Positions 1 to 64,000 of a stretch of DNA of 64,000 bases are shown one piece after another; within the stretch, counting starts at the first letter, position 1; each line of letters opens with the position of its first letter. A program made the translations under genes and the position numbers. The DNA is taken from the sequence record MW749006.1. One strand, written 5' to 3'. Under the pieces are notes generated by a model. It made no database searches. It worked only from the letters and a program-made list of their open reading frames with translations, and was not told the origin of the DNA.

Positions 1-493
1 AACCTTTAGTAGCATTACTTTTACTAGGGAAATATTTAGATAGTTTATCTTGATGTATCTTAGTTTGCTTCTCAGACTCTTTATAAACTACCTTACCAAA
101 TAAGTTATCTGCTTTATCTTCAGAGAACTCGTTCATGAAAGCACTCAGAGTCATCTTAAGAGTACCTAAAGCTTTCTCTGTGTCAGGTATAAGAGCGCGT
201 GATGCGTCTGTTAGGTCTTTAATGTATTCAATGTACTTACCTTTAAAGTTCTCAGGGATGGTAACTGAGTAAGGTTTAAGGTTACTGAACTTAAGACGTT
301 TGAGTTTGTTCTCTACTTCGAAACGACTAGACAGAACATCAGTGACTAAACGATCGTCATCTAAAGAGAAGACTTTAGTAGTAGCGGTGTTTAAGGTGTC
401 TTTTAGTTTGAAGAAGTAATCACTAATAGCTTCAGTGGAAACAACTGAAGCAGTAGAGTAGTAGTTAACAAATGCTTCTTGGGACAACGACAT
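1..493 (-). CDS. Virion/head-associated protein, partial (runs off window start)
   Basis: Hand-translated open frame from ATG 493 (MSLSQEAFVNYYSTASVVSTEAISDYF...) with no stop before base 1; AGGA upstream; co-oriented with structural genes; not in ORF track. Confidence 0.65.
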   Translation of the reverse strand, partial: MSLSQEAFVNYYSTASVVSTEAISDYFFKLKDTLNTATTKVFSLDDDRLVTDVLSSRFEVENKLKRLKFSNLKPYSVTIPENFKGKYIEYIKDLTDASRALIPDTEKALGTLKMTLSAFMNEFSEDKADNLFGKVVYKESEKQTKIHQDKLSKYFPSKSNATKG

Positions 494-537
494 TGCTTTA
501 GGTTGTTCCTTACTAAACAATAGCATAGATATGTTCC

Positions 538-1626
538 TTAGTAGTTAAACATGAGATGGTATAGACTAACTTCATCGTTAGTGTCTATGTAGTTTAGATC
601 TCTTATGTAACGAGGTAATTCAGAGATACCTTCTAAGAGTAAACCATAGTTAGAGTTAGTGGTGGTTGGTTCTACTGTGTTGATTACATAAGTAACAGCT
701 AAGAACTCAGGATCAGATAACTCTTTCTTAACACCAACATAAAGAGGATAGTCTACAACGTTAGTTTTAGAAGGAACGTAGATAGTAAAGTTAGCTATAC
801 CACCATTACAGATGACACTACCGTTCTTCTGGGTAAACAAAGATAAGTTGAGTTCTGGTTTGTAGAGTTCCCAGTAAAGAACAGAACCTACAGGGTAAGC
901 TGATGTATCTATCTCACCTGTGTAAGACTGACCTTTAATCCAATCACACTTAGGAACATCAATCCAAGTATCACTTAAGATCTTTCTACGACTGAGGAAG
1001 TAAAGAAGAGCATCGTATTGCAAGAGTTTATTGTTAGGTATGATCTTAGGTAACTCATCACACTTAAACTTCGACAGTAGAGAGTTCACTAGTTCTAGGA
1101 TGATAGATGTCTGTCCTAGAGTAATAGCTCTCTTAATGCGTTCTAGATGATCTACAATAGGTTCAAAACCATAGATGTCGTCTAAGAGGTGACGGTGTAT
1201 GGTTGGTGTGAACTCCGTTGGTTTATTAAAAACGTTAGTCCAATCTACTGGACGTTCATCACTGATAACAGATTGATACATGTTAGCAATGGCTTTATCA
1301 CTATAAGTAAAATGACCACCTAACGCTTGGTATGTGATTGTGACTTCAGAACTAACACTGGAGTTAATAACAAGGATGACTGAAGCTATCTCTTTACCGT
1401 ACTTAAGAGTAGCTTCTTGGTGTAACTCAACTATCTGATAATCCATACCACGGGTTAGTATATTAGCACCGTCTCGGATAACTAAGCTATTAGCAAAGAA
1501 AGGTCCGAGGTTAGCAGCTATACTACGGGTAGGTCTGTCAGATAGAGAGTGTGGTTCATCAAAAATCTTGTTATTAACATCTGATCCAGTAATATCTAAG
1601 TCTAGTACCGGGATGTTATATGCCAT
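538..1626 (-). CDS. phiKZ-like virion structural protein
   Basis: 362-aa ORF; N-terminal half resembles conserved jumbo-phage tail/baseplate-region proteins; function inferred. Confidence 0.55.
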   Translation of the reverse strand: MAYNIPVLDLDITGSDVNNKIFDEPHSLSDRPTRSIAANLGPFFANSLVIRDGANILTRGMDYQIVELHQEATLKYGKEIASVILVINSSVSSEVTITYQALGGHFTYSDKAIANMYQSVISDERPVDWTNVFNKPTEFTPTIHRHLLDDIYGFEPIVDHLERIKRAITLGQTSIILELVNSLLSKFKCDELPKIIPNNKLLQYDALLYFLSRRKILSDTWIDVPKCDWIKGQSYTGEIDTSAYPVGSVLYWELYKPELNLSLFTQKNGSVICNGGIANFTIYVPSKTNVVDYPLYVGVKKELSDPEFLAVTYVINTVEPTTTNSNYGLLLEGISELPRYIRDLNYIDTNDEVSLYHLMFNY

Positions 1627-2146
1627 TTAGATTTCCTCTATCGTTTCTAACAAAGATCATCTCGTGTTTACTCTTCTTTAGAACAGCTCGTACGAGGGCG
1701 TGTGGGGTGTGGGGTGCTTCGTCGTCTACAATATAACCGATGTTATTGTAAAAGTTACCAGCGAGCTCTGAACAATAGTAAGAGTCATCACTTGAACCTA
1801 TACCAAAGATACCCTTAACAAAATCCCATAGACCGTAAGGTTTACCTAAATTCTTTAGTAAGAGGTCATAATGACGACTGTTTAATTCTAGATCTGTTTT
1901 GATTAGATAGAAATCATCTGTCATGGAAATAGGAAACAGTCTAACTACCGGTGGAGTTGCTTCAACGATGAATTGTCTGTCACCAATAATGGCTACGATA
2001 GCAACGTGTGTAAACTCTGCTTTGAATATTTTTTGATATAGGAATAAAATAAAGTCGAAGAATGAATTAATTTTCGTAGTTTTCCAGGCTAATAGATCAC
2101 CTGATCTCAATTCTGGTTGTATTTTAGATAAGAGGGTAGTAGACAT
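1616..2146 (-). CDS. Permuted papain-like amidase (YiiX/YaeF, NlpC/P60 superfamily)
   Basis: SGDLL...FTHVAIV...IVEA...LGKPYG...YYCSEL: His before Cys, the permuted order; AAGGA SD. Confidence 0.85.
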   Translation of the reverse strand: MSTTLLSKIQPELRSGDLLAWKTTKINSFFDFILFLYQKIFKAEFTHVAIVAIIGDRQFIVEATPPVVRLFPISMTDDFYLIKTDLELNSRHYDLLLKNLGKPYGLWDFVKGIFGIGSSDDSYYCSELAGNFYNNIGYIVDDEAPHTPHALVRAVLKKSKHEMIFVRNDRGNLNGI

Positions 2147-2480
2147 GCCAATTTCCTTAGCTCAATGGGACAATCATACAATTCGGGCTTTAAAACGCTA
2201 TGCTTTAATGTTTGTTTTTATGATGTGTGTTCCTTTAAGTGCTTATAGTAACGGGTATATCCCACCACAAGCGTTTGACTTTAAGTTGAACATTCAAGAA
2301 GAGTTAGATAAACACTTTGATTATATACCGGACTACAACTATGTTCCTGCTTTAATAGAACATGAATCCTGTCTGTCGCTTTCTCATAGTCGCTGTTGGA
2401 ACTCTACTAGTAGATTGAAGACTCAGAGAGAGGAAGGTGCTGGGTTAGGGATTATGGAGAATAATAATTGGGGATTATAG
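2145..2480 (+). pseudogene. Truncated lytic transglycosylase (N-terminal fragment only)
   Basis: Signal-like hydrophobic stretch, then YIPPQAF...EHESC...REEGAGLG (49/65 aa identical to 3300..4226 by manual alignment); homology stops at the GIY-YIG insertion. Confidence 0.75.
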
Positions 2481-3334
2481 TTAACATTGAGAATGCATAT
2501 ATAGATGACATATTTAGATATGTTGTATATCGTATAAAATTCCCAAATGGTAAAAATTATATCGGATGTACTACTAAATCTGTTTCTGTTAGAATAAGTG
2601 CTCATATAAACATTGCTATGAATTCTAAAGTTAGTCATTATAAAATATATAGAGCCATAAATAAATACTGTAAACATGTAATTAATGTAGAGGTTCTAGC
2701 GGGTTATTTAACAAAAGAAGAGATGTTTACTGCTGAACGCAATTACATAGTTATGTATAATAGTTACGAGGAAGGATATAATTCAACTATGGGTGGAGAA
2801 GGAGCTATTGGAATTGTTTTGTCTGATCAAAGTAGAGAAAATATATCTATTGCTCAGACAAAAAGATTTAGTGATCCAGAACAAAGGGAAATAAATTCAA
2901 TAAACACGTTGAAGTGGATAGAGGATAATCCAGAAAAGGTAAAACTTGCTAACAAAAAAAGAACTAAGACTATTCGTAAACTTTCTGTTAGAGAAAATAT
3001 TTCAAAAAGTTTAAAGAAATATTACACCAATAACCCAGACTCTGTTGTTAAGATGAGAGAGGGGTTAGTAAAAAGATATAGTGAAGATGAAGAGTTACGA
3101 ATGGATATAAGTGAGAGTTTAGGAGGTAAACCTATACTTGTTACTGATATGGAAGGGAAGTTTATAAATGCTTATTCCACTCTATCAGAAACAAGTAGAG
3201 AATTAAATTTAAGTTTGGGTAATATCGGTATGGTTATAAGTGGTAAAAGAAACCATACCGGTAATTACAAATTCAAAAGAATAGAAAGGAGTGAGTACGA
3301 TGAAATTAAGAATAGTAATATGGTTAACACTTAG
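2468..3334 (+). mobile_element. Free-standing GIY-YIG homing endonuclease with C-terminal NUMOD1/IENR1-like HTH
   Basis: VVYRIKFPNGKNYIGCT...RISAH...E...GYN core; TTG start with GGAG SD; A-run-rich compared with flanks. Confidence 0.85.
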
Positions 3335-4226
3335 TCTGTTTAGTAAAGGTGTAATGAGTCAAAGTGTTAGTACCTATATACCACCACAGGCGTTTAGTTT
3401 TAAAGATAACATTAAGATGGAATTAGACGCTCACTTTCCTGACATACCTAACTATAATTATCTACCAGCTTTGGTGGAACACGAAAGTTGTATCTCTTTA
3501 AAACATTCTCGCTGTTGGAATAGTAAGTCTCAATTTAAAACTTCCCGAGAAGAAGGCGCGGGTCTTGGAATGGTAACTAAAGCTTTCAACGCTGATGGTA
3601 CTCTTAGGTTCGATACCTTATACGAGATGCGTAACAGATACAAGAATGAGCTCCATGACGCTTCCTGGAGCACTATCTATCAGCGTCCAGACATACAGAT
3701 CCGTATCATAGTTTTAATGCTTAGAGACGACTACAAGCGCTTGTATGACATCAAAGATGAGTGGGTTAGACTTCATATGGTAGATGCTGCTTACAACGGT
3801 GGTTTAGGTGGACTCAATAAAGAGAGACGTACTTGTGGATTGAAAGCTGGATGTGATCCTCAGTTGTGGTTTGGTCATGTGGAGAAGACTTGTATGAAGA
3901 GTACAAAGATACTATACGGTAATCGCTCAGCTTGTGATATAAATCGCGATCATGTTAAAGACGTATTCAACCATAGACTACCTAAGTATCAGAGTCAATA
4001 CTTTACACCTGTGGTTAAGGTAGAGGAAGTTGTAGAAGAGATAGAGGAAGAAATTATTATTATACCACCTGTGTCTCAGGACTTAATCTTTAACCGGGTT
4101 CCCGAGGTGGTTATTAATAGAATTCCTGAAACTCCTGAAGAGACTAAGAAAGGATTCTTTAGTAGAATATGGAGTAAGTTGTTTTCTTCTAACGTAGATA
4201 AACATTGGGGTATTTATGAAGCGTGA
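3300..4226 (+). CDS. Lytic transglycosylase (SLT-like) with N-terminal signal/SAR segment
   Basis: EHES catalytic Glu motif, GAGLG, AAYNGG; ATG 3300 follows AAAGGAG; hydrophobic N-terminus. Confidence 0.85.
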   Translation: MKLRIVIWLTLSLFSKGVMSQSVSTYIPPQAFSFKDNIKMELDAHFPDIPNYNYLPALVEHESCISLKHSRCWNSKSQFKTSREEGAGLGMVTKAFNADGTLRFDTLYEMRNRYKNELHDASWSTIYQRPDIQIRIIVLMLRDDYKRLYDIKDEWVRLHMVDAAYNGGLGGLNKERRTCGLKAGCDPQLWFGHVEKTCMKSTKILYGNRSACDINRDHVKDVFNHRLPKYQSQYFTPVVKVEEVVEEIEEEIIIIPPVSQDLIFNRVPEVVINRIPETPEETKKGFFSRIWSKLFSSNVDKHWGIYEA

Positions 4227-4899
4227 CGCTAAAGTAATTAGTAGTAACCTTTACGAGAAAGGTGGTAAGATCTACTGTAAACAGAAATGTATTATTGAGT
4301 TCCCTAAATGGTACGCTGATAAAGACTTACTTAACATGGCTGAGTTATCTCATGTGTTTGGTGTGTTTGCTATTATCATTGGTGAGACTTACAGTGTGAG
4401 TGTTATTCCTACTATCTTAACCACTAACCCTTTGATCGTTAAAGAGGTAGTTAAGGATGGTGTTGAATACACTCAGTTTCATTACGGTAAAGATGATCCT
4501 ATCTTAGAGAACACTAAAGCTGTTAAGAAAGAAATGGTGAGTTATAGTTTGTTTGAAAGTTTCTTTATGTACAGTAAAGTACCCTGGTATATTGAGTATG
4601 ATGACTTAGTTAGATTGCTGGATAACTTAGCTAAACACGCAGGTAGTAAGTTAGGTAACAACTTGATTGCTAACGAGGTGTTAGTTGGATTCGTTACTCG
4701 TAATGCTAAAGATAAGAAAGTTTACCATAGACAAGTTATTAAAGATCCTTATGTTTACATTGACTTGATGAACGTTTACTATGCAGTAAGTACAGTAACA
4801 AATAAGTTAGCTGGTAACTACTTTCAGAATGCTATTGTGAGTGCTATAGCACAAAAAGAGAAGACTACTACGAAGTTAGAACAACACGCTTGGCGATAG
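4216..4899 (+). CDS. Conserved jumbo-phage hypothetical protein (possibly virion)
   Basis: 227-aa ORF overlapping the SLT stop codon. Confidence 0.6.
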   Translation: MKRDAKVISSNLYEKGGKIYCKQKCIIEFPKWYADKDLLNMAELSHVFGVFAIIIGETYSVSVIPTILTTNPLIVKEVVKDGVEYTQFHYGKDDPILENTKAVKKEMVSYSLFESFFMYSKVPWYIEYDDLVRLLDNLAKHAGSKLGNNLIANEVLVGFVTRNAKDKKVYHRQVIKDPYVYIDLMNVYYAVSTVTNKLAGNYFQNAIVSAIAQKEKTTTKLEQHAWR

Positions 4900-4909
4900 A
4901 TAGAACAGA

Positions 4910-4937
4910 CTCCATAGAGCCCTAAAGCTCTATGGAG
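4910..4937. terminator. Hairpin between convergent genes
   Basis: ctccatagagc-cctaaa-gctctatggag, perfect 11-bp stem. Confidence 0.7.
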
Positions 4938-4957
4938 ATCTGGTCTTTGTTTAAATA

Positions 4958-6724
4958 TTAGTTGTATTTTATATAAGAGTGTACTTGTGTTTGATGATCA
5001 AAGTTTATATTAGGAAGTTGGAAATTATTAGACCCGTGAAAGGACGGTATGGAACCATCGTAATATTCCGAGTAATCATTCTTACCACCACGGAATTCAG
5101 TGTAAAGGATAGAGTCTAAACTTTCGGTTGTAGATACAGATGCTCCCCCTAGTAAATATATTCTACTACTAGTTACCACTAAATCGTAACTAGATAAAGG
5201 TTTTGGTAATTTCTCTTCTAGTAGAACTAAGTCGCTTAGTGAGCCATCCTCGTTAATTTTTAATCTATAAATATTGTCATAATTAGTTAAATTAATTCTA
5301 CCACCAAATAAATAAACATATTCTTTAGTCACTACACCTTTCAAATAACTATGAGCTATATTCAAAGAAGGATTAGATTGTTCAACTCCTAATGAACCAT
5401 CATCGTCAACTAAGAAATTAAAACCTGAGTTAGTATAATAACCAAGAGAGTAAATTCGTTTACCTGTATTTATTACTACCTGATCTAGAATATGTTTACT
5501 TAAAAACCCATCAATTCTCCATGGACTAATCAACCCGTTTTCTAATATATCTGCAACAACTATTTGATTAGTGGATGTTGTTTCTCCCTCTGGTGTATTT
5601 GCTGCCCCCCGAAAACCACCCATTAAGTAGACTTTAGAGTTAGTGACAAATTGACTTTGCGCTCCAAAATTACCCGGTAGTTTATTTGCCATTACACTCC
5701 AGTCTGTTAAAGATCCATCTGTATTTATATCACAAGTAAATACATCGTAACTACCTCGACCACAAGTCATGTAAATCTTGTTTTTTAGTACAAATAATCT
5801 ACTTAGTTGACTAGTACTCGGTAACTTTTTATCACTAAGAGTCCAAGTTCCAATAACGCCGTTTTTGTCAACTGGAGCGTATTGTATATCGTCTTTTTGA
5901 AATCCTCCAAATAAATATACCATATTTCCAACCAAAAGAGAAGTAGCTCTAGACGTGGGTTTTGCTAAAACTTTAGTATCTATTTTAAAATCAAAAGGTA
6001 TCTGTGAACTATCGTTAAAGAAATGTTGTTGCTTCCAAGGTTCACCGTTAGTTGAAGTAAGGTCTCTTTTAAACTTATCTCCAATAACAGCGTACAAGTC
6101 ACTATACATTGTCTTATCTAAAACACCACCATTACACTTCAAAAAGTTAACTGGGGTAGTAGAGCTTGTCTTACGAATAATATCACCTGTAGTAATGCGG
6201 TAGCTATTAACTAATTCTTCTGCTTGTTTCTTAGTTACCAAGTGAGCTGACTTATATGGATACACCACACTAGTCAAACTACCAATCAACTGCCCACCCG
6301 CTTTAGTTAACAATCCAGTCAAACCAAAACCAGCTAAAGTAGTTGGTTTACCACTTAACTTATCCCAACCTAACTCTGGAATATCAGCACTAACTAAAAC
6401 ACCACCATTTCCAACCACACGTCCTTTATTGTTAACCGCTACTTTATTGTAACGACCAACACTAACACCTGTCTTACTAAATACAATCTGACCATCTTCA
6501 TTACGAAGATCACCACCAAACTCACCTAAACGAGCTACATCTAAAATACCACTAACTACATGACTAACATCAAGACTAGATAAACTACCATCTACGTATT
6601 GTTTAGTAGCTGCTTCCATCGAGTCTTCTGGGTTACGGGACAGGAACAATGGACCCGTCATCACTCCAGCAGCAGCAGTGAAATTGGCTCGGTTAAGAGC
6701 CATGAATGGAGTATTAATACGCAT
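4958..6724 (-). CDS. Tail fibre protein with tail-collar domain and six Kelch-like repeats
   Basis: MTGPLFL...AATKQYVD and KPTTLAGFGL fibre motifs; collar (GDII...FLKCNG...YSDLYAVIG...FQLPN); six VYLFGG-type blades; ATG 6724 has GAGAGGA SD. Confidence 0.8.
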   Translation of the reverse strand: MRINTPFMALNRANFTAAAGVMTGPLFLSRNPEDSMEAATKQYVDGSLSSLDVSHVVSGILDVARLGEFGGDLRNEDGQIVFSKTGVSVGRYNKVAVNNKGRVVGNGGVLVSADIPELGWDKLSGKPTTLAGFGLTGLLTKAGGQLIGSLTSVVYPYKSAHLVTKKQAEELVNSYRITTGDIIRKTSSTTPVNFLKCNGGVLDKTMYSDLYAVIGDKFKRDLTSTNGEPWKQQHFFNDSSQIPFDFKIDTKVLAKPTSRATSLLVGNMVYLFGGFQKDDIQYAPVDKNGVIGTWTLSDKKLPSTSQLSRLFVLKNKIYMTCGRGSYDVFTCDINTDGSLTDWSVMANKLPGNFGAQSQFVTNSKVYLMGGFRGAANTPEGETTSTNQIVVADILENGLISPWRIDGFLSKHILDQVVINTGKRIYSLGYYTNSGFNFLVDDDGSLGVEQSNPSLNIAHSYLKGVVTKEYVYLFGGRINLTNYDNIYRLKINEDGSLSDLVLLEEKLPKPLSSYDLVVTSSRIYLLGGASVSTTESLDSILYTEFRGGKNDYSEYYDGSIPSFHGSNNFQLPNINFDHQTQVHSYIKYN

Positions 6725-6870
6725 AACTATATATCCTCTCAACTGAATTTAACCTAACCAAACACAACATTCGCTAGGTTCTAAAGGGAAACCACAGAAT
6801 TGAATCAACACACATACCTTTTAAATATATACAGACATTACATGGATTACACTCTTTAAGGGAGACTCAC

Positions 6871-7992
6871 GTGAAATATATAGTTGTCTCAGACATACAC
6901 TTAGGTCACATCAGAACACCAACTTCACACATCATCAATTCTTTCACTAAGACAGTCTTCACTGAGAAGAATAAAGATATAGATGTATTCTTTATAGCAG
7001 GTGATCTATTCGATAGACTACTAGACTTTAACTCTATAGATGTTAGAGAGATCCTTAAGTTTCTAGATACACTATTAACTTACTGCACAATCAACAACAT
7101 CAAACTAAGAGTTCTAGAAGGTACTCCTTCCCATGACTGGCAACAACCTGAAGTCATAGTTAAGTTAAATGAACTGCGTGAAAACAAATGTGATCTACGT
7201 TACCACAAGTTTCTAGATATAGAATACATTCCAGAGTTCAACAAACACATTCTCTATATACCAGACGAGTGGTCTAACTGTCACCTAGACATAGAAACAC
7301 AGATCAAAGAGAAACTACAAGAACATTCTATCTCTAAGGTAGACATAGCTATCTTACACGGAGCATTCACTTACCAAGCTCCTATCGCTAAGTATGCAGG
7401 TTTCTTATATAAAGAAGATTACTTCCTTAATCTAGTTCGTGGTTTCATTCATATAGGACACTACCACACTCATACCTTTTTCGATAGAATCATTGCTCAA
7501 GGTAGTCTAGATCGAATGGCTCACGGTGAAGAAGAGTCTAAAGGTTATGTTAAAGTAGAAGGAACTAACTGGACGTTCATTGAGAACCCCAACGCTTACG
7601 TCTACCGAACGATCAACGTAGTAGCCACCACAACTATCAATACGCTAGACAAACACATCCAGCAGCTTCCTAAGGGATCTCACGTTCGTTTGGTTCTATC
7701 TAAAGATCATCCGCTTAATATAGCTTTCCAAGATGTTAAACTTCGTTACTTAGATTATCATATACGTAAGCTTAATAAAGAAACGTTATCGGAAAGTAAT
7801 GAAATCACATATATAGCACTTAGTGAAGATCTAGAGATGTCTGATAACTATGTATTAGACAAGAACATACACAACACCTTAAAGAATCTAGTTTTATCTA
7901 AATACCAACTTAATCAAACTGAACAGAATAAGTTCTTAGGTTATATTAGTATCTTAGAAAACATAGTTGAAGTTGAGGAGGAGGCTATTTAA
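6871..7992 (+). CDS. sbcD: SbcD/Mre11-like metallophosphoesterase nuclease
   Basis: SDIHLGH, AGDLFD, GTPSHD, LHG, IGHYH motifs; SbcC partner at 49427..51859. Confidence 0.9.
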   Translation: MKYIVVSDIHLGHIRTPTSHIINSFTKTVFTEKNKDIDVFFIAGDLFDRLLDFNSIDVREILKFLDTLLTYCTINNIKLRVLEGTPSHDWQQPEVIVKLNELRENKCDLRYHKFLDIEYIPEFNKHILYIPDEWSNCHLDIETQIKEKLQEHSISKVDIAILHGAFTYQAPIAKYAGFLYKEDYFLNLVRGFIHIGHYHTHTFFDRIIAQGSLDRMAHGEEESKGYVKVEGTNWTFIENPNAYVYRTINVVATTTINTLDKHIQQLPKGSHVRLVLSKDHPLNIAFQDVKLRYLDYHIRKLNKETLSESNEITYIALSEDLEMSDNYVLDKNIHNTLKNLVLSKYQLNQTEQNKFLGYISILENIVEVEEEAI

Positions 7993-8789
7993 TGAATTTG
8001 CTATTAACAACTAGAGCTATGTCTGGATTCCCTGTGTCTATAGGAACAGGTTTAGCTCTAGAGACATTGTTTCAACCAACACAAGACGTTACAGATGAAG
8101 GTAGACAAGTCACTAGAATGGAGGACTTAACACAGTACTCTTTGTACGTGTTTAACCTATCTACACTACTACGTAACTTAATAAGTACCTTACCTTCTAA
8201 AGAGTTGTTTCGTATCCCTCGTAAAGAGATATTAGCTACTCTGATAGATGAGATGGACTTTATCACTAACCACTTTGATGCACAGTCTATAGAAGTCAAG
8301 TTCTATGTACATACCTATAAGTTTGTTAAGGATGTGTATAAAGATCCAAAGTACTTGAGGAAACCTTCTACTGACCAACAACACTTAGTAGATAGTATAA
8401 TGGAATACTGTCTTGAGAAACTAAAGAAAGAAGAATCAGTCTCTACTTTCCATAAAGATATCAAGTATGAGAAACAAGACACTGTGCTTCTCTTCACACA
8501 CGTTCCGTTTGATCTACTTAGTCACGGTAGGTTTATGAAACTAGACCTTTTAGAATCTCACACAGGACTGATTAAGACACGTAAAGATTGGTGGTCTAAG
8601 TACTATCCTATTCCTAAAGAGGATATGTCGTTTATGCCCTTTCAGGAATACGCTTTATCTATCTTCGGAGATAAGATAATGTTTAAACCAGCTCCTTTAG
8701 CAGAACGTAAAGCTCTTCTAGAAATGATGAGAAAGAAAGGTGTGAATCCTTTAACCTCTGAACTCGGTATGATGTTCCTGAATAAATAG
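7992..8789 (+). CDS. Conserved Chimalliviridae core protein (phiKZ gp66-like position)
   Basis: FPVSIGTGLALE motif; synteny immediately after SbcD. Confidence 0.6.
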   Translation: MNLLLTTRAMSGFPVSIGTGLALETLFQPTQDVTDEGRQVTRMEDLTQYSLYVFNLSTLLRNLISTLPSKELFRIPRKEILATLIDEMDFITNHFDAQSIEVKFYVHTYKFVKDVYKDPKYLRKPSTDQQHLVDSIMEYCLEKLKKEESVSTFHKDIKYEKQDTVLLFTHVPFDLLSHGRFMKLDLLESHTGLIKTRKDWWSKYYPIPKEDMSFMPFQEYALSIFGDKIMFKPAPLAERKALLEMMRKKGVNPLTSELGMMFLNK

Positions 8790-8794
8790 AGAAG

Positions 8795-8840
8795 AACAAC
8801 TACTACTCCCGTTAAGAAGTAGTAGTTGTTTGTTTTCTTT
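8795..8840. terminator. Bidirectional terminator
   Basis: aacaactactact...agtagtagttgtt stem plus T tract between convergent genes. Confidence 0.7.
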
Positions 8841-9399
8841 ACATCATGTACATGTCATTCATAGGAATAGACGGTACTTCAATAGCTTCAAGTTCAGCTT
8901 CAGTGCTAGTAGCCATAAGAGCACTACGAATAGTAGCTGTATCAAAGAAGCGTTGTTGGAACACACTAGCGATAGCTAAAGCTAAAGCGTTCAGAACTTC
9001 GATGGTAGGAACAGCGTATAATTCGTTAGAGTGATCAATCCAACCTGTAGGTAATTCACCTAAAGCTTGGTGTGATACTAAAGCTTGACTAACACGAGCA
9101 CGAGCTAGTTCGTCAGCGTCAAAAGTACGACCATCATGTTCGATAGGTTGATCTAAAATCCACTTACGATAAGTAGCCAGTTGATCTAATTTAGATTGTT
9201 TCTTCATTTCAAAAGAAACAGTATGAACTGGTTTAGCGATAACAACCCAACGATCACCAACGACAGTTGCATAATGTCCTTCTGGAATAGAAGGAGCACG
9301 ATCAGTTGTGGTGTCTGGTGGAAGAATTGGATTACCGGCTAAGTCGATATCAATTTCGATCTCAACTACTTGACCAGCAACATTACGAAATGCTTTCAT
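8839..9399 (-). CDS. DUF4376-type tail fibre assembly-associated protein
   Basis: KLDQL...DGRTFDAD..AR.R...W...N pattern; ATG 9399 with AAGGGGA SD. Confidence 0.7.
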   Translation of the reverse strand: MKAFRNVAGQVVEIEIDIDLAGNPILPPDTTTDRAPSIPEGHYATVVGDRWVVIAKPVHTVSFEMKKQSKLDQLATYRKWILDQPIEHDGRTFDADELARARVSQALVSHQALGELPTGWIDHSNELYAVPTIEVLNALALAIASVFQQRFFDTATIRSALMATSTEAELEAIEVPSIPMNDMYMM

Positions 9400-9483
9400 A
9401 GGAAAAATCCCCTTATAGTTTAAAATTACAAACAAGAACATTAGATGGTAGGTTCAGAATATTAAAACAGGAGCAACACCCTC

Positions 9484-10146
9484 ATGACCGTACAAGCAAA
9501 GTTATACAAGACATATTACGACATCTCTAAGCTAACAATTTGGGGTGATAATGATCCAGATAACCCAGGTAACAAACCACGTTTAGTGTTTAGCTTTCGC
9601 GATGGTATGCCTCGTATCACCGTATACACAGGTGTAACAGGTCCTAATGGTGTAATCTCAGCAGCTAGTGACTACCCTAACTTTATGGTAGTCTGTGATC
9701 TGTTAGAAGAAGTAGCCAATGGTCCAGACGGAATCCAATACTCAGGTGACTCACTATCCCTTAAATGGGAAAACGATAAACCAACTAACCAGAAATACGT
9801 AACTGGTACTCTTTACCTTGGTAAGACTAAAGAAGGTTTAGTCTATATCAGTGTAATGGCTGAAGGTAAACCTAAGATTGTGTTTACTTTAAAGAACTCA
9901 GATTTCCATGCATGGCGTGATAAAGATAAGCAGCCAGTACCAGAGTCTAAGTTATCATGTATTATGGCTCGAGGATTCGCTCGTATGTTCCGTGACATCT
10001 TAAGTCGCAGTGCTGTAGATTACACCAACGAAGAATATGACGGTGGTGGACGTAACTTAAACGTTATCCGTGCTGCTCAAGGTAGCACTTCTAAAGCTTC
10101 ACAAACAGCGATCATTGATTCGTTTGACACCGACGTACCTATGTAA
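9484..10146 (+). CDS. ChmC-like (phiKZ gp67-like) nucleus-associated nucleic-acid-binding protein
   Basis: 220 aa, beta-rich; position directly before gp68-like gene; assignment mainly by synteny. Confidence 0.6.
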   Translation: MTVQAKLYKTYYDISKLTIWGDNDPDNPGNKPRLVFSFRDGMPRITVYTGVTGPNGVISAASDYPNFMVVCDLLEEVANGPDGIQYSGDSLSLKWENDKPTNQKYVTGTLYLGKTKEGLVYISVMAEGKPKIVFTLKNSDFHAWRDKDKQPVPESKLSCIMARGFARMFRDILSRSAVDYTNEEYDGGGRNLNVIRAAQGSTSKASQTAIIDSFDTDVPM

Positions 10147-10155
10147 TAACCAATC

Positions 10156-10186
10156 CACTCCCAGTGACCCAAAGGCACTGGGAGTG
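10156..10186 (+). terminator. Hairpin after ChmC-like gene
   Basis: cactcccagtg/cactgggagtg stem; no clear U tract. Confidence 0.45.
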
Positions 10187-10218
10187 AATCTAAGACAGTA
10201 TCGGGGACTAATATAATA

Positions 10219-10230
10219 ACATATATAGTA
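10219..10230 (+). promoter_or_regulatory. Putative early (virion RNAP) promoter
   Basis: ACATATATAGTA, one of 11 same-strand copies, all upstream of gene starts. Confidence 0.7.
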
Positions 10231-10255
10231 AGTACATCCACACAGGAGTTCTAAA

Positions 10256-11734
10256 ATGCTTAGTTACAACATAGAAATTAGCGAGTACGGTATTCATGTA
10301 CTTCGTGTTCGTCACGGACGAGAGAGTTTAGAGTATGAGTTATCTGATATCTACAAAGAAGATGAAACTATATACTCGTTGTTTAAACATGTAAACGAAT
10401 ACGTACAGTCACTCCCTAAGACAGTACAAGCTCGTATCTTTGAAGTCTTCTCAACCTTAGATAAAGGTGAAAAGTTATTCGCAGATATTCAATACACTTA
10501 TATGCTAGAAGAGAAACTAGCTGAAGTAGTACAGCTCCTCAACTGGCCTAAGTTTAAGATCTGGTTATGTAATAAACAGTCCGAGTTAAAGATACCTGAT
10601 ACTATTGAAGTAGACTATGTTAAAGATCAAGACTTAAACACCACTGCAGATAAAACTTATGTACTAGAAGAGTATCTAGGTTTAATCTCTTACATAACGT
10701 TTGTACGTGCTTTAGCCCCAGTATACTTGGACTACTACAATTACATCAAACAAGTAACACGTCACCACTACTATAAACTCTTTATGTTGTTTGTGCGTAG
10801 TGAACTATACAGTTGTGATGAGATTGAGAAACTACGTAGCTATATAGTAGCTAACCAAGAATCTCTTGCCCCTAAGTATGAAGGTTTGATCTTTGGTGTT
10901 GGTGTGAGTGATGACGACGCTATTGATAGTTTAGTTGGTGAGATTATCTTTCATAAGTTATCAACGATAGACTTCACTACGAAAGAACACAACATCATTT
11001 CTTTTGTATTCACAACCATCCGTTACAAAAGTAATCACGGTAACACAGGACCTAATAGTATCCGTGGTAGTTCTACAGTTATTCGTGGTCAAGAAAACGA
11101 TGCGTCGTACTTTGAAGAATATCGTAAGACTTCTGATATCTCAATTGGTACAGTCATTGAACTACAACACGCTTTAAGTAATACTGAAGCTATCGTTAAC
11201 TCATTAGGGTATACTGACTTTGACTACACTCTTTACAACCGAGAGTTAAAGAACTACTTACCTGAGTTTCTAAACACGAGTCCATCTAAACTACAGATCT
11301 ATCTGTTAGGTTGGTTCTTAGGTGGGTTTATCAACCCTAGAGCTTTGTCTTATATCGAAGCACGTAAAGTTGCTGAGTTATTGTTGTTAGCTAAAGTAGT
11401 GTTGCTACAGAAAGGACATCTGTTTATGGCTATGTTCTTAAGTTCATATCGCACTGATTTTACAACGCACATTAACGTTATTGTTAAGAACGTGTTAGAT
11501 AAGAACTTAGTGGCTGAGCTGAAAGATAGTTATAGTTACATTATGGGTGAAGATAAAGTATCCATAATCGAGAACACTATCACTGAAACAGGTAAAGAAA
11601 TGAGTAACTCAGTTTGGGTTCCTATTGGTCTACCTAAAGGTATGGAGAATCTAATCTCACAAGAAGGCTATTTATTAATTCCGTCTGATATTAACGATCA
11701 GATTTGTAAGTACATCAAACTCGTAAACAACTAA
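10256..11734 (+). CDS. Non-virion RNAP promoter-specificity subunit (phiKZ gp68-like)
   Basis: 492 aa, helical; size and synteny in the core block. Confidence 0.65.
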   Translation: MLSYNIEISEYGIHVLRVRHGRESLEYELSDIYKEDETIYSLFKHVNEYVQSLPKTVQARIFEVFSTLDKGEKLFADIQYTYMLEEKLAEVVQLLNWPKFKIWLCNKQSELKIPDTIEVDYVKDQDLNTTADKTYVLEEYLGLISYITFVRALAPVYLDYYNYIKQVTRHHYYKLFMLFVRSELYSCDEIEKLRSYIVANQESLAPKYEGLIFGVGVSDDDAIDSLVGEIIFHKLSTIDFTTKEHNIISFVFTTIRYKSNHGNTGPNSIRGSSTVIRGQENDASYFEEYRKTSDISIGTVIELQHALSNTEAIVNSLGYTDFDYTLYNRELKNYLPEFLNTSPSKLQIYLLGWFLGGFINPRALSYIEARKVAELLLLAKVVLLQKGHLFMAMFLSSYRTDFTTHINVIVKNVLDKNLVAELKDSYSYIMGEDKVSIIENTITETGKEMSNSVWVPIGLPKGMENLISQEGYLLIPSDINDQICKYIKLVNN

Positions 11735-11754
11735 CACAACCAGAGGAACAACAT

Positions 11755-13218
11755 ATGTTCGGTAGTAAGTTTATTATAGAAGAACTAATCTATATCCCCA
11801 TGGGTACACATAACCCAATGTTCAATCGTCCGTATCAAATTAACGTTACAGATCACGCTATCAGTACGTTACAAGATCGTATGTGTGAAATGAACAGTGC
11901 TATTGTTACCCCTGCAATGTTGACTGACTTATCTGGAGATATGTTACAGTCTAGTTCCGTGGCATATGACACTCGTATTGATACTTCATGGGTATCGCAG
12001 CGTCGATTCATTTTCTTGTTGAAAGTGCGTAGTGTCGAGATGGGTGGAGTGGAGATTCTCTCTTATATCCAAGGTTACACTGAGTACGATGGTATCTCAG
12101 ATCAAGGACATATTGATCTTAACCTTAACCATGTAATCAATAACGTTATCGAAACAACTAACCAAATAACCCGTACTCCAATGGGCGTGTCTCAGCGAGA
12201 GAAGTTGTATCGCATCTATAACGTAATGGGTTCAGACGGTGTTGGTGAATACTACACTCAACGTCCAACTGACATCATGCAAACAATCGAAGCTACTGAA
12301 CGATATAACAGCTATCAGATGTCTGAGATGGATCAGTTCCAGTTAGCTGGTAGCACTATCTCTCCTTACAACAATAAGACTGTTGGTAGTTTAACTGATA
12401 ACTCCGTTGGTTCCGAGTTCCTTAGTAAGACTTTATCTTCAGGTATCTTAGCACATAAGAGTCGAGATATTGTAGTTGGTTCATTTGAAGTGAATGATCA
12501 GTCATCCACAGACACTATGTTACCAGAGCCTAGTATCTCCGATAACCGATTCATTAAAGCGTTGTCAGTTGGTAAAGGTCAGATGGTAACAAGTCCATTG
12601 TTTACTTTCTCTCAACTACAACAGTTCGATAACACCATCTACGATCGCTTTAAAGTAATTAACCTAACTAAGGAGTATGTTGATGTTAACATGTTGAACA
12701 CTCCAGAAGTTGGTGAGTACTGGAAAGGTCAAGATCCTGTTACAGTTAAAGCATATTCTCTATTAGAGAGTTCTGTAGCCATGGCTGTTAAATATGGTTT
12801 CAGTAAGCTTTACTTTGTAGCTAGTAACATGATGAATCCTTCAGCAGGAATGACTGTATATATTACATACTTCCAGAGTTTCATGAAGATTGATGATGCT
12901 GGTTTTAACTCTCTGTTAGAGATATTCAAAGAGAAGTTCTCCACAGATATCTTTATGGCAGAAACCTCCGCTGGTCGTATACCTTTACATATGGAATGTT
13001 ACGTAGACTTACTGGGAACTAGTAAAGTTCTTCTAGAGTACGCAGGATATCCATCTACCTGGTATACTGTACCTACAACAGCTAACAGCGCTTTCTCTAG
13101 CGTAGTAACTCCTGATGGTAATGCGTTAAGTACTCTAGCAGATAACTTCGGTGCACTAACACAAGCATTAACCACAAGACCTGATGGTCAACAAAACTTT
13201 GATCCTTACAACTACTAG
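11755..13218 (+). CDS. PicA/Imp1-like nuclear import factor (phiKZ gp69-like)
   Basis: 487 aa; GTHNPMFNRPY and QGYT motifs; synteny after gp68-like gene. Confidence 0.65.
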   Translation: MFGSKFIIEELIYIPMGTHNPMFNRPYQINVTDHAISTLQDRMCEMNSAIVTPAMLTDLSGDMLQSSSVAYDTRIDTSWVSQRRFIFLLKVRSVEMGGVEILSYIQGYTEYDGISDQGHIDLNLNHVINNVIETTNQITRTPMGVSQREKLYRIYNVMGSDGVGEYYTQRPTDIMQTIEATERYNSYQMSEMDQFQLAGSTISPYNNKTVGSLTDNSVGSEFLSKTLSSGILAHKSRDIVVGSFEVNDQSSTDTMLPEPSISDNRFIKALSVGKGQMVTSPLFTFSQLQQFDNTIYDRFKVINLTKEYVDVNMLNTPEVGEYWKGQDPVTVKAYSLLESSVAMAVKYGFSKLYFVASNMMNPSAGMTVYITYFQSFMKIDDAGFNSLLEIFKEKFSTDIFMAETSAGRIPLHMECYVDLLGTSKVLLEYAGYPSTWYTVPTTANSAFSSVVTPDGNALSTLADNFGALTQALTTRPDGQQNFDPYNY

Positions 13219-13227
13219 GAGTAATTC

Positions 13228-14679
13228 ATGTCACAACTAAACCCTACGATGGACAGATTCTACCTGTCTATCTTAGACTACGCTGGGTTAGAATACACAG
13301 AAGCTGTTATTCAACCCAAGTCTAAACAAATGAACCCAATCACTGTAAATGGTAAACCTCTCACCTTACCTTACTTTGATAATCTAAAAGACCCAGGTGA
13401 ACGTACGGTACTTCATCTACTCAACGAAAACTACATCAAACCAGAAACAGCAGTGTTTGATCTATATAAGCGTACACTAACTCTAGAGCTAAACTTAAAG
13501 TTAAGTCACTTAGTAGTTACTCTTATAAACGTAGCTTCAGATCCATCTATCCAAGCTAAAGCTAAGTCAGGTGAACTAGTTGACTTGATTGGTTCGTTAG
13601 GTGATCTAGATGTCAGCGTCATTGAAGGTTTTACTAACCTATTCAAAGCAGCTAAGAAAGAGAAAGATGAAGGTTTCCTGTTTGACTTCCATCTAAAGAA
13701 GAATGGATCTATCGGTGATACTCCATATGCAGCTATCGGTAAGGTTAACTTCCATAGCTACAACGAGATGCAACGTGCGCTAGAAGACCGTTCACTTGAA
13801 TATAAGGTATACGGTACTAAGCTACGTAAGAAAGATCTAGTAGCACTCACAAACCTCTTCGCTGTGATCTTCCCTGAAGTGCAATCAGAAGAAAGTCTAG
13901 TAGAAGGTACTGACAACAAGATATTCCGTTACTTGAATATCTTACTCAAGACTTCTTACTTAGTAGCTAGTCGCATCAATGATCTAGCTAAACTGCTGGA
14001 AGAATTAAAAGAACCTAGTCTGAACGTTGAATCTCTAGTGAGTGATCTTAGTTGGTCAGGTGAATTGGAAGAACTGTACGGTATGGCTGATGCTATCCGA
14101 CTGATTCCTAGTCAAACAGACGTACGTGGCGAAGCTTCTAATAAGTTACGTGTTAATGAGTCTAAAGCAACAGTAGCACCACAGACTCAACAACAAGCAC
14201 CTCAGCCACAACAACCACCTACATTCCAACCACCACCACAACAAGCTCCTCAATCAGTAGCACAACAACAAGCTCCTCAATCAACTACACCACCTTCTGC
14301 TGAAGATATCATTCGTGGATTAGCCACACAACAACAGATGAATCCTTGGCAGCAACAACAGATGATGAGTCAACAACCTATGATGCCTCCACAGCAACAA
14401 GTCCACTTACCTATGTGGGCGCAACAAGAACTAATGAAACAACAACCACAGATGCAACAACAGATGCAACCTCAACAATGGCAACAACCGCATCAGTATC
14501 CACAACAACAACAGTGGCAACAACCTCAGATGCAACCACAGATGCAACCTCAACAATGGCAACAACCACATCAGTACCCTCCACAGATGCAACTACAGAT
14601 GCCTGTAGTTGCTCCATGGGAAACCCAACCACAACAATCAGGATTACAAGTTAATCCAATGTTCATGCAACGTTACTAA
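13228..14679 (+). CDS. phiKZ gp70-like core protein with Q/P-rich low-complexity C-terminus
   Basis: LTLP...FHLLNE motif; about 160-aa Gln/Pro/Met-rich tail; synteny. Confidence 0.65.
   Translation: MSQLNPTMDRFYLSILDYAGLEYTEAVIQPKSKQMNPITVNGKPLTLPYFDNLKDPGERTVLHLLNENYIKPETAVFDLYKRTLTLELNLKLSHLVVTLINVASDPSIQAKAKSGELVDLIGSLGDLDVSVIEGFTNLFKAAKKEKDEGFLFDFHLKKNGSIGDTPYAAIGKVNFHSYNEMQRALEDRSLEYKVYGTKLRKKDLVALTNLFAVIFPEVQSEESLVEGTDNKIFRYLNILLKTSYLVASRINDLAKLLEELKEPSLNVESLVSDLSWSGELEELYGMADAIRLIPSQTDVRGEASNKLRVNESKATVAPQTQQQAPQPQQPPTFQPPPQQAPQSVAQQQAPQSTTPPSAEDIIRGLATQQQMNPWQQQQMMSQQPMMPPQQQVHLPMWAQQELMKQQPQMQQQMQPQQWQQPHQYPQQQQWQQPQMQPQMQPQQWQQPHQYPPQMQLQMPVVAPWETQPQQSGLQVNPMFMQRY
14461..14579 (+). 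repeat. Coding tandem repeat (QMQPQQWQQPHQYP x2, 78-bp period)
   Basis: 41-bp near-identical units at 14461 and 14539. Confidence 0.85.
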
Positions 14680-14694
14680 CCAGTAACAAAGAGT

Positions 14695-14736
14695 AGAGTC
14701 CCCTAGGCATATAGCCTAGGGAACTCTTTTTTCTTT
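14695..14736. terminator. Bidirectional terminator
   Basis: ccctaggc-atata-gcctaggg plus T tract. Confidence 0.8.
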
Positions 14737-14738
14737 AG

Positions 14739-15035
14739 TTAAGATGCTGGTATCTTAGGTTTGATCGCTATTCTAAAATCATATTTCTCCCCATTATACT
14801 GATGAGGATGAGTATAACCATTTAGATACATAGTGTAAACATACAAGTCTGGTGCTATACCCATCATCTTAAACAACGAGAACAAATCTCCCTGATGTTT
14901 ATAACACTCGTCCGGAGACACTACCTGAGTTTCAAACTTATACGTATTGTTAATGAAGTCTAGATAGAGTAAATTGTTATTTAACACAACCTCATCTTTG
15001 AAACTATAATCACTATTCTGAAGGTTCTTAAGCAT
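14739..15035 (-). CDS. Small conserved jumbo-phage protein (possibly baseplate-associated)
   Basis: YQGDLFSLF..MG......TMYLNG...P..Y-type pattern; function inferred. Confidence 0.55.
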   Translation of the reverse strand: MLKNLQNSDYSFKDEVVLNNNLLYLDFINNTYKFETQVVSPDECYKHQGDLFSLFKMMGIAPDLYVYTMYLNGYTHPHQYNGEKYDFRIAIKPKIPAS

Positions 15036-15091
15036 TTTGTAACCCCTTATCTAATCAACAGATTAGAGTAGTCACTGAACAACCTATAGGT

Positions 15092-15103
15092 ACATATATA
15101 GTA
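15092..15103 (+). promoter_or_regulatory. Putative early promoter
   Basis: CTGAA-N12-ACATATATAGTA. Confidence 0.75.
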
Positions 15104-15158
15104 AGTATGACAGTGTAGTATTAACACTATTATTACTTAGCTATAGGAAACTAAAACA

Positions 15159-15989
15159 ATGGAAGAAGAAGTACAGAAACCATTACCAACTAAAAGTCAA
15201 TTAGAAAGTAGACCTATTGTTCCTGTAAACCTTAGAGACTTTAAATCTAAGATAGGAGCTTACACAATAAAACATTACCCTAGTGGTAAAGTTTATCACG
15301 GTTCTACTAACAATATATATAGTAGGTATCAAAGACACGGTTCCCATCTTAGAACACAAACTCATAACAATAAAGCTTTCATGGACTTAATGAATGAAAA
15401 CCCTTTAGCTTACATTGAATTCTTCCCCACAGATACTCGCGAAGAAGCTTACGATGTGGAACAGAAACTAATAGATCAAACTGATTCAGAACTATTACTT
15501 AACGCTTCATTAGACTCTAGAAGTACAACTAAAGGTTTGTGGATGCGCGACGAATATAGGGAAAAGTTTAGAGAAGGTATGTTAGGTAATACTCACGGTG
15601 CAGCTAACAAAGGAAGAGTTACTTCTGAAGAAACTAAAGAGTTGATTAGACAGACTAAGTTAGGAACTAAACTTTCAGTTGAAGCTAGACGCAAAATGAG
15701 TAAGGCTAGGATAGGTAATCAAAACGCCAAGGGAGTTAAACATAGCACAGAAGCTAATCTTAGAAAAGCAGAAGCTATGAAAGGTAGAGTCCACAACGCA
15801 GAACATGTAGCTAAAGTTACTCTACATAAAGTTAAGAACCGGGTAAGTATTGATGGAGTTATTTACGATCACATACGTTTAGCAGCCGAAGCTATTGGAG
15901 TAGCGTACAACACAGTTAATAAACGCTGTCAGTCACCAGACTATCCTAATTACAAATTAGTACCAGTAGAGTTAGGTGTGGAAGTGTAA
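15159..15989 (+). mobile_element. Free-standing GIY-YIG homing endonuclease with NUMOD3 repeats
   Basis: GAYTIKHYPSGKVYHGST...R...H core; repeats SEETKELIRQTKLG, SVEARRKMSKARIG, STEANLRKAEAMKG; C-terminal HTH. Confidence 0.85.
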
Positions 15990-16006
15990 GGGAAACTATC
16001 ACAGAC

Positions 16007-16018
16007 ACATATATAGTA
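16007..16018 (+). promoter_or_regulatory. Putative early promoter plus 5' hairpin (16031..16051)
   Basis: GGGAA-N12-ACATATATAGTA; gcgtggtgt-ctt-acatcacgc. Confidence 0.75.
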
Positions 16019-16079
16019 ACTACAACTAACGCGTGGTGTCTTACATCACGCTACTCTTACAAACAGACAGGAGTAACAC

Positions 16080-18167
16080 ATGACTACAAAGAGTAGTAAT
16101 AAGAAAACAGAGATCCATATGGAGTTCCTAGGGACGGCTGCAATCAACCCTTTTGTCGCTAACAACTCGAGTAGTCGTATGGTAATGGATTCTAGCCACT
16201 TTAGACAGACAGTGCCTTTAGTGTATCCAGATGAAATTACTATCAAAACTGGGATGTGTTATGAGCTCGGTAAGTACATTGATGATGTTCGTGTAGAAGA
16301 TGATTCTGTTGTACGTGGTGCTGTGTCTAAGTATCGTGAGATGAATCTAGAACATCCACCTGAGTACGCTTTACTAACTGAAATTGAACGCCACGGTGAA
16401 CCTTTCTTAGACATCATTGAGATGCCTATGTATAAAGCTTCTCATGGTTTCTTTGGTTATCAGTTAGAACCAACGCAAGAGTTCTCTGATATTGGTCACG
16501 CAAGTGTTCTGGCTAAGGATACTATCCTAGCTAAGACTACAAGCTTATCTGACTCTGGAGCTTATAAGTTTGGTGTTAGTGCTAACACAGTGTTCATGTC
16601 ACACCCATCTGTAGCTGAAGATGGTTTTGTGGTATCTCAATCGTTCTTAGATAAGACACAATTCACATCTATCACCACTCGCATCATTGATCTAGATAAG
16701 AAGTGTATGCCTCTTAATCTATACGGTAAGACTGGTGAGTTTAAGTTCATACCTGACATTGGAGAGAAGGTACGTCCAGATGGTTTGTTGTGTGCTACCC
16801 GGGAACGATACGATTGGTTATCTGTGTCTGACTTGAATGACGCTAACATCTCTGAACCAGACTACACTTTTGACTTGTTGACTTATGTTAACGTAGACTC
16901 AACTGTTATTGATATTGAAGTTATTAAGGGAGAACACTTTAAACCTGAGTATCCTGAATCAATGCGAGTTCAGTTGGATAAGTATTATGACATGTTTATT
17001 AACTACTGTAGAAACGTAGTGAACAGTTATGAGAACATCCTTAAAGAGAAACGAGCTATGTATGGTAAGGACGATGCTATTCGTTTGACACCGCGTTTAC
17101 ATCGTTTCTTGACTGAGGCTAAGGTACATTTGTCTTTAGCTGATGGTGGGCGTAATAAACTGTCTTATCGTAGACAACAGATAGATCAGTATCGTGTCAA
17201 GGTAACTACTATGTCAGTGGTTCGTCCTAGTCATGGTTTTAAAATCACTGATATTCACGCTAGTAAGGGTGTTAACTGTCACGTTTTGCCTGATGAGTTT
17301 ATGCCTGTAGATGAGAATGGTGTTCGTGCTGATGTGATTGCAGATAACACAAGTACCATCTCGCGTATGAACTTAGGTCGTGCTTATGAGAGTTACTTGG
17401 GGGCTTGTAGTCGAGATAACAGAACAAGATTGATTAATTACTTTGTACCTAAATATGGTCAGAGTGTGGAAGCGGTGGATGATGCTGACTTAGAGTACTT
17501 TCGTAACTATGTTACGGGTATGTATGAGTTAATCAATCCTGATATGGTTGAGTTCCTTAATGGATTAGACTCAGATGGATTAAGAGCACATTTACACTCA
17601 GTGTTGTTTGAGGACTTGTACTTGTACTTCCCTCCAGATAACGCTATTAACATTGTAGACGTGATTAGACGCTTAGAGGAAACTCCTTATAAACCACATC
17701 TTGGTAAAGTGAGTTACATGGATGACTTAGGTAATTATGTAACTACAGATGAAAACATTCGAATGGGTAAGTTATACTTCTTAGTGTTAGAGAAGATAGC
17801 TAATGACTATTCAGCTGTGAGTAGTTCACGTGTGAATAACTTTGGTTTCCCTATCCGTACTAATAACCGTATAGATAAGTTTAAGTATCCACATAGCTTA
17901 GCACCAACTAAAACGTTGGGTGAGACTGAGGTTCGAATCATTACTAGTTATACTCCACCGGAGACTATAGCTGAGTTAGTGGATCAGAACTTGAGTTTGA
18001 CTACACATAAACAAATCATTAAACAGATACTGGAGAGTGGTACAGCTTTTGATGGTAATCTACATCTAGATAGAACAGCTAATCCGTACGGTAACTCTAA
18101 GTCGTTAGCTGTACTGAAACACATGTTCAACGCTTCTGGATTTGACTTCACCAAGAGTAACGATTAA
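16080..18167 (+). CDS. Non-virion RNA polymerase beta subunit, C-terminal part (phiKZ gp71-73-like), uninterrupted
   Basis: NPF...SSSR..M, EDGFVVS, KITDIHASKGV, TISRMNLG, KTLGETE motifs. Confidence 0.9.
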   Translation: MTTKSSNKKTEIHMEFLGTAAINPFVANNSSSRMVMDSSHFRQTVPLVYPDEITIKTGMCYELGKYIDDVRVEDDSVVRGAVSKYREMNLEHPPEYALLTEIERHGEPFLDIIEMPMYKASHGFFGYQLEPTQEFSDIGHASVLAKDTILAKTTSLSDSGAYKFGVSANTVFMSHPSVAEDGFVVSQSFLDKTQFTSITTRIIDLDKKCMPLNLYGKTGEFKFIPDIGEKVRPDGLLCATRERYDWLSVSDLNDANISEPDYTFDLLTYVNVDSTVIDIEVIKGEHFKPEYPESMRVQLDKYYDMFINYCRNVVNSYENILKEKRAMYGKDDAIRLTPRLHRFLTEAKVHLSLADGGRNKLSYRRQQIDQYRVKVTTMSVVRPSHGFKITDIHASKGVNCHVLPDEFMPVDENGVRADVIADNTSTISRMNLGRAYESYLGACSRDNRTRLINYFVPKYGQSVEAVDDADLEYFRNYVTGMYELINPDMVEFLNGLDSDGLRAHLHSVLFEDLYLYFPPDNAINIVDVIRRLEETPYKPHLGKVSYMDDLGNYVTTDENIRMGKLYFLVLEKIANDYSAVSSSRVNNFGFPIRTNNRIDKFKYPHSLAPTKTLGETEVRIITSYTPPETIAELVDQNLSLTTHKQIIKQILESGTAFDGNLHLDRTANPYGNSKSLAVLKHMFNASGFDFTKSND

Positions 18168-18172
18168 CAACA

Positions 18173-18200
18173 ACCTCCCTTACATAGAGGGAGGTGTTTT
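18173..18200 (+). terminator. Intrinsic terminator-like hairpin
   Basis: acctccct/agggaggt plus gtttt. Confidence 0.55.
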
Positions 18201-18218
18201 AACTGGAGGTAATGTTAA

Positions 18219-20159
18219 GTGGATCTAAACGCTAGAGAGATATTCAATCAACCAAGACAGATGGTCTGGGATATACCTGATGGTTTACATGAGGTTATGT
18301 ACGAAGATGGTATAGTGAACACTGAGAACAAGAAAGACTTAGTGTTGAATCGTTATGCTTGGGAGATCATGCAGTTGTATCCTAACACTCCTATAGATAG
18401 CGTGTGGAGTGTGAGTGCTATTGTGGGTGAGGGTAACTTTGACTCTAACACTGTACCTAAGTTATTGGAAGCTATCTTTAAGCAAGTGTGTGTTCATAAT
18501 AACATTCATTTCTATAAAGATAAAGAACCGTTACTTCGGTTAGCTTACCAGACAAGCAATTGGATCTTTAATGAAGTAGTACATCGTATCTCTAGTAGTG
18601 TAACAACTATTGACGCGGTTGACTTCATTAACTTAGTTAACGATAAAGAGATTAAACAAATACATAAAGACTTAGAACCTTCTATACGTTCAGTGGAGAG
18701 TACGTACTTAGGTATCCGTAACTTTATTAAAGCAAGTCCTGTAACTAACAGACTAGCAGCAGCCTATAAGTCTAAGGCTGTTAACGATAACCAAGCTAAC
18801 CAGTGTATAGGTCCGCGTGGGTTTGTTACTGACTTAGATAGAACGGTGTTTAGACAACCTATCTTGAATGGTTATATTCGTGGTATGGGTGATCTGTTTG
18901 AGTTGTTAGCAGAGTCTCGTACAGCTGCTAAGTCACTGAACGCACAAGAGAGTCACGTACGTATTTCTGAGTATGCTTCTCGTCGAGTACAATTATTGAC
19001 TATGACTGTAGCTGAGACAGAACCAGGTGACTGTGGTAGTACAGAGTACATGGACATGTTAATGACTCCTAAACGACTACGTAATATGATTGGAATCTAT
19101 TATATAGATCCTGATAGTAACTCTTTACGTTATCTGGATGGAACTGAAGAACATCTATCTGAACAAATCATTAAGATACGTACTCCGTTTGGGTGTAAAC
19201 ATCTCGTTGAGACTAAAGTGTGTTCAGTGTGTTTAGGTAAGATCTCTGAGAATCTTAAAGAGAACTCAAACTTAGGTTACACGATGACTTCATTCTTGAT
19301 GGAGAAACTAACACAATCTATTTTGTCTACTAAACACTTGATCAGGTCTGTTCGTAAGACAATGATTCAGCTGGAAGGTATGGCAGTAAAGTACTTTAAT
19401 ATTAAGAATGGAGATGAATACTATCTAAATAAGAACTTAGACTTAACCCACTTAGATATAATCCTACCCGGTAACCGTATGGGTAGACTAACAGATATAC
19501 TTAGCTTACAACACACCAACGTTTCTTTAACTAGAGCAGGTGAGTTAGACGCTATTAGTATACGTGATAATAGTAAGAAAACAACCTTCACTGAGTCTGT
19601 TAGTATATCATATCGAGATCGTGAATCTGTTATAACTAAAGAGTTCTTGGACTACATTAAGAAGACTACGTTTGAAACAGATGCTCGTGGTAATTTCATT
19701 ATTCCTCTAGCTGGATATGATAAAAGAGAACCTATCTTTGTTACACCGTTGAAAGAAGATAACGTACTTGCTTTTGTTAATAAGATTGCAGATGTTATTG
19801 AGAAGACTAAGACTCTGAAAGGTAAACCTGTTTGTCCTTATGACAAATATGTAGAGTTGTTTGATATGGTCTTAGAACGATTTGAGTGTAACTTAACTGT
19901 AGTTGGTGTAATGATTTATGCTATTACAGCTAAGAATGCTCTTGACGGTGACTTTAGTCTAGGTAGAAACTCTGTTAACAGTTCTTGTGTTGACGCAGCT
20001 ACATTGTTTAGAAGTCGTAGTGTCAGTCAGTTGCTGGTATATGAACGACAAACTCCAGAACTCATCAAGAAACCAATCGGTCTCTTCAATGCTGGTAAAC
20101 GAACGGATCATCCTTTTGATGTCCTATTCATACCTAATGAGATGCTGGGTACATCATAA
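18219..20159 (+). CDS. Non-virion RNA polymerase beta' subunit, C-terminal part (phiKZ gp74-like)
   Basis: QCIGPRG, ESR.AAK, DCGS, RTP.GC...VCSVCLG Zn site, TQSILSTKH. Confidence 0.9.
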   Translation: MDLNAREIFNQPRQMVWDIPDGLHEVMYEDGIVNTENKKDLVLNRYAWEIMQLYPNTPIDSVWSVSAIVGEGNFDSNTVPKLLEAIFKQVCVHNNIHFYKDKEPLLRLAYQTSNWIFNEVVHRISSSVTTIDAVDFINLVNDKEIKQIHKDLEPSIRSVESTYLGIRNFIKASPVTNRLAAAYKSKAVNDNQANQCIGPRGFVTDLDRTVFRQPILNGYIRGMGDLFELLAESRTAAKSLNAQESHVRISEYASRRVQLLTMTVAETEPGDCGSTEYMDMLMTPKRLRNMIGIYYIDPDSNSLRYLDGTEEHLSEQIIKIRTPFGCKHLVETKVCSVCLGKISENLKENSNLGYTMTSFLMEKLTQSILSTKHLIRSVRKTMIQLEGMAVKYFNIKNGDEYYLNKNLDLTHLDIILPGNRMGRLTDILSLQHTNVSLTRAGELDAISIRDNSKKTTFTESVSISYRDRESVITKEFLDYIKKTTFETDARGNFIIPLAGYDKREPIFVTPLKEDNVLAFVNKIADVIEKTKTLKGKPVCPYDKYVELFDMVLERFECNLTVVGVMIYAITAKNALDGDFSLGRNSVNSSCVDAATLFRSRSVSQLLVYERQTPELIKKPIGLFNAGKRTDHPFDVLFIPNEMLGTS

Positions 20160-20168
20160 CAAACAGAT

Positions 20169-20195
20169 AGAGTACCTTCGGGTACTCTTTTCTTT
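20169..20195 (+). terminator. Intrinsic terminator
   Basis: agagtacc-ttcg-ggtactct plus T tract. Confidence 0.8.
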
Positions 20196-20211
20196 CACAG
20201 GAGATACTAAC

Positions 20212-21732
20212 GTGTCTGTTAAACTACTCAAGTTTAATCTGTCGGTCTGTTTAGAGGTAAAAGATCCTAGATTAACACGGATGGTTAGTGACTTCTTAGA
20301 TAAGTTCTATACCTCCAAACAACAAGGTTTTGGTGCTAATCAAGATACAGACGACAAGATGTTTGCTAGTCGTGTGAAAAACTCTGGAGTCTTCTTTTTA
20401 CACAACAGACAGTTTGCTCATCTATATCACTATTTGAAAGAACAAGGTATTACTTTAGTTGCTGAAGAGGTAGAAGATTACAGAGATTACATAGTAAAGA
20501 AGACTAAATACAAAGTAAGAGAAGGTTGGAAGCTACGTGATGCTCAAGTGCCAGTCTCTGAGTTCCTGTTAGACGATCCTAGTGGTTCTAAACTAGTACC
20601 CCTTGCAACTGGGTCAGGTAAGACAGCTACAGCTCTAATCACACTAGGAGCTCTCAAGAAACGATTTGCTATTATCATCCTACCGTTCTTAATGGATAAG
20701 TGGGTATTAGATATAGTAGAGATTCACGAAGCTAATACTGAAGATGTTCTGTTAGTTCAAGGTTTCAAAGCTTTAGCTACTCTTATAGATATGGCAAAAG
20801 AAGGAGATGTTAACTGTGATTACTTTCTAATCAGTAATAGAACTATGCAGGATTTCATTAAAGCATATGAAGCTGATCCAGAAGGTTGTATAGAGATCTA
20901 CGGTTGTAGTCCTATTGAATTGTTTCCGTTGTTAGGTATTGGTGTTCTTCTGATTGATGAAGTTCACATGTCCTTTCATAGTGTCTTTAAGACTCTAATA
21001 CATACTAACGTAGAGTTCCAAATAGGACTCTCAGCTACCTTACTATCAGAAGACCCGTTAGTAACAAGGATACACAACGTAGTATATAAGAAAGAAAATG
21101 TGTATGGCGATAGGATGATACAGAAGTATGCTGACGTTTATCCTATTACGTATAACATCCAAGAAGATAAGATGCGTTTCATTAAGACAGCTAACTATGG
21201 TTCTAAGAACTATTCACATATAGCCTATGAACAAAGCATCATGAAAAACCACAGTCTATTACAATCCTACTTTAAACTCATAGAGTCTGTAGCTGAAGAT
21301 TATTTTAATCAATTCTATATGGAAAACGATAAGTTAATTATCTTCGTATCTACAATTAAATTTGCTACCATATTAACTGAGAGAATGGAACAATTCTTTC
21401 CTAAGTTATTGGTATCACGTTACTGTGAGAAAGATCTTTACGATGAGATGATTAAAGCTGATGTGATTGTAACTACAGTTTTGTCAGCAGGTACTGGTTT
21501 GGATATACCTAACCTACGTGTTGGTATACAGACAGTTTGTATTTCATCTACTGTAATGAACATCCAGAGTCTTGGACGTTTGCGTAAGCTTAAAGACAGA
21601 GATGTTAAGTTCTGCTATCTATACACTAACAACATACCTAAACAGTATCAGTACCATCGTAAACGTATGGAGATATTTGCTGATCGAGTTGCTACTATTA
21701 CACAAAGACGTAGTAGAGTTGATCTACGCTAG
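20212..21732 (+). CDS. SF2 (DEAD/UvsW-like) helicase (phiKZ gp75-like)
   Basis: TGSGKT, DEVH, GLSAT, QSLGRLR; GTG 20212 with CAGGAG SD. Confidence 0.9.
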   Translation: MSVKLLKFNLSVCLEVKDPRLTRMVSDFLDKFYTSKQQGFGANQDTDDKMFASRVKNSGVFFLHNRQFAHLYHYLKEQGITLVAEEVEDYRDYIVKKTKYKVREGWKLRDAQVPVSEFLLDDPSGSKLVPLATGSGKTATALITLGALKKRFAIIILPFLMDKWVLDIVEIHEANTEDVLLVQGFKALATLIDMAKEGDVNCDYFLISNRTMQDFIKAYEADPEGCIEIYGCSPIELFPLLGIGVLLIDEVHMSFHSVFKTLIHTNVEFQIGLSATLLSEDPLVTRIHNVVYKKENVYGDRMIQKYADVYPITYNIQEDKMRFIKTANYGSKNYSHIAYEQSIMKNHSLLQSYFKLIESVAEDYFNQFYMENDKLIIFVSTIKFATILTERMEQFFPKLLVSRYCEKDLYDEMIKADVIVTTVLSAGTGLDIPNLRVGIQTVCISSTVMNIQSLGRLRKLKDRDVKFCYLYTNNIPKQYQYHRKRMEIFADRVATITQRRSRVDLR

Positions 21733-21760
21733 GGGTAACTCCCTAGCTTTCTTTTTTTCT
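21728..21760 (+). terminator. Intrinsic terminator
   Basis: gctagggg-taa-ctccctagc plus long T tract. Confidence 0.8.
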
Positions 21761-21763
21761 TGG

Positions 21764-22249
21764 ATGAGTTTGAGTATGTCGGATACTATAGAAAAACAGT
21801 TGACTAGGTATTTAGCTGGTGTTAAAGATGAAGGTTTAAACGAGATAGCTAATCTGATAGACTTAGAAACTAACTTCTTGAAAGCTAGATGGCAAGTGTT
21901 ATCTAAGGTAGTTCCACACATGGTCTTTGTTAACGGTTATACGTTAGAGATTACTACCTGTGAAGAAGCTGGTGATATTACATATATCTTCAATAAAAGA
22001 ACTACAAAAGAAATAACTATAGATTATGAAAACTTCTATATAGATTTCATAAGTAAAGAAGAAGAACAGTTGGGTAGAGTGCAGTTAGTCGATATAGAAG
22101 ATATCTTACTAATAAACAGTGACACTGGTGTGCTACATGACCTATGCGACATCTTAAGTTTTCTTTCAGACGAGCATGTAATGCCAACCCAGAAACCAGT
22201 GACTGATAACATCATTGAAGTAAACTTTAAAACAAAGAAACTAATGTAA
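21764..22249 (+). CDS. Hypothetical protein
   Basis: Start moved downstream of terminator (21764 or 21776). Confidence 0.65.
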   Translation: MSLSMSDTIEKQLTRYLAGVKDEGLNEIANLIDLETNFLKARWQVLSKVVPHMVFVNGYTLEITTCEEAGDITYIFNKRTTKEITIDYENFYIDFISKEEEQLGRVQLVDIEDILLINSDTGVLHDLCDILSFLSDEHVMPTQKPVTDNIIEVNFKTKKLM

Positions 22250-22261
22250 AGGGAGAAATGC

Positions 22262-23050
22262 ATGTACAGTTATTTTGGCTCATTAGAAGAAGCTAAACGT
22301 TACGGACCTATTCTTACAGGTAAAGTAGAAGGTAATGGTTCTAGGTTAATAGCAATCAATAACTATATCGACGATATTTCTAGCAATCGTGGTGTAGTTA
22401 CTAGTAGCTTAGTAATACGTTTAAGTAAAAGTGCTAAGTGTAAAGTGTTGGAAATCAAACTACCTTTCTTAGTTAAGAATGAATGGTTTATTCGCAATAC
22501 AGATAACATCCTTCATTTAAACGGTTTTGGTAAGAATAAAGTAATTACTCTCTTCTGGAAAGATAATGTTCACGTGAAGACTGAAGGACTAGATCCCTCT
22601 ACTGGTGATGTTTTACTAGAAACTGAAAGTGCCTTTTATCTTAATAGTTGCGAAGGTGAATTCATTAGCGATTACTATTTAGTTAAGAACAAGAACAGTG
22701 ATAAAGAGATAGGTTGTAAAGCACATATGTGTAGACATACCTACCGTAGACTCCCTAACTATCTTAAATATCTGGGTATGTTACTACCAAAAATCAAAGT
22801 TGACCGTATGGAACTTAAGTTCACAGATGAAGTAGGTCCTGAGTCTGGTAGCTGGAAAGGTGGTATATATAGTGCTAGTGGTATGACTGTCTTTAAAGAA
22901 GAGAACTTACCTAAAGCTGTAGCGCGTTACCTTGATAAGAAACAAGTTACAATTATACGCAAGTTAACTAAAGAAGAGTACTACGCTAAGTTCCCTGAAA
23001 AGAAACCTGAGAAAACAATGAATTACACTGGAGTAAACAAATGCGATTGA
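22262..23050 (+). CDS. Hypothetical protein
   Basis: 262-aa ORF with GGGAG SD. Confidence 0.7.
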   Translation: MYSYFGSLEEAKRYGPILTGKVEGNGSRLIAINNYIDDISSNRGVVTSSLVIRLSKSAKCKVLEIKLPFLVKNEWFIRNTDNILHLNGFGKNKVITLFWKDNVHVKTEGLDPSTGDVLLETESAFYLNSCEGEFISDYYLVKNKNSDKEIGCKAHMCRHTYRRLPNYLKYLGMLLPKIKVDRMELKFTDEVGPESGSWKGGIYSASGMTVFKEENLPKAVARYLDKKQVTIIRKLTKEEYYAKFPEKKPEKTMNYTGVNKCD

Positions 23051-23706
23051 TATCACCTTCTGTAGAGATAATGAACTACACACCAAACATGGAAGCTACT
23101 ATTGAAGAAGCTATTCGTACTTGTTATAAAAGTGAAGATAAGATCTGTGAAGGTTCTGCTAACAAGATCATTCGTAACATCATGGATCGTCACCACGAAT
23201 CTACTATCGAACACGCTTTAATTACCGTTCGGTTTGTATGTGACCGTGGTGTAACACATGAAGGTGTTCGTCACCGTCTTAGTTCATTCAGTCAAGAGTC
23301 TACTCGTTACTGTGGTTACGATAAAGGTAAGTTCGGTAATGAGATCAGTGTGATTGATATCCGTGGTGGATTCCCTAACATGGGAGCTAGATTTGATGTC
23401 TGGTTAGAAGCTATGGAAGCAGCTGAAGGTTACTACATGAAGATGAAGGAGATGGGGGCTACTTCAGAAGAAGCTCGTTCTGTTCTACCTAACTCTTTAA
23501 AGACTGAACTAGTCTGGAGTGCTAACCCTCGTTCGTGGCGACATGCTTTCCAGATGCGAGTAGAGAACTCTGCTCACCCGCAGATAGCAGAAGTGATGGT
23601 TCCTTTGTTGGAAGAGTTCAGTTCTAAGTGGCCAGTATTGTTTGAAGACATTGTTGTAGGTAGTAAACACCGTAGGTTTCTGAAAGATCCACAAACACAT
23701 ATATAG
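23041..23706 (+). CDS. thyX: Flavin-dependent thymidylate synthase ThyX
   Basis: HESTIEH, RGVTHEGVRHRLSSFSQESTRY signature, ARSVLPN. Confidence 0.95.
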   Translation: MRLISPSVEIMNYTPNMEATIEEAIRTCYKSEDKICEGSANKIIRNIMDRHHESTIEHALITVRFVCDRGVTHEGVRHRLSSFSQESTRYCGYDKGKFGNEISVIDIRGGFPNMGARFDVWLEAMEAAEGYYMKMKEMGATSEEARSVLPNSLKTELVWSANPRSWRHAFQMRVENSAHPQIAEVMVPLLEEFSSKWPVLFEDIVVGSKHRRFLKDPQTHI

Positions 23707-23769
23707 TACCTAGACTACTGAGCTATTCATTTAGCTCAGTAGCTTACTAACACATTTTAATATAAGGTA
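23697..23769 (+). repeat. Promoter-stem-loop-SD module, copy A1
   Basis: Near-identical to 54496..54567; ACATATATAGTA followed by an 11-bp stem. Confidence 0.85.
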
Positions 23770-23775
23770 ACTGTT

Positions 23776-23943
23776 ATGTCTTGTAATTGTGAGTTGAAAG
23801 AAGTAGTGTCAAAAAAGGATCTAGTAGACCGACTTAAAAAGCTAGTTGGGGGTGACACTCAAGATCATTTTAAATACTTCTCTCCGATGTTAGTAACTAA
23901 ACATCTTGAAGAAAAAAACAATTCTTCTAAATCTATAAATTAG
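23776..23943 (+). CDS. Small hypothetical protein (55 aa)
   Basis: Hand-translated MSCNCELKEVV...; AAGGT SD; first gene after promoter. Confidence 0.5.
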   Translation: MSCNCELKEVVSKKDLVDRLKKLVGGDTQDHFKYFSPMLVTKHLEEKNNSSKSIN

Positions 23944-23951
23944 GAACATCT

Positions 23952-24218
23952 ATGTCAGACTCACATGAAGAACGAGTGAAAGCATTGAAGGAAGGGATGT
24001 TAGTTAAGATTGACGATCTAGATGAACAAATGGAAAGGTTAAAGAAAGAAATGCTTGCTAAGATTAAGAGTCTTGAAGAAGACGATCCTATGCGTGAAAG
24101 GTTTCTAGGAGTGTATGAGTTACTAGAAGAAGAATCTCCTCAAGAATTTGAAGAGAAGTTAAAGCAAGCTGAAGAAATAAATAACTCAATCGTGTTAAAT
24201 CGAGAAACTAAACGTTAG
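23952..24218 (+). CDS. Hypothetical coiled-coil protein
   Basis: 88 aa, charged. Confidence 0.65.
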   Translation: MSDSHEERVKALKEGMLVKIDDLDEQMERLKKEMLAKIKSLEEDDPMRERFLGVYELLEEESPQEFEEKLKQAEEINNSIVLNRETKR

Positions 24219-24226
24219 AGGTTCCT

Positions 24227-24733
24227 ATGTCAGAGAAAACAGAATCTGAGCACAATTGGTCTTTGAGAGAAGAACGTGCTGTCCTAGAACAAGCATTTGA
24301 GCACTCCTCTAATCCGAAGAAATTGAAGAAGTTTGTAGCTAATCTATACAAGAAAGTTACAACTGACGAAGCTCGTTTAATGTGTCAGGATATCTATTCC
24401 TCTAAAGATCCTGTAAAGTATGTTAAAGATTCCATAACTAGAGTTCGAGACTTTGCTATTCTAATCGAACAGTTTATGGAAGACGGTAACCATGGTGCTA
24501 TCATCACTGGTAGTGGTGGTAGAGACGTTTATCCTATTAAGGTAGATGCCTTACCTCAGTGGTTAACTGGAGACGATCCATGGACTCAGGAGGACGAACT
24601 AGAGATCATGCTTAAAGCTACACGTGGTTGGATGCAAGAGTATAATAAAGATTACTTCTACGGTAAGATAGTGTTGTTCCCTTACTTTGGATTCTCAGGT
24701 ATACCTCGGGTTTACGAGTTAACAGCTAAATAA
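24227..24733 (+). CDS. Hypothetical protein
   Basis: 168-aa ORF with SD. Confidence 0.7.
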   Translation: MSEKTESEHNWSLREERAVLEQAFEHSSNPKKLKKFVANLYKKVTTDEARLMCQDIYSSKDPVKYVKDSITRVRDFAILIEQFMEDGNHGAIITGSGGRDVYPIKVDALPQWLTGDDPWTQEDELEIMLKATRGWMQEYNKDYFYGKIVLFPYFGFSGIPRVYELTAK

Positions 24734-24748
24734 ATTAAGATAACTACT

Positions 24749-24806
24749 AGTCAACTACCCCTACCCAAAGGAAGGGGTCTCTGTAGAGTAAATTCCGATG
24801 AAAGAT
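24749..24806 (+). repeat. 58-bp hairpin-SD-ATG repeat, copy C1
   Basis: Ungapped match to 27092..27149, first 30 bp differ at one position. Confidence 0.8.
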
Positions 24807-25310
24807 AAACACGTAATATTAACAGGTGGAGTTCGTAAAGGGGAGTTTACAGTAGTATCCGCTAGTACTCCGCGCAAGGTAGCTATAGTTGGTGGAGAAC
24901 TTAGTATACCGTTAGGTGACTACACCGTTGAGAACAAACCAATCTTTAACACAGCTTTCAGAACACACACTGTAAACACTCTACTCTATGACAGTATCTA
25001 CTCCCTCTTGTTAAGTAGTAGAGATAAAGAAATAGCAATAGAACTCACTCACCCTGATAGAGTAGTCGATTTAACTTTACATCCCAACGGAGATCTAACC
25101 CAAACAGATAGCGATGTGATGCGAGGTTATATTGAGGATAACCTTATATCAGTAACCAACCCTAAAACCAATAAGGTTACACTCACTGTTAAGGTCTCTA
25201 ACCATAAACTAAATATCAGACGCTACGACAATAAACAAATTATTGGTAGTGTTAAATTAGGTTTGAATATCAGATCCGAACCTACAATCTTTATTAAATA
25301 CAAGGTTTAA
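24798..25310 (+). CDS. Hypothetical protein
   Basis: 170-aa ORF. Confidence 0.7.
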   Translation: MKDKHVILTGGVRKGEFTVVSASTPRKVAIVGGELSIPLGDYTVENKPIFNTAFRTHTVNTLLYDSIYSLLLSSRDKEIAIELTHPDRVVDLTLHPNGDLTQTDSDVMRGYIEDNLISVTNPKTNKVTLTVKVSNHKLNIRRYDNKQIIGSVKLGLNIRSEPTIFIKYKV

Positions 25311-25314
25311 TAAC

Positions 25315-25824
25315 ATGACTACATTAACTAAAGAAGATATAAACAATAACTTCATGGTAGATCCGAAGCTACGTAAGAAGCTTAACACATGGGTACAGCA
25401 GTACTATAACAACGTAACAGATTTAAGTTATATTGCTGCTGGTTATTTTAGTAACTTCATAAATTGTCATTCTGACGGATTCTTTCGTATAGCATTTGAC
25501 GGAGATTACTTTGACGTTGATACTCTAGAGGACTCTGTGAAGACTCTACTTAAAGTTGACTCTGAACAGAACACCTTGTTAGTTGCAGCTGGAGACTGTG
25601 CTAGTCGCGTCTCTGATAGTGGTAAGTTTGTTATTAGTATAGAAGGTCTAGGTGTGAAAGTTCGTCTAGTGATAGACACCCTGGCTATAGAAACAATACT
25701 TCACGAGCGGATACCTGGTGACACTGGTTTAGATTGCGGTAGGATGTTAAACGAGATGCTTGAAAGTAATAGTAAATTACCAGAACGCAAAGTTCAAGTA
25801 ATCGTTAAGAATATAAACAAGTAG
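25315..25824 (+). CDS. Hypothetical protein
   Basis: 169-aa ORF. Confidence 0.7.
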   Translation: MTTLTKEDINNNFMVDPKLRKKLNTWVQQYYNNVTDLSYIAAGYFSNFINCHSDGFFRIAFDGDYFDVDTLEDSVKTLLKVDSEQNTLLVAAGDCASRVSDSGKFVISIEGLGVKVRLVIDTLAIETILHERIPGDTGLDCGRMLNEMLESNSKLPERKVQVIVKNINK

Positions 25825-25833
25825 GGGTAGCAC

Positions 25834-27111
25834 ATGTACAGTGAAGACATCTTAAATAAAGTCTCTGTTGAAGTATTGAAAAAGATTCAGGGAGAGTTTG
25901 GTATTGAGGTCAGACTATCCCGAGGTCACACTGGCGAGGTTTGGAGTGAAAACTTAAGTTACATAGTTGATCTTCTTAACGGATCAGTTAAGAAGTTACT
26001 TGTGTGTTTAAAGGACAACACTATAGCTGAAGTATACGTTCTTGAAAGAGATGAACATCGCTTAGTCATTAGAATAGCACCTACTGATAAGAAACTAGAT
26101 TCTAGTCGCTTGGTGTTTGAACTTAGCCATTTAGTTGAAAACAAAGAAAGTTCTTACAATAACGAGTTGTTGTGTAAGCTGTCAATTCGGATTATTAAAG
26201 ACATCAAACAAACAGTAGAGACAGGAACTTTAAGTTACGAAAATATCAGCATTAACTCGGGTATAACTCGACTACCTTTCACTAAGGAAACAGTAGTTAA
26301 TTTATTATCCCAGACTAGTCTTAAAGTGGTGGTAAATGTAATAAGTGATAGTCTAGTAAGAAGTTCTACTTGGTGTATAACTTTCACTAAGAAAGAAGAT
26401 CATCTGTTAATGAAGTTACAACGAACTTTCAATACAAAAGTTCATGAATTTAGTTACGCACTAGCAAACTACGTTACTATTATAAACGAAACTTCTGAAA
26501 CTAATGAACAATTCAACACTATGTTGAAATTAATCAGACCGTATGAAACGGATCGCTTAACTTCAGTCAACATGCCCTCTAACCGATATCCTAAGGAAGA
26601 AAACGTGATTAAACAAGAACAAGGTTTGCCTTTTGACCTAGAACAGTTATGTAACAAGGTTAGTAACACATGCGGTTCTGTTCACTCGTTAAAGGAAACA
26701 ATAAGCGCTATCACACAAAACCAAGAACTTACAGTTCAGCTAGAAAGACAAAAGACACGCTTTCTGCTAGAAGTAACCGGTGATATTGTTTCTAATTGGA
26801 ACTCAGCTGTAGAGTTTCGATTCTCCCCTGACTTACCTGTAGAATCTCTGTTCTTACATTTCCCAGAAAGAAGTGTAGATCTGAACCGATACGTAGTTAC
26901 TTTTCTAAACAACTGTAAACTAAAGTACATTCATAAAACAGATGTTAAAGAAGAACATTACTTACTGAGTGTAGAGTTAGACGATAAAACTTACAACGTA
27001 GGTATTCCTGTTAACGCTGTTGATTTCATCACCATTCTATCTGCCTTCGGTGGTCGAGTGGAGATCAGCACTCTGTTGGATCATTTTCGAAAGTCAACTA
27101 CCCCTACCTAA
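25834..27111 (+). CDS. Hypothetical multi-domain protein
   Basis: 425-aa ORF; C-terminal DIVSNWN motif shared with neighbours. Confidence 0.75.
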   Translation: MYSEDILNKVSVEVLKKIQGEFGIEVRLSRGHTGEVWSENLSYIVDLLNGSVKKLLVCLKDNTIAEVYVLERDEHRLVIRIAPTDKKLDSSRLVFELSHLVENKESSYNNELLCKLSIRIIKDIKQTVETGTLSYENISINSGITRLPFTKETVVNLLSQTSLKVVVNVISDSLVRSSTWCITFTKKEDHLLMKLQRTFNTKVHEFSYALANYVTIINETSETNEQFNTMLKLIRPYETDRLTSVNMPSNRYPKEENVIKQEQGLPFDLEQLCNKVSNTCGSVHSLKETISAITQNQELTVQLERQKTRFLLEVTGDIVSNWNSAVEFRFSPDLPVESLFLHFPERSVDLNRYVVTFLNNCKLKYIHKTDVKEEHYLLSVELDDKTYNVGIPVNAVDFITILSAFGGRVEISTLLDHFRKSTTPT

Positions 27112-27149
27112 AGGAAGGGGTTTCCATGGAGTAAACAATTATGAAAGAT
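27092..27149 (+). repeat. 58-bp hairpin-SD-ATG repeat, copy C2
   Basis: See 24749..24806. Confidence 0.8.
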
Positions 27150-27482
27150 CTAGGTAAGATAAACTACAAGTACATCAAAGACCCAGAACCAACTAAACAA
27201 GAAGGTTTGTGTGTGGTTGTAGTGTTTCGAAAAGATATAAGCGTCTTGGAAGATTTACTTATACTAGGTATGTGTAACACTAATTTACCAAGTAACGTCC
27301 TTAAACTTAAACCTTGCAAGTTCAACTTAACTACAGATGTTGAGAAGAACGAATTCATTCTAGATATAGACACTGAGATTCTTGTAGACTACAAGATCAA
27401 ATGTCACTTGTTCTTAGTTGACGAAGTATATCTAGCGTTACCAGATGGTCGTAAGGTACATAACCTTTACACTAAACTTTAA
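27141..27482 (+). CDS. Hypothetical protein
   Basis: 113-aa ORF with GGAG SD. Confidence 0.65.
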   Translation: MKDLGKINYKYIKDPEPTKQEGLCVVVVFRKDISVLEDLLILGMCNTNLPSNVLKLKPCKFNLTTDVEKNEFILDIDTEILVDYKIKCHLFLVDEVYLALPDGRKVHNLYTKL

Positions 27483-27492
27483 GGAGTATAAC

Positions 27493-27987
27493 ATGACTCA
27501 CATTGAGAAATTGAGTAAGTTGATCTTAGATGACAATAAGATCACTACAATGATTAGCGATGCGTTAAAAGAACGGTATCGTTTAGAGTTGGCTTATCTA
27601 AAGACTGAAGATAAGTTACAAGAATTAGCAGACGCCATGATTCTTCAGTTAGTTAATAACTGGAACCAAGGGGCTGTTATTACTTTTAACAAAGAAGTAA
27701 TAGTAGAAGAACACTTCACAGGTTCTAAAGTTGTAACTATTGATATCGTAAAGAACTCTGTAACTACGAAGGACTCTGTGCTTCGCATTGACATTGACAC
27801 TGAAGTTAGTGAAGGTGGGTATTTGATTACCATCTTCCGCGATGATGAAGCCACTCGGGTTAAGTGTCACCGTGACTTTATTAAGGAGATTCTGTTGATC
27901 ACTGAAGATGATACACGCATATCTTTAAGTGAAGTAGTTCTTAACGTAACGAAAGAGCTAACTGAGAAACTATCCAATAAAGAGTAG
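27493..27987 (+). CDS. Hypothetical protein
   Basis: ATG 27493 after AAGGAG. Confidence 0.7.
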   Translation: MTHIEKLSKLILDDNKITTMISDALKERYRLELAYLKTEDKLQELADAMILQLVNNWNQGAVITFNKEVIVEEHFTGSKVVTIDIVKNSVTTKDSVLRIDIDTEVSEGGYLITIFRDDEATRVKCHRDFIKEILLITEDDTRISLSEVVLNVTKELTEKLSNKE

Positions 27988-27993
27988 AGCGAT

Positions 27994-28638
27994 ATGCAAC
28001 CACATGTTTTCTTTGTAGATGGACCCAATGCTGTTGGTAAAGATTACTTCATTGAAGGACTAACTAATACTATTAATGAACTACACCCAGAAGTAGAAGT
28101 TATTAACATACGAGCTACAGACTATCTCCCTAAGAAGGTGGTCCGTAAGTATGAAAATGACCAAACTAACCGTGTGTTCGCTGAAGAGATCTTCCGTGGA
28201 CACATTAAACTACTGTGTGATATAGCAGATAAAGCTAAAGAGAATACAGTAATAATCCTTAACCGTACCTTGATTACTTACTTAGTCTACAATGTCTACC
28301 CTCGCTTACAAGCTCTGAGTGACCGTGTGGATGGGGATTACGATGAGGTACATAGTAGCATTGAAATCTACGGATTACTCCTCCAGAAGGTTCTACCGGA
28401 CGCACAGACTACCTTTGTGCGTTTAGATCTACCTGGAGATTCAGTTCAAGCAACAGAAGATACTATTGAACGTATGTTAGCTCGTGGTGAGTCTAAAGAA
28501 ATAGACAAGACATGGGTAAGATACTTAATAGATCAGTTCCGTGAAAACTACGATACACATTACACTAGTTACAAAAACTATGTACATTGTAGTAGTGAAC
28601 ATTATAAAATAGTAGCTAAGAAATACTTAGTCAACTAA
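27994..28638 (+). CDS. Deoxynucleoside monophosphate (thymidylate-type) kinase
   Basis: FVDGPNAVGKD P-loop, IILNR motif, lid ERMLARGE. Confidence 0.7.
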   Translation: MQPHVFFVDGPNAVGKDYFIEGLTNTINELHPEVEVINIRATDYLPKKVVRKYENDQTNRVFAEEIFRGHIKLLCDIADKAKENTVIILNRTLITYLVYNVYPRLQALSDRVDGDYDEVHSSIEIYGLLLQKVLPDAQTTFVRLDLPGDSVQATEDTIERMLARGESKEIDKTWVRYLIDQFRENYDTHYTSYKNYVHCSSEHYKIVAKKYLVN

Positions 28639-28680
28639 CTCAACGAAAGTTATTATTCTTAACATATAGGAAACATAAAC

Positions 28681-29160
28681 ATGTTAGACAACTTAGATAC
28701 TCTTGAAATTGTAGACGACGAACTTGTAAAGAAAACAAAACCAAAGAAAGACTACACTAAGTATTACTATTGGTTATTTGCTCTCTTCATTCTAACTTCG
28801 ATCTTTGGTGTATTAGCTAAAGAAGCTAAAGACTCGTTTGTTAGTAAAACAGTAGTGGATGTTCGTCCCTGTGAATACAACGTGAAAGGAGTGGAGGTCA
28901 AAGGTAAACGTTACTATACTTATAAGTACAACGAAGTGTTTGGTATTCGTTTCATTGATACCTCTAAGATTGGTGAACGCACGGATATTCTACATGAGTT
29001 TAAAGGAACTACAATTATCGGTATGAACGACTCTGAATGGTGGTCACTTAACTTAGGTAAAGGTGAACCCACTATTAAAACACTAGGTAAAGCAGAGTCC
29101 TACACTTTTGTTCAAGATGGTTTAGCTGGAGTAGTAAGCTATGACAACTTCTGTAAATAA
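28681..29160 (+). CDS. Membrane-anchored hypothetical protein
   Basis: Single TM segment YYYWLFALFILTSIFGVLA. Confidence 0.7.
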   Translation: MLDNLDTLEIVDDELVKKTKPKKDYTKYYYWLFALFILTSIFGVLAKEAKDSFVSKTVVDVRPCEYNVKGVEVKGKRYYTYKYNEVFGIRFIDTSKIGERTDILHEFKGTTIIGMNDSEWWSLNLGKGEPTIKTLGKAESYTFVQDGLAGVVSYDNFCK

Positions 29161-29659
29161 GGTAGATCACGTACAGGAAGACCTAGTTAAGACTATAGGT
29201 ATTAGTAAACGACATAGTAACCGTGCTTTAGTCAGTATGTCTAAACTGATTAGAGCTAACCGTGAAATACTTAGTCTAGTTAACACCTCAAAAGTTATCT
29301 ATAATAACCTGTGGGTAGACTTAGTTAACAAGTGGTCTTCTGTTGGTACTGTAGAGATTATATTTCCTGAAGACTTCGATCTAATAGCTATGTTCGATGT
29401 TAACGAAGACTTAATAATCAACTTAACAGAAAACTCTATAAGTTATAAATCTAACCAATTCATACTGGGTACTAGAAACACTAGTGAAGGTAAGTTCATT
29501 ACTATCACGGGTAAAAAGAAATATAAGGATTATCTTACTACCTTTGACTCTGAATTAGTGATGGACGTAACTTTAGTTTGGATGGATGGATCTAACGCAA
29601 CGTTAATCAGTGTAACTACTTTAATAGAGAGTTACCTTGAAGAACTAAAGTCGATGTAA
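29141..29659 (+). CDS. Hypothetical protein
   Basis: 172-aa ORF; DLVNKWS motif. Confidence 0.7.
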   Translation: MTTSVNKVDHVQEDLVKTIGISKRHSNRALVSMSKLIRANREILSLVNTSKVIYNNLWVDLVNKWSSVGTVEIIFPEDFDLIAMFDVNEDLIINLTENSISYKSNQFILGTRNTSEGKFITITGKKKYKDYLTTFDSELVMDVTLVWMDGSNATLISVTTLIESYLEELKSM

Positions 29660-29667
29660 AGAAACAG

Positions 29668-29706
29668 GAGAGAGGGGATTATTCCTCTCTTTCTTTTTTC
29701 TTTTTT
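29668..29706 (+). terminator. Intrinsic terminator
   Basis: Purine/pyrimidine stem plus T tract. Confidence 0.65.
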
Positions 29707-29761
29707 ATAATTAGCTGTATGATATGAAATCATTACCCTCTTTGTCGTGAGATATATACAT

Positions 29762-31300
29762 ATGGATGCCCGAACAATCTTATCCAAGATCATTGCCCTC
29801 ATTTATAGAACTAGATTGTTAGGTGAGTTGGAGAATGATGACCTTACAAAAACGGTCTTAGGTACTATTGAAACAGATTCACCGGACTTTAACTTCCTTG
29901 GGAAGAATAGTGTAAAGAGTTTTAAAGATCTTTGTATGTCGTTGTTAGAGGAAACTGATCCTATTCCTAAAGAAGTGTTGATACCTCAAGTATCCATTGT
30001 TTTAGAGAACGATCCTAAGTTGTTGAAAGTGGTTAAAGATTCTATCGAACAAGAGTATGATGACTCTTCAAGTAAACGTATCATCACTAACATCACAAAG
30101 ACATTAAACAACTACTACCGTGAACAGTTAGCTGTAGGTATTTTATCTAAGCTAAGTTACAATCTAAAGTTTAACCGTAACAAGATCGGTAACTTCGGGG
30201 ATTACTTACAAAACGCTATCTCTGAATTAGAACCATTAACCACTGTAGTGTCTTCTATGAAAGATCCTGCTGTAGTTAATGAGTTAGACTTTGAGAACTC
30301 TGAGTCTGTTGAGAAAGTCTTTAATGAAGTAAAGAACTTAAATAACAACAAGAGCGTTTACAAGACCGGTTGGCAAGGTTTAAACAGAATGACTCAGGGT
30401 GGTATTCGTCGTGGTGAGTTTGTCACTATGGGAGCACTACAACACAAGTATAAGACTGGTAGTACATTGAGTATGTTTATGCAGATAGCATTACATAACC
30501 AACCTATCGTAACTCCTGAAGAGGCAGGTAAGAAACCTTTACTGTTACGTATCTCTTTTGAGGATAGCTTAACTAACAACGTACAGTTCATGTATCAATA
30601 CTTGAAAGCGGTAGATGGTGAAATGCTTAAACCTAAAGACTTTGAGTATTTAGATAGTAAAGACATGACTCAATACGTTATGCAGAAACTAACTGCTACT
30701 GGATTTCATGTTAAGATGATGCGGGTAGATCCTAGTCAATGGACTTATAGTTCTATCTTTAATAAGATACTAGAGTATGAAGCGCAAGGTTACTGTGTTC
30801 ACTTACTAATGGTTGACTACTTATTAATGATACCGACTACAGGGTGTGTACAAGGAGCTACAGGAGCTGATAAGCGTGACTTGATACGTCGGGTACGTAA
30901 CTTCTGTTCAGCGCGTGCTGTGGCGTTCCTGACTCCTCTACAGCTATCAACTGAAGCTAAACAACTAACACGTAACGGTGTACCTAATCACATGTTCTTA
31001 AAAGAGATTGCTGAGAAAGGTTACTACGATGGTTGTAGGACAGTTGACCAAGAAATCGACTTAGAGTTGTATGTACATCTGTTTAGTCATAAGGGTAAGA
31101 AGTTACTTCAGTTCCAACGAGGTAAACACAGGTTACCTACAGTGATACCAGATGAAGATCTTAACTTTATGTTACAATTTCCTGGTTTAAACATTCCAGT
31201 GTTAGAAGACATTAACGGTGATGATAGTTCATTTACTCGTTTACCTACTGGTGGTGACTCTTCAGGTAATAGTGGGTTGCTAGACGAGATCTTAGGGTAA
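29762..31300 (+). CDS. dnaB: DnaB-like replicative helicase (phiKZ gp118-like)
   Basis: TGW..LN....GG.RRGE, ALQHKYKT Walker A variant, MVDYL, QLS, RGKHR. Confidence 0.85.
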   Translation: MDARTILSKIIALIYRTRLLGELENDDLTKTVLGTIETDSPDFNFLGKNSVKSFKDLCMSLLEETDPIPKEVLIPQVSIVLENDPKLLKVVKDSIEQEYDDSSSKRIITNITKTLNNYYREQLAVGILSKLSYNLKFNRNKIGNFGDYLQNAISELEPLTTVVSSMKDPAVVNELDFENSESVEKVFNEVKNLNNNKSVYKTGWQGLNRMTQGGIRRGEFVTMGALQHKYKTGSTLSMFMQIALHNQPIVTPEEAGKKPLLLRISFEDSLTNNVQFMYQYLKAVDGEMLKPKDFEYLDSKDMTQYVMQKLTATGFHVKMMRVDPSQWTYSSIFNKILEYEAQGYCVHLLMVDYLLMIPTTGCVQGATGADKRDLIRRVRNFCSARAVAFLTPLQLSTEAKQLTRNGVPNHMFLKEIAEKGYYDGCRTVDQEIDLELYVHLFSHKGKKLLQFQRGKHRLPTVIPDEDLNFMLQFPGLNIPVLEDINGDDSSFTRLPTGGDSSGNSGLLDEILG

Positions 31301-31339
31301 TATTTTGGTTGTATCAATAGTCTATTTGGAGTGACAAAA

Positions 31340-31657
31340 ATGAAGTTTAGAAATGTTTTCTTGGGTATTGGTTCTATCTTAACTATCCTTGTGTTGTTCT
31401 TAAGTGATCCAGATGGTGGTTTAGTTCAAAACCTTCCATTTGGTAGTGGTACTGTTTCACTGTTGATTATGTTGGTTATTAGTATTCTTTACATTGGTCT
31501 GTTACACTTAGCTCGTAAAGCTTTGTTTGACTATCTTAACTTAGAAGCATACTTTAAGAAAGCATTGTTAACACCAGAAGGTTCTGGTATGGCTTTGATC
31601 TCAGTGGCGATCGCGATGGTTGCTATTGCTGTAGTTATTCTAGCTGCTACAAATTAG
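31340..31657 (+). CDS. Three-TM membrane protein (holin-like candidate)
   Basis: Three hydrophobic segments; GGAG SD. Confidence 0.5.
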   Translation: MKFRNVFLGIGSILTILVLFLSDPDGGLVQNLPFGSGTVSLLIMLVISILYIGLLHLARKALFDYLNLEAYFKKALLTPEGSGMALISVAIAMVAIAVVILAATN

Positions 31658-31667
31658 ACTGTTTAAT

Positions 31668-31701
31668 ACCCTCCTACTAATAACAGTAGGAGGGTTTCTT
31701 T
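31668..31701 (+). terminator. Intrinsic terminator
   Basis: accctcctact/agtaggagggt plus ttcttt. Confidence 0.75.
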
Positions 31702-31717
31702 ATTGGAGTGAGGTTAC

Positions 31718-32377
31718 ATGAAAGCTAAATGGTGGGTAAGACTCTGGACTTACCTCGTAGGGTTACGTTACAAAGTAGTAATGGAATCAAGTAAAGTATT
31801 AGAAGTAGTATATTTAGACGATAACGGAAAGAAACAGTGTGAAGTAGAATATGATTGCACTAAGACTATTAAAGACAAAGAGTCTCTATTCTTTACTTAC
31901 GATTCAGACGGTGGAATCATTAGTATACGTCGGATAGGTAAAGAGGAGGTTGTAGATAGAGTACTACGCATCCAAACACCTACTAAAGTTAAAGTAAGTA
32001 ATTCCTTAGGAGTCACTGAGAATATAGAAGCTCGCTTAGAAGTAGTGACAACTAAACACTGGTACACTATCTTGGGACTATTCCGAGTTAATCTACCTAT
32101 AGAAACTACAAAAATAGTAGAGTTGTGGGTTGAAGGTAAACCTGTATTCCTTAGAGGATATAGTTCCAGTAAAAGTAACAAAGGTTCTATTAACTTAACC
32201 ATTAGAGAATACTGTATGGAACACGGTTTTACTAGTATAGTTAATAGTAACGAAGAAGGTACTCACAACCAACTAGAAACAGTAACTCCTCCTAAAAGTT
32301 ATAGTATACCCTGGCCTCCAATTTTACCTAACGAAAGTTTAGAAATGCAAGCAGCTAGAAAAGCAGCTCAAGGATAA
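31718..32377 (+). CDS. Hypothetical protein
   Basis: 219-aa ORF with GAGG SD. Confidence 0.7.
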   Translation: MKAKWWVRLWTYLVGLRYKVVMESSKVLEVVYLDDNGKKQCEVEYDCTKTIKDKESLFFTYDSDGGIISIRRIGKEEVVDRVLRIQTPTKVKVSNSLGVTENIEARLEVVTTKHWYTILGLFRVNLPIETTKIVELWVEGKPVFLRGYSSSKSNKGSINLTIREYCMEHGFTSIVNSNEEGTHNQLETVTPPKSYSIPWPPILPNESLEMQAARKAAQG

Positions 32378-32381
32378 GAAT

Positions 32382-32909
32382 ATGTTGTCTAGTTTTAGAA
32401 ATCTGTTAAGTAACATAATTAGTTTACAGTGTAACGTTAAAGAACGTGTATACTTGAACACACATAACACCAAAGCTTGTTCTGTTATGTACGATCAAGA
32501 CCTTAACGGAGATCCTGACGTAGGTTTACTTCTTAGTTACAATAAGCGTGGGGAATTAAGCGGTTGGGATCATTCATCTATAGAGTTCATACTCAAAAAA
32601 GCTTATCAACTACAAGAACCTTTAGTTATAGAGGTTGTTGATTTACATGGAGAGTATACTGATCTGGACATCAGAGTGGAAGAGAACACAAACGAAATAA
32701 GATTGGTATTCTTTTCTAAGTTCACACTTAAACTATTTACCACTAAGGATATAGTTATTCGTATTTTAGGTGGTCGTTGTCCTACTTGGGCTATGAGTTA
32801 TCCCTTTAACAATAGTATAGCTACCGTTGTTCTTGACGCTTTAGCTGAGTATTGTGAAGCTTATGAATACAGTTCTATAGTAGACACTGGTTGTACTGTT
32901 TCTGAATAG
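32382..32909 (+). CDS. Hypothetical protein
   Basis: 175-aa ORF. Confidence 0.65.
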   Translation: MLSSFRNLLSNIISLQCNVKERVYLNTHNTKACSVMYDQDLNGDPDVGLLLSYNKRGELSGWDHSSIEFILKKAYQLQEPLVIEVVDLHGEYTDLDIRVEENTNEIRLVFFSKFTLKLFTTKDIVIRILGGRCPTWAMSYPFNNSIATVVLDALAEYCEAYEYSSIVDTGCTVSE

Positions 32910-32918
32910 AAGATAGGT

Positions 32919-32976
32919 ACATATATAGTACTTAGATATCCACTCCTACTCATTGACTAAAGTTTGTGAGTAGGAG
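32919..32976 (+). promoter_or_regulatory. Putative early promoter plus 5' hairpin
   Basis: CTGAA-N12-ACATATATAGTA; ctcctactca/tgagtaggag stem. Confidence 0.75.
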
Positions 32977-33033
32977 ACTACCTAACAACAATCCCCCCCA
33001 CCCACAAGTAAACGTTAAACAAGGAAGCAATAA

Positions 33034-33273
33034 ATGCTTATTTTGAATCAAGAACTAGAACCAAACATACTCAAGGCTACTGTAGAACTACCTGAAGGTA
33101 AGGTAATACAGATACAAATACAAGACGCAAAACTTTCAGCGGTGAACGGTTTTGGAATGGTCCACTATCTAACAGGTGACGAAGTTGTCCTAATTCTTAA
33201 CACCCTAGGTTATCCGTATGGCAGTGTTAGTGGTTTAGTTACAGCGCCTAACGCTATCTGGGAGATTAATTGA
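33034..33273 (+). CDS. Hypothetical protein
   Basis: 79 aa; AAGGA SD. Confidence 0.6.
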   Translation: MLILNQELEPNILKATVELPEGKVIQIQIQDAKLSAVNGFGMVHYLTGDEVVLILNTLGYPYGSVSGLVTAPNAIWEIN

Positions 33274-33665
33274 TGAAAAGGTACATCACTTTAGCTTCGG
33301 TACTTTCAGTGGTGATGTCAACAACTTCTATTGCGTCTTCTAACGACGTGAGTGGAGTTACAAACGTAGTCTACCCAGATCACGACCCAAAGGTTATGGT
33401 AGAGATAGAAACACTTCGTAGCGTGTCTATACAAGTTCACGCTGGTGAAGATGATCTAGAACTACAGAACATATCTGTTAACAAAGGTAACTGTGTTATG
33501 TCTAGTATAGTTACTGTTAACGATAAAAGAAAAGTATTCCCTGTTAAACTAAATGTTAACGAAACTGCTAGTGTTCAGATGCTTAGTGATTGCGAAGTAT
33601 TGTTTCTAGATGTAACTATTAACAGTAAGAAACTATCCTACGAAATAAACACTGTAGAAATCTAA
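33270..33665 (+). CDS. Exported protein with NxGNC domain
   Basis: Signal-peptide-like N-terminus; paralogous to 34077..34577. Confidence 0.7.
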   Translation: MMKRYITLASVLSVVMSTTSIASSNDVSGVTNVVYPDHDPKVMVEIETLRSVSIQVHAGEDDLELQNISVNKGNCVMSSIVTVNDKRKVFPVKLNVNETASVQMLSDCEVLFLDVTINSKKLSYEINTVEI

Positions 33666-33674
33666 AGGTGCATT

Positions 33675-34001
33675 ATGAAACTTAAAGTCATACTAGAACA
33701 ACGAACTACATTAAACTCTAACGTAGAAAACGCAGTTAGTTCTAAGGAATACATTCTTAAGGAACTCAAAGGTAGTAAGAAGTTTCGATTGGAGGAAACT
33801 CTTATATCTTCTACGCCAGAAGAATACAAAGATGTCTTTAAACCCAAAGATCAAGTTATAGCTATAACTGATTTAACTTACACTGATAGTTCCTCTCCGG
33901 AAGAAGGACCTCAGTGTGGGATGAAATACATTAATGAAGTTTTAGCTTCTATAAAGAAATACAACAGCATAAAGTTACTAAGACCAACGCCTTTGTTCTA
34001 A
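33675..34001 (+). CDS. Hypothetical protein
   Basis: 108-aa ORF. Confidence 0.6.
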   Translation: MKLKVILEQRTTLNSNVENAVSSKEYILKELKGSKKFRLEETLISSTPEEYKDVFKPKDQVIAITDLTYTDSSSPEEGPQCGMKYINEVLASIKKYNSIKLLRPTPLF

Positions 34002-34018
34002 AAGAAATCTAAACCTCA

Positions 34019-34051
34019 ACCCACTACTCGACACAAAGTTGAGTAGAGGGT
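34019..34051 (+). terminator. Hairpin
   Basis: actactcgac-acaaa-gttgagtag. Confidence 0.45.
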
Positions 34052-34076
34052 AACTTAACCTAAAGAGTAAAAAACG

Positions 34077-34577
34077 ATGAAAAAGATCCTAGCTATGTTT
34101 GCAATTGTTATGTCATTTAACGTAATGGCTGATAGTGATGTGGAGAAATGCGTCACTAAGAAAATTGAAAGTTTCCATAAAGTAATGGGTGAAGACGAAC
34201 CTATCTCTATGGGTATGTTAGAGGAGTGGGAGTACGAATGTGATCTAGGTGGATACACTGACTACGTTGATCCTAACGCAGAGCAAGTAGCTGATCCTGA
34301 GATTAAGTTGTACATTGAACCAGTTTATGTGGGGAACAGTCTTCGCCATATGGTAAAAGTACAAAGTATGGAAAACAACTTAATCGTTAAAGAGATGATT
34401 ATTAATCGAGGTAATTGTACTGTAGGAGCAGATGCTAAGAACGGTCACTACACTTATAAGTTACCTGTAACTCTTAACTACGGTGAAGGTATTAGTATTC
34501 CAGTAATAAGTGCCTGTGATATCATAGAGATTACTTTGAAACTTAACGATGTAGAAGTGTCATATAACGTAAACTAA
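34077..34577 (+). CDS. Exported protein with NxGNC domain
   Basis: MKKILAMFAIVMSFNVMA signal peptide; four Cys. Confidence 0.75.
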   Translation: MKKILAMFAIVMSFNVMADSDVEKCVTKKIESFHKVMGEDEPISMGMLEEWEYECDLGGYTDYVDPNAEQVADPEIKLYIEPVYVGNSLRHMVKVQSMENNLIVKEMIINRGNCTVGADAKNGHYTYKLPVTLNYGEGISIPVISACDIIEITLKLNDVEVSYNVN

Positions 34578-34582
34578 AGTTA

Positions 34583-34621
34583 ACAACTAAGAACCACCAC
34601 CCGGCTTTCGCTAGGTGGTGG
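34583..34621 (+). repeat. 39-bp direct repeat (hairpin, no U tract), copy D1
   Basis: acaactaagaaccaccacccggctttcgctaggtggtgg, identical to 35254..35292. Confidence 0.95.
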
Positions 34622-34648
34622 GATACTTAATGTAGAGAGAACATAAAG

Positions 34649-35251
34649 ATGGAAGAAGTAAAGACAGAACATCAGTTGCGTGAGTTAATAAGAACTAATC
34701 CGGGAGCAGTAAACTGGGATAACGTTAGTTACCATCAGACTCTATCAGAGGAATTCATCCGTGAGTTCCAGACTAAGTTAGATTGGTATGGCATTAGTTT
34801 TAACCAGAAACTATCGGAAGAGTTCATTCGTGAGTTCCAGGATAAGGTAAATTGGAGAGGCGTTAGTTACCGACAGTCCTTATCCGAGGAGTTCATTCGT
34901 GAGTTCCAAGATAAGGTAAACTGGGAACAAGTTAGTCAACAACAGACTTTATCGGAAGAGTTCATCCGTGAATTCCAAGATAAGTTAAATCTTGAGATTA
35001 TCTTCACCGTTCAAGACTACAGTGAAGACTTTGAGCTAATGAAAGTATACACACAAAACAACCCTGACTTACTCAGGGTGACTAAGATAGCAATCAACAA
35101 AGAACTACTAGAGAAACTAGAAGCCTGTGAAGATGGCGTTGTGTGCTTCCTAGAACACACTAAACCGGATGAATCTATCGACTGGTTCGAACTCAAGAGA
35201 CGACATAAATGGAAGAGTGACTTGTCTTGGTTGTTTGAGAGATTAGTTTAG
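34649..35251 (+). CDS. Tryptophan-repeat protein (23-aa repeats)
   Basis: Four copies of (V/L)xWxxxSxxQxLSEEFIREFQDK, 69-bp period. Confidence 0.85.
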   Translation: MEEVKTEHQLRELIRTNPGAVNWDNVSYHQTLSEEFIREFQTKLDWYGISFNQKLSEEFIREFQDKVNWRGVSYRQSLSEEFIREFQDKVNWEQVSQQQTLSEEFIREFQDKLNLEIIFTVQDYSEDFELMKVYTQNNPDLLRVTKIAINKELLEKLEACEDGVVCFLEHTKPDESIDWFELKRRHKWKSDLSWLFERLV

Positions 35252-35253
35252 AG

Positions 35254-35310
35254 ACAACTAAGAACCACCACCCGGCTTTCGCTAGGTGGTGGTTTCTTTT
35301 TTCTTTCTTT
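35254..35310. terminator. 39-bp direct repeat copy D2 with U tract, bidirectional terminator
   Basis: Same hairpin followed by tttcttttttctttctttt, between convergent genes. Confidence 0.9.
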
Positions 35311-37901
35311 TACGCAGTTACAGTTATGTATCCTGATAGGTTAATCTTCTCAGGTTTGTTATTAGTCAACACTCTAACTAAGTTAGCCACGAATCTATAC
35401 TGATGTAAGTTTAGATTGACGTGTGTGTTACCTAAGTGTGGGTGTATCTCCACTAAGTTATCTGGAAGGTTAGCTCTGATAGGGTCTAACTTATGTAGTA
35501 GTTTATAGTCTTCTTGATTCAACAAATCAAAGAACACCGTGTCGTCATACGGATTGATATAAGTGGATGCAGGTATAACACCCATTAACATTTCATGTAT
35601 TACTCTAGACACTACTGGAGAGTATAGATAGTGGTGATCTGAGATGATGTTAAACTCATCTATATTAGGTTCAGGATAGATCAAGTTAAATAACCCAGCT
35701 ATCCTTTCGTTAAGATCACTACTTTCCTTATAGAAATCTGTAGTGTTTAAACCAGTCATGTCATATAAAGGAATCATAGTCTCTGACATAGAGTAAGGTA
35801 AACCATTCAGAGCGTCATCTAAACGAACAGTGTTATCCTCTTCAGCAAACCTTAAGTTATCTCTACTGTAGATCTTACCACCAACAAAGATACTAAAGAC
35901 TCTATCGTCTCTTATGTCGTAAAGGTTATTTCTGCCTAACACACCGTTGTTAACGAAGCCATTGATTTCATGTTGATTAAGTTCATCAATGCTACTAACA
36001 ACTCCTCTAGCTCGTATGTGTACTTTTTGATTCTCTTTAGTGTAGTCTATATAAGTCTTATTGACTATGTTAATATTAGGTAACTCTAAGAAGTAGTCTA
36101 GGTTATAGTTAAGACGATATCCGTTTAAGTAAACTTCTAATGTCTCAGGTACATAGTCAAGAGGATGGCGTTTCAAACCTAATCCTCTATCCTCTACATA
36201 ACTAATAGGAAAGAACATGGTACCTTGTGTTAACGGAACATCTACATCCCACAACACCGGGTTATCCTGGTAAACTACTTTAACCTTTTCTATATCAGAT
36301 AGATTAAGAGTAGCTAGTTGTCCGTTTATAACTACTTTGCTAGCATCGTTAGTTATATCTACCCAAGGAGACTGTCTAGTGAAGTCCTGGAAGCTAGCCA
36401 TCAATAAACGATACTCAAAGTTACGTAGATTAATCACTTCACCTTTAACATACAACGCACCGTGACTCGCAACTTCAGTACCACGTATAAACTCTAAATG
36501 TCGGATGTTATTGCTACTAGGAATGTAAGCGGGACCTTGTGTAGTAAAACGACCAGTCATTCGTCTATTCTTATCGTACTCATAGACAGTAGAATCGTTT
36601 CTATAGATTCTTGGAACTTGAACATAGTTATCAGTACTACTTATTCGTATAGGAGACTTACCATATTCAAAAGAAATACCGTTGTAACCTATAGCTGATC
36701 TAGATAACTCTTCAGTTACTTTTGACATAGATTTAAGTGATGCTAATTCAAAGTAGTCACTTGCTTCTAATGTCTCAGCACGAAACTCAGTGATAGTATA
36801 GTTAGTATTAGTTAAAACATCCAACTGTACTGTCTTAGGTAATTTATATAGTTCATGTAACTTTAAGGAAGTGTATTTCAACTCTCTACTTAAACCACTC
36901 TTACGAGTATATATAGTTATGTATTTATCACCAGAGACTCCACCTATTTTATTAGATAAAGTAGTTGCTTGATTATTAACATACTGAGTGTATAAACTAT
37001 AGTCTTTATCAGTTACGTTTCTAACAACAAAGTCTTTATGTTGATAGAAGTATATACCTGTTGTGTGACCTGTTGGAATCGAGGTGATGTAGATTTCATT
37101 ATCATCTTCATACTGAATTCTGTTTATAACAGGATCTCTATATAGTAAGTATTTTAACTTGGTATCCTTACTAGAAGAGAAAGTACGTAATCCGTTAATG
37201 GGGTATCTTTCTTTAGAGATGATAGATTGATCATACAGAACTTCAACTCTAGATGGTGTTGGTAAATGTAACGTGACGTTATCGGTATAATAACCGTTTA
37301 CGTATACCATTACATCACCACCACTTTGCTTATACTCTGCTATCTTAGTTTGTACAGTTACTTTATTAGCGTTGTTATTTACTATATAAGAACTTAACTG
37401 AATGCCTTTACGAACAGGTTGTGTTAAATACTCGTTAGTTGTGAAATAACGATTACTGTAAACTCTGAGGAACTTGAAACTCTCCACGTCAAAGTTTCTT
37501 GACATCTCTAAATCTATTTTAGTTGCAAAGATGATACTGTTCTCATCTATGAACATATAGTAGATGTTAGCTCTGGGAAACATAACTCCTTCTTGGTTAT
37601 ATAGTTGTAAGATATAGTCTCTGTCAACCATATCTTTACTTACTTGAACCCAAGAGTCTTTGTACCAGTCTCTGTTCTGTCTTAAGAGGTTTATAACCGT
37701 AGGGTTAAGGTTTCCTATAAGGTATACATGAAACGTGTTAGTGGAGTCTGGGAGGTGTTTAGAAGCACCAGAATAAATAGCTACATTACGTTTAGCTGGT
37801 CGCTTAGGTTTAGTAACTCTAATTAGATTAAAAGTATACTGTCTATCTTGATGTGGTGCACAGTAGATGTTTTCTAAGGCAAATCTTTGTATTTCACGCA
37901 C
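35310..37901 (-). CDS. Large virion structural protein (phiKZ gp27-like)
   Basis: NIYCAPHQDRQ N-terminus, YLNG, HPH motifs; divergent from sheath gene. Confidence 0.7.
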   Translation of the reverse strand: MREIQRFALENIYCAPHQDRQYTFNLIRVTKPKRPAKRNVAIYSGASKHLPDSTNTFHVYLIGNLNPTVINLLRQNRDWYKDSWVQVSKDMVDRDYILQLYNQEGVMFPRANIYYMFIDENSIIFATKIDLEMSRNFDVESFKFLRVYSNRYFTTNEYLTQPVRKGIQLSSYIVNNNANKVTVQTKIAEYKQSGGDVMVYVNGYYTDNVTLHLPTPSRVEVLYDQSIISKERYPINGLRTFSSSKDTKLKYLLYRDPVINRIQYEDDNEIYITSIPTGHTTGIYFYQHKDFVVRNVTDKDYSLYTQYVNNQATTLSNKIGGVSGDKYITIYTRKSGLSRELKYTSLKLHELYKLPKTVQLDVLTNTNYTITEFRAETLEASDYFELASLKSMSKVTEELSRSAIGYNGISFEYGKSPIRISSTDNYVQVPRIYRNDSTVYEYDKNRRMTGRFTTQGPAYIPSSNNIRHLEFIRGTEVASHGALYVKGEVINLRNFEYRLLMASFQDFTRQSPWVDITNDASKVVINGQLATLNLSDIEKVKVVYQDNPVLWDVDVPLTQGTMFFPISYVEDRGLGLKRHPLDYVPETLEVYLNGYRLNYNLDYFLELPNINIVNKTYIDYTKENQKVHIRARGVVSSIDELNQHEINGFVNNGVLGRNNLYDIRDDRVFSIFVGGKIYSRDNLRFAEEDNTVRLDDALNGLPYSMSETMIPLYDMTGLNTTDFYKESSDLNERIAGLFNLIYPEPNIDEFNIISDHHYLYSPVVSRVIHEMLMGVIPASTYINPYDDTVFFDLLNQEDYKLLHKLDPIRANLPDNLVEIHPHLGNTHVNLNLHQYRFVANLVRVLTNNKPEKINLSGYITVTA

Positions 37902-37910
37902 ATTAACCTC

Positions 37911-38876
37911 CTACCAATCATTGTTGTTGGTACCTTGAATTCCGTCTACTACAGTGTTGATCAACTTAACAAACTCATCACCACGACCTCTTTTATTAAC
38001 TCGCTCAATAACACCAGAGATACCAGTGCGTTTAAAGCTACGGTCAGTTAAAGAAGTATAGACCATAGCACACCAAGTAGGTGGATGAGACAATGCTAAT
38101 AGAGCTAACTCTTTACTACTGCTACCCATCCAAGAGTTCGCAAACAAAGAAAACAGTAAGTTAGAGTCTAATCCCTTTAAACGGATATTATCAGTGACTA
38201 TATAGCAAGCTTCACAAAAATCATCTAGTGTCTTCATGTCACCAGCTTCTTGGTAAACTTCTTCAATTAACTTAGGAACTAAAATCTCTTCCTTAGAACG
38301 AATCAATAGTTTATCAAAGTCATCGCTAGTAAAGGTATCAATGAACAGACTTGAGTAGTATATTAAAGCCAATACTTTAAGTCGTAATTGATCACCCATA
38401 CCTAAACCAAACTTACGAGTGAGTCCGTCTGAGATCCATTCGGCATATGCCATATGAGATAGTTTGAGAGAGTAAATAGAACTTTCCTTACCTAAGTACC
38501 ATTGAGCACTTAAAAGGTAACGTCTGTATGCTAACCCAAACTCAGACTGGTTTCTAATCTCAAAAGAATCTTTACTAGGACTCAACTTAACATACGGACG
38601 CATATCCATGGCTAATATATTGGAGTCGGGAACCGCATACATATGGTTGAATGCTGGAATGTCTTTTTCACTATCAGTTAACCCAACAAGGAACACAGGT
38701 GAGTAATCACTACTAGTTAAATTAGATACCATATTCTTATCTAACAAACCCTTTTGTCCAATCTTACTACGTATATACATATAGTCAGTAATTACATAAT
38801 GTTTTAGTGGTCTGTTAATTCGGTTCACGTCCACTAAATCTAGTGGTTTTGTATCGTATGGATTTCTTAGGATCAT
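37911..38876 (-). CDS. Conserved core protein (phiKZ gp28-like position)
   Basis: ATG 38876 with GGAAGGA SD (upstream extension overlaps sheath); synteny. Confidence 0.65.
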   Translation of the reverse strand: MILRNPYDTKPLDLVDVNRINRPLKHYVITDYMYIRSKIGQKGLLDKNMVSNLTSSDYSPVFLVGLTDSEKDIPAFNHMYAVPDSNILAMDMRPYVKLSPSKDSFEIRNQSEFGLAYRRYLLSAQWYLGKESSIYSLKLSHMAYAEWISDGLTRKFGLGMGDQLRLKVLALIYYSSLFIDTFTSDDFDKLLIRSKEEILVPKLIEEVYQEAGDMKTLDDFCEACYIVTDNIRLKGLDSNLLFSLFANSWMGSSSKELALLALSHPPTWCAMVYTSLTDRSFKRTGISGVIERVNKRGRGDEFVKLINTVVDGIQGTNNNDW

Positions 38877-38945
38877 GGTTAATTCCTTCCCAAATTTATG
38901 TGGTAGTTCAAAAAATGCCCTTCTGCTCTCAAAGGAGTTTAAAAT

Positions 38946-41039
38946 ATGTCTGATATCATCAACGCAGCACCGATGGTTATTGATCAAGGCACTCAAGATT
39001 TAAGTACTCGAGTTGTTCCTACTCAACCATTACTGTTCCCCCAACATTTACCAAAAGTATATCTTTTTGCAGAGAAGGGTCCTATTGGTCCTAACTATGT
39101 AGATTTTGATAACACCGCTATCACTAAAGTTTACGGTGATAACACTTTTGATGTTAACGGTAAATACCACACACACCAAACTCCATTTGCTCAGAAGTTC
39201 GCTGCTAACGCTAACAACTGTGTAATCCACCGTTTGGTTCCACAAGACGCTAATGACCGTGCTAACGTTGCACTGTACCTAGACATCTTAGAAACACAAG
39301 TACCTGTCTATGAAAAGAACTCTGATGGTTCTTTGAAAGTAGATGATTTCAACAACCCAATCGTAGCTGAAGATTCAGGTGGTGAGCCAATCACCATCAA
39401 TGGTTATAAAGTAGCATGGGTAACTGATAAAACTGAAGCACTGGTTGGTGAGTATACTCCAGGTCAGTTGACTGTTCGTCCTGGTGTACAGGTAGACGGT
39501 TCTACTCAATCACAACAGTACCCTATCTTCGAATTCGCAGCTCAAGACGCTGGTGAAGGTGGTAACTTATTAGGTGTTAAACTGTATGCTGCTAACGGTG
39601 CAGACGTAATGCCTTTCCCTTCAGCTCAGTTGAATGAAGGTAAACAATACCCATACTACTTCGGTATGAGTCGTGTAGTAGATTCGATTTCTGGTAAAGT
39701 CAACGCTGTGATGAATAGCTTTGGTTCACAGATGTCTAAGTTATCTTTCAAGTCTGACGGTATTGATCCAGCTAGCGGTGCTAACATTAGTTTAGCTAAA
39801 GTAGTTAAGGATCAGTATATCGACCTACCTTCTAACTTAAGCACTGATTTAGGTACTGCTTTTGTTTATGATGGTAACTTGAATACTGTTCTTGGTTTGA
39901 TGTATAACCTTGAAAAGAACATTACTGATGAACATCGTGATAACGTTATTCGTAACGACGAAGATAACTTGTTTGCTCTGAACATTCTTAACTTCACTAG
40001 CAGTAACGGTTCACCTTACCAGGCTCTTAAGTTAGTTGATGTTTCAGGTAGCGTTCGTTTAGGTAAAAACACTAACGTATTCTTGAGCGGTGGTAGTGAT
40101 GGTACTATCAACGAAGCTGTACTAGATTCATTAGTAGCTGCTGACCTACAGAACTACGCTGACGGTCTACATGAATACCAGGACTTAGTTGGTCACCCAG
40201 AATCTATCATTTACGATAGTGGTTTTGGTTTGAGCACTAAGAAAGTATTCCCTAAGTTCATTGCACTACGTAAAGATACCTTTGTTGTTCTGTCTAGCTA
40301 CGCTCATGACATCGGTATGAGTATGTTAGCGGACCAAACGTCTGTTGCCATTGCTCTTAAGACAATGATGGAACTGTATCCTGAGTCAGCTACATTCGGT
40401 ACTCCGGTTATGCGTGGTGTTGTTATGGCTGCTTCTGGTTATATCAACGGTTCACTGTACACCAAACGTGTTCCTACTACCTATGAGTTAGCTCACAAAG
40501 CTTCTCGTTACATGGGTGCTAAGAACGGTGCTTGGACTAACGGTCTGCGTTTTGATAAGGCTCCATTGTCTGTTATTACTCAGTTGCGTGATCTTGATAT
40601 CACTTGGGTTCCAACGTCTACTCGTAATAAGTTGTGGGCTGTTGGTCTTAACTTCCCGCTGAACTACCAGGCTCGTCGTCAGTTCTTCCCTGCAATTCAA
40701 ACTGTTTATCAGGATGACACTTCAGTGTTGAACAGCTTCTTCACCACAGTTGCTATCTCTTACCTTAACAAGATTGCTCACGCAGCTTGGAGAGAGTTCA
40801 CAGGTGATGTAAGTCTGACTTCAGCTCAGTTAGAAAACGAAGTTAATAACTTTGTATCTGGTTTGGTTAAAGATAAGTTTGATGGTCTGTTTGTTATTGT
40901 TCCTGATTGTACAGTAACTGAGTTGGATGAGTTGCGTGGTTTCTCTTGGACTTTACCAATTAAGATCTACTCTAACAACATGAAAACTGTAATGAGTACT
41001 TCGGTTCAGGCTCTACGTCAGTCCGATTTAGATTCTTAA
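38946..41039 (+). CDS. Tail sheath protein (phiKZ gp29-like)
   Basis: NAAP..I.QG..D, PQHLP, GGSDG, YDSGF, YQDDTSVLN; 697 aa. Confidence 0.9.
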   Translation: MSDIINAAPMVIDQGTQDLSTRVVPTQPLLFPQHLPKVYLFAEKGPIGPNYVDFDNTAITKVYGDNTFDVNGKYHTHQTPFAQKFAANANNCVIHRLVPQDANDRANVALYLDILETQVPVYEKNSDGSLKVDDFNNPIVAEDSGGEPITINGYKVAWVTDKTEALVGEYTPGQLTVRPGVQVDGSTQSQQYPIFEFAAQDAGEGGNLLGVKLYAANGADVMPFPSAQLNEGKQYPYYFGMSRVVDSISGKVNAVMNSFGSQMSKLSFKSDGIDPASGANISLAKVVKDQYIDLPSNLSTDLGTAFVYDGNLNTVLGLMYNLEKNITDEHRDNVIRNDEDNLFALNILNFTSSNGSPYQALKLVDVSGSVRLGKNTNVFLSGGSDGTINEAVLDSLVAADLQNYADGLHEYQDLVGHPESIIYDSGFGLSTKKVFPKFIALRKDTFVVLSSYAHDIGMSMLADQTSVAIALKTMMELYPESATFGTPVMRGVVMAASGYINGSLYTKRVPTTYELAHKASRYMGAKNGAWTNGLRFDKAPLSVITQLRDLDITWVPTSTRNKLWAVGLNFPLNYQARRQFFPAIQTVYQDDTSVLNSFFTTVAISYLNKIAHAAWREFTGDVSLTSAQLENEVNNFVSGLVKDKFDGLFVIVPDCTVTELDELRGFSWTLPIKIYSNNMKTVMSTSVQALRQSDLDS

Positions 41040-41077
41040 TCTTTCTAACCAGATAAAAAACTTGAGAGGAATAAACA

Positions 41078-41944
41078 ATGAGTCGTATTACTAACGCTTT
41101 GTTGTCCAATGGTTACAACAAAACAAACAATGCAATGCTTGACCTGCAACATGGTGGTCAAGGTGGTTGGATGCCTAACCACACTGAGTGGATCAGTAAC
41201 CAAGCTTACGTATCACGTCCTTTGGTATGTGTTATGTTGGAAGCTCCTCAGATGTTTAAGCGTATGCCTAACCCTGAGAAGTGGATTGCTAGCTTGAAAG
41301 CTTTATTTGAACTACATCCACGTAGTATCGAAGGTTTGGCTGCTGGTCTTAAAGTTGATACTGATGAGCACGCTGTAGGTGGTGCTGGTGAAATGCAAAC
41401 TGAGATTGTTAACGTTACTCGTGAACGTTCAACTCCTCGTTTTGCTTACACTGAGAAGTATGGTCGTCCTATTCAGAACTTGTTAGACTTCTGGATTCGC
41501 TACGGTATGATGGATCCAGAGACTAAGTTTGCTCTTCTGGGTGCTACTAGCGGACAAGGTATGACTGATCACCTGGCTGATTGGTATAGTGCTACATGTC
41601 TGTTCTTTGAACCAGACCACAACCACAAGCGTGTTGATAAAGCTTGGATTGTTACTAACATGTTCCCAACTAGCAACGGTGATTTAGTTGCTAAGCGTGA
41701 CTTGACGAGTTCACAAGAAATTCTGCAGTTGGATATTGAATTTCCTGGTATTGCTCAATCAGGTTTTGGTGTTAAAGCTTTTGCTCAGGGTATCCTTGAC
41801 AAGATCAATATCACTAACGCTGATCCTAACATGAAGCCTTCTTTCATTACTGACATTCACGCTGACGTTAAAGCAGCTGACAAAGTTGGTTATAAGAGCT
41901 GGACTGAAGAAGTAGGTAAAACAGCTATGGATAAGATGTCTTAA
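41078..41944 (+). CDS. Tail tube protein (phiKZ gp30-like)
   Basis: NQAYV..LEAP, VGGAGEM, VTRERS; follows sheath. Confidence 0.85.
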   Translation: MSRITNALLSNGYNKTNNAMLDLQHGGQGGWMPNHTEWISNQAYVSRPLVCVMLEAPQMFKRMPNPEKWIASLKALFELHPRSIEGLAAGLKVDTDEHAVGGAGEMQTEIVNVTRERSTPRFAYTEKYGRPIQNLLDFWIRYGMMDPETKFALLGATSGQGMTDHLADWYSATCLFFEPDHNHKRVDKAWIVTNMFPTSNGDLVAKRDLTSSQEILQLDIEFPGIAQSGFGVKAFAQGILDKINITNADPNMKPSFITDIHADVKAADKVGYKSWTEEVGKTAMDKMS

Positions 41945-41963
41945 TCCTAACTGTGTGAAGAAT

Positions 41964-42002
41964 CCACCACCTAGGGTTCGCCTTAGGTGGTGGGTATCTT
42001 TT
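41964..42002 (+). terminator. Hairpin of the ccaccac/ccactac terminator family
   Basis: ccaccacctagg-gttcg-ccttaggtggtgg. Confidence 0.65.
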
Positions 42003-42035
42003 GGATATTTAGCTAACAGTTAAAGGCGGTGTGTT

Positions 42036-42824
42036 GTGGAGATCATCAAGTTTACAGAAGCAGTATTTGCTTCTAAGGGAATGAAGGGTATTATTACCCC
42101 TGATAGTGACGGTTATTATACAGTAGTTGTTGGTGCTCTCAACACTTATAACAGTGCTGGTGAGTACTATACCGCACAAGACGCTACAGAGCTGTTTAAC
42201 AGCTCTTCTATCTTTATGCGACGTGTTAAGAATGGTGCTCTTTACGCTGAAGTAGGACACCCTAAGAAGCTTCCTGGGATGGGTAACGACGAGTTCTATA
42301 ATCGTGTTCTCTCTATTGAAGAGACTAACGTATGCGGACACTTTAGTGAGATCAGTTTAGATCCTAGTTTTGGTGCTAAACATCCTGAATTAAACAATCC
42401 TGATTTGATCGCTATCATTGCTAAAGTTAAACCAGCTGGTCCTAAAGCTGAAGCATTACGTATTGCGTTAGAGAATCCTAAACAGAACTCAGCTTTTAGT
42501 ATTCGTGCTTTGACTGAGAACAAGTTTAGAAATGGTCGAGTAGAAAGGCGCTTAACTACTATCGTTACTTTTGACTTTGTATTAGAACCTGGTATCAGTG
42601 TGGCCACTAAAGCTATGTCTCCTGGTTTAGAAGATCATAAAGAACGTCAGAGTTATTCTGTTAAAGAGGTAAGTGATACTACAGTTGATCGTGCTGTCTT
42701 AGCAAGTGTGCTTAAACGTAACTTGGAGTTTGTTGGTATGGAGTCTAACAGTCGTGCTTTGTATGATGACGTACTGAAAGGTTTAGCTCCTCGTCAAGTT
42801 AAGAGTAAGTTGAGTGATTGGTGA
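42036..42824 (+). CDS. Prohead (head maturation) protease, phiKZ gp175/T4 gp21-like
   Basis: GALNTYNS.G..Y, YAEVGHP (His), FSIR (Ser), TFDFV.EPG. Confidence 0.75.
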   Translation: MEIIKFTEAVFASKGMKGIITPDSDGYYTVVVGALNTYNSAGEYYTAQDATELFNSSSIFMRRVKNGALYAEVGHPKKLPGMGNDEFYNRVLSIEETNVCGHFSEISLDPSFGAKHPELNNPDLIAIIAKVKPAGPKAEALRIALENPKQNSAFSIRALTENKFRNGRVERRLTTIVTFDFVLEPGISVATKAMSPGLEDHKERQSYSVKEVSDTTVDRAVLASVLKRNLEFVGMESNSRALYDDVLKGLAPRQVKSKLSDW

Positions 42825-42835
42825 TTAACATTACT

Positions 42836-42866
42836 AGGAGAGGAGGACTTCGGTTCTTCTCTCTTG
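42836..42866 (+). terminator. Intrinsic terminator
   Basis: Stem with TTCG loop. Confidence 0.65.
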
Positions 42867-42887
42867 GTTATTGAAGTTTTTATGATT

Positions 42888-42899
42888 ACATATATAACA
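42888..42899 (+). promoter_or_regulatory. Putative early promoter
   Basis: TTGAA-N12-ACATATATAACA. Confidence 0.65.
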
Positions 42900-42947
42900 C
42901 TTAGAGACTATACAGAATACATCTGTTAGGACATTGGAGTAATAATT

Positions 42948-43556
42948 ATGAAAGAAGAAGTATTTAATAAGTTAGTTTTAGAACACATTACTAACCTTGG
43001 TGGATTCTACAACACAATGGACCGAGCTCACGGGTTAGATCACTTTAAACGAGTGTTTGATTGTGGAGTTGTTTTAAACAATTCATTGTCCTACGAAGAT
43101 CAGTTCAGTGAAAGAATGATCTTTGCAGTTGCTTACACCCATGACATATTCACTGCTGTTTGTCGTGAACACCACCACACTTTCGCTGGGCAGTTTGTGC
43201 GTAACAACGCTAAACTCTTCTTTGGGTACTTGTGTTCAGGTGAGATAGAATTTGTAGCTTTAGCTTGTGAACAACACAGGGCTAGTTACACTGGTAAGTT
43301 TACTAATCCTTTCTGTGAACTTATGAACTCAGCAGACCGAGAACTACCTACGTCAGCTAAAGATATCTTAGCCAGAGCTATTCTTTACCGTGAGGACCAT
43401 TATCCTCATGAAACTAAAGAACAAGTCTTAGCTGAGTCAGTCCAACACTTGAAAGACAAATTCGGTCACGGAGGTTACGCACGCTACCCTGATCTTTACG
43501 AACGTACCTTTAAGAAGGAGTTAGATTTTATTAGAGACGAGATAGCTCATATGTAA
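42948..43556 (+). CDS. HD-domain phosphohydrolase
   Basis: AHG.DH..RV, YTHD, EQHR, SAD motifs. Confidence 0.85.
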   Translation: MKEEVFNKLVLEHITNLGGFYNTMDRAHGLDHFKRVFDCGVVLNNSLSYEDQFSERMIFAVAYTHDIFTAVCREHHHTFAGQFVRNNAKLFFGYLCSGEIEFVALACEQHRASYTGKFTNPFCELMNSADRELPTSAKDILARAILYREDHYPHETKEQVLAESVQHLKDKFGHGGYARYPDLYERTFKKELDFIRDEIAHM

Positions 43557-43559
43557 TAC

Positions 43560-43595
43560 AGAGAGAGGACTAACCATCCTCTCTTTCTTTTTTCC
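43560..43595 (+). terminator. Intrinsic terminator
   Basis: Hairpin plus T tract. Confidence 0.6.
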
Positions 43596-43639
43596 TTTAA
43601 CCTTACATTTATTGAACCTAACCAAAGGAGTTAATTCTC

Positions 43640-43759
43640 GTGAAAATTAAAACTAAGTTTGGACAAGTCCCTTCTAAACAGAAGACAGTTGCTGAAGTAA
43701 TGGAACAGCGTTTAGAAGAAGAGAAAGCTAAACGTAAAACTGAAGAAAAGAAAGACTAA
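43640..43759 (+). CDS. Small charged protein (39 aa)
   Basis: Hand-translated MKIKTKFGQV...; AAGGAG SD, GTG start. Confidence 0.5.
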   Translation: MKIKTKFGQVPSKQKTVAEVMEQRLEEEKAKRKTEEKKD

Positions 43760-43762
43760 CTA

Positions 43763-44065
43763 ATGCTTAAGATATCTTCAGTTCAAGATGACTTATCTTC
43801 GTTGTTAGAATCTGAACACATCGTTGTTTGTTTCAATGACCTATATAAGTCGGTTGGACTTAACCCACCAACTAAAACCCTACACATGGACTTATTCTTA
43901 CACCACGCTTATTGTCCAACTGTAGAGATAGATACAGATATAGAAGCTGCTAATCCTGATTTAGATAAATGGGATATTGCAGTTAGAGTAGATATGATAG
44001 AAGTTATATTATCTAAAGTCTACACTGATAAAAGATTAGATTCAATATTACAAGTGTACTTCTGA
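43763..44065 (+). CDS. Hypothetical protein
   Basis: 100-aa ORF. Confidence 0.6.
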   Translation: MLKISSVQDDLSSLLESEHIVVCFNDLYKSVGLNPPTKTLHMDLFLHHAYCPTVEIDTDIEAANPDLDKWDIAVRVDMIEVILSKVYTDKRLDSILQVYF

Positions 44066-44078
44066 ACAATACATAGGT

Positions 44079-44130
44079 ACATATATAATACATAGATGTC
44101 TATACCTATCAGCTTAGGTTGGTAGGTATA
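44079..44130 (+). promoter_or_regulatory. Putative early promoter plus 5' hairpin
   Basis: CTGAA-N12-ACATATATAATA; 13-bp stem at 44101..44130. Confidence 0.75.
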
Positions 44131-44155
44131 GTTACTTCCATATAGGAGAAACAAT

Positions 44156-44506
44156 ATGCTTTACATTGTACGTGGGTTATCAGATAACGCAAATAGCGAT
44201 ATTGCAGTGCAGATGGGTATAGATGGTTTAGTTGATTCGGTAATCGGAACTAGCGATATGTTATACCAAGCTGCTTGTGTTCGTGAAGCTGAACTGGAAT
44301 TAGCAAAAGGATTACGAGTAGCTGTGTCTTGTCCTCTTTGGTATAAAGAAGCGGTTGAACTCTTTACTAAGTTAACTGATAAGTTTGAAGTAATCCGTGT
44401 AGAACCTAACACCGATGGTTTAGTAGACAAAGCTACGTTGGGTTATCTTGAAGATCGTTTTGAAGATTATCCAGGTGAAACTATTATTAACGCTATTAAT
44501 AACTAA
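44156..44506 (+). CDS. Degenerate P-loop kinase-like protein
   Basis: LYIVRGL start resembles Pnk/AAA_33 kinases, but GKS/T is replaced by ANS. Confidence 0.5.
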   Translation: MLYIVRGLSDNANSDIAVQMGIDGLVDSVIGTSDMLYQAACVREAELELAKGLRVAVSCPLWYKEAVELFTKLTDKFEVIRVEPNTDGLVDKATLGYLEDRFEDYPGETIINAINN

Positions 44507-44517
44507 GAGGATAAGTT

Positions 44518-45177
44518 ATGTGGTTGAAACTAATTACTGCAGTAGAACAATTACCTAAAGGAGTTGTACCTGTTAAGTTACCTGTCGTGTATGACACTAT
44601 GACAGAGTTGTATTATGAATTAGGAGAAGGTAAACCGTTCACTAAAGACGAGTCTTACATAGAACCTATTCCGCTAGTTAACTTAGATCGAGATAATCGA
44701 ATCTTAAAGTTCATGTCTGTCTTAACTGGGATTAAAACTGGCACTCCAAGACAGCAAAGTAAGATACATAGTTTTCTTCTTACTAAACACTCCAAGACAA
44801 CAAACAACAATGACTATCTAACTAGAGACTGTATGTCGCCTCGTTGTATCTACAATCTAGGTTCTCTCTGGAGACGATTAACTGACATGTATCACTGTGG
44901 TCAAAAGTTCTTAGTAGAAGAATTAGATGTCAGAGATCGTGACACGGTAAAAAGAACATCGTTGATTGGTTACACTAATAGAAACCTAACAGGTTACATC
45001 TGTGTTGCGTTTGGTATCATGGGTGGTTTGAAAGGTATTGTAGAAGTGACTAAACACGAAGGTGACAAGGTAGAATTTAAGATGTTAGGTATTGGCAATA
45101 GAAGTAGTAATATTAAAGGATATCTAGCACCCATTCACCATGTATCTAAACAAGAAGTTTGGAAGACAACGGAGTAA
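44518..45177 (+). CDS. Hypothetical protein
   Basis: 219-aa ORF. Confidence 0.7.
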   Translation: MWLKLITAVEQLPKGVVPVKLPVVYDTMTELYYELGEGKPFTKDESYIEPIPLVNLDRDNRILKFMSVLTGIKTGTPRQQSKIHSFLLTKHSKTTNNNDYLTRDCMSPRCIYNLGSLWRRLTDMYHCGQKFLVEELDVRDRDTVKRTSLIGYTNRNLTGYICVAFGIMGGLKGIVEVTKHEGDKVEFKMLGIGNRSSNIKGYLAPIHHVSKQEVWKTTE

Positions 45178-45181
45178 ACTC

Positions 45182-45616
45182 ATGAGACTATTTCAGAAGA
45201 CCAAAGACGGTGGTAAAGATTCTACGGTAGACGCTTTCTTTCTAATTGAATTGAAAGGTTTATTTAGTGTAGCTTTGTTACGCTTTAATAAAGGTAGTAG
45301 AGTTAACTATCACAGTCACGCGTTCAATGCTTTTACTTGGTTCCTATCTGGAGACATGGTAGAACATCGTTTAAGTAATAACTCAGTTACTGTGAAGGAA
45401 ACTAAATACAAGCGTAGTGTATTCCCTAAGGTCACAAGTAAAGATAACTTACACAAAGTTATAGCTAACGAGACTTCATGGTGTTTTACTATCCGTGGTC
45501 CGTGGTCAGATCAATGGGTAGAGTTTAATCAAGAAAGACTTGAGAAGATTACATTAACTCATGGTCGTAAAGTAGTGAAAGTTGAAGAATTAAAAGATAT
45601 TATTAAAGTAGTTTAA
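45182..45616 (+). CDS. Cupin-fold phage protein
   Basis: YHSHAF...E...LHKV...WCFTIRGPW; ATG 45182 after GGAG. Confidence 0.7.
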   Translation: MRLFQKTKDGGKDSTVDAFFLIELKGLFSVALLRFNKGSRVNYHSHAFNAFTWFLSGDMVEHRLSNNSVTVKETKYKRSVFPKVTSKDNLHKVIANETSWCFTIRGPWSDQWVEFNQERLEKITLTHGRKVVKVEELKDIIKVV

Positions 45617-45631
45617 TTAGAGAGAACAATT

Positions 45632-46138
45632 ATGTTGGATAAATTACAGATCCATATTAAAGAGTTACAAAACGACCCTGAAGGAAACTCTAGAGAAATT
45701 AACACCAAATACGGAGTCATTACTGTTAAGTTTCATCGCGACACTAGGTTAGGTGAGATAATAGCAAACCCCGTAACAGTTACTAGTTTGTTTTTAAAGA
45801 ACGTTATTAGTGACACCCCGTCCGCTTCACTTGTAATAGAAGATCTACTTAAAATCACCTGCCTACTTAAAGATGTTCGCGTGGAAATGAATAATTTTCA
45901 GGATGCCAAGATACACTTGTATTCTGAAGTATTGGACTTAGCTTCTATTGATGTTATAGCTGTAACCATTGATGTCAGATCTAAAGTCAAATTAACCCGA
46001 GTAGAAAAGATCTATCAAACAGAACAACTTTACAAACAAGGTTACACTCAGATGGAGATTGCTAATCGTTTAAACGTTAGTCAAAAAACTATCAGTAATT
46101 ACATTAAGAAAATTGGAGAAACAAATGTCAAAAGCTAA
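45632..46138 (+). CDS. Protein with C-terminal helix-turn-helix
   Basis: GYTQMEIANRLNVSQKTISNY. Confidence 0.75.
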   Translation: MLDKLQIHIKELQNDPEGNSREINTKYGVITVKFHRDTRLGEIIANPVTVTSLFLKNVISDTPSASLVIEDLLKITCLLKDVRVEMNNFQDAKIHLYSEVLDLASIDVIAVTIDVRSKVKLTRVEKIYQTEQLYKQGYTQMEIANRLNVSQKTISNYIKKIGETNVKS

Positions 46139-47138
46139 AGACGTAGTTCTATTTCACGCACAGTGCACCGACGGTATGTTTGCGGCATACGCACACTACC
46201 TCTGTAAAGGCAGTAGAGCTAACACAGTGTATATCCCTGTAGGTTACACAGGTCTTCGGGATAAGTCTCCTAGTGAAGTTGTAGAGTCTCTACTATGTAA
46301 TATTGAAGATATTGAAAAACGTGATGTTTATATCTTAGACTTCTCGTTTGATCCAGTAGTCTTAGAGTTGATGGGTAAGAAAGTTAACAGTGTTCTTATT
46401 TTAGATCACCACCTATCTGCTAGTAAGGTCTACTCAGACCACTACAAAGAAGAAGCTAAAAATGGTATTCTACAACTGAACATCACTGATAACACTCGTG
46501 TCTTCTTCGACATGAATCGCAGTGGTGCTATGATTGCGTTCAATTACTTCTTCCCTGATATTTCTACTGAGAACGTACCTACCCCGTTCAAGTGGGTGCA
46601 GGATCGTGATTTGTGGAAGTTTGAATACGGTCAGACTAAAGAGTTTGCGGCTGGTATTCGTCACCATACTGCTATGTTAGACTTTAAGAAAGTGGGAGAT
46701 CTTCAAGTACTACATAACCTACTTGAACATGAGCTTTCTAAAGTAATGTCTACAGGTACTTTACTTGTTACTGAACGAGAAGATCGTGTTAACCGTGAGA
46801 AGAAAAACGGTTATAAGCAAGTGTGGATTAACGGTCAGAGAGTAGCATTCATCAACGCACCTTTAGACATTGCATCTGAGTTAGGTAACTCTATTGTAAT
46901 GGACGGTCGTGTTGGTATTGCTGTTATCTATGTAGTAGCACCTGGACGTTCTAGTGATCAACGCGAAGATCTTCCTACAGTGTTATGTTCTATTCGCTCA
47001 CATGACGACGTAGATAGTTTGTTCTTTGCTAAACACTTTGGTGGTGGTGGTCACGCTCAATCTAACGGTTGCGCTATCTCCTTAGAACAACTCAACCGCT
47101 TCTTAACTGTGAAGGGTAACCACACTCTAGTTAAGTAA
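46125..47138 (+). CDS. DHH/DHHA1 family phosphoesterase
   Basis: FH..CTDG, ILDFS, LDHH, GGGGH; ATG 46125 after GGAGA. Confidence 0.85.
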   Translation: MSKAKDVVLFHAQCTDGMFAAYAHYLCKGSRANTVYIPVGYTGLRDKSPSEVVESLLCNIEDIEKRDVYILDFSFDPVVLELMGKKVNSVLILDHHLSASKVYSDHYKEEAKNGILQLNITDNTRVFFDMNRSGAMIAFNYFFPDISTENVPTPFKWVQDRDLWKFEYGQTKEFAAGIRHHTAMLDFKKVGDLQVLHNLLEHELSKVMSTGTLLVTEREDRVNREKKNGYKQVWINGQRVAFINAPLDIASELGNSIVMDGRVGIAVIYVVAPGRSSDQREDLPTVLCSIRSHDDVDSLFFAKHFGGGGHAQSNGCAISLEQLNRFLTVKGNHTLVK

Positions 47139-47187
47139 TTTAAACACTCCCAGAGGGATTGTAGTTCCTCTGGGTTAGGGTACAGAA

Positions 47188-47436
47188 ATGCACATCGAGA
47201 ATAAAGAAATAACTTATAAATTCACTATCAGAGGGAATAAGTTTAAGATTGTTATATGGAAAGGTTTCATTAGAGTTTACAAGGAAAGGAGTGAAATCAC
47301 TACCTTAATACCTAGTCAACTAAAGAACATACTAAACGCTTTAGAGTATAAAGTATTTGGTGTATCAAATTACACTGAATTCGGATATGAAATACTATCC
47401 CCTCCAGAACGTTTTAATCTTGCTACCAAGGAATAA
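47188..47436 (+). CDS. Hypothetical protein
   Basis: 82-aa ORF. Confidence 0.55.
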   Translation: MHIENKEITYKFTIRGNKFKIVIWKGFIRVYKERSEITTLIPSQLKNILNALEYKVFGVSNYTEFGYEILSPPERFNLATKE

Positions 47437-47440
47437 CCTA

Positions 47441-47692
47441 ATGACTAAACATATTATAAGTCACACCAAGTTAACAAATGAATCTCATAACTTAGTTATC
47501 TACGAAGGAGACACTAAAGACATTTACAAAGTACGCGTGGATGGTGAAAAGATAAAAATCCATCATCTATTACAAGACGACCAGGGGTTGATAAAATACC
47601 CAGTGTCTCTCCTGTCTGAGATCGGGTTGGATATTACTTCTTTATTAAACTTTGAAGCTTGGAGTAGTGACGATGACCATGTTAGTAGTTAA
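47441..47692 (+). CDS. Small paralogue-array protein 1
   Basis: VIYEGDTKDIYKV motif; AAGGA SD. Confidence 0.65.
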   Translation: MTKHIISHTKLTNESHNLVIYEGDTKDIYKVRVDGEKIKIHHLLQDDQGLIKYPVSLLSEIGLDITSLLNFEAWSSDDDHVSS

Positions 47693-47987
47693 CACTAAAT
47701 CAGATAACCACGGTAATAAAAAGGTTCTCGTACACGACTCAGCTACAGGTCATTTATATGAAGTAGAATATCTGTCTACAGGAGGAGCTTCGGTTAAGGT
47801 ATTAAATACAACTGATACTGGTGTGGTAAACAAGAAAGCAGTTGACTTATCCACAGAAGAAGCTAAGAAACTTTTCTCTTCTGTTAAGGGTATGAACGTG
47901 ACTAACACTATTCTTAAAGAACACTTGATAGTCTACACTCTAGTGGAATCTAAACCACGTTCCAGTGGTAGTGGGGTGTTAGCGTAA
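47673..47987 (+). CDS. Small paralogue-array protein 2
   Basis: LVHDSATGHLYEV. Confidence 0.65.
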   Translation: MTMLVVNTKSDNHGNKKVLVHDSATGHLYEVEYLSTGGASVKVLNTTDTGVVNKKAVDLSTEEAKKLFSSVKGMNVTNTILKEHLIVYTLVESKPRSSGSGVLA

Positions 47988-48262
47988 TGGCTATGTTTAT
48001 CTTGAACCACCAACAATCAGCTGGAGAACAGATCTTTACTGTGCTAGATGGTTCTGCTAATATCCTTTACTATGTATCACTGGAAAAGAACTTGATGGGT
48101 ATTTCAGTTCTTAAAGAGGTTGTCGGTAGATTAACTAGAATAGTAGTTGACATACCAGACAGTAAAGCTAAAGAAATAGCTGACTTAGTTACTCCGGACG
48201 GAGTAGATGAAATTAGACCTATTAAAGAAATCCGTTATGTATTAAAACTAGCTAAGGGGTAA
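47987..48262 (+). CDS. Small paralogue-array protein 3
   Basis: TVLDGSANILYYV. Confidence 0.65.
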   Translation: MAMFILNHQQSAGEQIFTVLDGSANILYYVSLEKNLMGISVLKEVVGRLTRIVVDIPDSKAKEIADLVTPDGVDEIRPIKEIRYVLKLAKG

Positions 48263-48268
48263 AGTCCG

Positions 48269-48511
48269 ATGACTACTGAAAGAGATTTACACACTATCAA
48301 CGCTAAAGAATCTGAGGGAACTGAAAAGTATCCTTGGTTTATCTTTGACTTTAACTCTAAGGTATTATATACCGTGTCCGTTATTAAAGGTTATTTTAGA
48401 GTTGGTCGATACTACTCCGATAACGGAGAAGCTAAGATTGAGTACACTGATATTAGTGACGAAGAGATAGATGCTTTGTTCTATCACGTTTACCCTAAAC
48501 CAACCGAATAG
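48269..48511 (+). CDS. Small paralogue-array protein 4
   Basis: FIFDFNSKVLYTV. Confidence 0.65.
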   Translation: MTTERDLHTINAKESEGTEKYPWFIFDFNSKVLYTVSVIKGYFRVGRYYSDNGEAKIEYTDISDEEIDALFYHVYPKPTE

Positions 48512-48562
48512 TAATATTAACTCTACACTAAACCCATAAACTTAAAAGAAGAGAGACAACAT

Positions 48563-48901
48563 ATGTCATTTCACCTGATCAAAAAAGAAGACAAAGACAA
48601 CAACCTAACTGTAGCTACCGTGTTTGACGGTACAATGGGTATGTTGTATCGAGTAACTAAGAACGTAGATAAGTTCTATGTTGAACATTTATCTGAGTCT
48701 AGTAACGGTGAAACTCTATTAGCTACAGAAGCTAAGTTAGACGATAGCACTGCGTTAGAGATTCTTAAGGTAGCTATTCCTAGTACTGTACTTGGTATCA
48801 AGAAACTAGTAACTACTCACTATGAATTAAGTAAAGAAGAAGTTAAAGATAATACTTGTGTCATTACTCAGTTTAAAGTAGAAGGTAGCGCAGCTCACTA
48901 A
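48563..48901 (+). CDS. Small paralogue-array protein 5
   Basis: TVFDGTMGMLYRV. Confidence 0.65.
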   Translation: MSFHLIKKEDKDNNLTVATVFDGTMGMLYRVTKNVDKFYVEHLSESSNGETLLATEAKLDDSTALEILKVAIPSTVLGIKKLVTTHYELSKEEVKDNTCVITQFKVEGSAAH

Positions 48902-48912
48902 TAAAGACTTAT

Positions 48913-48961
48913 CCACCAAGAAGCCTAATAAGCTTCTTGGTGGTAGTGTTCTTTTTTTCTT
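48913..48961 (+). terminator. Intrinsic terminator
   Basis: ccaccaagaagc/gcttcttggtgg plus T tract. Confidence 0.75.
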
Positions 48962-48970
48962 TAGATGTGA

Positions 48971-49030
48971 CTGAAATTCTTACAGTTACATATATATTAC
49001 CTAGAGAGATACAGTGTAATTCTATACTGT
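48971..49030 (+). repeat. Promoter-stem-loop module, copy B1
   Basis: Near-identical to 61328..61387; contains CTGAA-N12-ACATATATATTA. Confidence 0.85.
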
Positions 49031-49052
49031 ATAATTATTGTTGGAGGTCTCT

Positions 49053-49337
49053 ATGTGTAATTTATCAGCTTTAGTTAATGGAGATCTCACTGATCGCCAG
49101 ATACTATCAGTTAAGAAACTAGATGAAGTTCGTAAAGAAGGACTACCTTTAGTAGAACGCATTCCGTACATAATGGAATGTATGTTCGAAATGGAACTCT
49201 CTTTTGAGTACGTTGAAAGTTTTATTGTTAAGTTGATTAACAGAGCCAAAGAAAGACACTTAAAAGAAGTGTCTTCTAATTTAACAAACCTAGACACTGA
49301 GTTGATGGAGTTATCTCCACGGGTGTTTCTAGGTTAA
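49053..49337 (+). CDS. Small early protein in single-gene cassette
   Basis: ATG 49053 after GGAGG. Confidence 0.65.
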   Translation: MCNLSALVNGDLTDRQILSVKKLDEVRKEGLPLVERIPYIMECMFEMELSFEYVESFIVKLINRAKERHLKEVSSNLTNLDTELMELSPRVFLG

Positions 49338-49380
49338 GAAGGAACACATAACCGACGTTTAATAAAGTATAGTTTAAAGA

Positions 49381-49428
49381 AACCACTACCCGGCTAACGC
49401 TAGGTAGTGGTTTCTTTTTTCTTTCTTT
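49381..49428. terminator. Bidirectional terminator; 32-bp core is the exact reverse complement of 61694..61725
   Basis: aaccactacccggctaacgctaggtagtggtt plus T tract. Confidence 0.9.
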
Positions 49429-51859
49429 ACAACTCAATTACTTCTACATCTCTAAAGTTAGCTAGAGTCTGGTCTACATGTGTGATCAAGAAGATCTGAC
49501 TGTAGAAACTACCTGACATCAAACTAAAGATTAAGTTAAACAACTTAGCTCTATGGTTAGTGTCTAGTGTTAAACCAAACTCATCTAAGAACAAACAACT
49601 CCCTTCTAACCCTAACAACCTGTACATCACTAACTTAAAACTAAGATTGATGATCTCCTTCATACCGTTAGATACTAAGTTGATATCGTCTATAGTCATC
49701 TTGTCTTCTACCTCTACCTTAAACTTATAGTTCAAAGCTTCACTCTCTATATCTAGAGGACGCAGTATCATCTTGTAATCCCAGATACCACGGATAGTGT
49801 TATTGATGTTGTTAATTATGTTGTTAAGGAAACTACTCACTGACTTAGCAATAATACCGTTCTTAGGTGATAGTTCATCTAGAGTGATGTTAAGTACTTT
49901 AGAGTTCTCTTGGTAGTCTTCTATTAATTTCTTAGCTTGTTCTACGGAGTAAGAGATAGTCTTGTGGTGTGCTAACTCATTCTCAGTCTCTACTATGATT
50001 ACCTTTGACTTTGTTAAGTCAGTGTCTATAGTCGCTATGATCGCGTCTACAACGTTTGAGAGGTTACTGGTAGTGACATTAGTCCTAGACGTTTCTATCT
50101 CAGTGTGGAGCTTATCAAGGTACGTGTGGAGAGTGTTAGCTCTTTGTATGTGAGAAAGATTAGCTAGTAAGTCTTTCTTCTTAGCTTGTAGCTCAAACGC
50201 TAAGCTACTTAGTGTATTAACTTCTTCTTCTATATTAGAGAGAGATGTATTACGTAATGTATTTAGAGTTTCTAGACCTTCGTGTATCTCTGATAGTCTA
50301 GTGTCTATTTCTGTTAATCTTCTAAGGTACTTAACATCTAAAGCAGCTTGTGCTATGACTGTCATTATCTTAGGTGGATCTTCGTAGACGTAACCTAATG
50401 AATTTACTCTATTCCAAACTTCTTGAAGAGATTCTCTAGTAACAGAAACAAGACGACTAAACTGTCTGTGTTGGTTGAAGTACTCTTGTTGTTGCTCTTG
50501 AATAGCTTCTATCTCTTTAACTTTAGTCTGTGCTTTATGTTTGTCCCCTAGAACTGTCTGTAGCTTTGTTCTAGCATCTTTTAAGAGAGTAGGGATATCC
50601 TTGGGTGACCAAGTGTATTCACAGCTAGGACAGGTCGTGGTGTCGTTAGAGGAGGTGTAGTCTTCTATAGCTTTCTCTAAACGAATCTCTTCTTGAATAG
50701 CTTTGTTAAGAAGTTCGTTGTAGTGTCTTAGGTTGTTATCAGCCGCGTAAGCTGAATCTCTAGAATACTTAAGTATGTTGTCTACCGTTGGGTTAGGTTG
50801 CATCTCACTTAGTATCTCAGGTAGAGATGTTTCTAACTGATATATCTCATTAGAGTAGAGAGTTACCTTTGACTTGTCTTTAAGTAGGGTAAGAGAAGAC
50901 TCTAGATTAGATTGCTCCATAGCTAGATGTGCTTCTTCTTGTAGTAGAGAATCTACGTCTACTGAAGCTAACAAGGATAAAGCTTTACGTTCCTTATCTT
51001 TTTCCTCTAGTGTAGTGTAGAGTTGATTGAGTTGAAAGTCTACTACGGATAGTTCTGAGTTATACTTAGTAGTGTACTTAGGTATATCACCACGAGGGAA
51101 AGATGTTCTTAGAAGATAGTACCTTTTGTTAAGGTCTTTTAACTTCATAGTTAAGTCTTTGTGTGTGTGGTAGAGATCTAACTGAGATCCATCTGACTTA
51201 TGTTTGTAAAGGGTTGTTCTCATCTCTAGAAGTAAGTCACTGTAATCTTTAGTTCTTTGTAGTGTAGCGTTAAGAGTTTCAAGACGAGTAGTGTCTGAAA
51301 GTTTAGCTTCTTCACGTTGTAGTATAGACGCTTGAGACTTTAATAGTAACTCATTGTTCTTTAGCTCTTCTCGCAGCTTCTCGTACGCTTCTAAGACACT
51401 ATCTATGTTAAGGTGAGTGATAGTATTGAATAACTTCTTACGTGCAAGGAGCGACATACTAGTGAAGTTCTCTTTACCAACAAAGATGTCATGTACTACT
51501 TGAGAGATATTAAAGTGTTTAAGAACTAATGCTCTTTGTGTAGATACAATAGCTGCAGTGTTTAATTCTTCTCCATTCATAACGAATCTAAACTTAGCTG
51601 ACTTCTCTGTGAAGTCTGAGATAAGAATATACTTGTCATGGTCTTTCTCTATATGTATCTCTTTGTATCCACCTTGATTGAAGTCGTTCTTATCTGAAGG
51701 TAGTGGAGTAAGTTCATTGAAGAGAGAAGACTTACCAGATCCATTAGGACCTGAGATCATGGTTAATTTGTTTGTTGGGTTGAAGGTATGTTCAAAGGTG
51801 TTATCGTCTCTGAGTGGCATACGTTTAAAGTTAACTAGTTGTATGTAAGTGATGAACAT
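49427..51859 (-). CDS. sbcC: SbcC/Rad50-like SMC ATPase
   Basis: GPNGSGKS, long coiled coil, CPSC zinc hook, VSNG signature, LFLDEF, LITH. Confidence 0.92.
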   Translation of the reverse strand: MFITYIQLVNFKRMPLRDDNTFEHTFNPTNKLTMISGPNGSGKSSLFNELTPLPSDKNDFNQGGYKEIHIEKDHDKYILISDFTEKSAKFRFVMNGEELNTAAIVSTQRALVLKHFNISQVVHDIFVGKENFTSMSLLARKKLFNTITHLNIDSVLEAYEKLREELKNNELLLKSQASILQREEAKLSDTTRLETLNATLQRTKDYSDLLLEMRTTLYKHKSDGSQLDLYHTHKDLTMKLKDLNKRYYLLRTSFPRGDIPKYTTKYNSELSVVDFQLNQLYTTLEEKDKERKALSLLASVDVDSLLQEEAHLAMEQSNLESSLTLLKDKSKVTLYSNEIYQLETSLPEILSEMQPNPTVDNILKYSRDSAYAADNNLRHYNELLNKAIQEEIRLEKAIEDYTSSNDTTTCPSCEYTWSPKDIPTLLKDARTKLQTVLGDKHKAQTKVKEIEAIQEQQQEYFNQHRQFSRLVSVTRESLQEVWNRVNSLGYVYEDPPKIMTVIAQAALDVKYLRRLTEIDTRLSEIHEGLETLNTLRNTSLSNIEEEVNTLSSLAFELQAKKKDLLANLSHIQRANTLHTYLDKLHTEIETSRTNVTTSNLSNVVDAIIATIDTDLTKSKVIIVETENELAHHKTISYSVEQAKKLIEDYQENSKVLNITLDELSPKNGIIAKSVSSFLNNIINNINNTIRGIWDYKMILRPLDIESEALNYKFKVEVEDKMTIDDINLVSNGMKEIINLSFKLVMYRLLGLEGSCLFLDEFGLTLDTNHRAKLFNLIFSLMSGSFYSQIFLITHVDQTLANFRDVEVIEL

Positions 51860-51935
51860 GTCTATAGTCCTTATCTGATCATTGGATGTTTCCTTTAGTT
51901 CTTTTTGAATAGAAGAATAGGGAAGTTATTTAGCT

Positions 51936-51947
51936 ACATATATAATA
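51936..51947 (+). promoter_or_regulatory. Putative early promoter
   Basis: ACATATATAATA, then gtgagt/actcac hairpin. Confidence 0.65.
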
Positions 51948-52011
51948 GATAGAAGTTAATAGTGAGTAATAAAAAACTCACAGTAATATTTGTTGGTCTT
52001 CTCTTTCTTAT

Positions 52012-52039
52012 CTAAGGAAGGGAAACCTAAGGAAGGGAA
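52012..52039 (+). repeat. 13-bp direct repeat (candidate operator)
   Basis: ctaaggaagggaa at 52012 and 52027. Confidence 0.6.
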
Positions 52040-52136
52040 GGTTTAAAGACATAGATATAGAGAGAGAGTATAGAGGAATAGTAAGTGTAGAGAGATATAC
52101 TCTCTATAGTCATTAACCTAGTGAGTGTTACTTGTT

Positions 52137-52490
52137 ATGAGTTTAAGTGAACGTTTAAAGGAGTTAAGAGAGAATAAGAAAGTATCACTACAAACAGTAG
52201 CTGATAGTGTTGGTGTAACTAAACCCCATATATGGGAGTTAGAGAAAGGTACATCTAAGAATCCTAGCATTAGTTTAATAGTTAGCTTATGTGTTTACTA
52301 TAATGTTACTGTAGACTATCTACTTGGAGTTAGTGTTGATAGTTCTAATCCTTTAACGTTGTACTTCGAAAGGACACTAAAGAAGTCTGGTATTCGTGAG
52401 TTAAGTGTTGATGATATGGATGTTTTGACACTGGCTATTGATATGGCGATAGCTCTCATAAAACAACGGAAAGAAAGTAATAAGGACTAG
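52137..52490 (+). CDS. XRE/Cro-CI family HTH regulator
   Basis: LSERLKELR..KKVSLQTVADSVGVTKPHIWELEKG...P....YNVTVDYLLG. Confidence 0.85.
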   Translation: MSLSERLKELRENKKVSLQTVADSVGVTKPHIWELEKGTSKNPSISLIVSLCVYYNVTVDYLLGVSVDSSNPLTLYFERTLKKSGIRELSVDDMDVLTLAIDMAIALIKQRKESNKD

Positions 52491-52493
52491 GTT

Positions 52494-52841
52494 ATGTCAG
52501 TACGCATTAATTTTGATCTAGCAGTAGAAGGTAAGACTGAGTGGTCTTACAATAAGGTATTACCGACAGAGAATAGTCTTGTTATACAGAGTTATGCTGA
52601 GCGGGTTATCAAGGATATAGTGGATGGTATTCGTGTAAGAGTATTTCGTTTGAACGAATTAGGTTGGGATTCTTCTTACACTACGGAGTATGAGAGTTCT
52701 TTACGTAACTTGTTAAGTGGAGTGTTTAGAGTTAGTTGTATAGCCCAGGATACTATTCACAAACAATATCCTTGTAAAGACAGCATTATGTTAGCTACAA
52801 TTATTACTCCTTGTGTTACTGGTGTAAAGAGTTTAGTATAA
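52494..52841 (+). CDS. Hypothetical protein
   Basis: 115-aa ORF. Confidence 0.6.
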   Translation: MSVRINFDLAVEGKTEWSYNKVLPTENSLVIQSYAERVIKDIVDGIRVRVFRLNELGWDSSYTTEYESSLRNLLSGVFRVSCIAQDTIHKQYPCKDSIMLATIITPCVTGVKSLV

Positions 52842-52847
52842 ACTATT

Positions 52848-52885
52848 GAGAAGGGGTGGCTTAGGCTGCTCCTTCTTATTATTAT
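52848..52885 (+). terminator. Hairpin/terminator
   Basis: gagaaggggtggc-ttag-gctgctccttctt. Confidence 0.55.
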
Positions 52886-52922
52886 TTTATTGTGAATGAG
52901 ATGATTATTTAAGGGGAAGATT

Positions 52923-53831
52923 ATGAGTTTAGTTAAGAACGAAGACGGTAGTTATACTGTTAATGCTACTAAGTTAGATGTTAAGAATGAAAGTAATCAG
53001 ATTTGGAAGAGTCAGCTTGTAAAGGCTATTTTGGATAATGCTGATAGTTCATTTAGAACTAAGTTGAAAGAAGGTGGTGTGTATTCTAACTGGGGATCAC
53101 CCACACCTTCTAAAGACATGTCTATTGAGGAAAGTTTTGAGTTCTATACACAAACAAATACTGAAGATACATGTGCTATCGTTGTAGATTGCAACTTGGA
53201 GGAAGATAACGTAGTACAAGTACGTTTCCGTCCTTTCGGTCCAAAGGGACATCTACTACAGTCTTTAATAGAGGGAGGAATTAAACCAACTTTCGGCATA
53301 CGAAGTATTGGTGAGGTTAATTACGACGAAACACACACACAGATCGTTTCGGTTAAAGAGATAATTACTTTAGATGTAGTTACTAAGGGTCTTAAGGACC
53401 TAACATCAAAACTTTTCTTTCCGGAACTTCAGACAGTTTACAATGACCCTGATGTGGTGTTGGTTGACTTAGATAACATTGCTGCTAAATATTCCGTTAA
53501 AGGTGAAGAATTAGAACGCATACCTTTAGAAGAAGTCTTAACTACCACACGCGAAACAGTTGTGTCTCCCGATAATTTTAAACATGTCAGTGGTGATATC
53601 TACATAGTTAGAACTCAAGCGGGTTTAAAGAATGCACTTAAACAGTACGTTAACCAACACAACACTGAAGACCTTAGAGAAGCACGATACTATCTAGTAG
53701 GTTATCCTAAGTCGTATCCTTCTGTAGTTTCATTCTCTACAGAGTACCAAGGATATCACTATGTAAAGGTTAACTGTGTGCATGTTAATAAATTAACAAA
53801 AGCTATTACTGAATCGGAGAATAAAATATGA
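52923..53831 (+). CDS. Prohead-protease-fold paralogue (likely inactive) fused to a second domain
   Basis: GVYSNWGSP, FRPFGPKG, PTFGIRS align to EVGHP, VKPAGPK, SAFSIR of 42036..42824. Confidence 0.55.
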   Translation: MSLVKNEDGSYTVNATKLDVKNESNQIWKSQLVKAILDNADSSFRTKLKEGGVYSNWGSPTPSKDMSIEESFEFYTQTNTEDTCAIVVDCNLEEDNVVQVRFRPFGPKGHLLQSLIEGGIKPTFGIRSIGEVNYDETHTQIVSVKEIITLDVVTKGLKDLTSKLFFPELQTVYNDPDVVLVDLDNIAAKYSVKGEELERIPLEEVLTTTRETVVSPDNFKHVSGDIYIVRTQAGLKNALKQYVNQHNTEDLREARYYLVGYPKSYPSVVSFSTEYQGYHYVKVNCVHVNKLTKAITESENKI

Positions 53832-54475
53832 TCATGTCAGATAAGTGGTTGATTAAGAATCTACATAAACTAATGACTGGAGGTAGCAGAGGCGCTGTAC
53901 GGTACGTTGACCGTGAGACAGGTATTCCTTTAGCTAACAACTTTCAAATGGGTAGAGAGCTTCCTGGGGACGCTAGACGAGTTGTTTCGTATGGTGTTAG
54001 TAGTTATGGTTACGATGTTCGTTTAGATAACAATGTTAATCACATCCGTATCTTTAGTAACGTCAAGGTTACAGAGATTAATCCTAAGAAGATGAGTGAA
54101 GATAACTTCTATCAACCGACTGTTTTAGTAGATGAAGATGGTGGTGAGTACGTGTTGATTCCACCTCACTCCTATCTACAAGCTCCTACGGTTGAGTACT
54201 TTGATATACCTAGAGATATCATGGTGGTTGTGTTGGGTAAGAGCACATATGCTCGTAGTGGGGTTGTGTGTAACGTTACTCCTATTGAACCAGGATTTCA
54301 AGGTAACGTAGTTATTGAGTTAGCTAACGTTACTAGCTCTCATGTTCGTTGTTACTTGAATGAAGGAGTAGCTCAGTTTCTATTCTTCCAAGGGAATGAA
54401 CCTTGTGGTTTAAGCTACGCTGACAAAGGTGGTAAGTATCAAGGTCAGACGGGTATGACTATGGCTAAGGTATAG
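53828..54475 (+). CDS. dcd: dCTP deaminase
   Basis: SYG.SSYGYD.RL, GKSTYARSG, TPIEPG..G.V.IE, QFLF, KYQGQ. Confidence 0.93.
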   Translation: MIMSDKWLIKNLHKLMTGGSRGAVRYVDRETGIPLANNFQMGRELPGDARRVVSYGVSSYGYDVRLDNNVNHIRIFSNVKVTEINPKKMSEDNFYQPTVLVDEDGGEYVLIPPHSYLQAPTVEYFDIPRDIMVVVLGKSTYARSGVVCNVTPIEPGFQGNVVIELANVTSSHVRCYLNEGVAQFLFFQGNEPCGLSYADKGGKYQGQTGMTMAKV

Positions 54476-54495
54476 TTTTGGAGATAGTTACAAGT

Positions 54496-54567
54496 ACATA
54501 TATAGTACATAGACTACTGAGCTATTCATTTAGCTTAGTAGTAAACTAACACACTTTAAAGAAGGTA
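54496..54567 (+). repeat. Promoter-stem-loop-SD module, copy A2
   Basis: Near-identical to 23697..23769. Confidence 0.85.
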
Positions 54568-54574
54568 TTACAAT

Positions 54575-54763
54575 ATGACTACTGTAGAAGAAAACTCCGA
54601 GTTAAGTAAAATCTTGCAAGAAAACTTAAAGGAAAGAGAACAGTTTAAGAAAGAAGGTAAACTTCGATCTAAAGAAGAACTAGATTCTTTACAGAAACAA
54701 CAATTTCTAAACGTTAATAAGAACTTCGGTTCAATGGGTAACTTTGTAAAGAATAAGGAATAG
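54575..54763 (+). CDS. Small charged protein
   Basis: 62 aa, first gene after promoter. Confidence 0.6.
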   Translation: MTTVEENSELSKILQENLKEREQFKKEGKLRSKEELDSLQKQQFLNVNKNFGSMGNFVKNKE

Positions 54764-54766
54764 CGT

Positions 54767-55339
54767 ATGTCTGAATACAAAGTAATCTTCAGTAATCCTA
54801 ATCTATTAATCTATGTTGATTTAAACGAACAAGATCAACGTAGTCTATATGTTAAAGAAGCTATAACTAATGTAGGTTTTAATTCTAGATTTCCTCACGG
54901 ACTAACTGTTTATTTGAATCACTCTCGTAACAAGTTAATCTTCCAGTTCACAGGACCCGGTAAGAAACGTACTCTTTGTACTTTAAACATGTCTACAGTT
55001 GAAGGAGCTGCGTCTGTTCTTGAAACATATCGTAGATTCCTTAAGAGAGTATACGATAGAACTACTCAGTTGTATGATCTTAGTTTGTCTCAAGGTTGTG
55101 GTGCTATCTTATATAAACGGAAATTACCATTTGTGTATGATACTACTGTAGGGGATAAGGTACACTTCTACAATCCCTTTACTAAGAAGACTGCTTATTT
55201 AGCTAAGACAGACGACCCAGCTCTTAAACGAAAACAACGTAAGGTTTCCAAAGAGATCTTACTGGAGATGAGAACATATAGAGTCTCACACAGAGACGTG
55301 TTAGGTTCTATAGTGTATAAAGGATTACGTAAAAGGTAA
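54767..55339 (+). CDS. Hypothetical protein, tandem paralogue a
   Basis: RFP.GL, FQ.TGP.KKRT shared with next gene. Confidence 0.75.
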   Translation: MSEYKVIFSNPNLLIYVDLNEQDQRSLYVKEAITNVGFNSRFPHGLTVYLNHSRNKLIFQFTGPGKKRTLCTLNMSTVEGAASVLETYRRFLKRVYDRTTQLYDLSLSQGCGAILYKRKLPFVYDTTVGDKVHFYNPFTKKTAYLAKTDDPALKRKQRKVSKEILLEMRTYRVSHRDVLGSIVYKGLRKR

Positions 55340-55345
55340 AGTCCG

Positions 55346-55936
55346 ATGAAGTCATATGTCGCTGTTAAGGAACAGAGTAGAGTAGATGTCTTTAGCAATG
55401 ATAATTTAGATATTTACTTAACTTTAGATGCAAAAGAACAACGTAGGTTAGTAGTTATTAGTCCAGACACTGGAAAGGGTTTCTCTGTTAGGTTCCCTAA
55501 AGGGTTAGTTATCTACTACGGTGTAGTTGATTCTAAACTTAAGTTCCAATACACAGGACCTAATAAGAAAAGAACTATAAACTCTACGGTTATATATAAA
55601 GTTGACTCACCAGACGTTGTTCTTGATATGTATAAGAACCACTTAGAGAAAGTATTTGATAGAACTACTAGACTGTTTGATCTAAACATCACTCAGTCCT
55701 ACGGTTCTTTAATCTACGGTGTTAACGGTAATAGAGCTTTCATTCATCCAAGGTCTAAAGAGAACAAGGTAGACTACTATGATCCTGTTCTCAAAAAGAG
55801 TTCCTACTTGACAACTAAAGACAATCCACATAGGGTTGACATAGAGTTGAAGAAATCCAAAGAGATGAAAGATAAACTAGCTGGGTATATAGTAACTCAT
55901 AAACAAATTATAAGTTCTATTAAAAGGATTCGATAA
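55346..55936 (+). CDS. Hypothetical protein, tandem paralogue b
   Basis: As above. Confidence 0.75.
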   Translation: MKSYVAVKEQSRVDVFSNDNLDIYLTLDAKEQRRLVVISPDTGKGFSVRFPKGLVIYYGVVDSKLKFQYTGPNKKRTINSTVIYKVDSPDVVLDMYKNHLEKVFDRTTRLFDLNITQSYGSLIYGVNGNRAFIHPRSKENKVDYYDPVLKKSSYLTTKDNPHRVDIELKKSKEMKDKLAGYIVTHKQIISSIKRIR

Positions 55937-56245
55937 ATGAGTATGAGAGTAGTTACACTTACTATCACAGTAGACAATCTCGGAACATTAACTGTTCTTA
56001 GATATTTACCAGTGACGAAAGGAGGTAAGATCTTTCTTGCCTCTATTAAGTCTATGGATCTCGCTATGAGAACTGAAGTACCTAAATGTAAGAAACTAAA
56101 GTCGTTAGATAAAAATGACTTAATGGTATACATTAAAGACTGTGTAGCTACAATGATTAACTACGACAGTTATATGGAAAACATTAACTTAGATCGTACT
56201 CTTAATGTTAGTGTTAAGTGTACTTTTACTATTAGGAAGTTTTAG
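55937..56245 (+). CDS. Hypothetical protein
   Basis: 102-aa ORF. Confidence 0.6.
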   Translation: MSMRVVTLTITVDNLGTLTVLRYLPVTKGGKIFLASIKSMDLAMRTEVPKCKKLKSLDKNDLMVYIKDCVATMINYDSYMENINLDRTLNVSVKCTFTIRKF

Positions 56246-56246
56246 C

Positions 56247-56573
56247 ATGAACGCGGATTTATTTATACACGCAACTATCACTGATAACGAAAAACGTGTG
56301 TTGTTCTATAGAAGTTTACCGGTCTTCTATCAAAGTGGAGATAAGACATTAAACGAATCTATAGTTAGAGAAGTTCTTAATAAACTTAAGTCAGAACACC
56401 ATATGTGGGCTGTGAGTACTGGAATATATTCTAGTCCGGAAGCAGGTTTTATCGGTGACAAATTCAACCAGTTCTTAGATTTAATTAAACCTCACCTTTA
56501 TAACCCTACCGGTATAGAGTCTTCAGAACTCATTGAGTCTGATAGATACTTTCGTATTTGGGTTACAACTTAA
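56247..56573 (+). CDS. Hypothetical protein
   Basis: ATG 56247 after AGGA. Confidence 0.6.
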   Translation: MNADLFIHATITDNEKRVLFYRSLPVFYQSGDKTLNESIVREVLNKLKSEHHMWAVSTGIYSSPEAGFIGDKFNQFLDLIKPHLYNPTGIESSELIESDRYFRIWVTT

Positions 56574-56588
56574 TTTGGGAGTGGTAAC

Positions 56589-56882
56589 ATGAAACGTTAT
56601 GTAGTTTGGAATCAAGCTAAGACTATGGGGTTGTTTACAACTGATAAAGAATTAGCTCTTAGAGTTTCTAGTAACGCTTTTACTGGATGTTACGGTAAAG
56701 ACGGTAGAGTAATAGACATAGCTACTTCTTTTAGTGCTGAGTGGTGTAAAGTTAAAGGGCAGTGCACTATGGAAAAGGTAGATCGTAAATTCCCTTGGCC
56801 AGTTGGAGTTGAGCACTTTACATTAGAATTTGATCAAGGCGAACCTGTCTGGTTAACCCTTAAACTACACGGAGACATTTAA
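56589..56882 (+). CDS. Hypothetical protein
   Basis: 97-aa ORF. Confidence 0.6.
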   Translation: MKRYVVWNQAKTMGLFTTDKELALRVSSNAFTGCYGKDGRVIDIATSFSAEWCKVKGQCTMEKVDRKFPWPVGVEHFTLEFDQGEPVWLTLKLHGDI

Positions 56883-56884
56883 AC

Positions 56885-57214
56885 GTGAATATTGATTACA
56901 ATGTAGAGTTTGAAATCATGAAAGAAAACCACTCCATCTTTTCCCGTAAGGACTTGATGGAAGCTTGTGACTTCACAGGTAAACCTAACGTCGGTTACTT
57001 GAAAGAACATTTGAACGAAACATATAACCAGCTAGACAACTCCAGTGTGAGAGATCACTACAACTTATGGTTGGATAAAGAAGTCTTAGATTTCTTTGAG
57101 CGCTTCTGTAATCAACTACAGGAATGTAAAGCTCCTTTAACTAGAATGTCTAGAGTAGAGACTACTAAGAACGGAGTCAAGTTTAAACTATCTATACAAC
57201 AAACAGGCACTTAG
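56885..57214 (+). CDS. Hypothetical protein
   Basis: 109 aa, GTG start after GGAG. Confidence 0.6.
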   Translation: MNIDYNVEFEIMKENHSIFSRKDLMEACDFTGKPNVGYLKEHLNETYNQLDNSSVRDHYNLWLDKEVLDFFERFCNQLQECKAPLTRMSRVETTKNGVKFKLSIQQTGT

Positions 57215-57215
57215 A

Positions 57216-57353
57216 ATGTCTATTAGAAAACTAACTATTTTTGCTGTGGTTTGGAAAGACTTACCTTATGTACGCTTTTCATGGACATCTGCCTCTTTCC
57301 CGGGTAACCCTGATGAAAGAAGAAGCAGAGTTGGTTCATTAAAGAATTCCTAA
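57216..57353 (+). CDS. Short ORF or gene remnant (45 aa)
   Basis: Hand-translated MSIRKLTIFAVVW...; fills the gap in a tight operon. Confidence 0.3.
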   Translation: MSIRKLTIFAVVWKDLPYVRFSWTSASFPGNPDERRSRVGSLKNS

Positions 57354-57396
57354 CGAAGTAAACACTATTCCTAAATTGAAGAAGAAGGTAAACAAC

Positions 57397-57774
57397 ATGA
57401 CACACTTTGTATTAGAGTTAGAAGTTATCCTCACACAACAACCCGTATTTAAGATGTCACTACCCGTACTTGCGACTACAGATGACTACGAACAGAAACG
57501 TAACTTTCGTCGTGCGTTAGATAACTGTAAAGACGGTTACGTTGATTGGAGTAATTCCCAAGAAGAATCTAAAGGTGGGTTTGGGGATTTTGCAACTTTT
57601 GGTTTAAGAAAGAATAGACTCGAATACCTTTTAGGTGAGTTTGGTTTAGTGGAAGAGTTCATTAACTACGTTGAAAATTTAATTGAAGAGAATATAAATC
57701 TACCAAGTGGTATTACTTATGGTAAGTTTATTGGTCCAGATCTATTCTACCAAGTTAGTGTAAAGGAGATATAG
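57397..57774 (+). CDS. Hypothetical protein
   Basis: ATG 57397 after AAGGT. Confidence 0.6.
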   Translation: MTHFVLELEVILTQQPVFKMSLPVLATTDDYEQKRNFRRALDNCKDGYVDWSNSQEESKGGFGDFATFGLRKNRLEYLLGEFGLVEEFINYVENLIEENINLPSGITYGKFIGPDLFYQVSVKEI

Positions 57775-57776
57775 TA

Positions 57777-58115
57777 GTGGAAGACTATTACAGAATTAAT
57801 CTAGAAGTTAACAACAAAGAAAACAAAAAACTCTTCGTTGAGTCCTGTGAATTTACACAGAACACTTCTACACTCACTATAGATAATTTATCTGGTTTAC
57901 TGGAATCACTACGCTTCCTTAAAGATAAATTTAAACTGTGGATGAAAGAAGATACTGATAGTAACTGTGACGAGTTCACTATCGACAAGTTTCTTGATCC
58001 GGTTATTAAGACACTATACTTCGATGGTTGTAATAAACCAAACGAATTACATGTGATGCAAAGGGTAAGTGTTGATTTATATGTACACATCTACATAGAT
58101 AAATTAATCAAATAG
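57777..58115 (+). CDS. Hypothetical protein
   Basis: 112 aa, AAGGAG SD. Confidence 0.6.
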   Translation: MEDYYRINLEVNNKENKKLFVESCEFTQNTSTLTIDNLSGLLESLRFLKDKFKLWMKEDTDSNCDEFTIDKFLDPVIKTLYFDGCNKPNELHVMQRVSVDLYVHIYIDKLIK

Positions 58116-58128
58116 GAAGGTATTAGAT

Positions 58129-58455
58129 ATGTTGTCACATATAGTAACAGTTAGTTTAAAGGATAAAACAGGTAACGTTCTTTTCAGTTCAAGGCTAGCA
58201 ACTGAGAAGTACGACCCAAGTAGCAGAGACGTTGTAAGATACGGAGTTCACCACACCTTTAATCTTATCCTCAAATCGTACGAGCAATGGTTCGAACGAG
58301 AATTCCAGTCCATTTCTATTGAAGAATACGTTAAAGACTTTAGAACTCTTTTAGAGGAACACGACCTTAATCCAAACGGTAGTGACGAGCTTAACGTTTC
58401 AATAGACGGAGACAAGTTCCTACACTTAAGTGTCATCAGTTTAACACACCAATAA
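58129..58455 (+). CDS. Hypothetical protein
   Basis: 108-aa ORF. Confidence 0.6.
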   Translation: MLSHIVTVSLKDKTGNVLFSSRLATEKYDPSSRDVVRYGVHHTFNLILKSYEQWFEREFQSISIEEYVKDFRTLLEEHDLNPNGSDELNVSIDGDKFLHLSVISLTHQ

Positions 58456-58537
58456 CTTTACTCGGAGTTCTACTTAACTTCACAAAGAATACAGTGGAAC
58501 TCTTTAGAGTATATCTTTAACTTAACGGATACATCCC

Positions 58538-58960
58538 ATGCTTGATCTTAAAACAATAGTAGACAACTACACTAGAGAAGAAAACATAGTCCCTGTAGAA
58601 GTCCTCCCTTTACTATTCGACGCACATAGCGAAGAAGAACAGTTAGTTGAAATTGAGAAAGACCACAAAGCAATCACCAAAATTAGTAATCGGGAAGAAC
58701 ACTTCCTAATGAAAGTGGTTAACGCTAACCCTTGGTGTGTGGGTGAGATTTTAAATCCTAGCGAATACGTGGCACTCGAAGCTATCAGTGTTAATCCGTT
58801 AGCTATAGCGGTTATTGATGAACCGTCTTTAAGGGTGTGTAAATATGCCCTCGGGAAAGATCCTAAGGTTGCGATCTATATACCTGGGGAGTATTATGAT
58901 CAGTTAGGTTTATCGGAGAAATGTCAACCTAAACCTTTCTTTCATAACTTACCTAGTTAA
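58538..58960 (+). CDS. Short helical-repeat protein (DUF4116-like)
   Basis: About 23-aa repeats: VVNANPWCV..I.NP, AISVNPLAI..I.EP, ALGKDP. Confidence 0.55.
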   Translation: MLDLKTIVDNYTREENIVPVEVLPLLFDAHSEEEQLVEIEKDHKAITKISNREEHFLMKVVNANPWCVGEILNPSEYVALEAISVNPLAIAVIDEPSLRVCKYALGKDPKVAIYIPGEYYDQLGLSEKCQPKPFFHNLPS

Positions 58961-58970
58961 AAGCATACCG

Positions 58971-59016
58971 AACTAACTGGAGGGTAATTCCTCTGGTTAG
59001 TTTCTTTTTTCTTTTC
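58971..59016 (+). terminator. Intrinsic terminator
   Basis: aactaactggagg/cctctggttagtt plus T tract. Confidence 0.8.
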
Positions 59017-59052
59017 TTATCAAATTCTCTGAATAGAATCAGGAGTAGTAGG

Positions 59053-59943
59053 ATGTTAAATTTATCAGAACAAACGGTAGGTTATATAGAGACTACCTTT
59101 AATGAAGTAATGAAACCAATCATCTACAACACCTTCTCTATGTTAGAGACCTTTGGTATTAGTTTCTACGAGGATAAGTATGTAGACTTACTACACCGTG
59201 AGTTCAGCATTGACTCTAGTGATAAGCAAGATACTTTTACTTCTATGTTAAGAGAAGATGTTTTCGATATCCTTAAAGAACACGCAGTGTTATTAGATCT
59301 AGAACAAGAACCTAATCTAACAGAACTTAACCATATAGCTAAAGGTTTGTTGATGTTCCAAACCCAAGAAGACTACCAACCTTTAACATACATCTTAAAC
59401 AACGAGACTTCAGATAAAGAGAAGTTCATTGCAGTTATCCATACACTAACTGACTTCTCTATCTATCGTCTAATGGAGTTAGTAGAAAGTGTTGGTGTTA
59501 ACTTGATTCCTTCAATGACTCAGTTCGCTAAAGATAGTCAAGAGGAAGAAACACCAGAACAGTTCGATAAAGAATGGTTAGTTCACGTAGCTAAGTTCTT
59601 TAAGTTCATTGACGAAACTCCATGTCTAGGTTTAGAACTCTTCACTAGTGGTTATGTTAACCTAGAACTCTCTGAGGTGATTGATCTTCTTCCATATGAG
59701 CTAGACTCTAAGATCAAACCGAACATCTCCCTAAACGCACCACAAGCTGCCTTAGACGTACTCAGTGTTCTTCTAGTCACTAAAGATAACTACACCAAAC
59801 CTTTAGAGAAACTAGATGAACATCTTTACACTTTCTTTTCTGACTTAACAGAAGTGAGTAGAGTAAAACCAATCATTGTAACTATGGTAACTGACTTCAG
59901 TAACTACCTATTAGTTCATAAACAAGTAGAGGCAGTCCAATGA
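59053..59943 (+). CDS. Conserved jumbo-phage protein coupled to the vRNAP subunit gene
   Basis: 296 aa, stop overlaps next start. Confidence 0.65.
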   Translation: MLNLSEQTVGYIETTFNEVMKPIIYNTFSMLETFGISFYEDKYVDLLHREFSIDSSDKQDTFTSMLREDVFDILKEHAVLLDLEQEPNLTELNHIAKGLLMFQTQEDYQPLTYILNNETSDKEKFIAVIHTLTDFSIYRLMELVESVGVNLIPSMTQFAKDSQEEETPEQFDKEWLVHVAKFFKFIDETPCLGLELFTSGYVNLELSEVIDLLPYELDSKIKPNISLNAPQAALDVLSVLLVTKDNYTKPLEKLDEHLYTFFSDLTEVSRVKPIIVTMVTDFSNYLLVHKQVEAVQ

Positions 59944-61235
59944 CAGCTAAGTTAGATTACTTCAAGTTAGCTATACAGAACTTAAAGGTACTGGAGAGTA
60001 AAGACTGGTATCTATATACAATAGCTATTCCAATCCTTAAAGCTATGAAACAACCAGAAGAAGAATTGGCTCTATTCACTAAACCAGATGGTCTCTACTA
60101 TAGCACTTATGTAAGTGGTACTTGGGAAGCGGTTAAGATCTCAGATTATCGCGAAGGTGAACCTCTCTTTCAGTTTGAAGATAAGATCAACGCAGATCCT
60201 AGTTGGTTACCTACTATCTCTAAACCAATAGAAACAACTATAGGACGTATGTTAGTTAATGCTTTTGTTCTATACGGTTCCTTTGGTGTGAAGGTTCCTT
60301 ATCGTAATGAAATAATGGAAGTTAAAACTTTCAACGAGATATTGATTAGACAACTTAGAGATGAAGACAAAGCTAAAGGAGATGATATTAAAGTATCGGA
60401 GATGGTGCAGTGTTTCGATAGACTTACTTTCATCAGTAGTTTAGCGACTATCATTAACGTAGCTGCTACTAAGAAAACTATATCTGCACCGGAAGGACTA
60501 GAGAAGAAGAAGAAAGAACTACTAGCTAAATATGAAGGTCAATTAACCGACCCTGTTAAGTTAGCTGAGTTTGAAGGGGAGTTGGATAAGTTCGATAGAG
60601 ACTTCTTATCTGACGATCCAGACTCTGATAAGATACTTAGTAGTAAAACACGTACAGCTAGACGTAAGATGTATTTAGCCTTTGGTAAACCTTCTGGATT
60701 TGACAATAACGCAACAGCTATTACCTCATCACTCATGGATGGTCTAGAAGTAAGTAGACAAAACTTACCACAATACATGGATGACTTACGATTCGGTAGT
60801 TATTCTCGTGGTGGTTCAACAGCTAAGTCCGGTTATATATACAAGATTCTACAGAGAGCTTTGACTAGTCTAAACGTTGTAGGTACTCCTTGTAATACAA
60901 CTACAGGTTTAGTTAGATATATAACAGATAAAGACTATATGAACTTAATGGATCGTTCTGTTAAAGTGTCTGGTAAATGGAAGATACTTTCATCACCAGA
61001 AGAAGCTGAACATTTCGTTGGTAAAGACACAGAGATACGTTCACCTATGTATTGTACCTCTCCAGGTGGTACGGTTTGTTATAGTTGTCTGAGTGAGAGT
61101 TATAAAGACAGTGAGGCTGGTATCACTAACTTAGCTGCAGTGTTCTCAGATGCGTTAATGAGTTTGTTTCTTAAAGCTATGCACTCGACTTCTACGTATC
61201 TAACAACAGTCACTATGGATGATCTCTGTACATAG
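59940..61235 (+). CDS. Virion RNA polymerase beta' subunit, C-terminal part (phiKZ gp80-like)
   Basis: R.GSYSRG..TAKSG, PC.T..G, RSPMYC...VCYSC Zn site, LKAMH. Confidence 0.85.
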   Translation: MTAKLDYFKLAIQNLKVLESKDWYLYTIAIPILKAMKQPEEELALFTKPDGLYYSTYVSGTWEAVKISDYREGEPLFQFEDKINADPSWLPTISKPIETTIGRMLVNAFVLYGSFGVKVPYRNEIMEVKTFNEILIRQLRDEDKAKGDDIKVSEMVQCFDRLTFISSLATIINVAATKKTISAPEGLEKKKKELLAKYEGQLTDPVKLAEFEGELDKFDRDFLSDDPDSDKILSSKTRTARRKMYLAFGKPSGFDNNATAITSSLMDGLEVSRQNLPQYMDDLRFGSYSRGGSTAKSGYIYKILQRALTSLNVVGTPCNTTTGLVRYITDKDYMNLMDRSVKVSGKWKILSSPEEAEHFVGKDTEIRSPMYCTSPGGTVCYSCLSESYKDSEAGITNLAAVFSDALMSLFLKAMHSTSTYLTTVTMDDLCT

Positions 61236-61241
61236 ATCTAC

Positions 61242-61291
61242 AACCCTCCACAGCGCCCTTCTAGAGAAATCTAGAGGGCGTTGTTAGGGTT
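61242..61291 (+). terminator. Long hairpin after vRNAP subunit gene
   Basis: cagcgccct-tctaga...tctaga-gggcgttg. Confidence 0.5.
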
Positions 61292-61327
61292 ATGTTTATA
61301 AGTATCTAGAAACGACTCACAGTGTAT

Positions 61328-61387
61328 CTGAAATCTTTATGGTTACATATATAATACCTAGAGAGATACGGTGTAATTCTATACTGT
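61328..61387 (+). repeat. Promoter-stem-loop module, copy B2
   Basis: See 48971..49030; CTGAA-N12-ACATATATAATA. Confidence 0.85.
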
Positions 61388-61451
61388 GTCATTATTACTG
61401 AAGCTATTCCTTACATATAGGATAGCAATCACTGTCCTGGAGGACAACACT

Positions 61452-61688
61452 ATGTTTAATTTACAAGACATCCTTGACACTATAACAAACATCAATCCAA
61501 CAACAAAAGTCTTTGATCGACCATTCGAAGACATTATCAAAGAAGTTAGACACACTACCGAAGACGTAGTTGTTAGTTCAGCTTCTAATCAAACCGATCC
61601 AAAGGCTTCTACATATTTTAAAGTAGGAAGTAAAGAGTATGTTGCTCGCTATCGTGGAGCATACACTCAGATCTCTTTAGTGGCATAA
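61452..61688 (+). CDS. Small early protein in single-gene cassette
   Basis: ATG 61452 after GGAGGA. Confidence 0.65.
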   Translation: MFNLQDILDTITNINPTTKVFDRPFEDIIKEVRHTTEDVVVSSASNQTDPKASTYFKVGSKEYVARYRGAYTQISLVA

Positions 61689-61693
61689 AGATT

Positions 61694-61742
61694 AACCACT
61701 ACCTAGCGTTAGCCGGGTAGTGGTTTCTTTTTTTTTTTCTTT
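61694..61742. terminator. Bidirectional terminator (inverted copy of 49381..49412)
   Basis: aaccactacctagcgttagccgggtagtggtt plus T tract. Confidence 0.9.
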
Positions 61743-61743
61743 C

Positions 61744-62661
61744 TTAGTACTGTTTAATGAAGTCATTGATTCTATCTAACACGTCTTTCTTACCTAAGTT
61801 AAACACAGGGATGTTATTCTCACTAGCTATCTTAATAGCCATACCAGTCCCACCTGTCTTACTAGTTACTTCACTAGCTTTCTCAGCTCCGTCTGAAGTA
61901 TAACAAACAACAAACTCAACTGGAGTATTCAAGTTATAGCCAAACACTTGACCTACGTTTCTAGCGTGTAACTTACGTACACCTTGAGATAGTCTATCCC
62001 AGACAGGATGTAACTTAGAAGCAAATTCCATATGTTTAAGAGTAGGTAAGTGTTGAGAAGAATGCTCATTAAAACCTTCCCACGGTAACCAGATCTCTTT
62101 CTTACCTTTTACTTTATCACATCCAACTTCGAATGCTTTATCAGCACCGACAGCAGCTCCTGAACGTAGTGTAAGACCTTTCTGTGCTAAGACCTCACCT
62201 ATCCTAACCATTATGTCTAAGATGTCGTCAGGAGTCTCTCGTGAACCTATACCAGCGTAGTACTTAATTTCTATATACTTCTGCCAGTCTTTAGGAAAAC
62301 TACAATTCTTACCGCATCCTTTAAACAAAGGAGCTATTTGATCTTTAGTGAATCCAGCTAAACCAGTACCCACTCCAGTTACCCAGAACTTCTTATCTGG
62401 ATTACTGTTAACAAACTGTTTAAAGGAGCTAACATATCCTTTAATAACGTCTAATGGTAATGTTTTTATTTCGTTGTCTTTAGTTGGTATAGCATAACAC
62501 TTTCCAGTTACACCTAAACCAATACCTATCTCTGCATTAAATAGATTTCTAGCAACTAGAGCAGCACCTTTACCATGTATGCCTGCTAAGTTACTTCCAA
62601 ATACCCAATAGTAATCACTACCTTCTGGTGGTAGATCACCATGATTGTGATAATGAAACAT
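61744..62661 (-). CDS. Fusion of Macro-like (A1S_2505-type) domain and SLOG/DprA-like nucleotide-binding domain
   Basis: WVFGSNLAGIHGKGAA...YAIPTK...VT.VGTGLAG; YAGIGSRETP...LRSGAAVGAD.AFE...GGTG.A. Confidence 0.8.
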   Translation of the reverse strand: MFHYHNHGDLPPEGSDYYWVFGSNLAGIHGKGAALVARNLFNAEIGIGLGVTGKCYAIPTKDNEIKTLPLDVIKGYVSSFKQFVNSNPDKKFWVTGVGTGLAGFTKDQIAPLFKGCGKNCSFPKDWQKYIEIKYYAGIGSRETPDDILDIMVRIGEVLAQKGLTLRSGAAVGADKAFEVGCDKVKGKKEIWLPWEGFNEHSSQHLPTLKHMEFASKLHPVWDRLSQGVRKLHARNVGQVFGYNLNTPVEFVVCYTSDGAEKASEVTSKTGGTGMAIKIASENNIPVFNLGKKDVLDRINDFIKQY

Positions 62662-62683
62662 AATAGTTTCCTTTTAAACATAA

Positions 62684-62717
62684 AGAACACTCTACCCTAA
62701 TTGGTGTAGAGTGTTCT
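62684..62717 (-). terminator. Hairpin between co-oriented minus-strand genes
   Basis: agaacactctac/gtagagtgttct 12-bp stem. Confidence 0.55.
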
Positions 62718-62727
62718 ATTAGTATAG

Positions 62728-63498
62728 TTACACGCTGTAGAATGAACCCAGACGGTTAACTTGTACTGGTTTAAGACCTTCGACTAACAACTCGAAGTTA
62801 ATTTCAGACATAGCATCTTTACGTGTCTTAGGATCAGCAGTGTTAAGAATCAACATAATCAAACGACGATACTGATTAAACTCTGAACCGCTACCTGACC
62901 AAGCGTCAGTGTGACGGAAGATCCACTTCTCACTGTAAACACCATCACGGTTCTTATTAACGAAACCTAAGAGTGTACCCCACTCGGTGTTGAAATCAGA
63001 TTGTTCTTCAGTACTCAAAACACGTTTGATCAGAAGGAACAATGTCATGTGCCATTGAGCGGCTGCTTCTTTAGTGATTGACTTCTTAGGGTCCATTGCT
63101 TCAGCAAAGTTGTTTAACTCAAATTCTACTTTATGCATTAAGATTGCTCCGCGATCTTGTTTAGATGGTTGTGGTTTTTCTCCAGTAGGAGGTAGTTCAT
63201 CTTCAGTAACAGGACTTTCTACTACAGGTGCAACTTCTTCCACGTTTGCAGTAACTTCTAACTCTACAGGAACTTCTGTTTCGTCAACAACAACTTCTTC
63301 TGTAGTTTCAACCGGTGGAGTTTCTTCTACTACTTCTTCAGAAGGTTGTTCAACTTCTACTACTTCTTCACCTGGGACAACTTCTTCAGTTGCTTCAGTG
63401 GAGTTTTCAGTAGGTAAGCTATTTAACAACTCTTCAGCTTCTGTTTCGTCAACACCTAAATTGGATTTGTCTAACATACGGTTCTTCTTTTTAGCCAT
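62728..63498 (-). CDS. Conserved jumbo-phage protein with acidic low-complexity N-terminus (probably virion)
   Basis: E/V/P/T-rich about 110 aa, then helical domain. Confidence 0.65.
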   Translation of the reverse strand: MAKKKNRMLDKSNLGVDETEAEELLNSLPTENSTEATEEVVPGEEVVEVEQPSEEVVEETPPVETTEEVVVDETEVPVELEVTANVEEVAPVVESPVTEDELPPTGEKPQPSKQDRGAILMHKVEFELNNFAEAMDPKKSITKEAAAQWHMTLFLLIKRVLSTEEQSDFNTEWGTLLGFVNKNRDGVYSEKWIFRHTDAWSGSGSEFNQYRRLIMLILNTADPKTRKDAMSEINFELLVEGLKPVQVNRLGSFYSV

Positions 63499-63512
63499 GG
63501 GATAAAACTCCT

Positions 63513-63998
63513 TTACAAATTAAAGACTCTAGCTAACATATCTTCAGCGCCAGCTTTCCCTAAGTTAATAACAGGGAAGTGGTACTTAGATGCTAAGCCA
63601 ATCATGAAAGATCCTTTACCAGTATCTTTAGTAATCTCAGCTGATTTACTCACACCATCTGGACTCCAAGTTACAAGACACTTAACGATACTGTTATTCT
63701 TACCTCCAAACATCATACGTACGTTTCGAGCTAACATAGACTTTACTACGTCGGGTACTTTGTCCCAAGCCGCAAAGTTTACACTCGCCATGTGTTTGCT
63801 AGTTTCCATATTGAAGTAGTGTTTTGTTTCGATATCATTGAAACCTTTCCAAGGAGTATAGACTTCAATATTCTTACTTGGTAGAGTAGCGATGCGATCG
63901 TGAAACTCTTTATCGTCACCGTTTACTCTCACAACAATGCCGTTATTTATTAAACGAGTAATAACGTTAAATAATTGATCTTTTACCTGTGGAGGATA
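63513..63998 (-). CDS. Degenerate SLOG/DprA-like protein, 5'-partial
   Basis: Frame open to window end; YTPWKGFN, ARN, TWSPDG, PVINLG match the SLOG half of 61744..62661. Confidence 0.7.
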   Translation of the reverse strand, partial: YPPQVKDQLFNVITRLINNGIVVRVNGDDKEFHDRIATLPSKNIEVYTPWKGFNDIETKHYFNMETSKHMASVNFAAWDKVPDVVKSMLARNVRMMFGGKNNSIVKCLVTWSPDGVSKSAEITKDTGKGSFMIGLASKYHFPVINLGKAGAEDMLARVFNL

Positions 63999-64000
63999 GT

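Follow-up and report, generated by a model that had tools for sequence, protein, structure and literature searches.

Organization of the transglycosylase locus

We analysed a stretch of 64,000 nucleotides (hereafter the window) from the genome of the jumbo phage Bacillus phage vB_BspM_AgentSmith, in which a window coordinate plus 124000 gives the coordinate in MW749006.1. We found a truncated transglycosylase ORF (2145-2480), a GIY-YIG/NUMOD endonuclease (2468-3334) and a complete transglycosylase (3300-4226) in immediate succession, which agrees with the coordinates and content that an earlier note, made from the letters alone, had given for 2145-4226. The features of the locus are as follows, with relatives designated by L numbers:

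1616..2146, minus strand: left neighbour, C92 permuted-papain-like amidase family, 176 aa (Pfam PF05708, 27.7 bits)
2145..2480, plus strand: copy 1, resident 5′ part of the transglycosylase gene, displaced by the insert, 111 aa (closeness to the uninvaded L004)
2366..2449, plus strand: non-resident-like 84-nt patch at the 3′ end of copy 1, abutting the insert (mismatches versus L004)
2450..3572, plus strand: the very probable mobile cassette, 1123 nt (alignment with the empty-site alleles L004 and L023)
2468..3334, plus strand: free-standing GIY-YIG homing endonuclease gene, 288 aa, TTG start (profile matches)
3300..4226, plus strand: copy 2, the complete chimeric transglycosylase gene, 308 aa (intact ORF, SD, identity split)
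4216..4899, plus strand: right neighbour, virion structural protein, 227 aa (PHROG 2926, E = 3e-47)

The three ORFs are tightly interlocked. Of the gene, copy 1 retains everything from the signal peptide through the catalytic E-S motif to GAGLG, and its stop (2478-2480) lies beyond the TTG start of the endonuclease, giving an overlap of 13 nt; the endonuclease has its own Shine–Dalgarno sequence (SD; GGAG, 2456-2459) eight nt upstream of the TTG. As the earlier note had read from the letters, the 3′ end of the endonuclease gene in turn holds the SD (AAGGAG, 3286-3291) and start of copy 2, whose ATG at 3300 lies 35 nt inside an endonuclease ORF that runs to 3334. We found no terminator-like site between the three ORFs, and a scan for sigma-70 promoters was uninformative (17 sites versus 11 expected), phiKZ-like phages relying on their own polymerases. 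The start codon of the C92 gene overlaps that of copy 1 in divergent orientation, and this gene stands left of the transglycosylase in L003, L004, L014-L016, L023 and L024; both it and the structural gene on the right, with homologues in phiKZ-like jumbo phages, are syntenic across all relatives. The architecture recurs in the independent metagenome assemblies L003, L014, L015 and L016 and is thus no assembly artefact. An all-against-all comparison of the window ORFs yielded no second case in the 64 kb, and the AgentSmith genome has a single copy of the endonuclease.

The invaded gene and its duplicated 5′ half

We predict that the invaded gene codes for an endolysin-type lytic transglycosylase acting in cell-wall lysis. 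Family 1 lytic transglycosylases (SLT/MltE/MltF type) combine a goose-lysozyme-like fold with a catalytic Glu that precedes a Ser. In Yua-like phages, homologues of copy 2 bear the annotation endolysin or SAR endolysin transglycosylase, the E62-S63 pair is invariant in 120 homologues, and the top 31 Foldseek PDB matches of the copy 2 AlphaFold model (pLDDT 65) are MltF, MltE or goose-type lysozyme, these matches being weak (probability 0.57-0.99, E = 0.03-0.8, TM 0.27-0.57). Sequence searches of Pfam, NCBIfam and PDB, the last including a search with the transglycosylase profile, returned no match for copy 2.

The two copies share 50/74 aa (BLASTP, E = 9e-36); over the 65 aa from YIPPQAF to GAGLG we obtained the same 49/65 identities as had been counted earlier, and the signal peptides, previously described as different, are unrelated. 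At the nucleotide level 126/195 positions of the duplicated stretch are identical, with pS = 0.81 and pN = 0.24, and synonymous sites are therefore saturated. The statement that copy 1 ends exactly after GAGLG holds for the similarity, which extends to G102 (final shared base, 2449), but not for the ORF, which continues for 9 codons: the sequence is resident up to 2449, and the last 9 codons (IMENNNWGL) and the stop are read from the insert. Copy 1 resembles the uninvaded gene more closely than the start of copy 2 does. The 5′ half of the L004 gene is identical to copy 1 at 61/65 aa (94%) and to copy 2 at 52/65 aa (80%), with corresponding nucleotide values over 195 nt of 168/195 (86%) and 131/195 (67%). 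Copy 2 is accordingly a composite of a cassette-borne piece (3300-3572) and resident sequence (3573-4226), its 5′ part being 80% and its 3′ part 94% identical to L004 in amino acids. We looked for decay of copy 1 and saw little; its odd residues CLSLSH are shared with a functional allele, that of L024, and thus reflect allelic variation rather than decay.

A free-standing GIY-YIG endonuclease

The endonuclease is an independent ORF with its own SD and TTG, in a frame differing from those of both gene copies, and displays the conserved Tyr, Tyr, Arg, Glu and Asn of GIY-YIG catalytic domains of the I-TevI/Seg type; the family alignment shows no variation at Y21, Y31, G33, R42, E90 and N105. Its N-terminal region is matched by the I-TevI catalytic domain when the family profile is compared with PDB (1MK0, E = 5e-4, residues 5-92), and the same profile also matches the DNA-binding domain of I-HmuI (1U3E), in keeping with a C-terminal NUMOD1/I-HmuI-like helix-turn-helix region. 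Among curated families, the protein matches Pfam NUMOD1 (PF07453, 26 bits; cut-off 22.8), approaches PF22083 (26.8 bits; cut-off 27) and matches PHROG 314 and PHROG 5123, the latter described as 'homing endonuclease with GIY-YIG motif' (3.8e-10). The window protein itself stays below the Pfam GIY-YIG model PF01541, which four relatives and the family profile reach, and as a single query it retrieves no match from PDB. The ORF is intact, with its catalytic residues conserved, on at least 10 contigs; its start is conserved even in 46%-identical relatives, and L020 has GTG in place of TTG.

Empty sites and carriers of the cassette

The insert begins after the second base of the Gly codon in ...GAGLG (junction 2449|2450) and replaces 4 nt (TCAA) of the uninvaded allele. 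It comprises the endonuclease gene and, behind it, the beginning of a foreign transglycosylase allele, from its SD and ATG through the signal peptide to codon 91. The gene layout of element-free relatives had been set beforehand as a test, and it came out as predicted: the metagenomic relatives L004 and L023 have a single gene with a copy-1-like 5′ half and a 3′ half corresponding to 3573 onward, their sequence running as in copy 1 to TTAGG and then as in the window from 3573. At the empty site in L004, L023 and L024, the C92 gene, a single transglycosylase and the structural gene follow one another, and the endonuclease is absent. The nearest relatives of the window flanks are L004 and L023 (94-100%), both without the insert.

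Besides the window, the cassette is carried by L003, L005 and L014-L022, in at least four flank backgrounds, and the left junction 2449|2450 is identical in every contig that reaches it. The carrier backgrounds are those of the window, of L003/L014/L015/L016, of L017, of L020, of L018/L019 and of L005; L017 is a mosaic with a window-like copy 1 and an L004-like right flank, and the end of copy 1 in L020 is L004-like. Over 2445-3589, the window and L003 are identical at 1143/1145 positions (2 differences), versus 76-82% in the flanks (C92 gene, copy 1, 3′ half and structural gene). L016 shows the same pattern as L003, and the cassettes of L014 and L015 are 97.9% identical to that of the window. 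These comparisons indicate that the endonuclease and the foreign 5′ piece move as one unit between diverged genomes, and the empty-site alleles together with this unit-like transfer support the earlier proposal of an element that inserts mid-gene with a fresh N-terminal half. GC3 is 0.22 in the endonuclease, 0.28 in the cassette-borne 5′ piece and 0.32-0.37 in resident genes. Because the empty site matches, the insert shows 2/1145 differences against flanks of 76-82% identity, at least four backgrounds carry it and no intron signal is present, we consider 2450-3572 very probably to be a mobile cassette, made up of a free-standing homing endonuclease and a replacement 5′ gene piece.

Weighing against this reading, no donor lineage emerged when the cassette 5′ piece alone was used as the query, the best non-carrier match being 74%. 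The left end of the cassette has no exact match in JGI metagenome contigs or IMG/VR, and protein-guided scans of IMG/VR with the transglycosylase and the right neighbour gene gave one distant locus only, or nothing. INPHARED holds no close relative of the phage or of the endonuclease, whose best match there has 27-38% identity.

Probable conversion tracts and the question of recoding

The last 84 nt of copy 1 (2366..2449), from the third position of the codon for the catalytic Glu onward, stand out from the resident sequence: they contain 21 mismatches to L004, versus 34/750 over 1616-2365 (Fisher p about 1e-10, the patch then counted as 24/87 with the junction bases 2450-2452 included), and ahead of 2366 the sequence matches L004 and L023 at 96-100% identity. 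The carrier L017 has the same patch. We interpret it as a likely co-conversion tract from the donor's copy 1. At the other edge, the right boundary of the cassette varies among carriers from J-47 to J+17 (J, the junction), and the patch and the shifting boundary together look like co-conversion tracts of double-strand-break repair. In L024, which lacks the endonuclease gene, the 5′ half of the gene is replaced and a cassette-type junction sequence is present.

The earlier note had further supposed that the cassette-borne half is recoded at the target (ggtgctgggttaggg versus ggcgcgggtcttgga) and thereby confers immunity; this we could not sustain. Divergence is saturated along the whole duplicate and not just at the site, with 6, 13, 10, 10, 11 and 13 differences per successive 30 nt and then 6 in the last 15 nt. 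Resistance of the resident allele through recoding is also at odds with the carriers L014 and L015, which have an intact endonuclease and keep the unrecoded GGTGCAGGTTTAGGTCAAGTAACT in copy 2, where the sequence is resident from window-equivalent 3526 onward. I-TevI recognises its own insertion site; if the present enzyme recognised the junction region in this manner, the unrecoded junction of L014 and L015 would be expected to be self-cut. Copy 1 in carriers likewise retains most of any target upstream of the junction. An I-TevI-like geometry was considered as no more than a lead, as in uninvaded alleles a CNNNG precedes the junction by 22-26 nt; since CNNNG is also found in copy 2 of L014 and L015, it does not explain immunity.

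A model for homing and the alternatives to it

From the fixed junctions, the at least four diverged backgrounds and the short adjacent conversion tracts, we infer that the cassette homes by site-specific cleavage. During mixed infection, the endonuclease would cut the uninvaded allele, within roughly 90 nt of the junction, and the break would be repaired from a carrier genome, copy 1 providing homology on the left side and the 3′ part of the gene on the right. Repair would copy in the endonuclease and the foreign 5′ piece together. In the resulting arrangement the resident 5′ part stands upstream as the truncated copy 1 ORF, and the cassette 5′ piece is joined in frame with the resident 3′ part in the complete chimeric copy 2, so that a whole gene is retained with neither intron nor intein. 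The endonuclease has no visible promoter of its own and is probably translated at a low level from its TTG, coupled to termination of copy 1. 

Spread by ordinary homologous recombination between co-infecting relatives, with the endonuclease inactive or cutting elsewhere and merely hitch-hiking, would account for the mosaicism that is common at this locus (e.g., the replaced 5′ half of the endonuclease-less L024, or L017 with its window-like left and L004-like right side) and for the toleration of an unrecoded junction in L014 and L015. Random crossovers should, however, leave long donor-type flanks, whereas the near-identity of the window and L003 extends beyond the insert by no more than 5 nt on the left and 17 nt on the right; the recurrence of one left junction in all backgrounds, and the preservation of an intact endonuclease ORF with its catalytic residues across those 10 or more contigs, also speak against a passive passenger, and we regard this explanation as improbable. 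Still further from the data is a single event of tandem partial duplication or illegitimate insertion, with vertical inheritance thereafter. Its single origin would predict the junction that is indeed identical everywhere, but the insert differs by 0.2% where the flanks differ by about 20%, and the closest flank relatives lack it, leaving very little likelihood for this course of events.

We ascribe an equally slight chance to a self-splicing intron holding the endonuclease and the 5′ piece of copy 2, with copy 1 spliced to the 3′ part. The best curated family of the endonuclease is TIGR01453, 'group I intron endonuclease' (54.6 bits, residues 20-270; cut-off of 56.05 narrowly missed), as an intron would have it; against this, no Rfam family, Intron_gpI included, matches 1900-4400 on either strand at E <= 1, the copy 1 of L017 is frameshifted near its end, and the intact SD, ATG, signal peptide and catalytic motif of copy 2 would be pointless inside an intron. 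In contrast to the situation with group I introns, it is a duplicated 5′ piece that makes the host gene whole again, and the splicing-free arrangement claimed earlier is supported, there being no signal of a group I or II intron. Compatible with homing of the cassette, yet rather unlikely, is an additional role for which copy 1 is kept, as a leader ORF for the weak TTG or as the left homology arm. The overlap of its stop with the TTG at 2468 would fit such a role, as would the open ORF in the window, L003 and L014-L016 and the 1-nt insertion in L017, which shifts the stop to just before the TTG without abolishing the arrangement. The insertions look recent, however, so the open ORF needs no selection, and the more distant L006-L010 have only a 24-nt relic of the left half of the gene upstream of the endonuclease.

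Distant relatives and the history of the element

In L006-L010, which are syntenic phages, endonucleases with 45-47% identity to this one immediately precede the same gene and overlap its start, and the lineage has therefore had a long association with this target. The 24-nt relic in these genomes is of the gene's left half-site and is positioned just upstream of the ribosome-binding site of the endonuclease. Given that endonuclease subfamilies just 46% identical are both joined to this gene at its 5′ end, we tentatively entertain, while holding it somewhat doubtful, that carrying a replacement gene half is an old and stable way of life of this lineage and not a recent accident. Under such a history, repeated mid-gene invasion followed by decay of the displaced 5′ copy may give rise to a seemingly intergenic endonuclease. 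We sought a mid-gene recombination boundary between L006/L007 and L012, and there was none at the junction, the exchanged block being the whole gene plus the endonuclease. If the lifestyle is old, the ensuing arms race would account for the extreme diversification at synonymous sites and the swapping of alleles that are seen near the catalytic codons of the lysis gene, L024 being one example.

Comparison with known systems

Free-standing homing endonucleases of phages are thought to be harmless by virtue of an intergenic position, of introns or inteins or, rarely, of splitting a gene into two working polypeptides. The present locus points to a further way of avoiding harm in phages, whereby the element lands inside a gene and supplies a substitute for the half that it displaces, and it suggests how mosaic gene halves and seemingly intergenic endonucleases may in some cases have originated. 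Alleles in the naive, invaded and partly converted states all come from natural populations, with one carrier and uninvaded pair (L015 and L023) from the same sample (ERZ27298659), so that homing, co-conversion and the evolution of resistance become directly testable in a phiKZ-related jumbo phage.

The closest of the known phage systems are the free-standing GIY-YIG Seg endonucleases of T4 (e.g., SegF/gene 56 and SegG/gene 32), which perform intronless homing: these promoter-less cassettes cut the neighbouring gene of an uninvaded relative, the endonuclease and adjacent donor sequence are copied with co-conversion of the flanks, and immunity stems from differences of the donor allele (PMC2988022). 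Our cassette shares with them the promoter-less, free-standing GIY-YIG gene adjoining its target, and their behaviour speaks for the homing model given above. In T4, though, the endonuclease is intergenic and donor sequence replaces that of the recipient without duplication, whereas here the endonuclease and a half-gene sit inside a gene and leave a truncated copy behind; L006-L010 display the T4-like intergenic arrangement. Phage genes split by an endonuclease without an intron are exemplified by mobE in nrdA of Aeromonas phage Aeh1 and by mobA between T4 genes 39 and 60 (PMC2988022; PMC10448857). There, too, a free-standing endonuclease gene occupies the coding region of a functional gene in the absence of RNA or protein splicing, but two polypeptides assemble and nothing is duplicated, in contrast to the single polypeptide from a chimeric gene and the redundant displaced half found here.

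The arrangement has more precedent than the earlier note suggested, as endonuclease ORFs that carry a replacement gene piece are documented in fungal mitochondria, where mORF gene hybrids are known from atp6 of Allomyces macrogynus, atp6, atp9, cox2 and nad3 of Glomus, atp9 of Rhizopus and cox2 of Mortierella (PMC3630166). In both systems the endonuclease gene travels with a piece of the invaded gene, the inserted piece takes over the function of the native one, the displaced native duplicate stays adjacent, and there is no intron. In both, the native piece is the closer to relatives (91-98% versus 64-81% nt identity for mORFs, PMC3630166; 86% versus 67% nt in the present 195-nt repeat). The polarity is mirrored. 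In mORFs the foreign piece is C-terminal and precedes the endonuclease, with which it is often in frame, and the native 3′ end follows; in our cassette the foreign piece is N-terminal, brings its own SD, ATG and signal peptide, and follows the endonuclease, the native 5′ end being left ahead of it. Moreover, mORFs belong to organelle genomes and mostly encode LAGLIDADG enzymes, unlike this GIY-YIG element of a phage. The cassette thus works like the mORF hybrids, yet is not a member of that group, and it ties a phage locus to the mitochondrial 'gene hybrid' phenomenon.

Organization of the locus

The window corresponds, at 100% identity, to Bacillus phage vB_BspM_AgentSmith (MW749006.1; genome of 200 kb), with record coordinates equal to window coordinates plus 124000. 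GenBank names the three ORFs of interest, in order, 'putative lytic murein transglycosylase', 'putative endonuclease' and 'putative lytic murein transglycosylase'; we term the first and third copy 1 and copy 2.

Features of the transglycosylase-endonuclease locus
2145-2480, +, copy 1 ORF (111 aa)
2456-2459, +, Shine-Dalgarno (SD) GGAG of the endonuclease, 5′ of its TTG
2468-3334, +, endonuclease ORF (288 aa, TTG start)
3286-3291, +, SD AAGGAG of copy 2, 5′ of its ATG
3300-4226, +, copy 2 ORF (308 aa)

Copy 2 starts at an ATG located 35 nt within the endonuclease ORF, so that both its SD and its start are contained in the endonuclease 3′ end, as an earlier note on this DNA had proposed. No terminator-like site was found between the three ORFs, which fits a single transcript with a promoter-less endonuclease; many T4 endonucleases are likewise promoter-less (PMC2988022).

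On the left, the starts of copy 1 (plus strand) and the divergent C92 gene (minus strand) overlap in a CATG at 2144-2147, an overlap also present in uninvaded relatives, and hence the promoter of either gene must fall within the coding region of the other. The right neighbor (4216-4899) has homologs, 26-29% identical, that are virion structural proteins of phiKZ-like jumbo phages of Gram-negative hosts. The record gives a Bacillus host; the lysis-type gene (3300-4226), with its Sec/SAR-like N-terminal signal, has homologs among endolysins from Pseudomonas, Bordetella and Stenotrophomonas phages, and the structural protein is common to AgentSmith and the phiKZ-like phages. Given these homologs, the host assignment or phage affiliation of AgentSmith deserves a check. 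Further right is a gene annotated as tail fibre (4958-6742, minus strand), whose counterpart in L006, a distantly related phage locus, encodes a product with Collar, Kelch and beta-propeller repeat matches. Elsewhere in the window there are three adjacent paralogous ORF pairs (33270-33662/34071-34574; 54764-55336/55340-55933; 61747-62673/63516-63998, minus strand), which are 27-38% identical, have no endonuclease between the copies and are unrelated to the cassette.

A diverged duplicate and the uninvaded allele

The proteins of copy 1 and copy 2 share 50 of 74 residues (E = 9e-36), and our recount confirms the earlier figure of 49/65 over the segment YIPPQAF...GAGLG, as well as the presence of different signal peptides, which bear no relation to each other. 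At the DNA level, the 195-nt repeat is identical at 126/195 positions (pS = 0.81, pN = 0.24); these values identify a conserved protein segment whose duplicate has diverged, and not a recent tandem copy. The proposal that copy 1 stops right after REEGAGLG holds for the similarity to the transglycosylase gene, which ends at base 2449, but not for the ORF, which continues for nine codons that come from the insert.

A protein search recovered close metagenomic relatives. In L004, and likewise in L023, a single transglycosylase gene (296 or 288 aa) stands between the C92 gene and the structural gene, with the endonuclease absent. L004 tracks copy 1 through ...GGTGCTGGGTTAGG; the next bases are TCAA, followed by GTAACTAAAGC..., the sequence of the window from 3573 onward. 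Against its 5′ half, copy 1 is identical at 61/65 residues and the 5′ piece of copy 2 at 52/65; over its 3′ part, copy 2 shares 94% identity with L004. Relative to the uninvaded allele, 4 nt are swapped for window 2450-3572 (1123 nt). The element-free relatives thus carry the single gene that the earlier note had anticipated, with a copy-1-like 5′ half and a 3′ half matching 3573 onward, where the note had given 3570.

Mobility of the insert

The architecture recurs in L003, a diverged genome in which the C92 gene is 82%, copy 1 76-82%, the 3′ half 79% and the structural gene 82% identical to the window, whereas window 2445-3589 differs at 2 of 1145 nt. A cluster look-up recovered the same endonuclease protein, one residue off that of the window, from at least 10 contigs belonging to several studies, and carriers span at least four flank contexts: the window itself; L003, L014, L015 and L016 (mutually 98-100% identical); L017, with a window-like copy 1 and an L004-like right flank; and L020, with an L004-like end of copy 1. 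Additional right flanks are found in L018/L019 and in L005. The left junction (2449|2450) is identical across all contigs reaching it, and four contigs from one study begin at the base equivalent to 2448, as would be expected of a branch point in the assembly graph. One sample yields both the carrier L015 and the uninvaded L023.

A one-off duplication inherited vertically cannot produce an insert divergence of 0.2% beside ~20% in the flanks. The comparison instead points to an insert that moves as a unit and, together with the empty-site alleles, supports the central reading of the earlier note, namely an element that inserts mid-gene with a replacement 5′ half. Rfam searches over 1900-4400 found no family at E <= 1, copy 2 is equipped with translation signals, a signal peptide and a catalytic motif of its own, and the end of copy 1 is frameshifted by a 1-nt insertion in L017; these features argue that the insert is not an intron.

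The endonuclease and its target gene

The endonuclease displays NUMOD1 and an I-HmuI-like HTH, retains the conserved GIY-YIG residues and matches PHROG homing-endonuclease families. Its residues 20-270 score 54.6 bits with the NCBIfam 'group I intron endonuclease' model, just under the 56.05 cut-off. By itself it has no match to Pfam GIY-YIG, a model that four relatives do match, and a profile of the endonuclease with its relatives matches the I-TevI catalytic and I-HmuI DNA-binding domains. In L020 (1-60, equivalent to window 2420-2470), the endonuclease has the RBS GAAG in place of GGAG and the start GTG in place of TTG, which may represent tuning, or early decay, of its expression.

The target gene has no match in Pfam, NCBIfam or PDB sequences. 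Its homologs are endolysins of Yua-like Pseudomonas and Bordetella phages, its E-S pair is invariant across 120 homologs, and the first 31 PDB fold matches of an AlphaFold model of moderate confidence (pLDDT 65) are MltF, MltE and goose-type lysozyme. It is thus likely, but not proven, to be a lytic transglycosylase.

Allele mosaics, cleavage and immunity

Up to 2365, copy 1 of the window matches L004 and L023 at 96-100% identity, whereas 2366-2449 has 21 mismatches in 84 nt (24/87 counting junction bases; Fisher p ~1e-10). This patch, also found in L017, begins at the third base of the catalytic Glu codon, adjoins the insert and resembles a co-conversion tract from the copy 1 of a donor. The right boundary of the cassette, given as an offset from the junction (J), is not fixed: it falls at J to J+17 in the window, L003 and L016-L021, at ~J-16 in L005 and at J-47 in L014 and L015. 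In the latter two, copy 2 is resident from 3526 on, the same as their own copy 1 and then ...GGTTTAGGTCAAGTAACT. We rejected assembly chimerism for these loci because the assemblies are independent (k = 127 and k = 119) and the sole stretch shared at the switch is 13 nt. L024 (4001-4891), which has no homing endonuclease gene, has flanks 98-100% identical to L004, with the 5′ half replaced by a third allele (58-74%); the final ~75 nt of this half, to ~23 nt beyond the junction, equal the cassette, including GGCGCGGGTCTTGGAATG. L024 may represent either an endonuclease-free resistant allele or a lineage related to the donor. The copy 1 patch, the boundary variants and the L024 mosaic thus mark the catalytic-codon region as a hot spot for the replacement of alleles in this phage population.

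The differences between copy 1 and copy 2 are evenly spread (6, 13, 10, 10, 11 and 13 per 30 nt; 6 in the last 15 nt) and hence indicate no particular recoding at GAGLG, and L014 and L015 combine an intact endonuclease with an unrecoded junction region; the earlier suggestion that recoded GAGLG confers immunity is therefore not supported. Either the recognition/cleavage site lies upstream of J-47, where copy 2 of all carriers is cassette-type, or L014 and L015 tolerate self-cutting. The putative cleavage site would lie somewhere within ~90 nt of the junction. At the E-S-C codons, uninvaded alleles read GAG AGT TGT, copy 2 GAA AGT TGT and both kinds of copy 1 GAA TCC TGT; every sequence coexisting with the endonuclease has GAA at the Glu, and GAG versus GAA offers a speculative lead on cleavage and immunity.

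Older history in distant relatives

Endonucleases 45-47% identical to that of the window (P0122-P0124) are found in the syntenic phages L006-L010, flanked on one side by an unrelated ORF of 90 aa and on the other by a complete transglycosylase gene, whose start they overlap. L012 represents the endonuclease-free counterpart state (a 91-aa ORF, then the gene), and by this comparison the exchanged block comprises the endonuclease and the entire transglycosylase gene. The 24-nt left half of the junction (GAAGAAGGTGCTGGGTTAGGTCAA) has its contig-wide best match, at 16-17/24 positions, within ~30 nt 5′ of the endonuclease start codon in L006, L007, L008 and L010, inside the insert as delimited against L012 and, in another frame, reading E*GLGLGQ.

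Matches to the 24-nt left half of the junction, just 5′ of the endonuclease RBS
L006: 4257-4280
L008: 1342-1365
L010: 233-256

Shuffled L006 sequences yield a match at 17 or more of the 24 positions, at any location, in 4% of trials, and the argument therefore rests on the coincidence of position, which is suggestive, though not proof, of a relic of a lost copy 1 in a lineage that was formerly mid-gene. Two different HNH_3 endonuclease genes lie on either side of the structural gene in L012 (5029-6291 and 7057-8127), immediately 3′ of the transglycosylase; this neighborhood is therefore a hot spot shared by several families of endonuclease.

Comparison with known systems

Free-standing GIY-YIG endonucleases of T4 cut a neighboring gene in the naive phage and are copied in along with donor sequence from next to them, and the intragenic insertions already known, mobE in Aeh1 nrdA and mobA in genes 39/60, split the gene (PMC2988022). 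Duplications are mentioned neither in that review nor in a recent survey that covers nuclease islands of phages (PMC10448857), and the literature searched, itself incomplete in coverage, yielded no phage example of such an element, which is absence of evidence only. The closest precedent is found in fungal mitochondria, where mobile endonuclease ORFs bring a foreign C-terminal segment of atp6, atp9, cox2 or nad3, and the native C-terminus, far closer to the segment in relatives, remains as a downstream duplicate (PMC3630166). The phage cassette mirrors this arrangement: downstream of the endonuclease it carries an N-terminal piece with start signals of its own. Elements of this kind are thus already known from mitochondria, and their components from T4; the locus adds a natural allele series (empty, filled and partly converted) of unusual completeness.

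Follow-up and report, generated by a model that had tools for sequence, protein, structure and literature searches.

In the phage genome analysed here, a GIY-YIG endonuclease gene lies between two copies of an early-type promoter, directly upstream of a gene for a beta-type RNA polymerase (RNAP) subunit. The initial annotation held that the element had inserted between the promoter and the essential RNAP gene and had supplied a replacement promoter, by the same logic as a second GIY-YIG gene at the SLT locus.

The window, a stretch of 64,000 nucleotides, belongs to Bacillus phage vB_BspM_AgentSmith (MW749006, 100% identity), a jumbo phage with a genome of 200,233 bp, whose genome and annotation were rebuilt from the GenBank record. 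Judging from the chimallin homologue gp98 (Pfam PF25677, 82 bits) and the PhuZ homologue gp95 that it encodes, AgentSmith is related to the nucleus-forming phages. Megablast against the phage collection gave no match beyond the phage's own record, and a literature search on the AgentSmith phage found nothing. A search of sequencing runs matched low-share DNA metagenomes alone and found no RNA runs, and none of the contigs (150-350 nt) from four DNA metagenome runs bridged the gp132 locus. All of the relatives compared below, given L numbers, are metagenome contigs.

Anatomy of the gp132 locus

The site of the endonuclease gene, gp132, is a control region of 130 nt from gp131 to the RNAP beta operon. 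On its left is gp131 (14739-15035, minus strand, 98 aa, phrog_3455), a divergently oriented and conserved neighbour of the RNAP beta gene, a homologue of which, on the opposite strand, immediately precedes RNAP beta even in the distant relative PhiPA3. A bidirectional terminator-like hairpin (14695-14727), with a stem of 8-14 pairs and a T-run on either strand, separates gp131 from gp130 on the plus strand. To the right of gp131, the order of elements is P1, endonuclease leader, gp132, P2, RNAP leader, and RNAP beta gene.

The two promoter copies reported to bracket the GIY-YIG gene upstream of RNAP beta were both found on the plus strand, each of the form GAA-N12-ACATATATAGTA: P1 at 15077-15103 (GAA at 15077, core 15092-15103) and P2 at 15992-16018 (GAA at 15992, core 16007-16018). 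P1 lies 57 nt from the gp131 start codon, and the same spacing is seen in the outgroups L006 and L007 (57 and 55 nt). The statement that the second promoter starts right after the endonuclease stop is borne out, as the GAA of P2 begins 3 nt past the gp132 stop codon TAA (15987-15989); at the sequence level, a promoter for the downstream essential gene thus stands at the 3' end of gp132. In L009, L010, and L019, the endonuclease stop codon TAG falls within the P2 upstream element itself. P1 and P2 have 13 contiguous nucleotides in common, the 12-nt core and one base, and each has kept its distance from the adjoining flank, as might be expected if they had arisen by a recent tandem duplication of one promoter, for example a target-site or repair duplication at insertion. 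However, they agree at only 6/15 upstream positions, below the genome mean for any promoter pair (7.6 +/- 1.8), and each is closer to a promoter of a different phage lineage. We rejected a recent duplication on the 6/15 count and regard it as extremely improbable.

Between the promoters lie the endonuclease mRNA leader (15104-15158, plus strand), which has an AGGAAA ribosome-binding site, folds weakly (z = +0.87), and is without counterpart in the endonuclease-free relatives, and gp132 itself (15159-15989, plus strand, 276 aa), which was identified by Pfam and PHROG matches. The protein is composed of a GIY-YIG domain (PF01541, 33.9 bits against a cut-off of 22.6), NUMOD3 (28.4 bits against 20.4), and a putative I-TevI-like C-terminal DNA-binding region. 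Among seven gp132 homologues, G33, Y35, Y46, G48, R56, H60, E101, and N115 are invariant, and all of the catalytic-type residues (Y35, Y46, R56, H60, E101, and N115) are included in this set. In its N-terminal GIY-YIG domain, conserved Tyr/Tyr/Arg/His/Glu/Asn residues, and NUMOD3-type linker repeats, gp132 resembles I-TevI of the T4 td intron, although the match to the I-TevI DNA-binding domain (I-TevI_DNA-bd) is weak (18.5 bits, below the Pfam cut-off of 27). A sequence search of solved structures returned chance matches to tau repeats and the I-TevI structure 1mk0 at E = 0.16. No relatives of gp132 were found in IMG/VR, and the contigs behind L006 and L007 lack a homologue. The AT skew of the endonuclease region differs from that of the RNAP gene. 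From its domains and invariant residues we infer that gp132 is a putative active homing endonuclease.

Unlike I-TevI, gp132 is not intron-encoded. It is intergenic, lies outside any intron or intein, and is co-oriented with its neighbours, and an Rfam search of 13000-21000 of AgentSmith found no intron at E <= 0.1, on which ground an intron-encoded endonuclease was rejected. This agrees with the description of the nuclease as free-standing and of the RNAP open reading frame as uninterrupted (intact at 16080-18167). The parallel with the SLT locus survives as logic only: kinship with gp120, the GIY-YIG protein of that locus, was rejected (BLASTP E = 4.1).

The RNAP beta leader (16019-16079, plus strand) is a composite, in which the first 9 nt go with P2 and everything from 16028 on has its homologue in the leader of the endonuclease-free relatives. 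It folds into two hairpins, 16031-16051 and 16052-16075, the second of which pairs with the Shine-Dalgarno sequence (-17.8 kcal/mol, z = -2.95), and the L014 leader keeps the same two hairpins despite sequence changes (z = -2.82). The gene that follows, gp133 (16080-18167, plus strand; Pfam RNA_pol_Rpb2_6; phrog_3295, 1e-166), is predicted to encode a non-virion RNAP beta-type subunit of the phiKZ gp71/73 type. In the databases it is closest to PhiPA3 gp065 and the KTN4 'non-virion RNAP subunit', its best non-self match in the phage collection has 33% identity, and we apply the label nvRNAP to it on the basis of homology and gene context. The next RNAP subunit gene of the operon, gp134 (18219-20159, plus strand; phrog_3015, 6.5e-135), follows gp133 in all relatives.

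The promoter motif in the genome

The motif was found 12 times in the window with at most two mismatches, always on the plus strand, against an expectation of 0.55, and none of 100 shuffles reached this number. A search of all 200,233 bp for the 12-mer core ACATATATAGTA, with at most one mismatch allowed, found 25 copies on the plus strand and 0 on the minus strand. By manual mapping onto the annotation, 20 of the 25 copies are intergenic and stand 25-239 nt upstream of a plus-strand gene, and the genes behind these 20 are non-structural as we read the annotation. The RNAP subunit genes gp102 and gp133 each follow an exact copy, and the chimallin gene follows one with two mismatches. The motif is kept at orthologous positions in L006 and L007, where protein identity is only 55%. 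The conserved positions are G-15, A-14, A-13, T-7, A-6, A-4, and T-1, followed after the core end by TA at +3/+4 and A at +6, which gives the consensus G-A-A-N12-ACATATATAGTA-NN-TA-N-A.

These are the sequence features of early promoters of a virion RNAP, namely an extended, conserved, AT-rich consensus present in many copies, strand-specific, and upstream of early-type genes. The virion-RNAP promoters of AR9 and phiKZ are likewise extended, highly conserved, AT-rich, and strand-specific, with a few dozen copies (PMC5312081). In both cases, the promoters stand before early-type genes that include those for non-virion RNAP subunits. The AgentSmith consensus differs from the AR9 early promoter AAATATATATTAT-N6-G (PMC5312081). 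We infer that the motif copies are promoters with a conserved AT-rich consensus, probably active early in infection; the label 'early promoter' is given from homology and gene context. A gene with a promoter copy on either side is not exceptional in itself in a genome so densely supplied with them: record positions 91959-93721, for example, contain three copies in 1.8 kb, and gp86 is another single gene between two copies (record positions 91959 and 92577).

Early in infection, the injected virion RNAP would most likely recognise both P1 and P2. The endonuclease gene would be driven by P1, whose transcripts would be expected to read through into the RNAP genes because the interval between gp132 and RNAP beta is without a terminator: no terminator-like site was found between 15036 and 16080. 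Transcription would then start anew at P2, with the hairpins of the RNAP leader at their native spacing. As there is no terminator before RNAP beta, nothing need have been 'broken' by the endonuclease, and the idea of a replacement promoter holds only in part: a second promoter does lie with the extra DNA described below, but it may not be needed. In L010 and L019, two positions of the P2 core that are highly conserved elsewhere are mismatched, so P2 may be inactive in some lineages.

Alleles among relatives and the origin of the two promoters

At this one site, intact, broken, remnant, and empty alleles were observed among the relatives, the presence and absence pattern of a homing endonuclease. 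Promoters were counted over the interval from the gp131 homologue to the RNAP beta gene, and the expectation that endonuclease-free relatives have one promoter proved correct in seven close contigs (L014, L015, L016, L018, L023, L024, and L025), in the sister-lineage contigs L026 and L022, and in distant outgroups such as L006, L007, L033, and L037. Compared with the nearest endonuclease-free relatives, the extra DNA in AgentSmith is 15104-16027, which comprises the endonuclease leader, the gene, and a complete second promoter, and which sits, as had been annotated, between the promoter resident in those relatives and the RNAP leader. The samples from which endonuclease-free relatives come are wastewater, food, and landfill. 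L009 has an intact endonuclease with 70% amino acid identity and a P2 and leader 98% identical to those of AgentSmith, the endonuclease of L010 is broken by a 46-nt deletion, and L019 and L020 have kept both promoters around an endonuclease remnant of ~200 nt. The slot can also hold other cargo, as in L035, or a different small gene, as in L027/L028, where the only promoter copy stands directly before RNAP beta.

The allele of L013 and L010, two contigs of the same run joined by a 30-nt overlap alone, is a mosaic. Its flanks are of the type of the seven close contigs (D-type), with gp131 99% and RNAP beta 97% identical to those of the endonuclease-free L015, whereas identity to L019 is 91-100% over its cassette, P2, and leader, with one crossover inside the P1 core and the other no further than ~18 nt into RNAP beta (~codon 6). 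The cassette has thus been transferred laterally together with P2 and the leader. Exact-pattern scans of IMG/VR and JGI metagenomes for the promoter-leader junction found nothing.

We consider it likely that gp132 is a free-standing GIY-YIG cassette between two promoters, that its gain or loss is paired with that of one promoter copy, and that it moves by gene conversion. On this reading, endonuclease gain and loss across the relatives would always be coupled to gain and loss of a promoter copy, so that the RNAP operon would always have a promoter directly before its leader. The cassette would pass between diverged lineages by gene conversion, carrying P2 and variable lengths of leader, and would later decay through internal deletions. 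The cleavage site of gp132 presumably lies in the promoter, leader, or RNAP beta 5' region of endonuclease-free alleles.

Which promoter arrived with the cassette depends on the endonuclease-free alleles used for comparison. In the seven close contigs, the upstream side of the single promoter is P1-like (14/15 matches over -15 to -1), P2 is missing, and the RNAP leader is joined 8 nt after the core, compared with 9 nt after the P2 core in AgentSmith. L026 and L022 also lack the endonuclease, but their single promoter is P2-like rather than P1-like (13/15, the best among 21 promoters), so that P2 could be the old RNAP promoter and P1 the arrival, and one of the two endonuclease-free types may be a secondary deletion. 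The outgroups L006, L007, L027, and L029 are too diverged at the variable positions to polarise the P1 and P2 types. That P1 was the resident promoter in AgentSmith's own lineage and P2 arrived with the endonuclease is, in our judgement, an evenly balanced proposition.

The converse order, in which the endonuclease brought P1 and landed upstream of a resident P2, displacing nothing, while the D-type alleles arose by secondary loss of a remnant and P2, is a tentative reading that we think somewhat unlikely. It accounts for L026 and L022, which share with P2 the same A.TA.AAC. initial region and have a clade-specific leader, and for the similarity of ~80-87% between P2 of AgentSmith and that of L026, which matches the ~79% flank divergence, as vertical orthology predicts. 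In the P1 upstream element, lineages otherwise 20% apart agree at 14-15/15 positions, stages of decay are seen in the broken gene of L010 and in the L019 remnant with its degenerate P2 core, and the sole promoter of L027/L028 lies right before RNAP beta behind the other small gene in the slot. However, this order requires an exact deletion from 8 nt past the P1 core to 9 nt past the P2 core at a junction without homology, and the D-type junction is common to seven contigs from independent samples. The endonuclease reading frame of L009, L010, and L019, moreover, ends within the P2 upstream element, so that P2 is physically tied to the cassette.

It might also be proposed that gp132 is an ordinary early gene, gained and lost by recombination between promoter copies without involvement of the nuclease in its spread. 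Such PeSL-mediated shuffling has been documented in T4-type phages (PMC2839356). As in PeSL, the variable gene at the gp132 locus has a copy of an early promoter motif on each side and the indel junctions are in motif register, which is kept within 1 nt at both junctions; the density of promoter copies, the position of gp86 between two of them, and the other cargo in the slot of L027/L028 and L035 fit this explanation as well. Unlike in PeSL, the repeat is not accompanied by a terminator stem-loop, the junctions lie at -16 to -20 or +8/+9 of the core, outside the 13 nt shared by P1 and P2, and the cargo is itself a mobility gene, a homing-endonuclease homologue with intact catalytic residues and a mosaic tract of the homing kind. 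The low similarity of P1 and P2 upstream of the shared core argues in the same direction. A simple crossover in the shared core was rejected as the source of the endonuclease-free alleles, because the predicted hybrid, with P1 bases upstream and P2 bases downstream, is seen in neither allele type. We consider this explanation improbable.

The endonuclease-free L024 and L025 contain a 390-nt group I intron without a reading frame (Rfam RF00028, 84.7 bits) at codon 394 of RNAP beta, 1.27 kb downstream of the endonuclease position. The corresponding site in AgentSmith (17261/17262, plus strand, after codon 394, junction placed by alignment) is empty, with ordinary synonymous differences only, so a mobile group I intron with an endonuclease gene is found in neither case, AgentSmith having no intron and the intron of L024/L025 no reading frame. 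It is doubtful that gp132 and this intron form a 'collaborative homing' pair, and that cycles of endonuclease invasion and loss also swapped the operon promoter between lineages. If they did, the nuclease would cut the intron-less RNAP gene at codon 394, which is where phiKZ-type RNAP genes are split (PHROGs derived from split genes break at this location, covering residues 6-394 and 405-690), and the intron would shield its carrier; promoter swapping would have left one clade with the P1 type and the other with the P2 type.

Comparison with known endonuclease cassettes

The cassette reading that we prefer is not a new principle, as its logic matches that of the T4 seg and mob cassettes (Edgell 2010). 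The seg/mob cassettes of T4 have no promoter of their own and rely on one upstream, and the promoters of essential downstream genes lie in or just after the endonuclease gene, examples being segG upstream of gene 32 and mobE upstream of nrdB; no endonuclease-specific promoter is early (PMC2988022). Like the seg (GIY-YIG) and mob (HNH) genes, gp132 is intergenic, free-standing, and in the orientation of its neighbours, it would use, or share, a phage promoter upstream, and the promoter of the downstream essential gene is embedded in or directly follows its 3' end. Its distribution among relatives is patchy, with co-conversion of flanking markers, as in T4. Unlike in T4, the host of the cassette is a chimallin-encoding Bacillus jumbo phage, the target gene codes for a phage RNAP subunit, and both promoters belong to the extended AT-rich class attributed to a virion multisubunit RNAP.

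The intron-encoded endonuclease gp210 of PhiPA3 targets the virion RNAP gene of PhiKZ (PMC11620839; review PMC12908238). Both gp210 and gp132 are homing endonucleases tied to an RNAP subunit gene in a chimallivirus-type phage, and both may have a role in competition between co-infecting phages. They differ in location: gp210 is housed by a group I intron that interrupts a virion RNAP gene, whereas the free-standing gp132 occupies the promoter region of a gene for a non-virion RNAP.

At the control region of an essential RNAP operon, the gp132 locus offers a natural series of alleles, some empty and others with an intact, broken, remnant, or laterally transferred endonuclease gene, and shows that a selfish gene can precede an essential gene without loss of the promoter of that gene. 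It extends the logic of the T4 seg/mob cassettes to phages whose transcription relies on multisubunit polymerases of their own, and defines the probable early promoter consensus of this phage together with a conserved RNAP leader. The endonuclease-free alleles are candidate substrates for the question of nuclease competition between co-infecting jumbo phages.

Identity of the phage and the promoter motif

The window matches Bacillus phage vB_BspM_AgentSmith (MW749006.1, 200,233 bp; here AgentSmith) with 100% identity, and record coordinates equal window coordinates plus 124000. Two AgentSmith proteins, the chimallin homologue gp98 (Pfam PF25677, 82 bits; PHROG "nuclear shell protein," 3e-66) and the PhuZ tubulin gp95, group the phage by gene content with the nucleus-forming jumbo phages. 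The 695-aa product of gp133 (16080-18167) has matches to Pfam RNA_pol_Rpb2_6 and phrog_3295. The database proteins closest to it are PhiPA3 gp065 and the "non-virion RNA polymerase subunit" of KTN4, which correspond to phiKZ gp71/73, so the name nvRNAP beta given in the initial annotation is reasonable by homology.

The two copies of GAA-N12-ACATATATAGTA that had been claimed to bracket a GIY-YIG ORF upstream of gp133 are both present on the + strand with zero mismatches. P1 lies at 15077-15103 and P2 at 15992-16018, directly 3′ of the endonuclease gene, with its GAA starting 3 nt past the stop codon. With up to two mismatches, the motif has 12 matches in the window, all 12 on the + strand, compared with 0.55 expected from shuffling. 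Genome-wide, the 12-mer with at most one mismatch occurs 25 times on the + strand and 0 times on the − strand; manual mapping onto the annotation placed 20 of the 25 copies in intergenic regions, 25 to 239 nt upstream of a + strand gene, none of which is annotated as structural. The RNAP subunit genes gp102 and gp133 are each preceded by an exact copy and the chimallin gene by a copy with two mismatches. Conservation extends beyond the pattern described earlier (G-15 A-14 A-13, T-7 A-6, A-4, T-1, the core, and NN-TA-N-A), and the motif is kept at orthologous positions in IMG/VR relatives with only 55% protein identity. It resembles the extended, AT-rich virion RNAP promoters of AR9 (AAATATATATTAT-N6-G) and of phiKZ-type phages (PMC5312081). 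The strand bias, placement, orthologous conservation, and likeness to AR9 and phiKZ make the reading of the motif as an early promoter well founded at the sequence level. A near-copy of the core (ATATATATAGTA, one mismatch) at 15313-15324, inside the endonuclease gene and without an upstream GAA, is probably due to chance. An exact promoter copy (core at record position 11579; record 11551-11590) falls within gp13 as annotated, 28 nt from the start, and the start codon of this gene may have been placed too far upstream.

The endonuclease and its absence from relatives

The gene between the promoters, gp132 (15159-15989, 276 aa), encodes a GIY-YIG domain and a NUMOD3 motif (Pfam) and matches the PHROG "homing endonuclease" family (7.5e-31); its match to the I-TevI DNA-binding domain is below threshold. 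The catalytic-type positions Y35, Y46, R56, H60, E101, and N115 are invariant in an alignment of gp132 with six homologues, so the gene looks intact. It lies outside any intron and is free-standing, as originally described, and it differs in AT skew from the RNAP gene. Kinship with gp120, which encodes another GIY-YIG protein in the window, was rejected by BLASTP (E = 4.1). Residues 7 to 44 (15177-15290) matched tau repeat regions in a structure database (four short stretches, best E = 2.4e-6), which we treated as a compositional coincidence.

The initial annotation had predicted a single promoter in endonuclease-free relatives, and this arrangement was found in seven close contigs, in a sister lineage, and in more distant outgroups. 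Two IMG/VR contigs, L006 and L007, keep the order gp128-131 then RNAP beta without the endonuclease and with one motif copy, located 57 and 55 nt, respectively, from the start of gp131, the divergent left neighbor (57 nt for P1 in AgentSmith), and 63 and 66 nt from the RNAP start (61 nt for P2). A search with gp131, and then with the RNAP beta cluster, recovered closer relatives. The endonuclease is absent from seven contigs of independent samples (L014, L015, L016, L018, L023, L024, and L025; here called D-type), whose flanks are about 90% identical to AgentSmith DNA. Their 130-nt intergenic region consists of AgentSmith sequence through the P1 core, 8 nt (CTTAGAAT), and the RNAP leader from AACGCGTGG; the leader starts 9 nt after the P2 core in AgentSmith. 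Relative to these contigs, AgentSmith has 15104-16027 in addition, a stretch that holds the leader and the gene of the endonuclease and the whole of a second promoter. The sister lineage L026/L022 is likewise free of the endonuclease and has one promoter.

Relatives carry other elements in this region. In the D-type contigs L024 and L025, RNAP beta is interrupted after codon 394 by a group I intron of 390 nt that has no ORF (Rfam RF00028, 84.7 bits; L024:5172-5522, L025:2215-2565; equivalent to window 17261/17262), and this is also where PHROG families built on split phiKZ-type genes break. AgentSmith has the endonuclease and lacks this intron, and the two were never found on one contig in this small sample. 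Among more distant relatives, L027 (897-1082, − strand) and L028 have a 61-aa CxxC...CxxC ORF in the gap that separates the gp131 homologue from RNAP beta, and the stop codon of this ORF is followed directly by the only promoter copy. In L035 (2006-3505, + strand) the gap contains a gene for a 499-aa protein that matches DUF723 and a treble-clef zinc finger. The same gap is about 300 nt, instead of the usual 130 nt or so, in L031 (3170-3497) and L032 (3181-3476), which show 55 to 57% identity; no convincing ORF was found in these two gaps, which may be what is left of former inserts or may represent a noncoding RNA.

Cassette transfer and the origin of the two promoters

The site occurs in several other states. 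In L009 the endonuclease is intact (70% aa identity), and P2 and the leader are 98% identical to those of AgentSmith. A 46-nt deletion breaks the gene in L010. In L019 and L020 both promoters persist and flank a remnant of roughly 200 nt, in which the first 25 or so codons are joined to the last 15 or so. The stop codon TAG of the ORF lies within the P2 upstream element in L009, L010, and L019, so that gene and promoter physically overlap. L013 and L010, from the same run and overlapping by 30 nt, were treated together as one mosaic. Its flanks match the endonuclease-free L015 (gp131, 99%; P1 upstream side, 100%; RNAP beta over its first 69 nt, 97%), whereas its endonuclease leader, P2, and RNAP leader are 91 to 100% identical to L019, whose lineage reaches only about 80% identity in the flanks. 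The crossovers fall in the P1 core and in the 5′-terminal 18 nt or so of RNAP beta. The mosaic is the footprint expected of homing with co-conversion and shows that P2 and the leader move together with the cassette. The Logan unitigs of L013 and L017 terminate exactly 5 nt past the P1 core (equivalent to window 15108), the position at which endonuclease-bearing and endonuclease-free alleles diverge, as would fit the coexistence of both alleles in those samples.

P1 and P2 agree at 6 of 15 variable upstream positions, below the genome-wide mean for any promoter pair (7.6 ± 1.8), which rules out that they are duplicates of each other; their longest common contiguous stretch is 13 bases. The single D-type promoter matches P1 at 14 of 15 positions. 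In L026/L022, whose RNAP beta is about 79% identical to that of AgentSmith and 86% to that of L019, the single promoter (L026:3872-4000, L022:1-113) matches P2 at 13 of 15, the best of 21 promoters. Both promoters thus have an endonuclease-free lineage in which they are the resident one, and one of these lineages appears to have exchanged the promoter of its essential RNAP operon. The polarity of the initial annotation, with the D-type ancestral and P2 brought by the cassette, is in our estimate about an even call. The reverse, in which the ancestor was of the L026 type, P1 arrived with the cassette, and the D-type arose by deletion of the endonuclease together with the old promoter, is a serious though somewhat doubtful candidate, and other histories take up the remainder. 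Either polarity needs one junction without homology and keeps the promoter register within 1 nt at the junctions; the outgroups are too diverged to tell which promoter came first. The proposal of an inserted element with a replacement promoter is supported in its main prediction; the newcomer may be P1 or P2. A plain PeSL-type mechanism (PMC2839356), with one crossover inside the core that P1 and P2 have in common, predicts a hybrid of the P1 upstream element and P2 downstream bases. Neither endonuclease-free allele type has such a hybrid, which argues against this mechanism.

Proposed expression of the locus and comparison with T4

We propose that the endonuclease would be transcribed from P1. 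Because no terminator-like site was found ahead of the RNAP gene, these transcripts should run on into gp133-gp134. P2 would let transcription start again at the native spacing from a conserved leader of two adjacent hairpins (16031-16075, z = −2.95). The identical fold forms in L014 despite sequence changes, and the second hairpin is predicted to pair the Shine-Dalgarno sequence; the hairpins may be a translational control element. It follows that the "replacement" promoter would serve to keep RNAP expression normal; with read-through from P1 expected, insertion need not have broken anything that P2 would have to rescue. By analogy with the seg and mob endonucleases of T4 (PMC2988022), cleavage would be expected in the endonuclease-free allele within hundreds of bp of the insertion.

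The T4 cassettes follow the same logic. Seven free-standing endonucleases of T4 are promoterless cassettes dependent on upstream promoters; promoters for essential downstream genes are embedded in segG (for gene 32), segA, segE, mobB, and mobC, and another lies between mobE and nrdB (PMC2988022). This arrangement has been suggested to favor retention of the endonuclease, and none of the endonuclease-specific promoters of T4 is early (PMC2988022), whereas those of AgentSmith appear to be of the early class. AgentSmith also differs from T4 in that the host of the cassette is a chimallin-encoding Bacillus jumbo phage and in that the target, a non-virion RNAP gene, is new. An intron-encoded endonuclease of this phage family acts in inter-phage competition (PMC11620839, PMC12908238). 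We regard the AgentSmith locus as a clean new instance of an arrangement already known rather than as a new principle.
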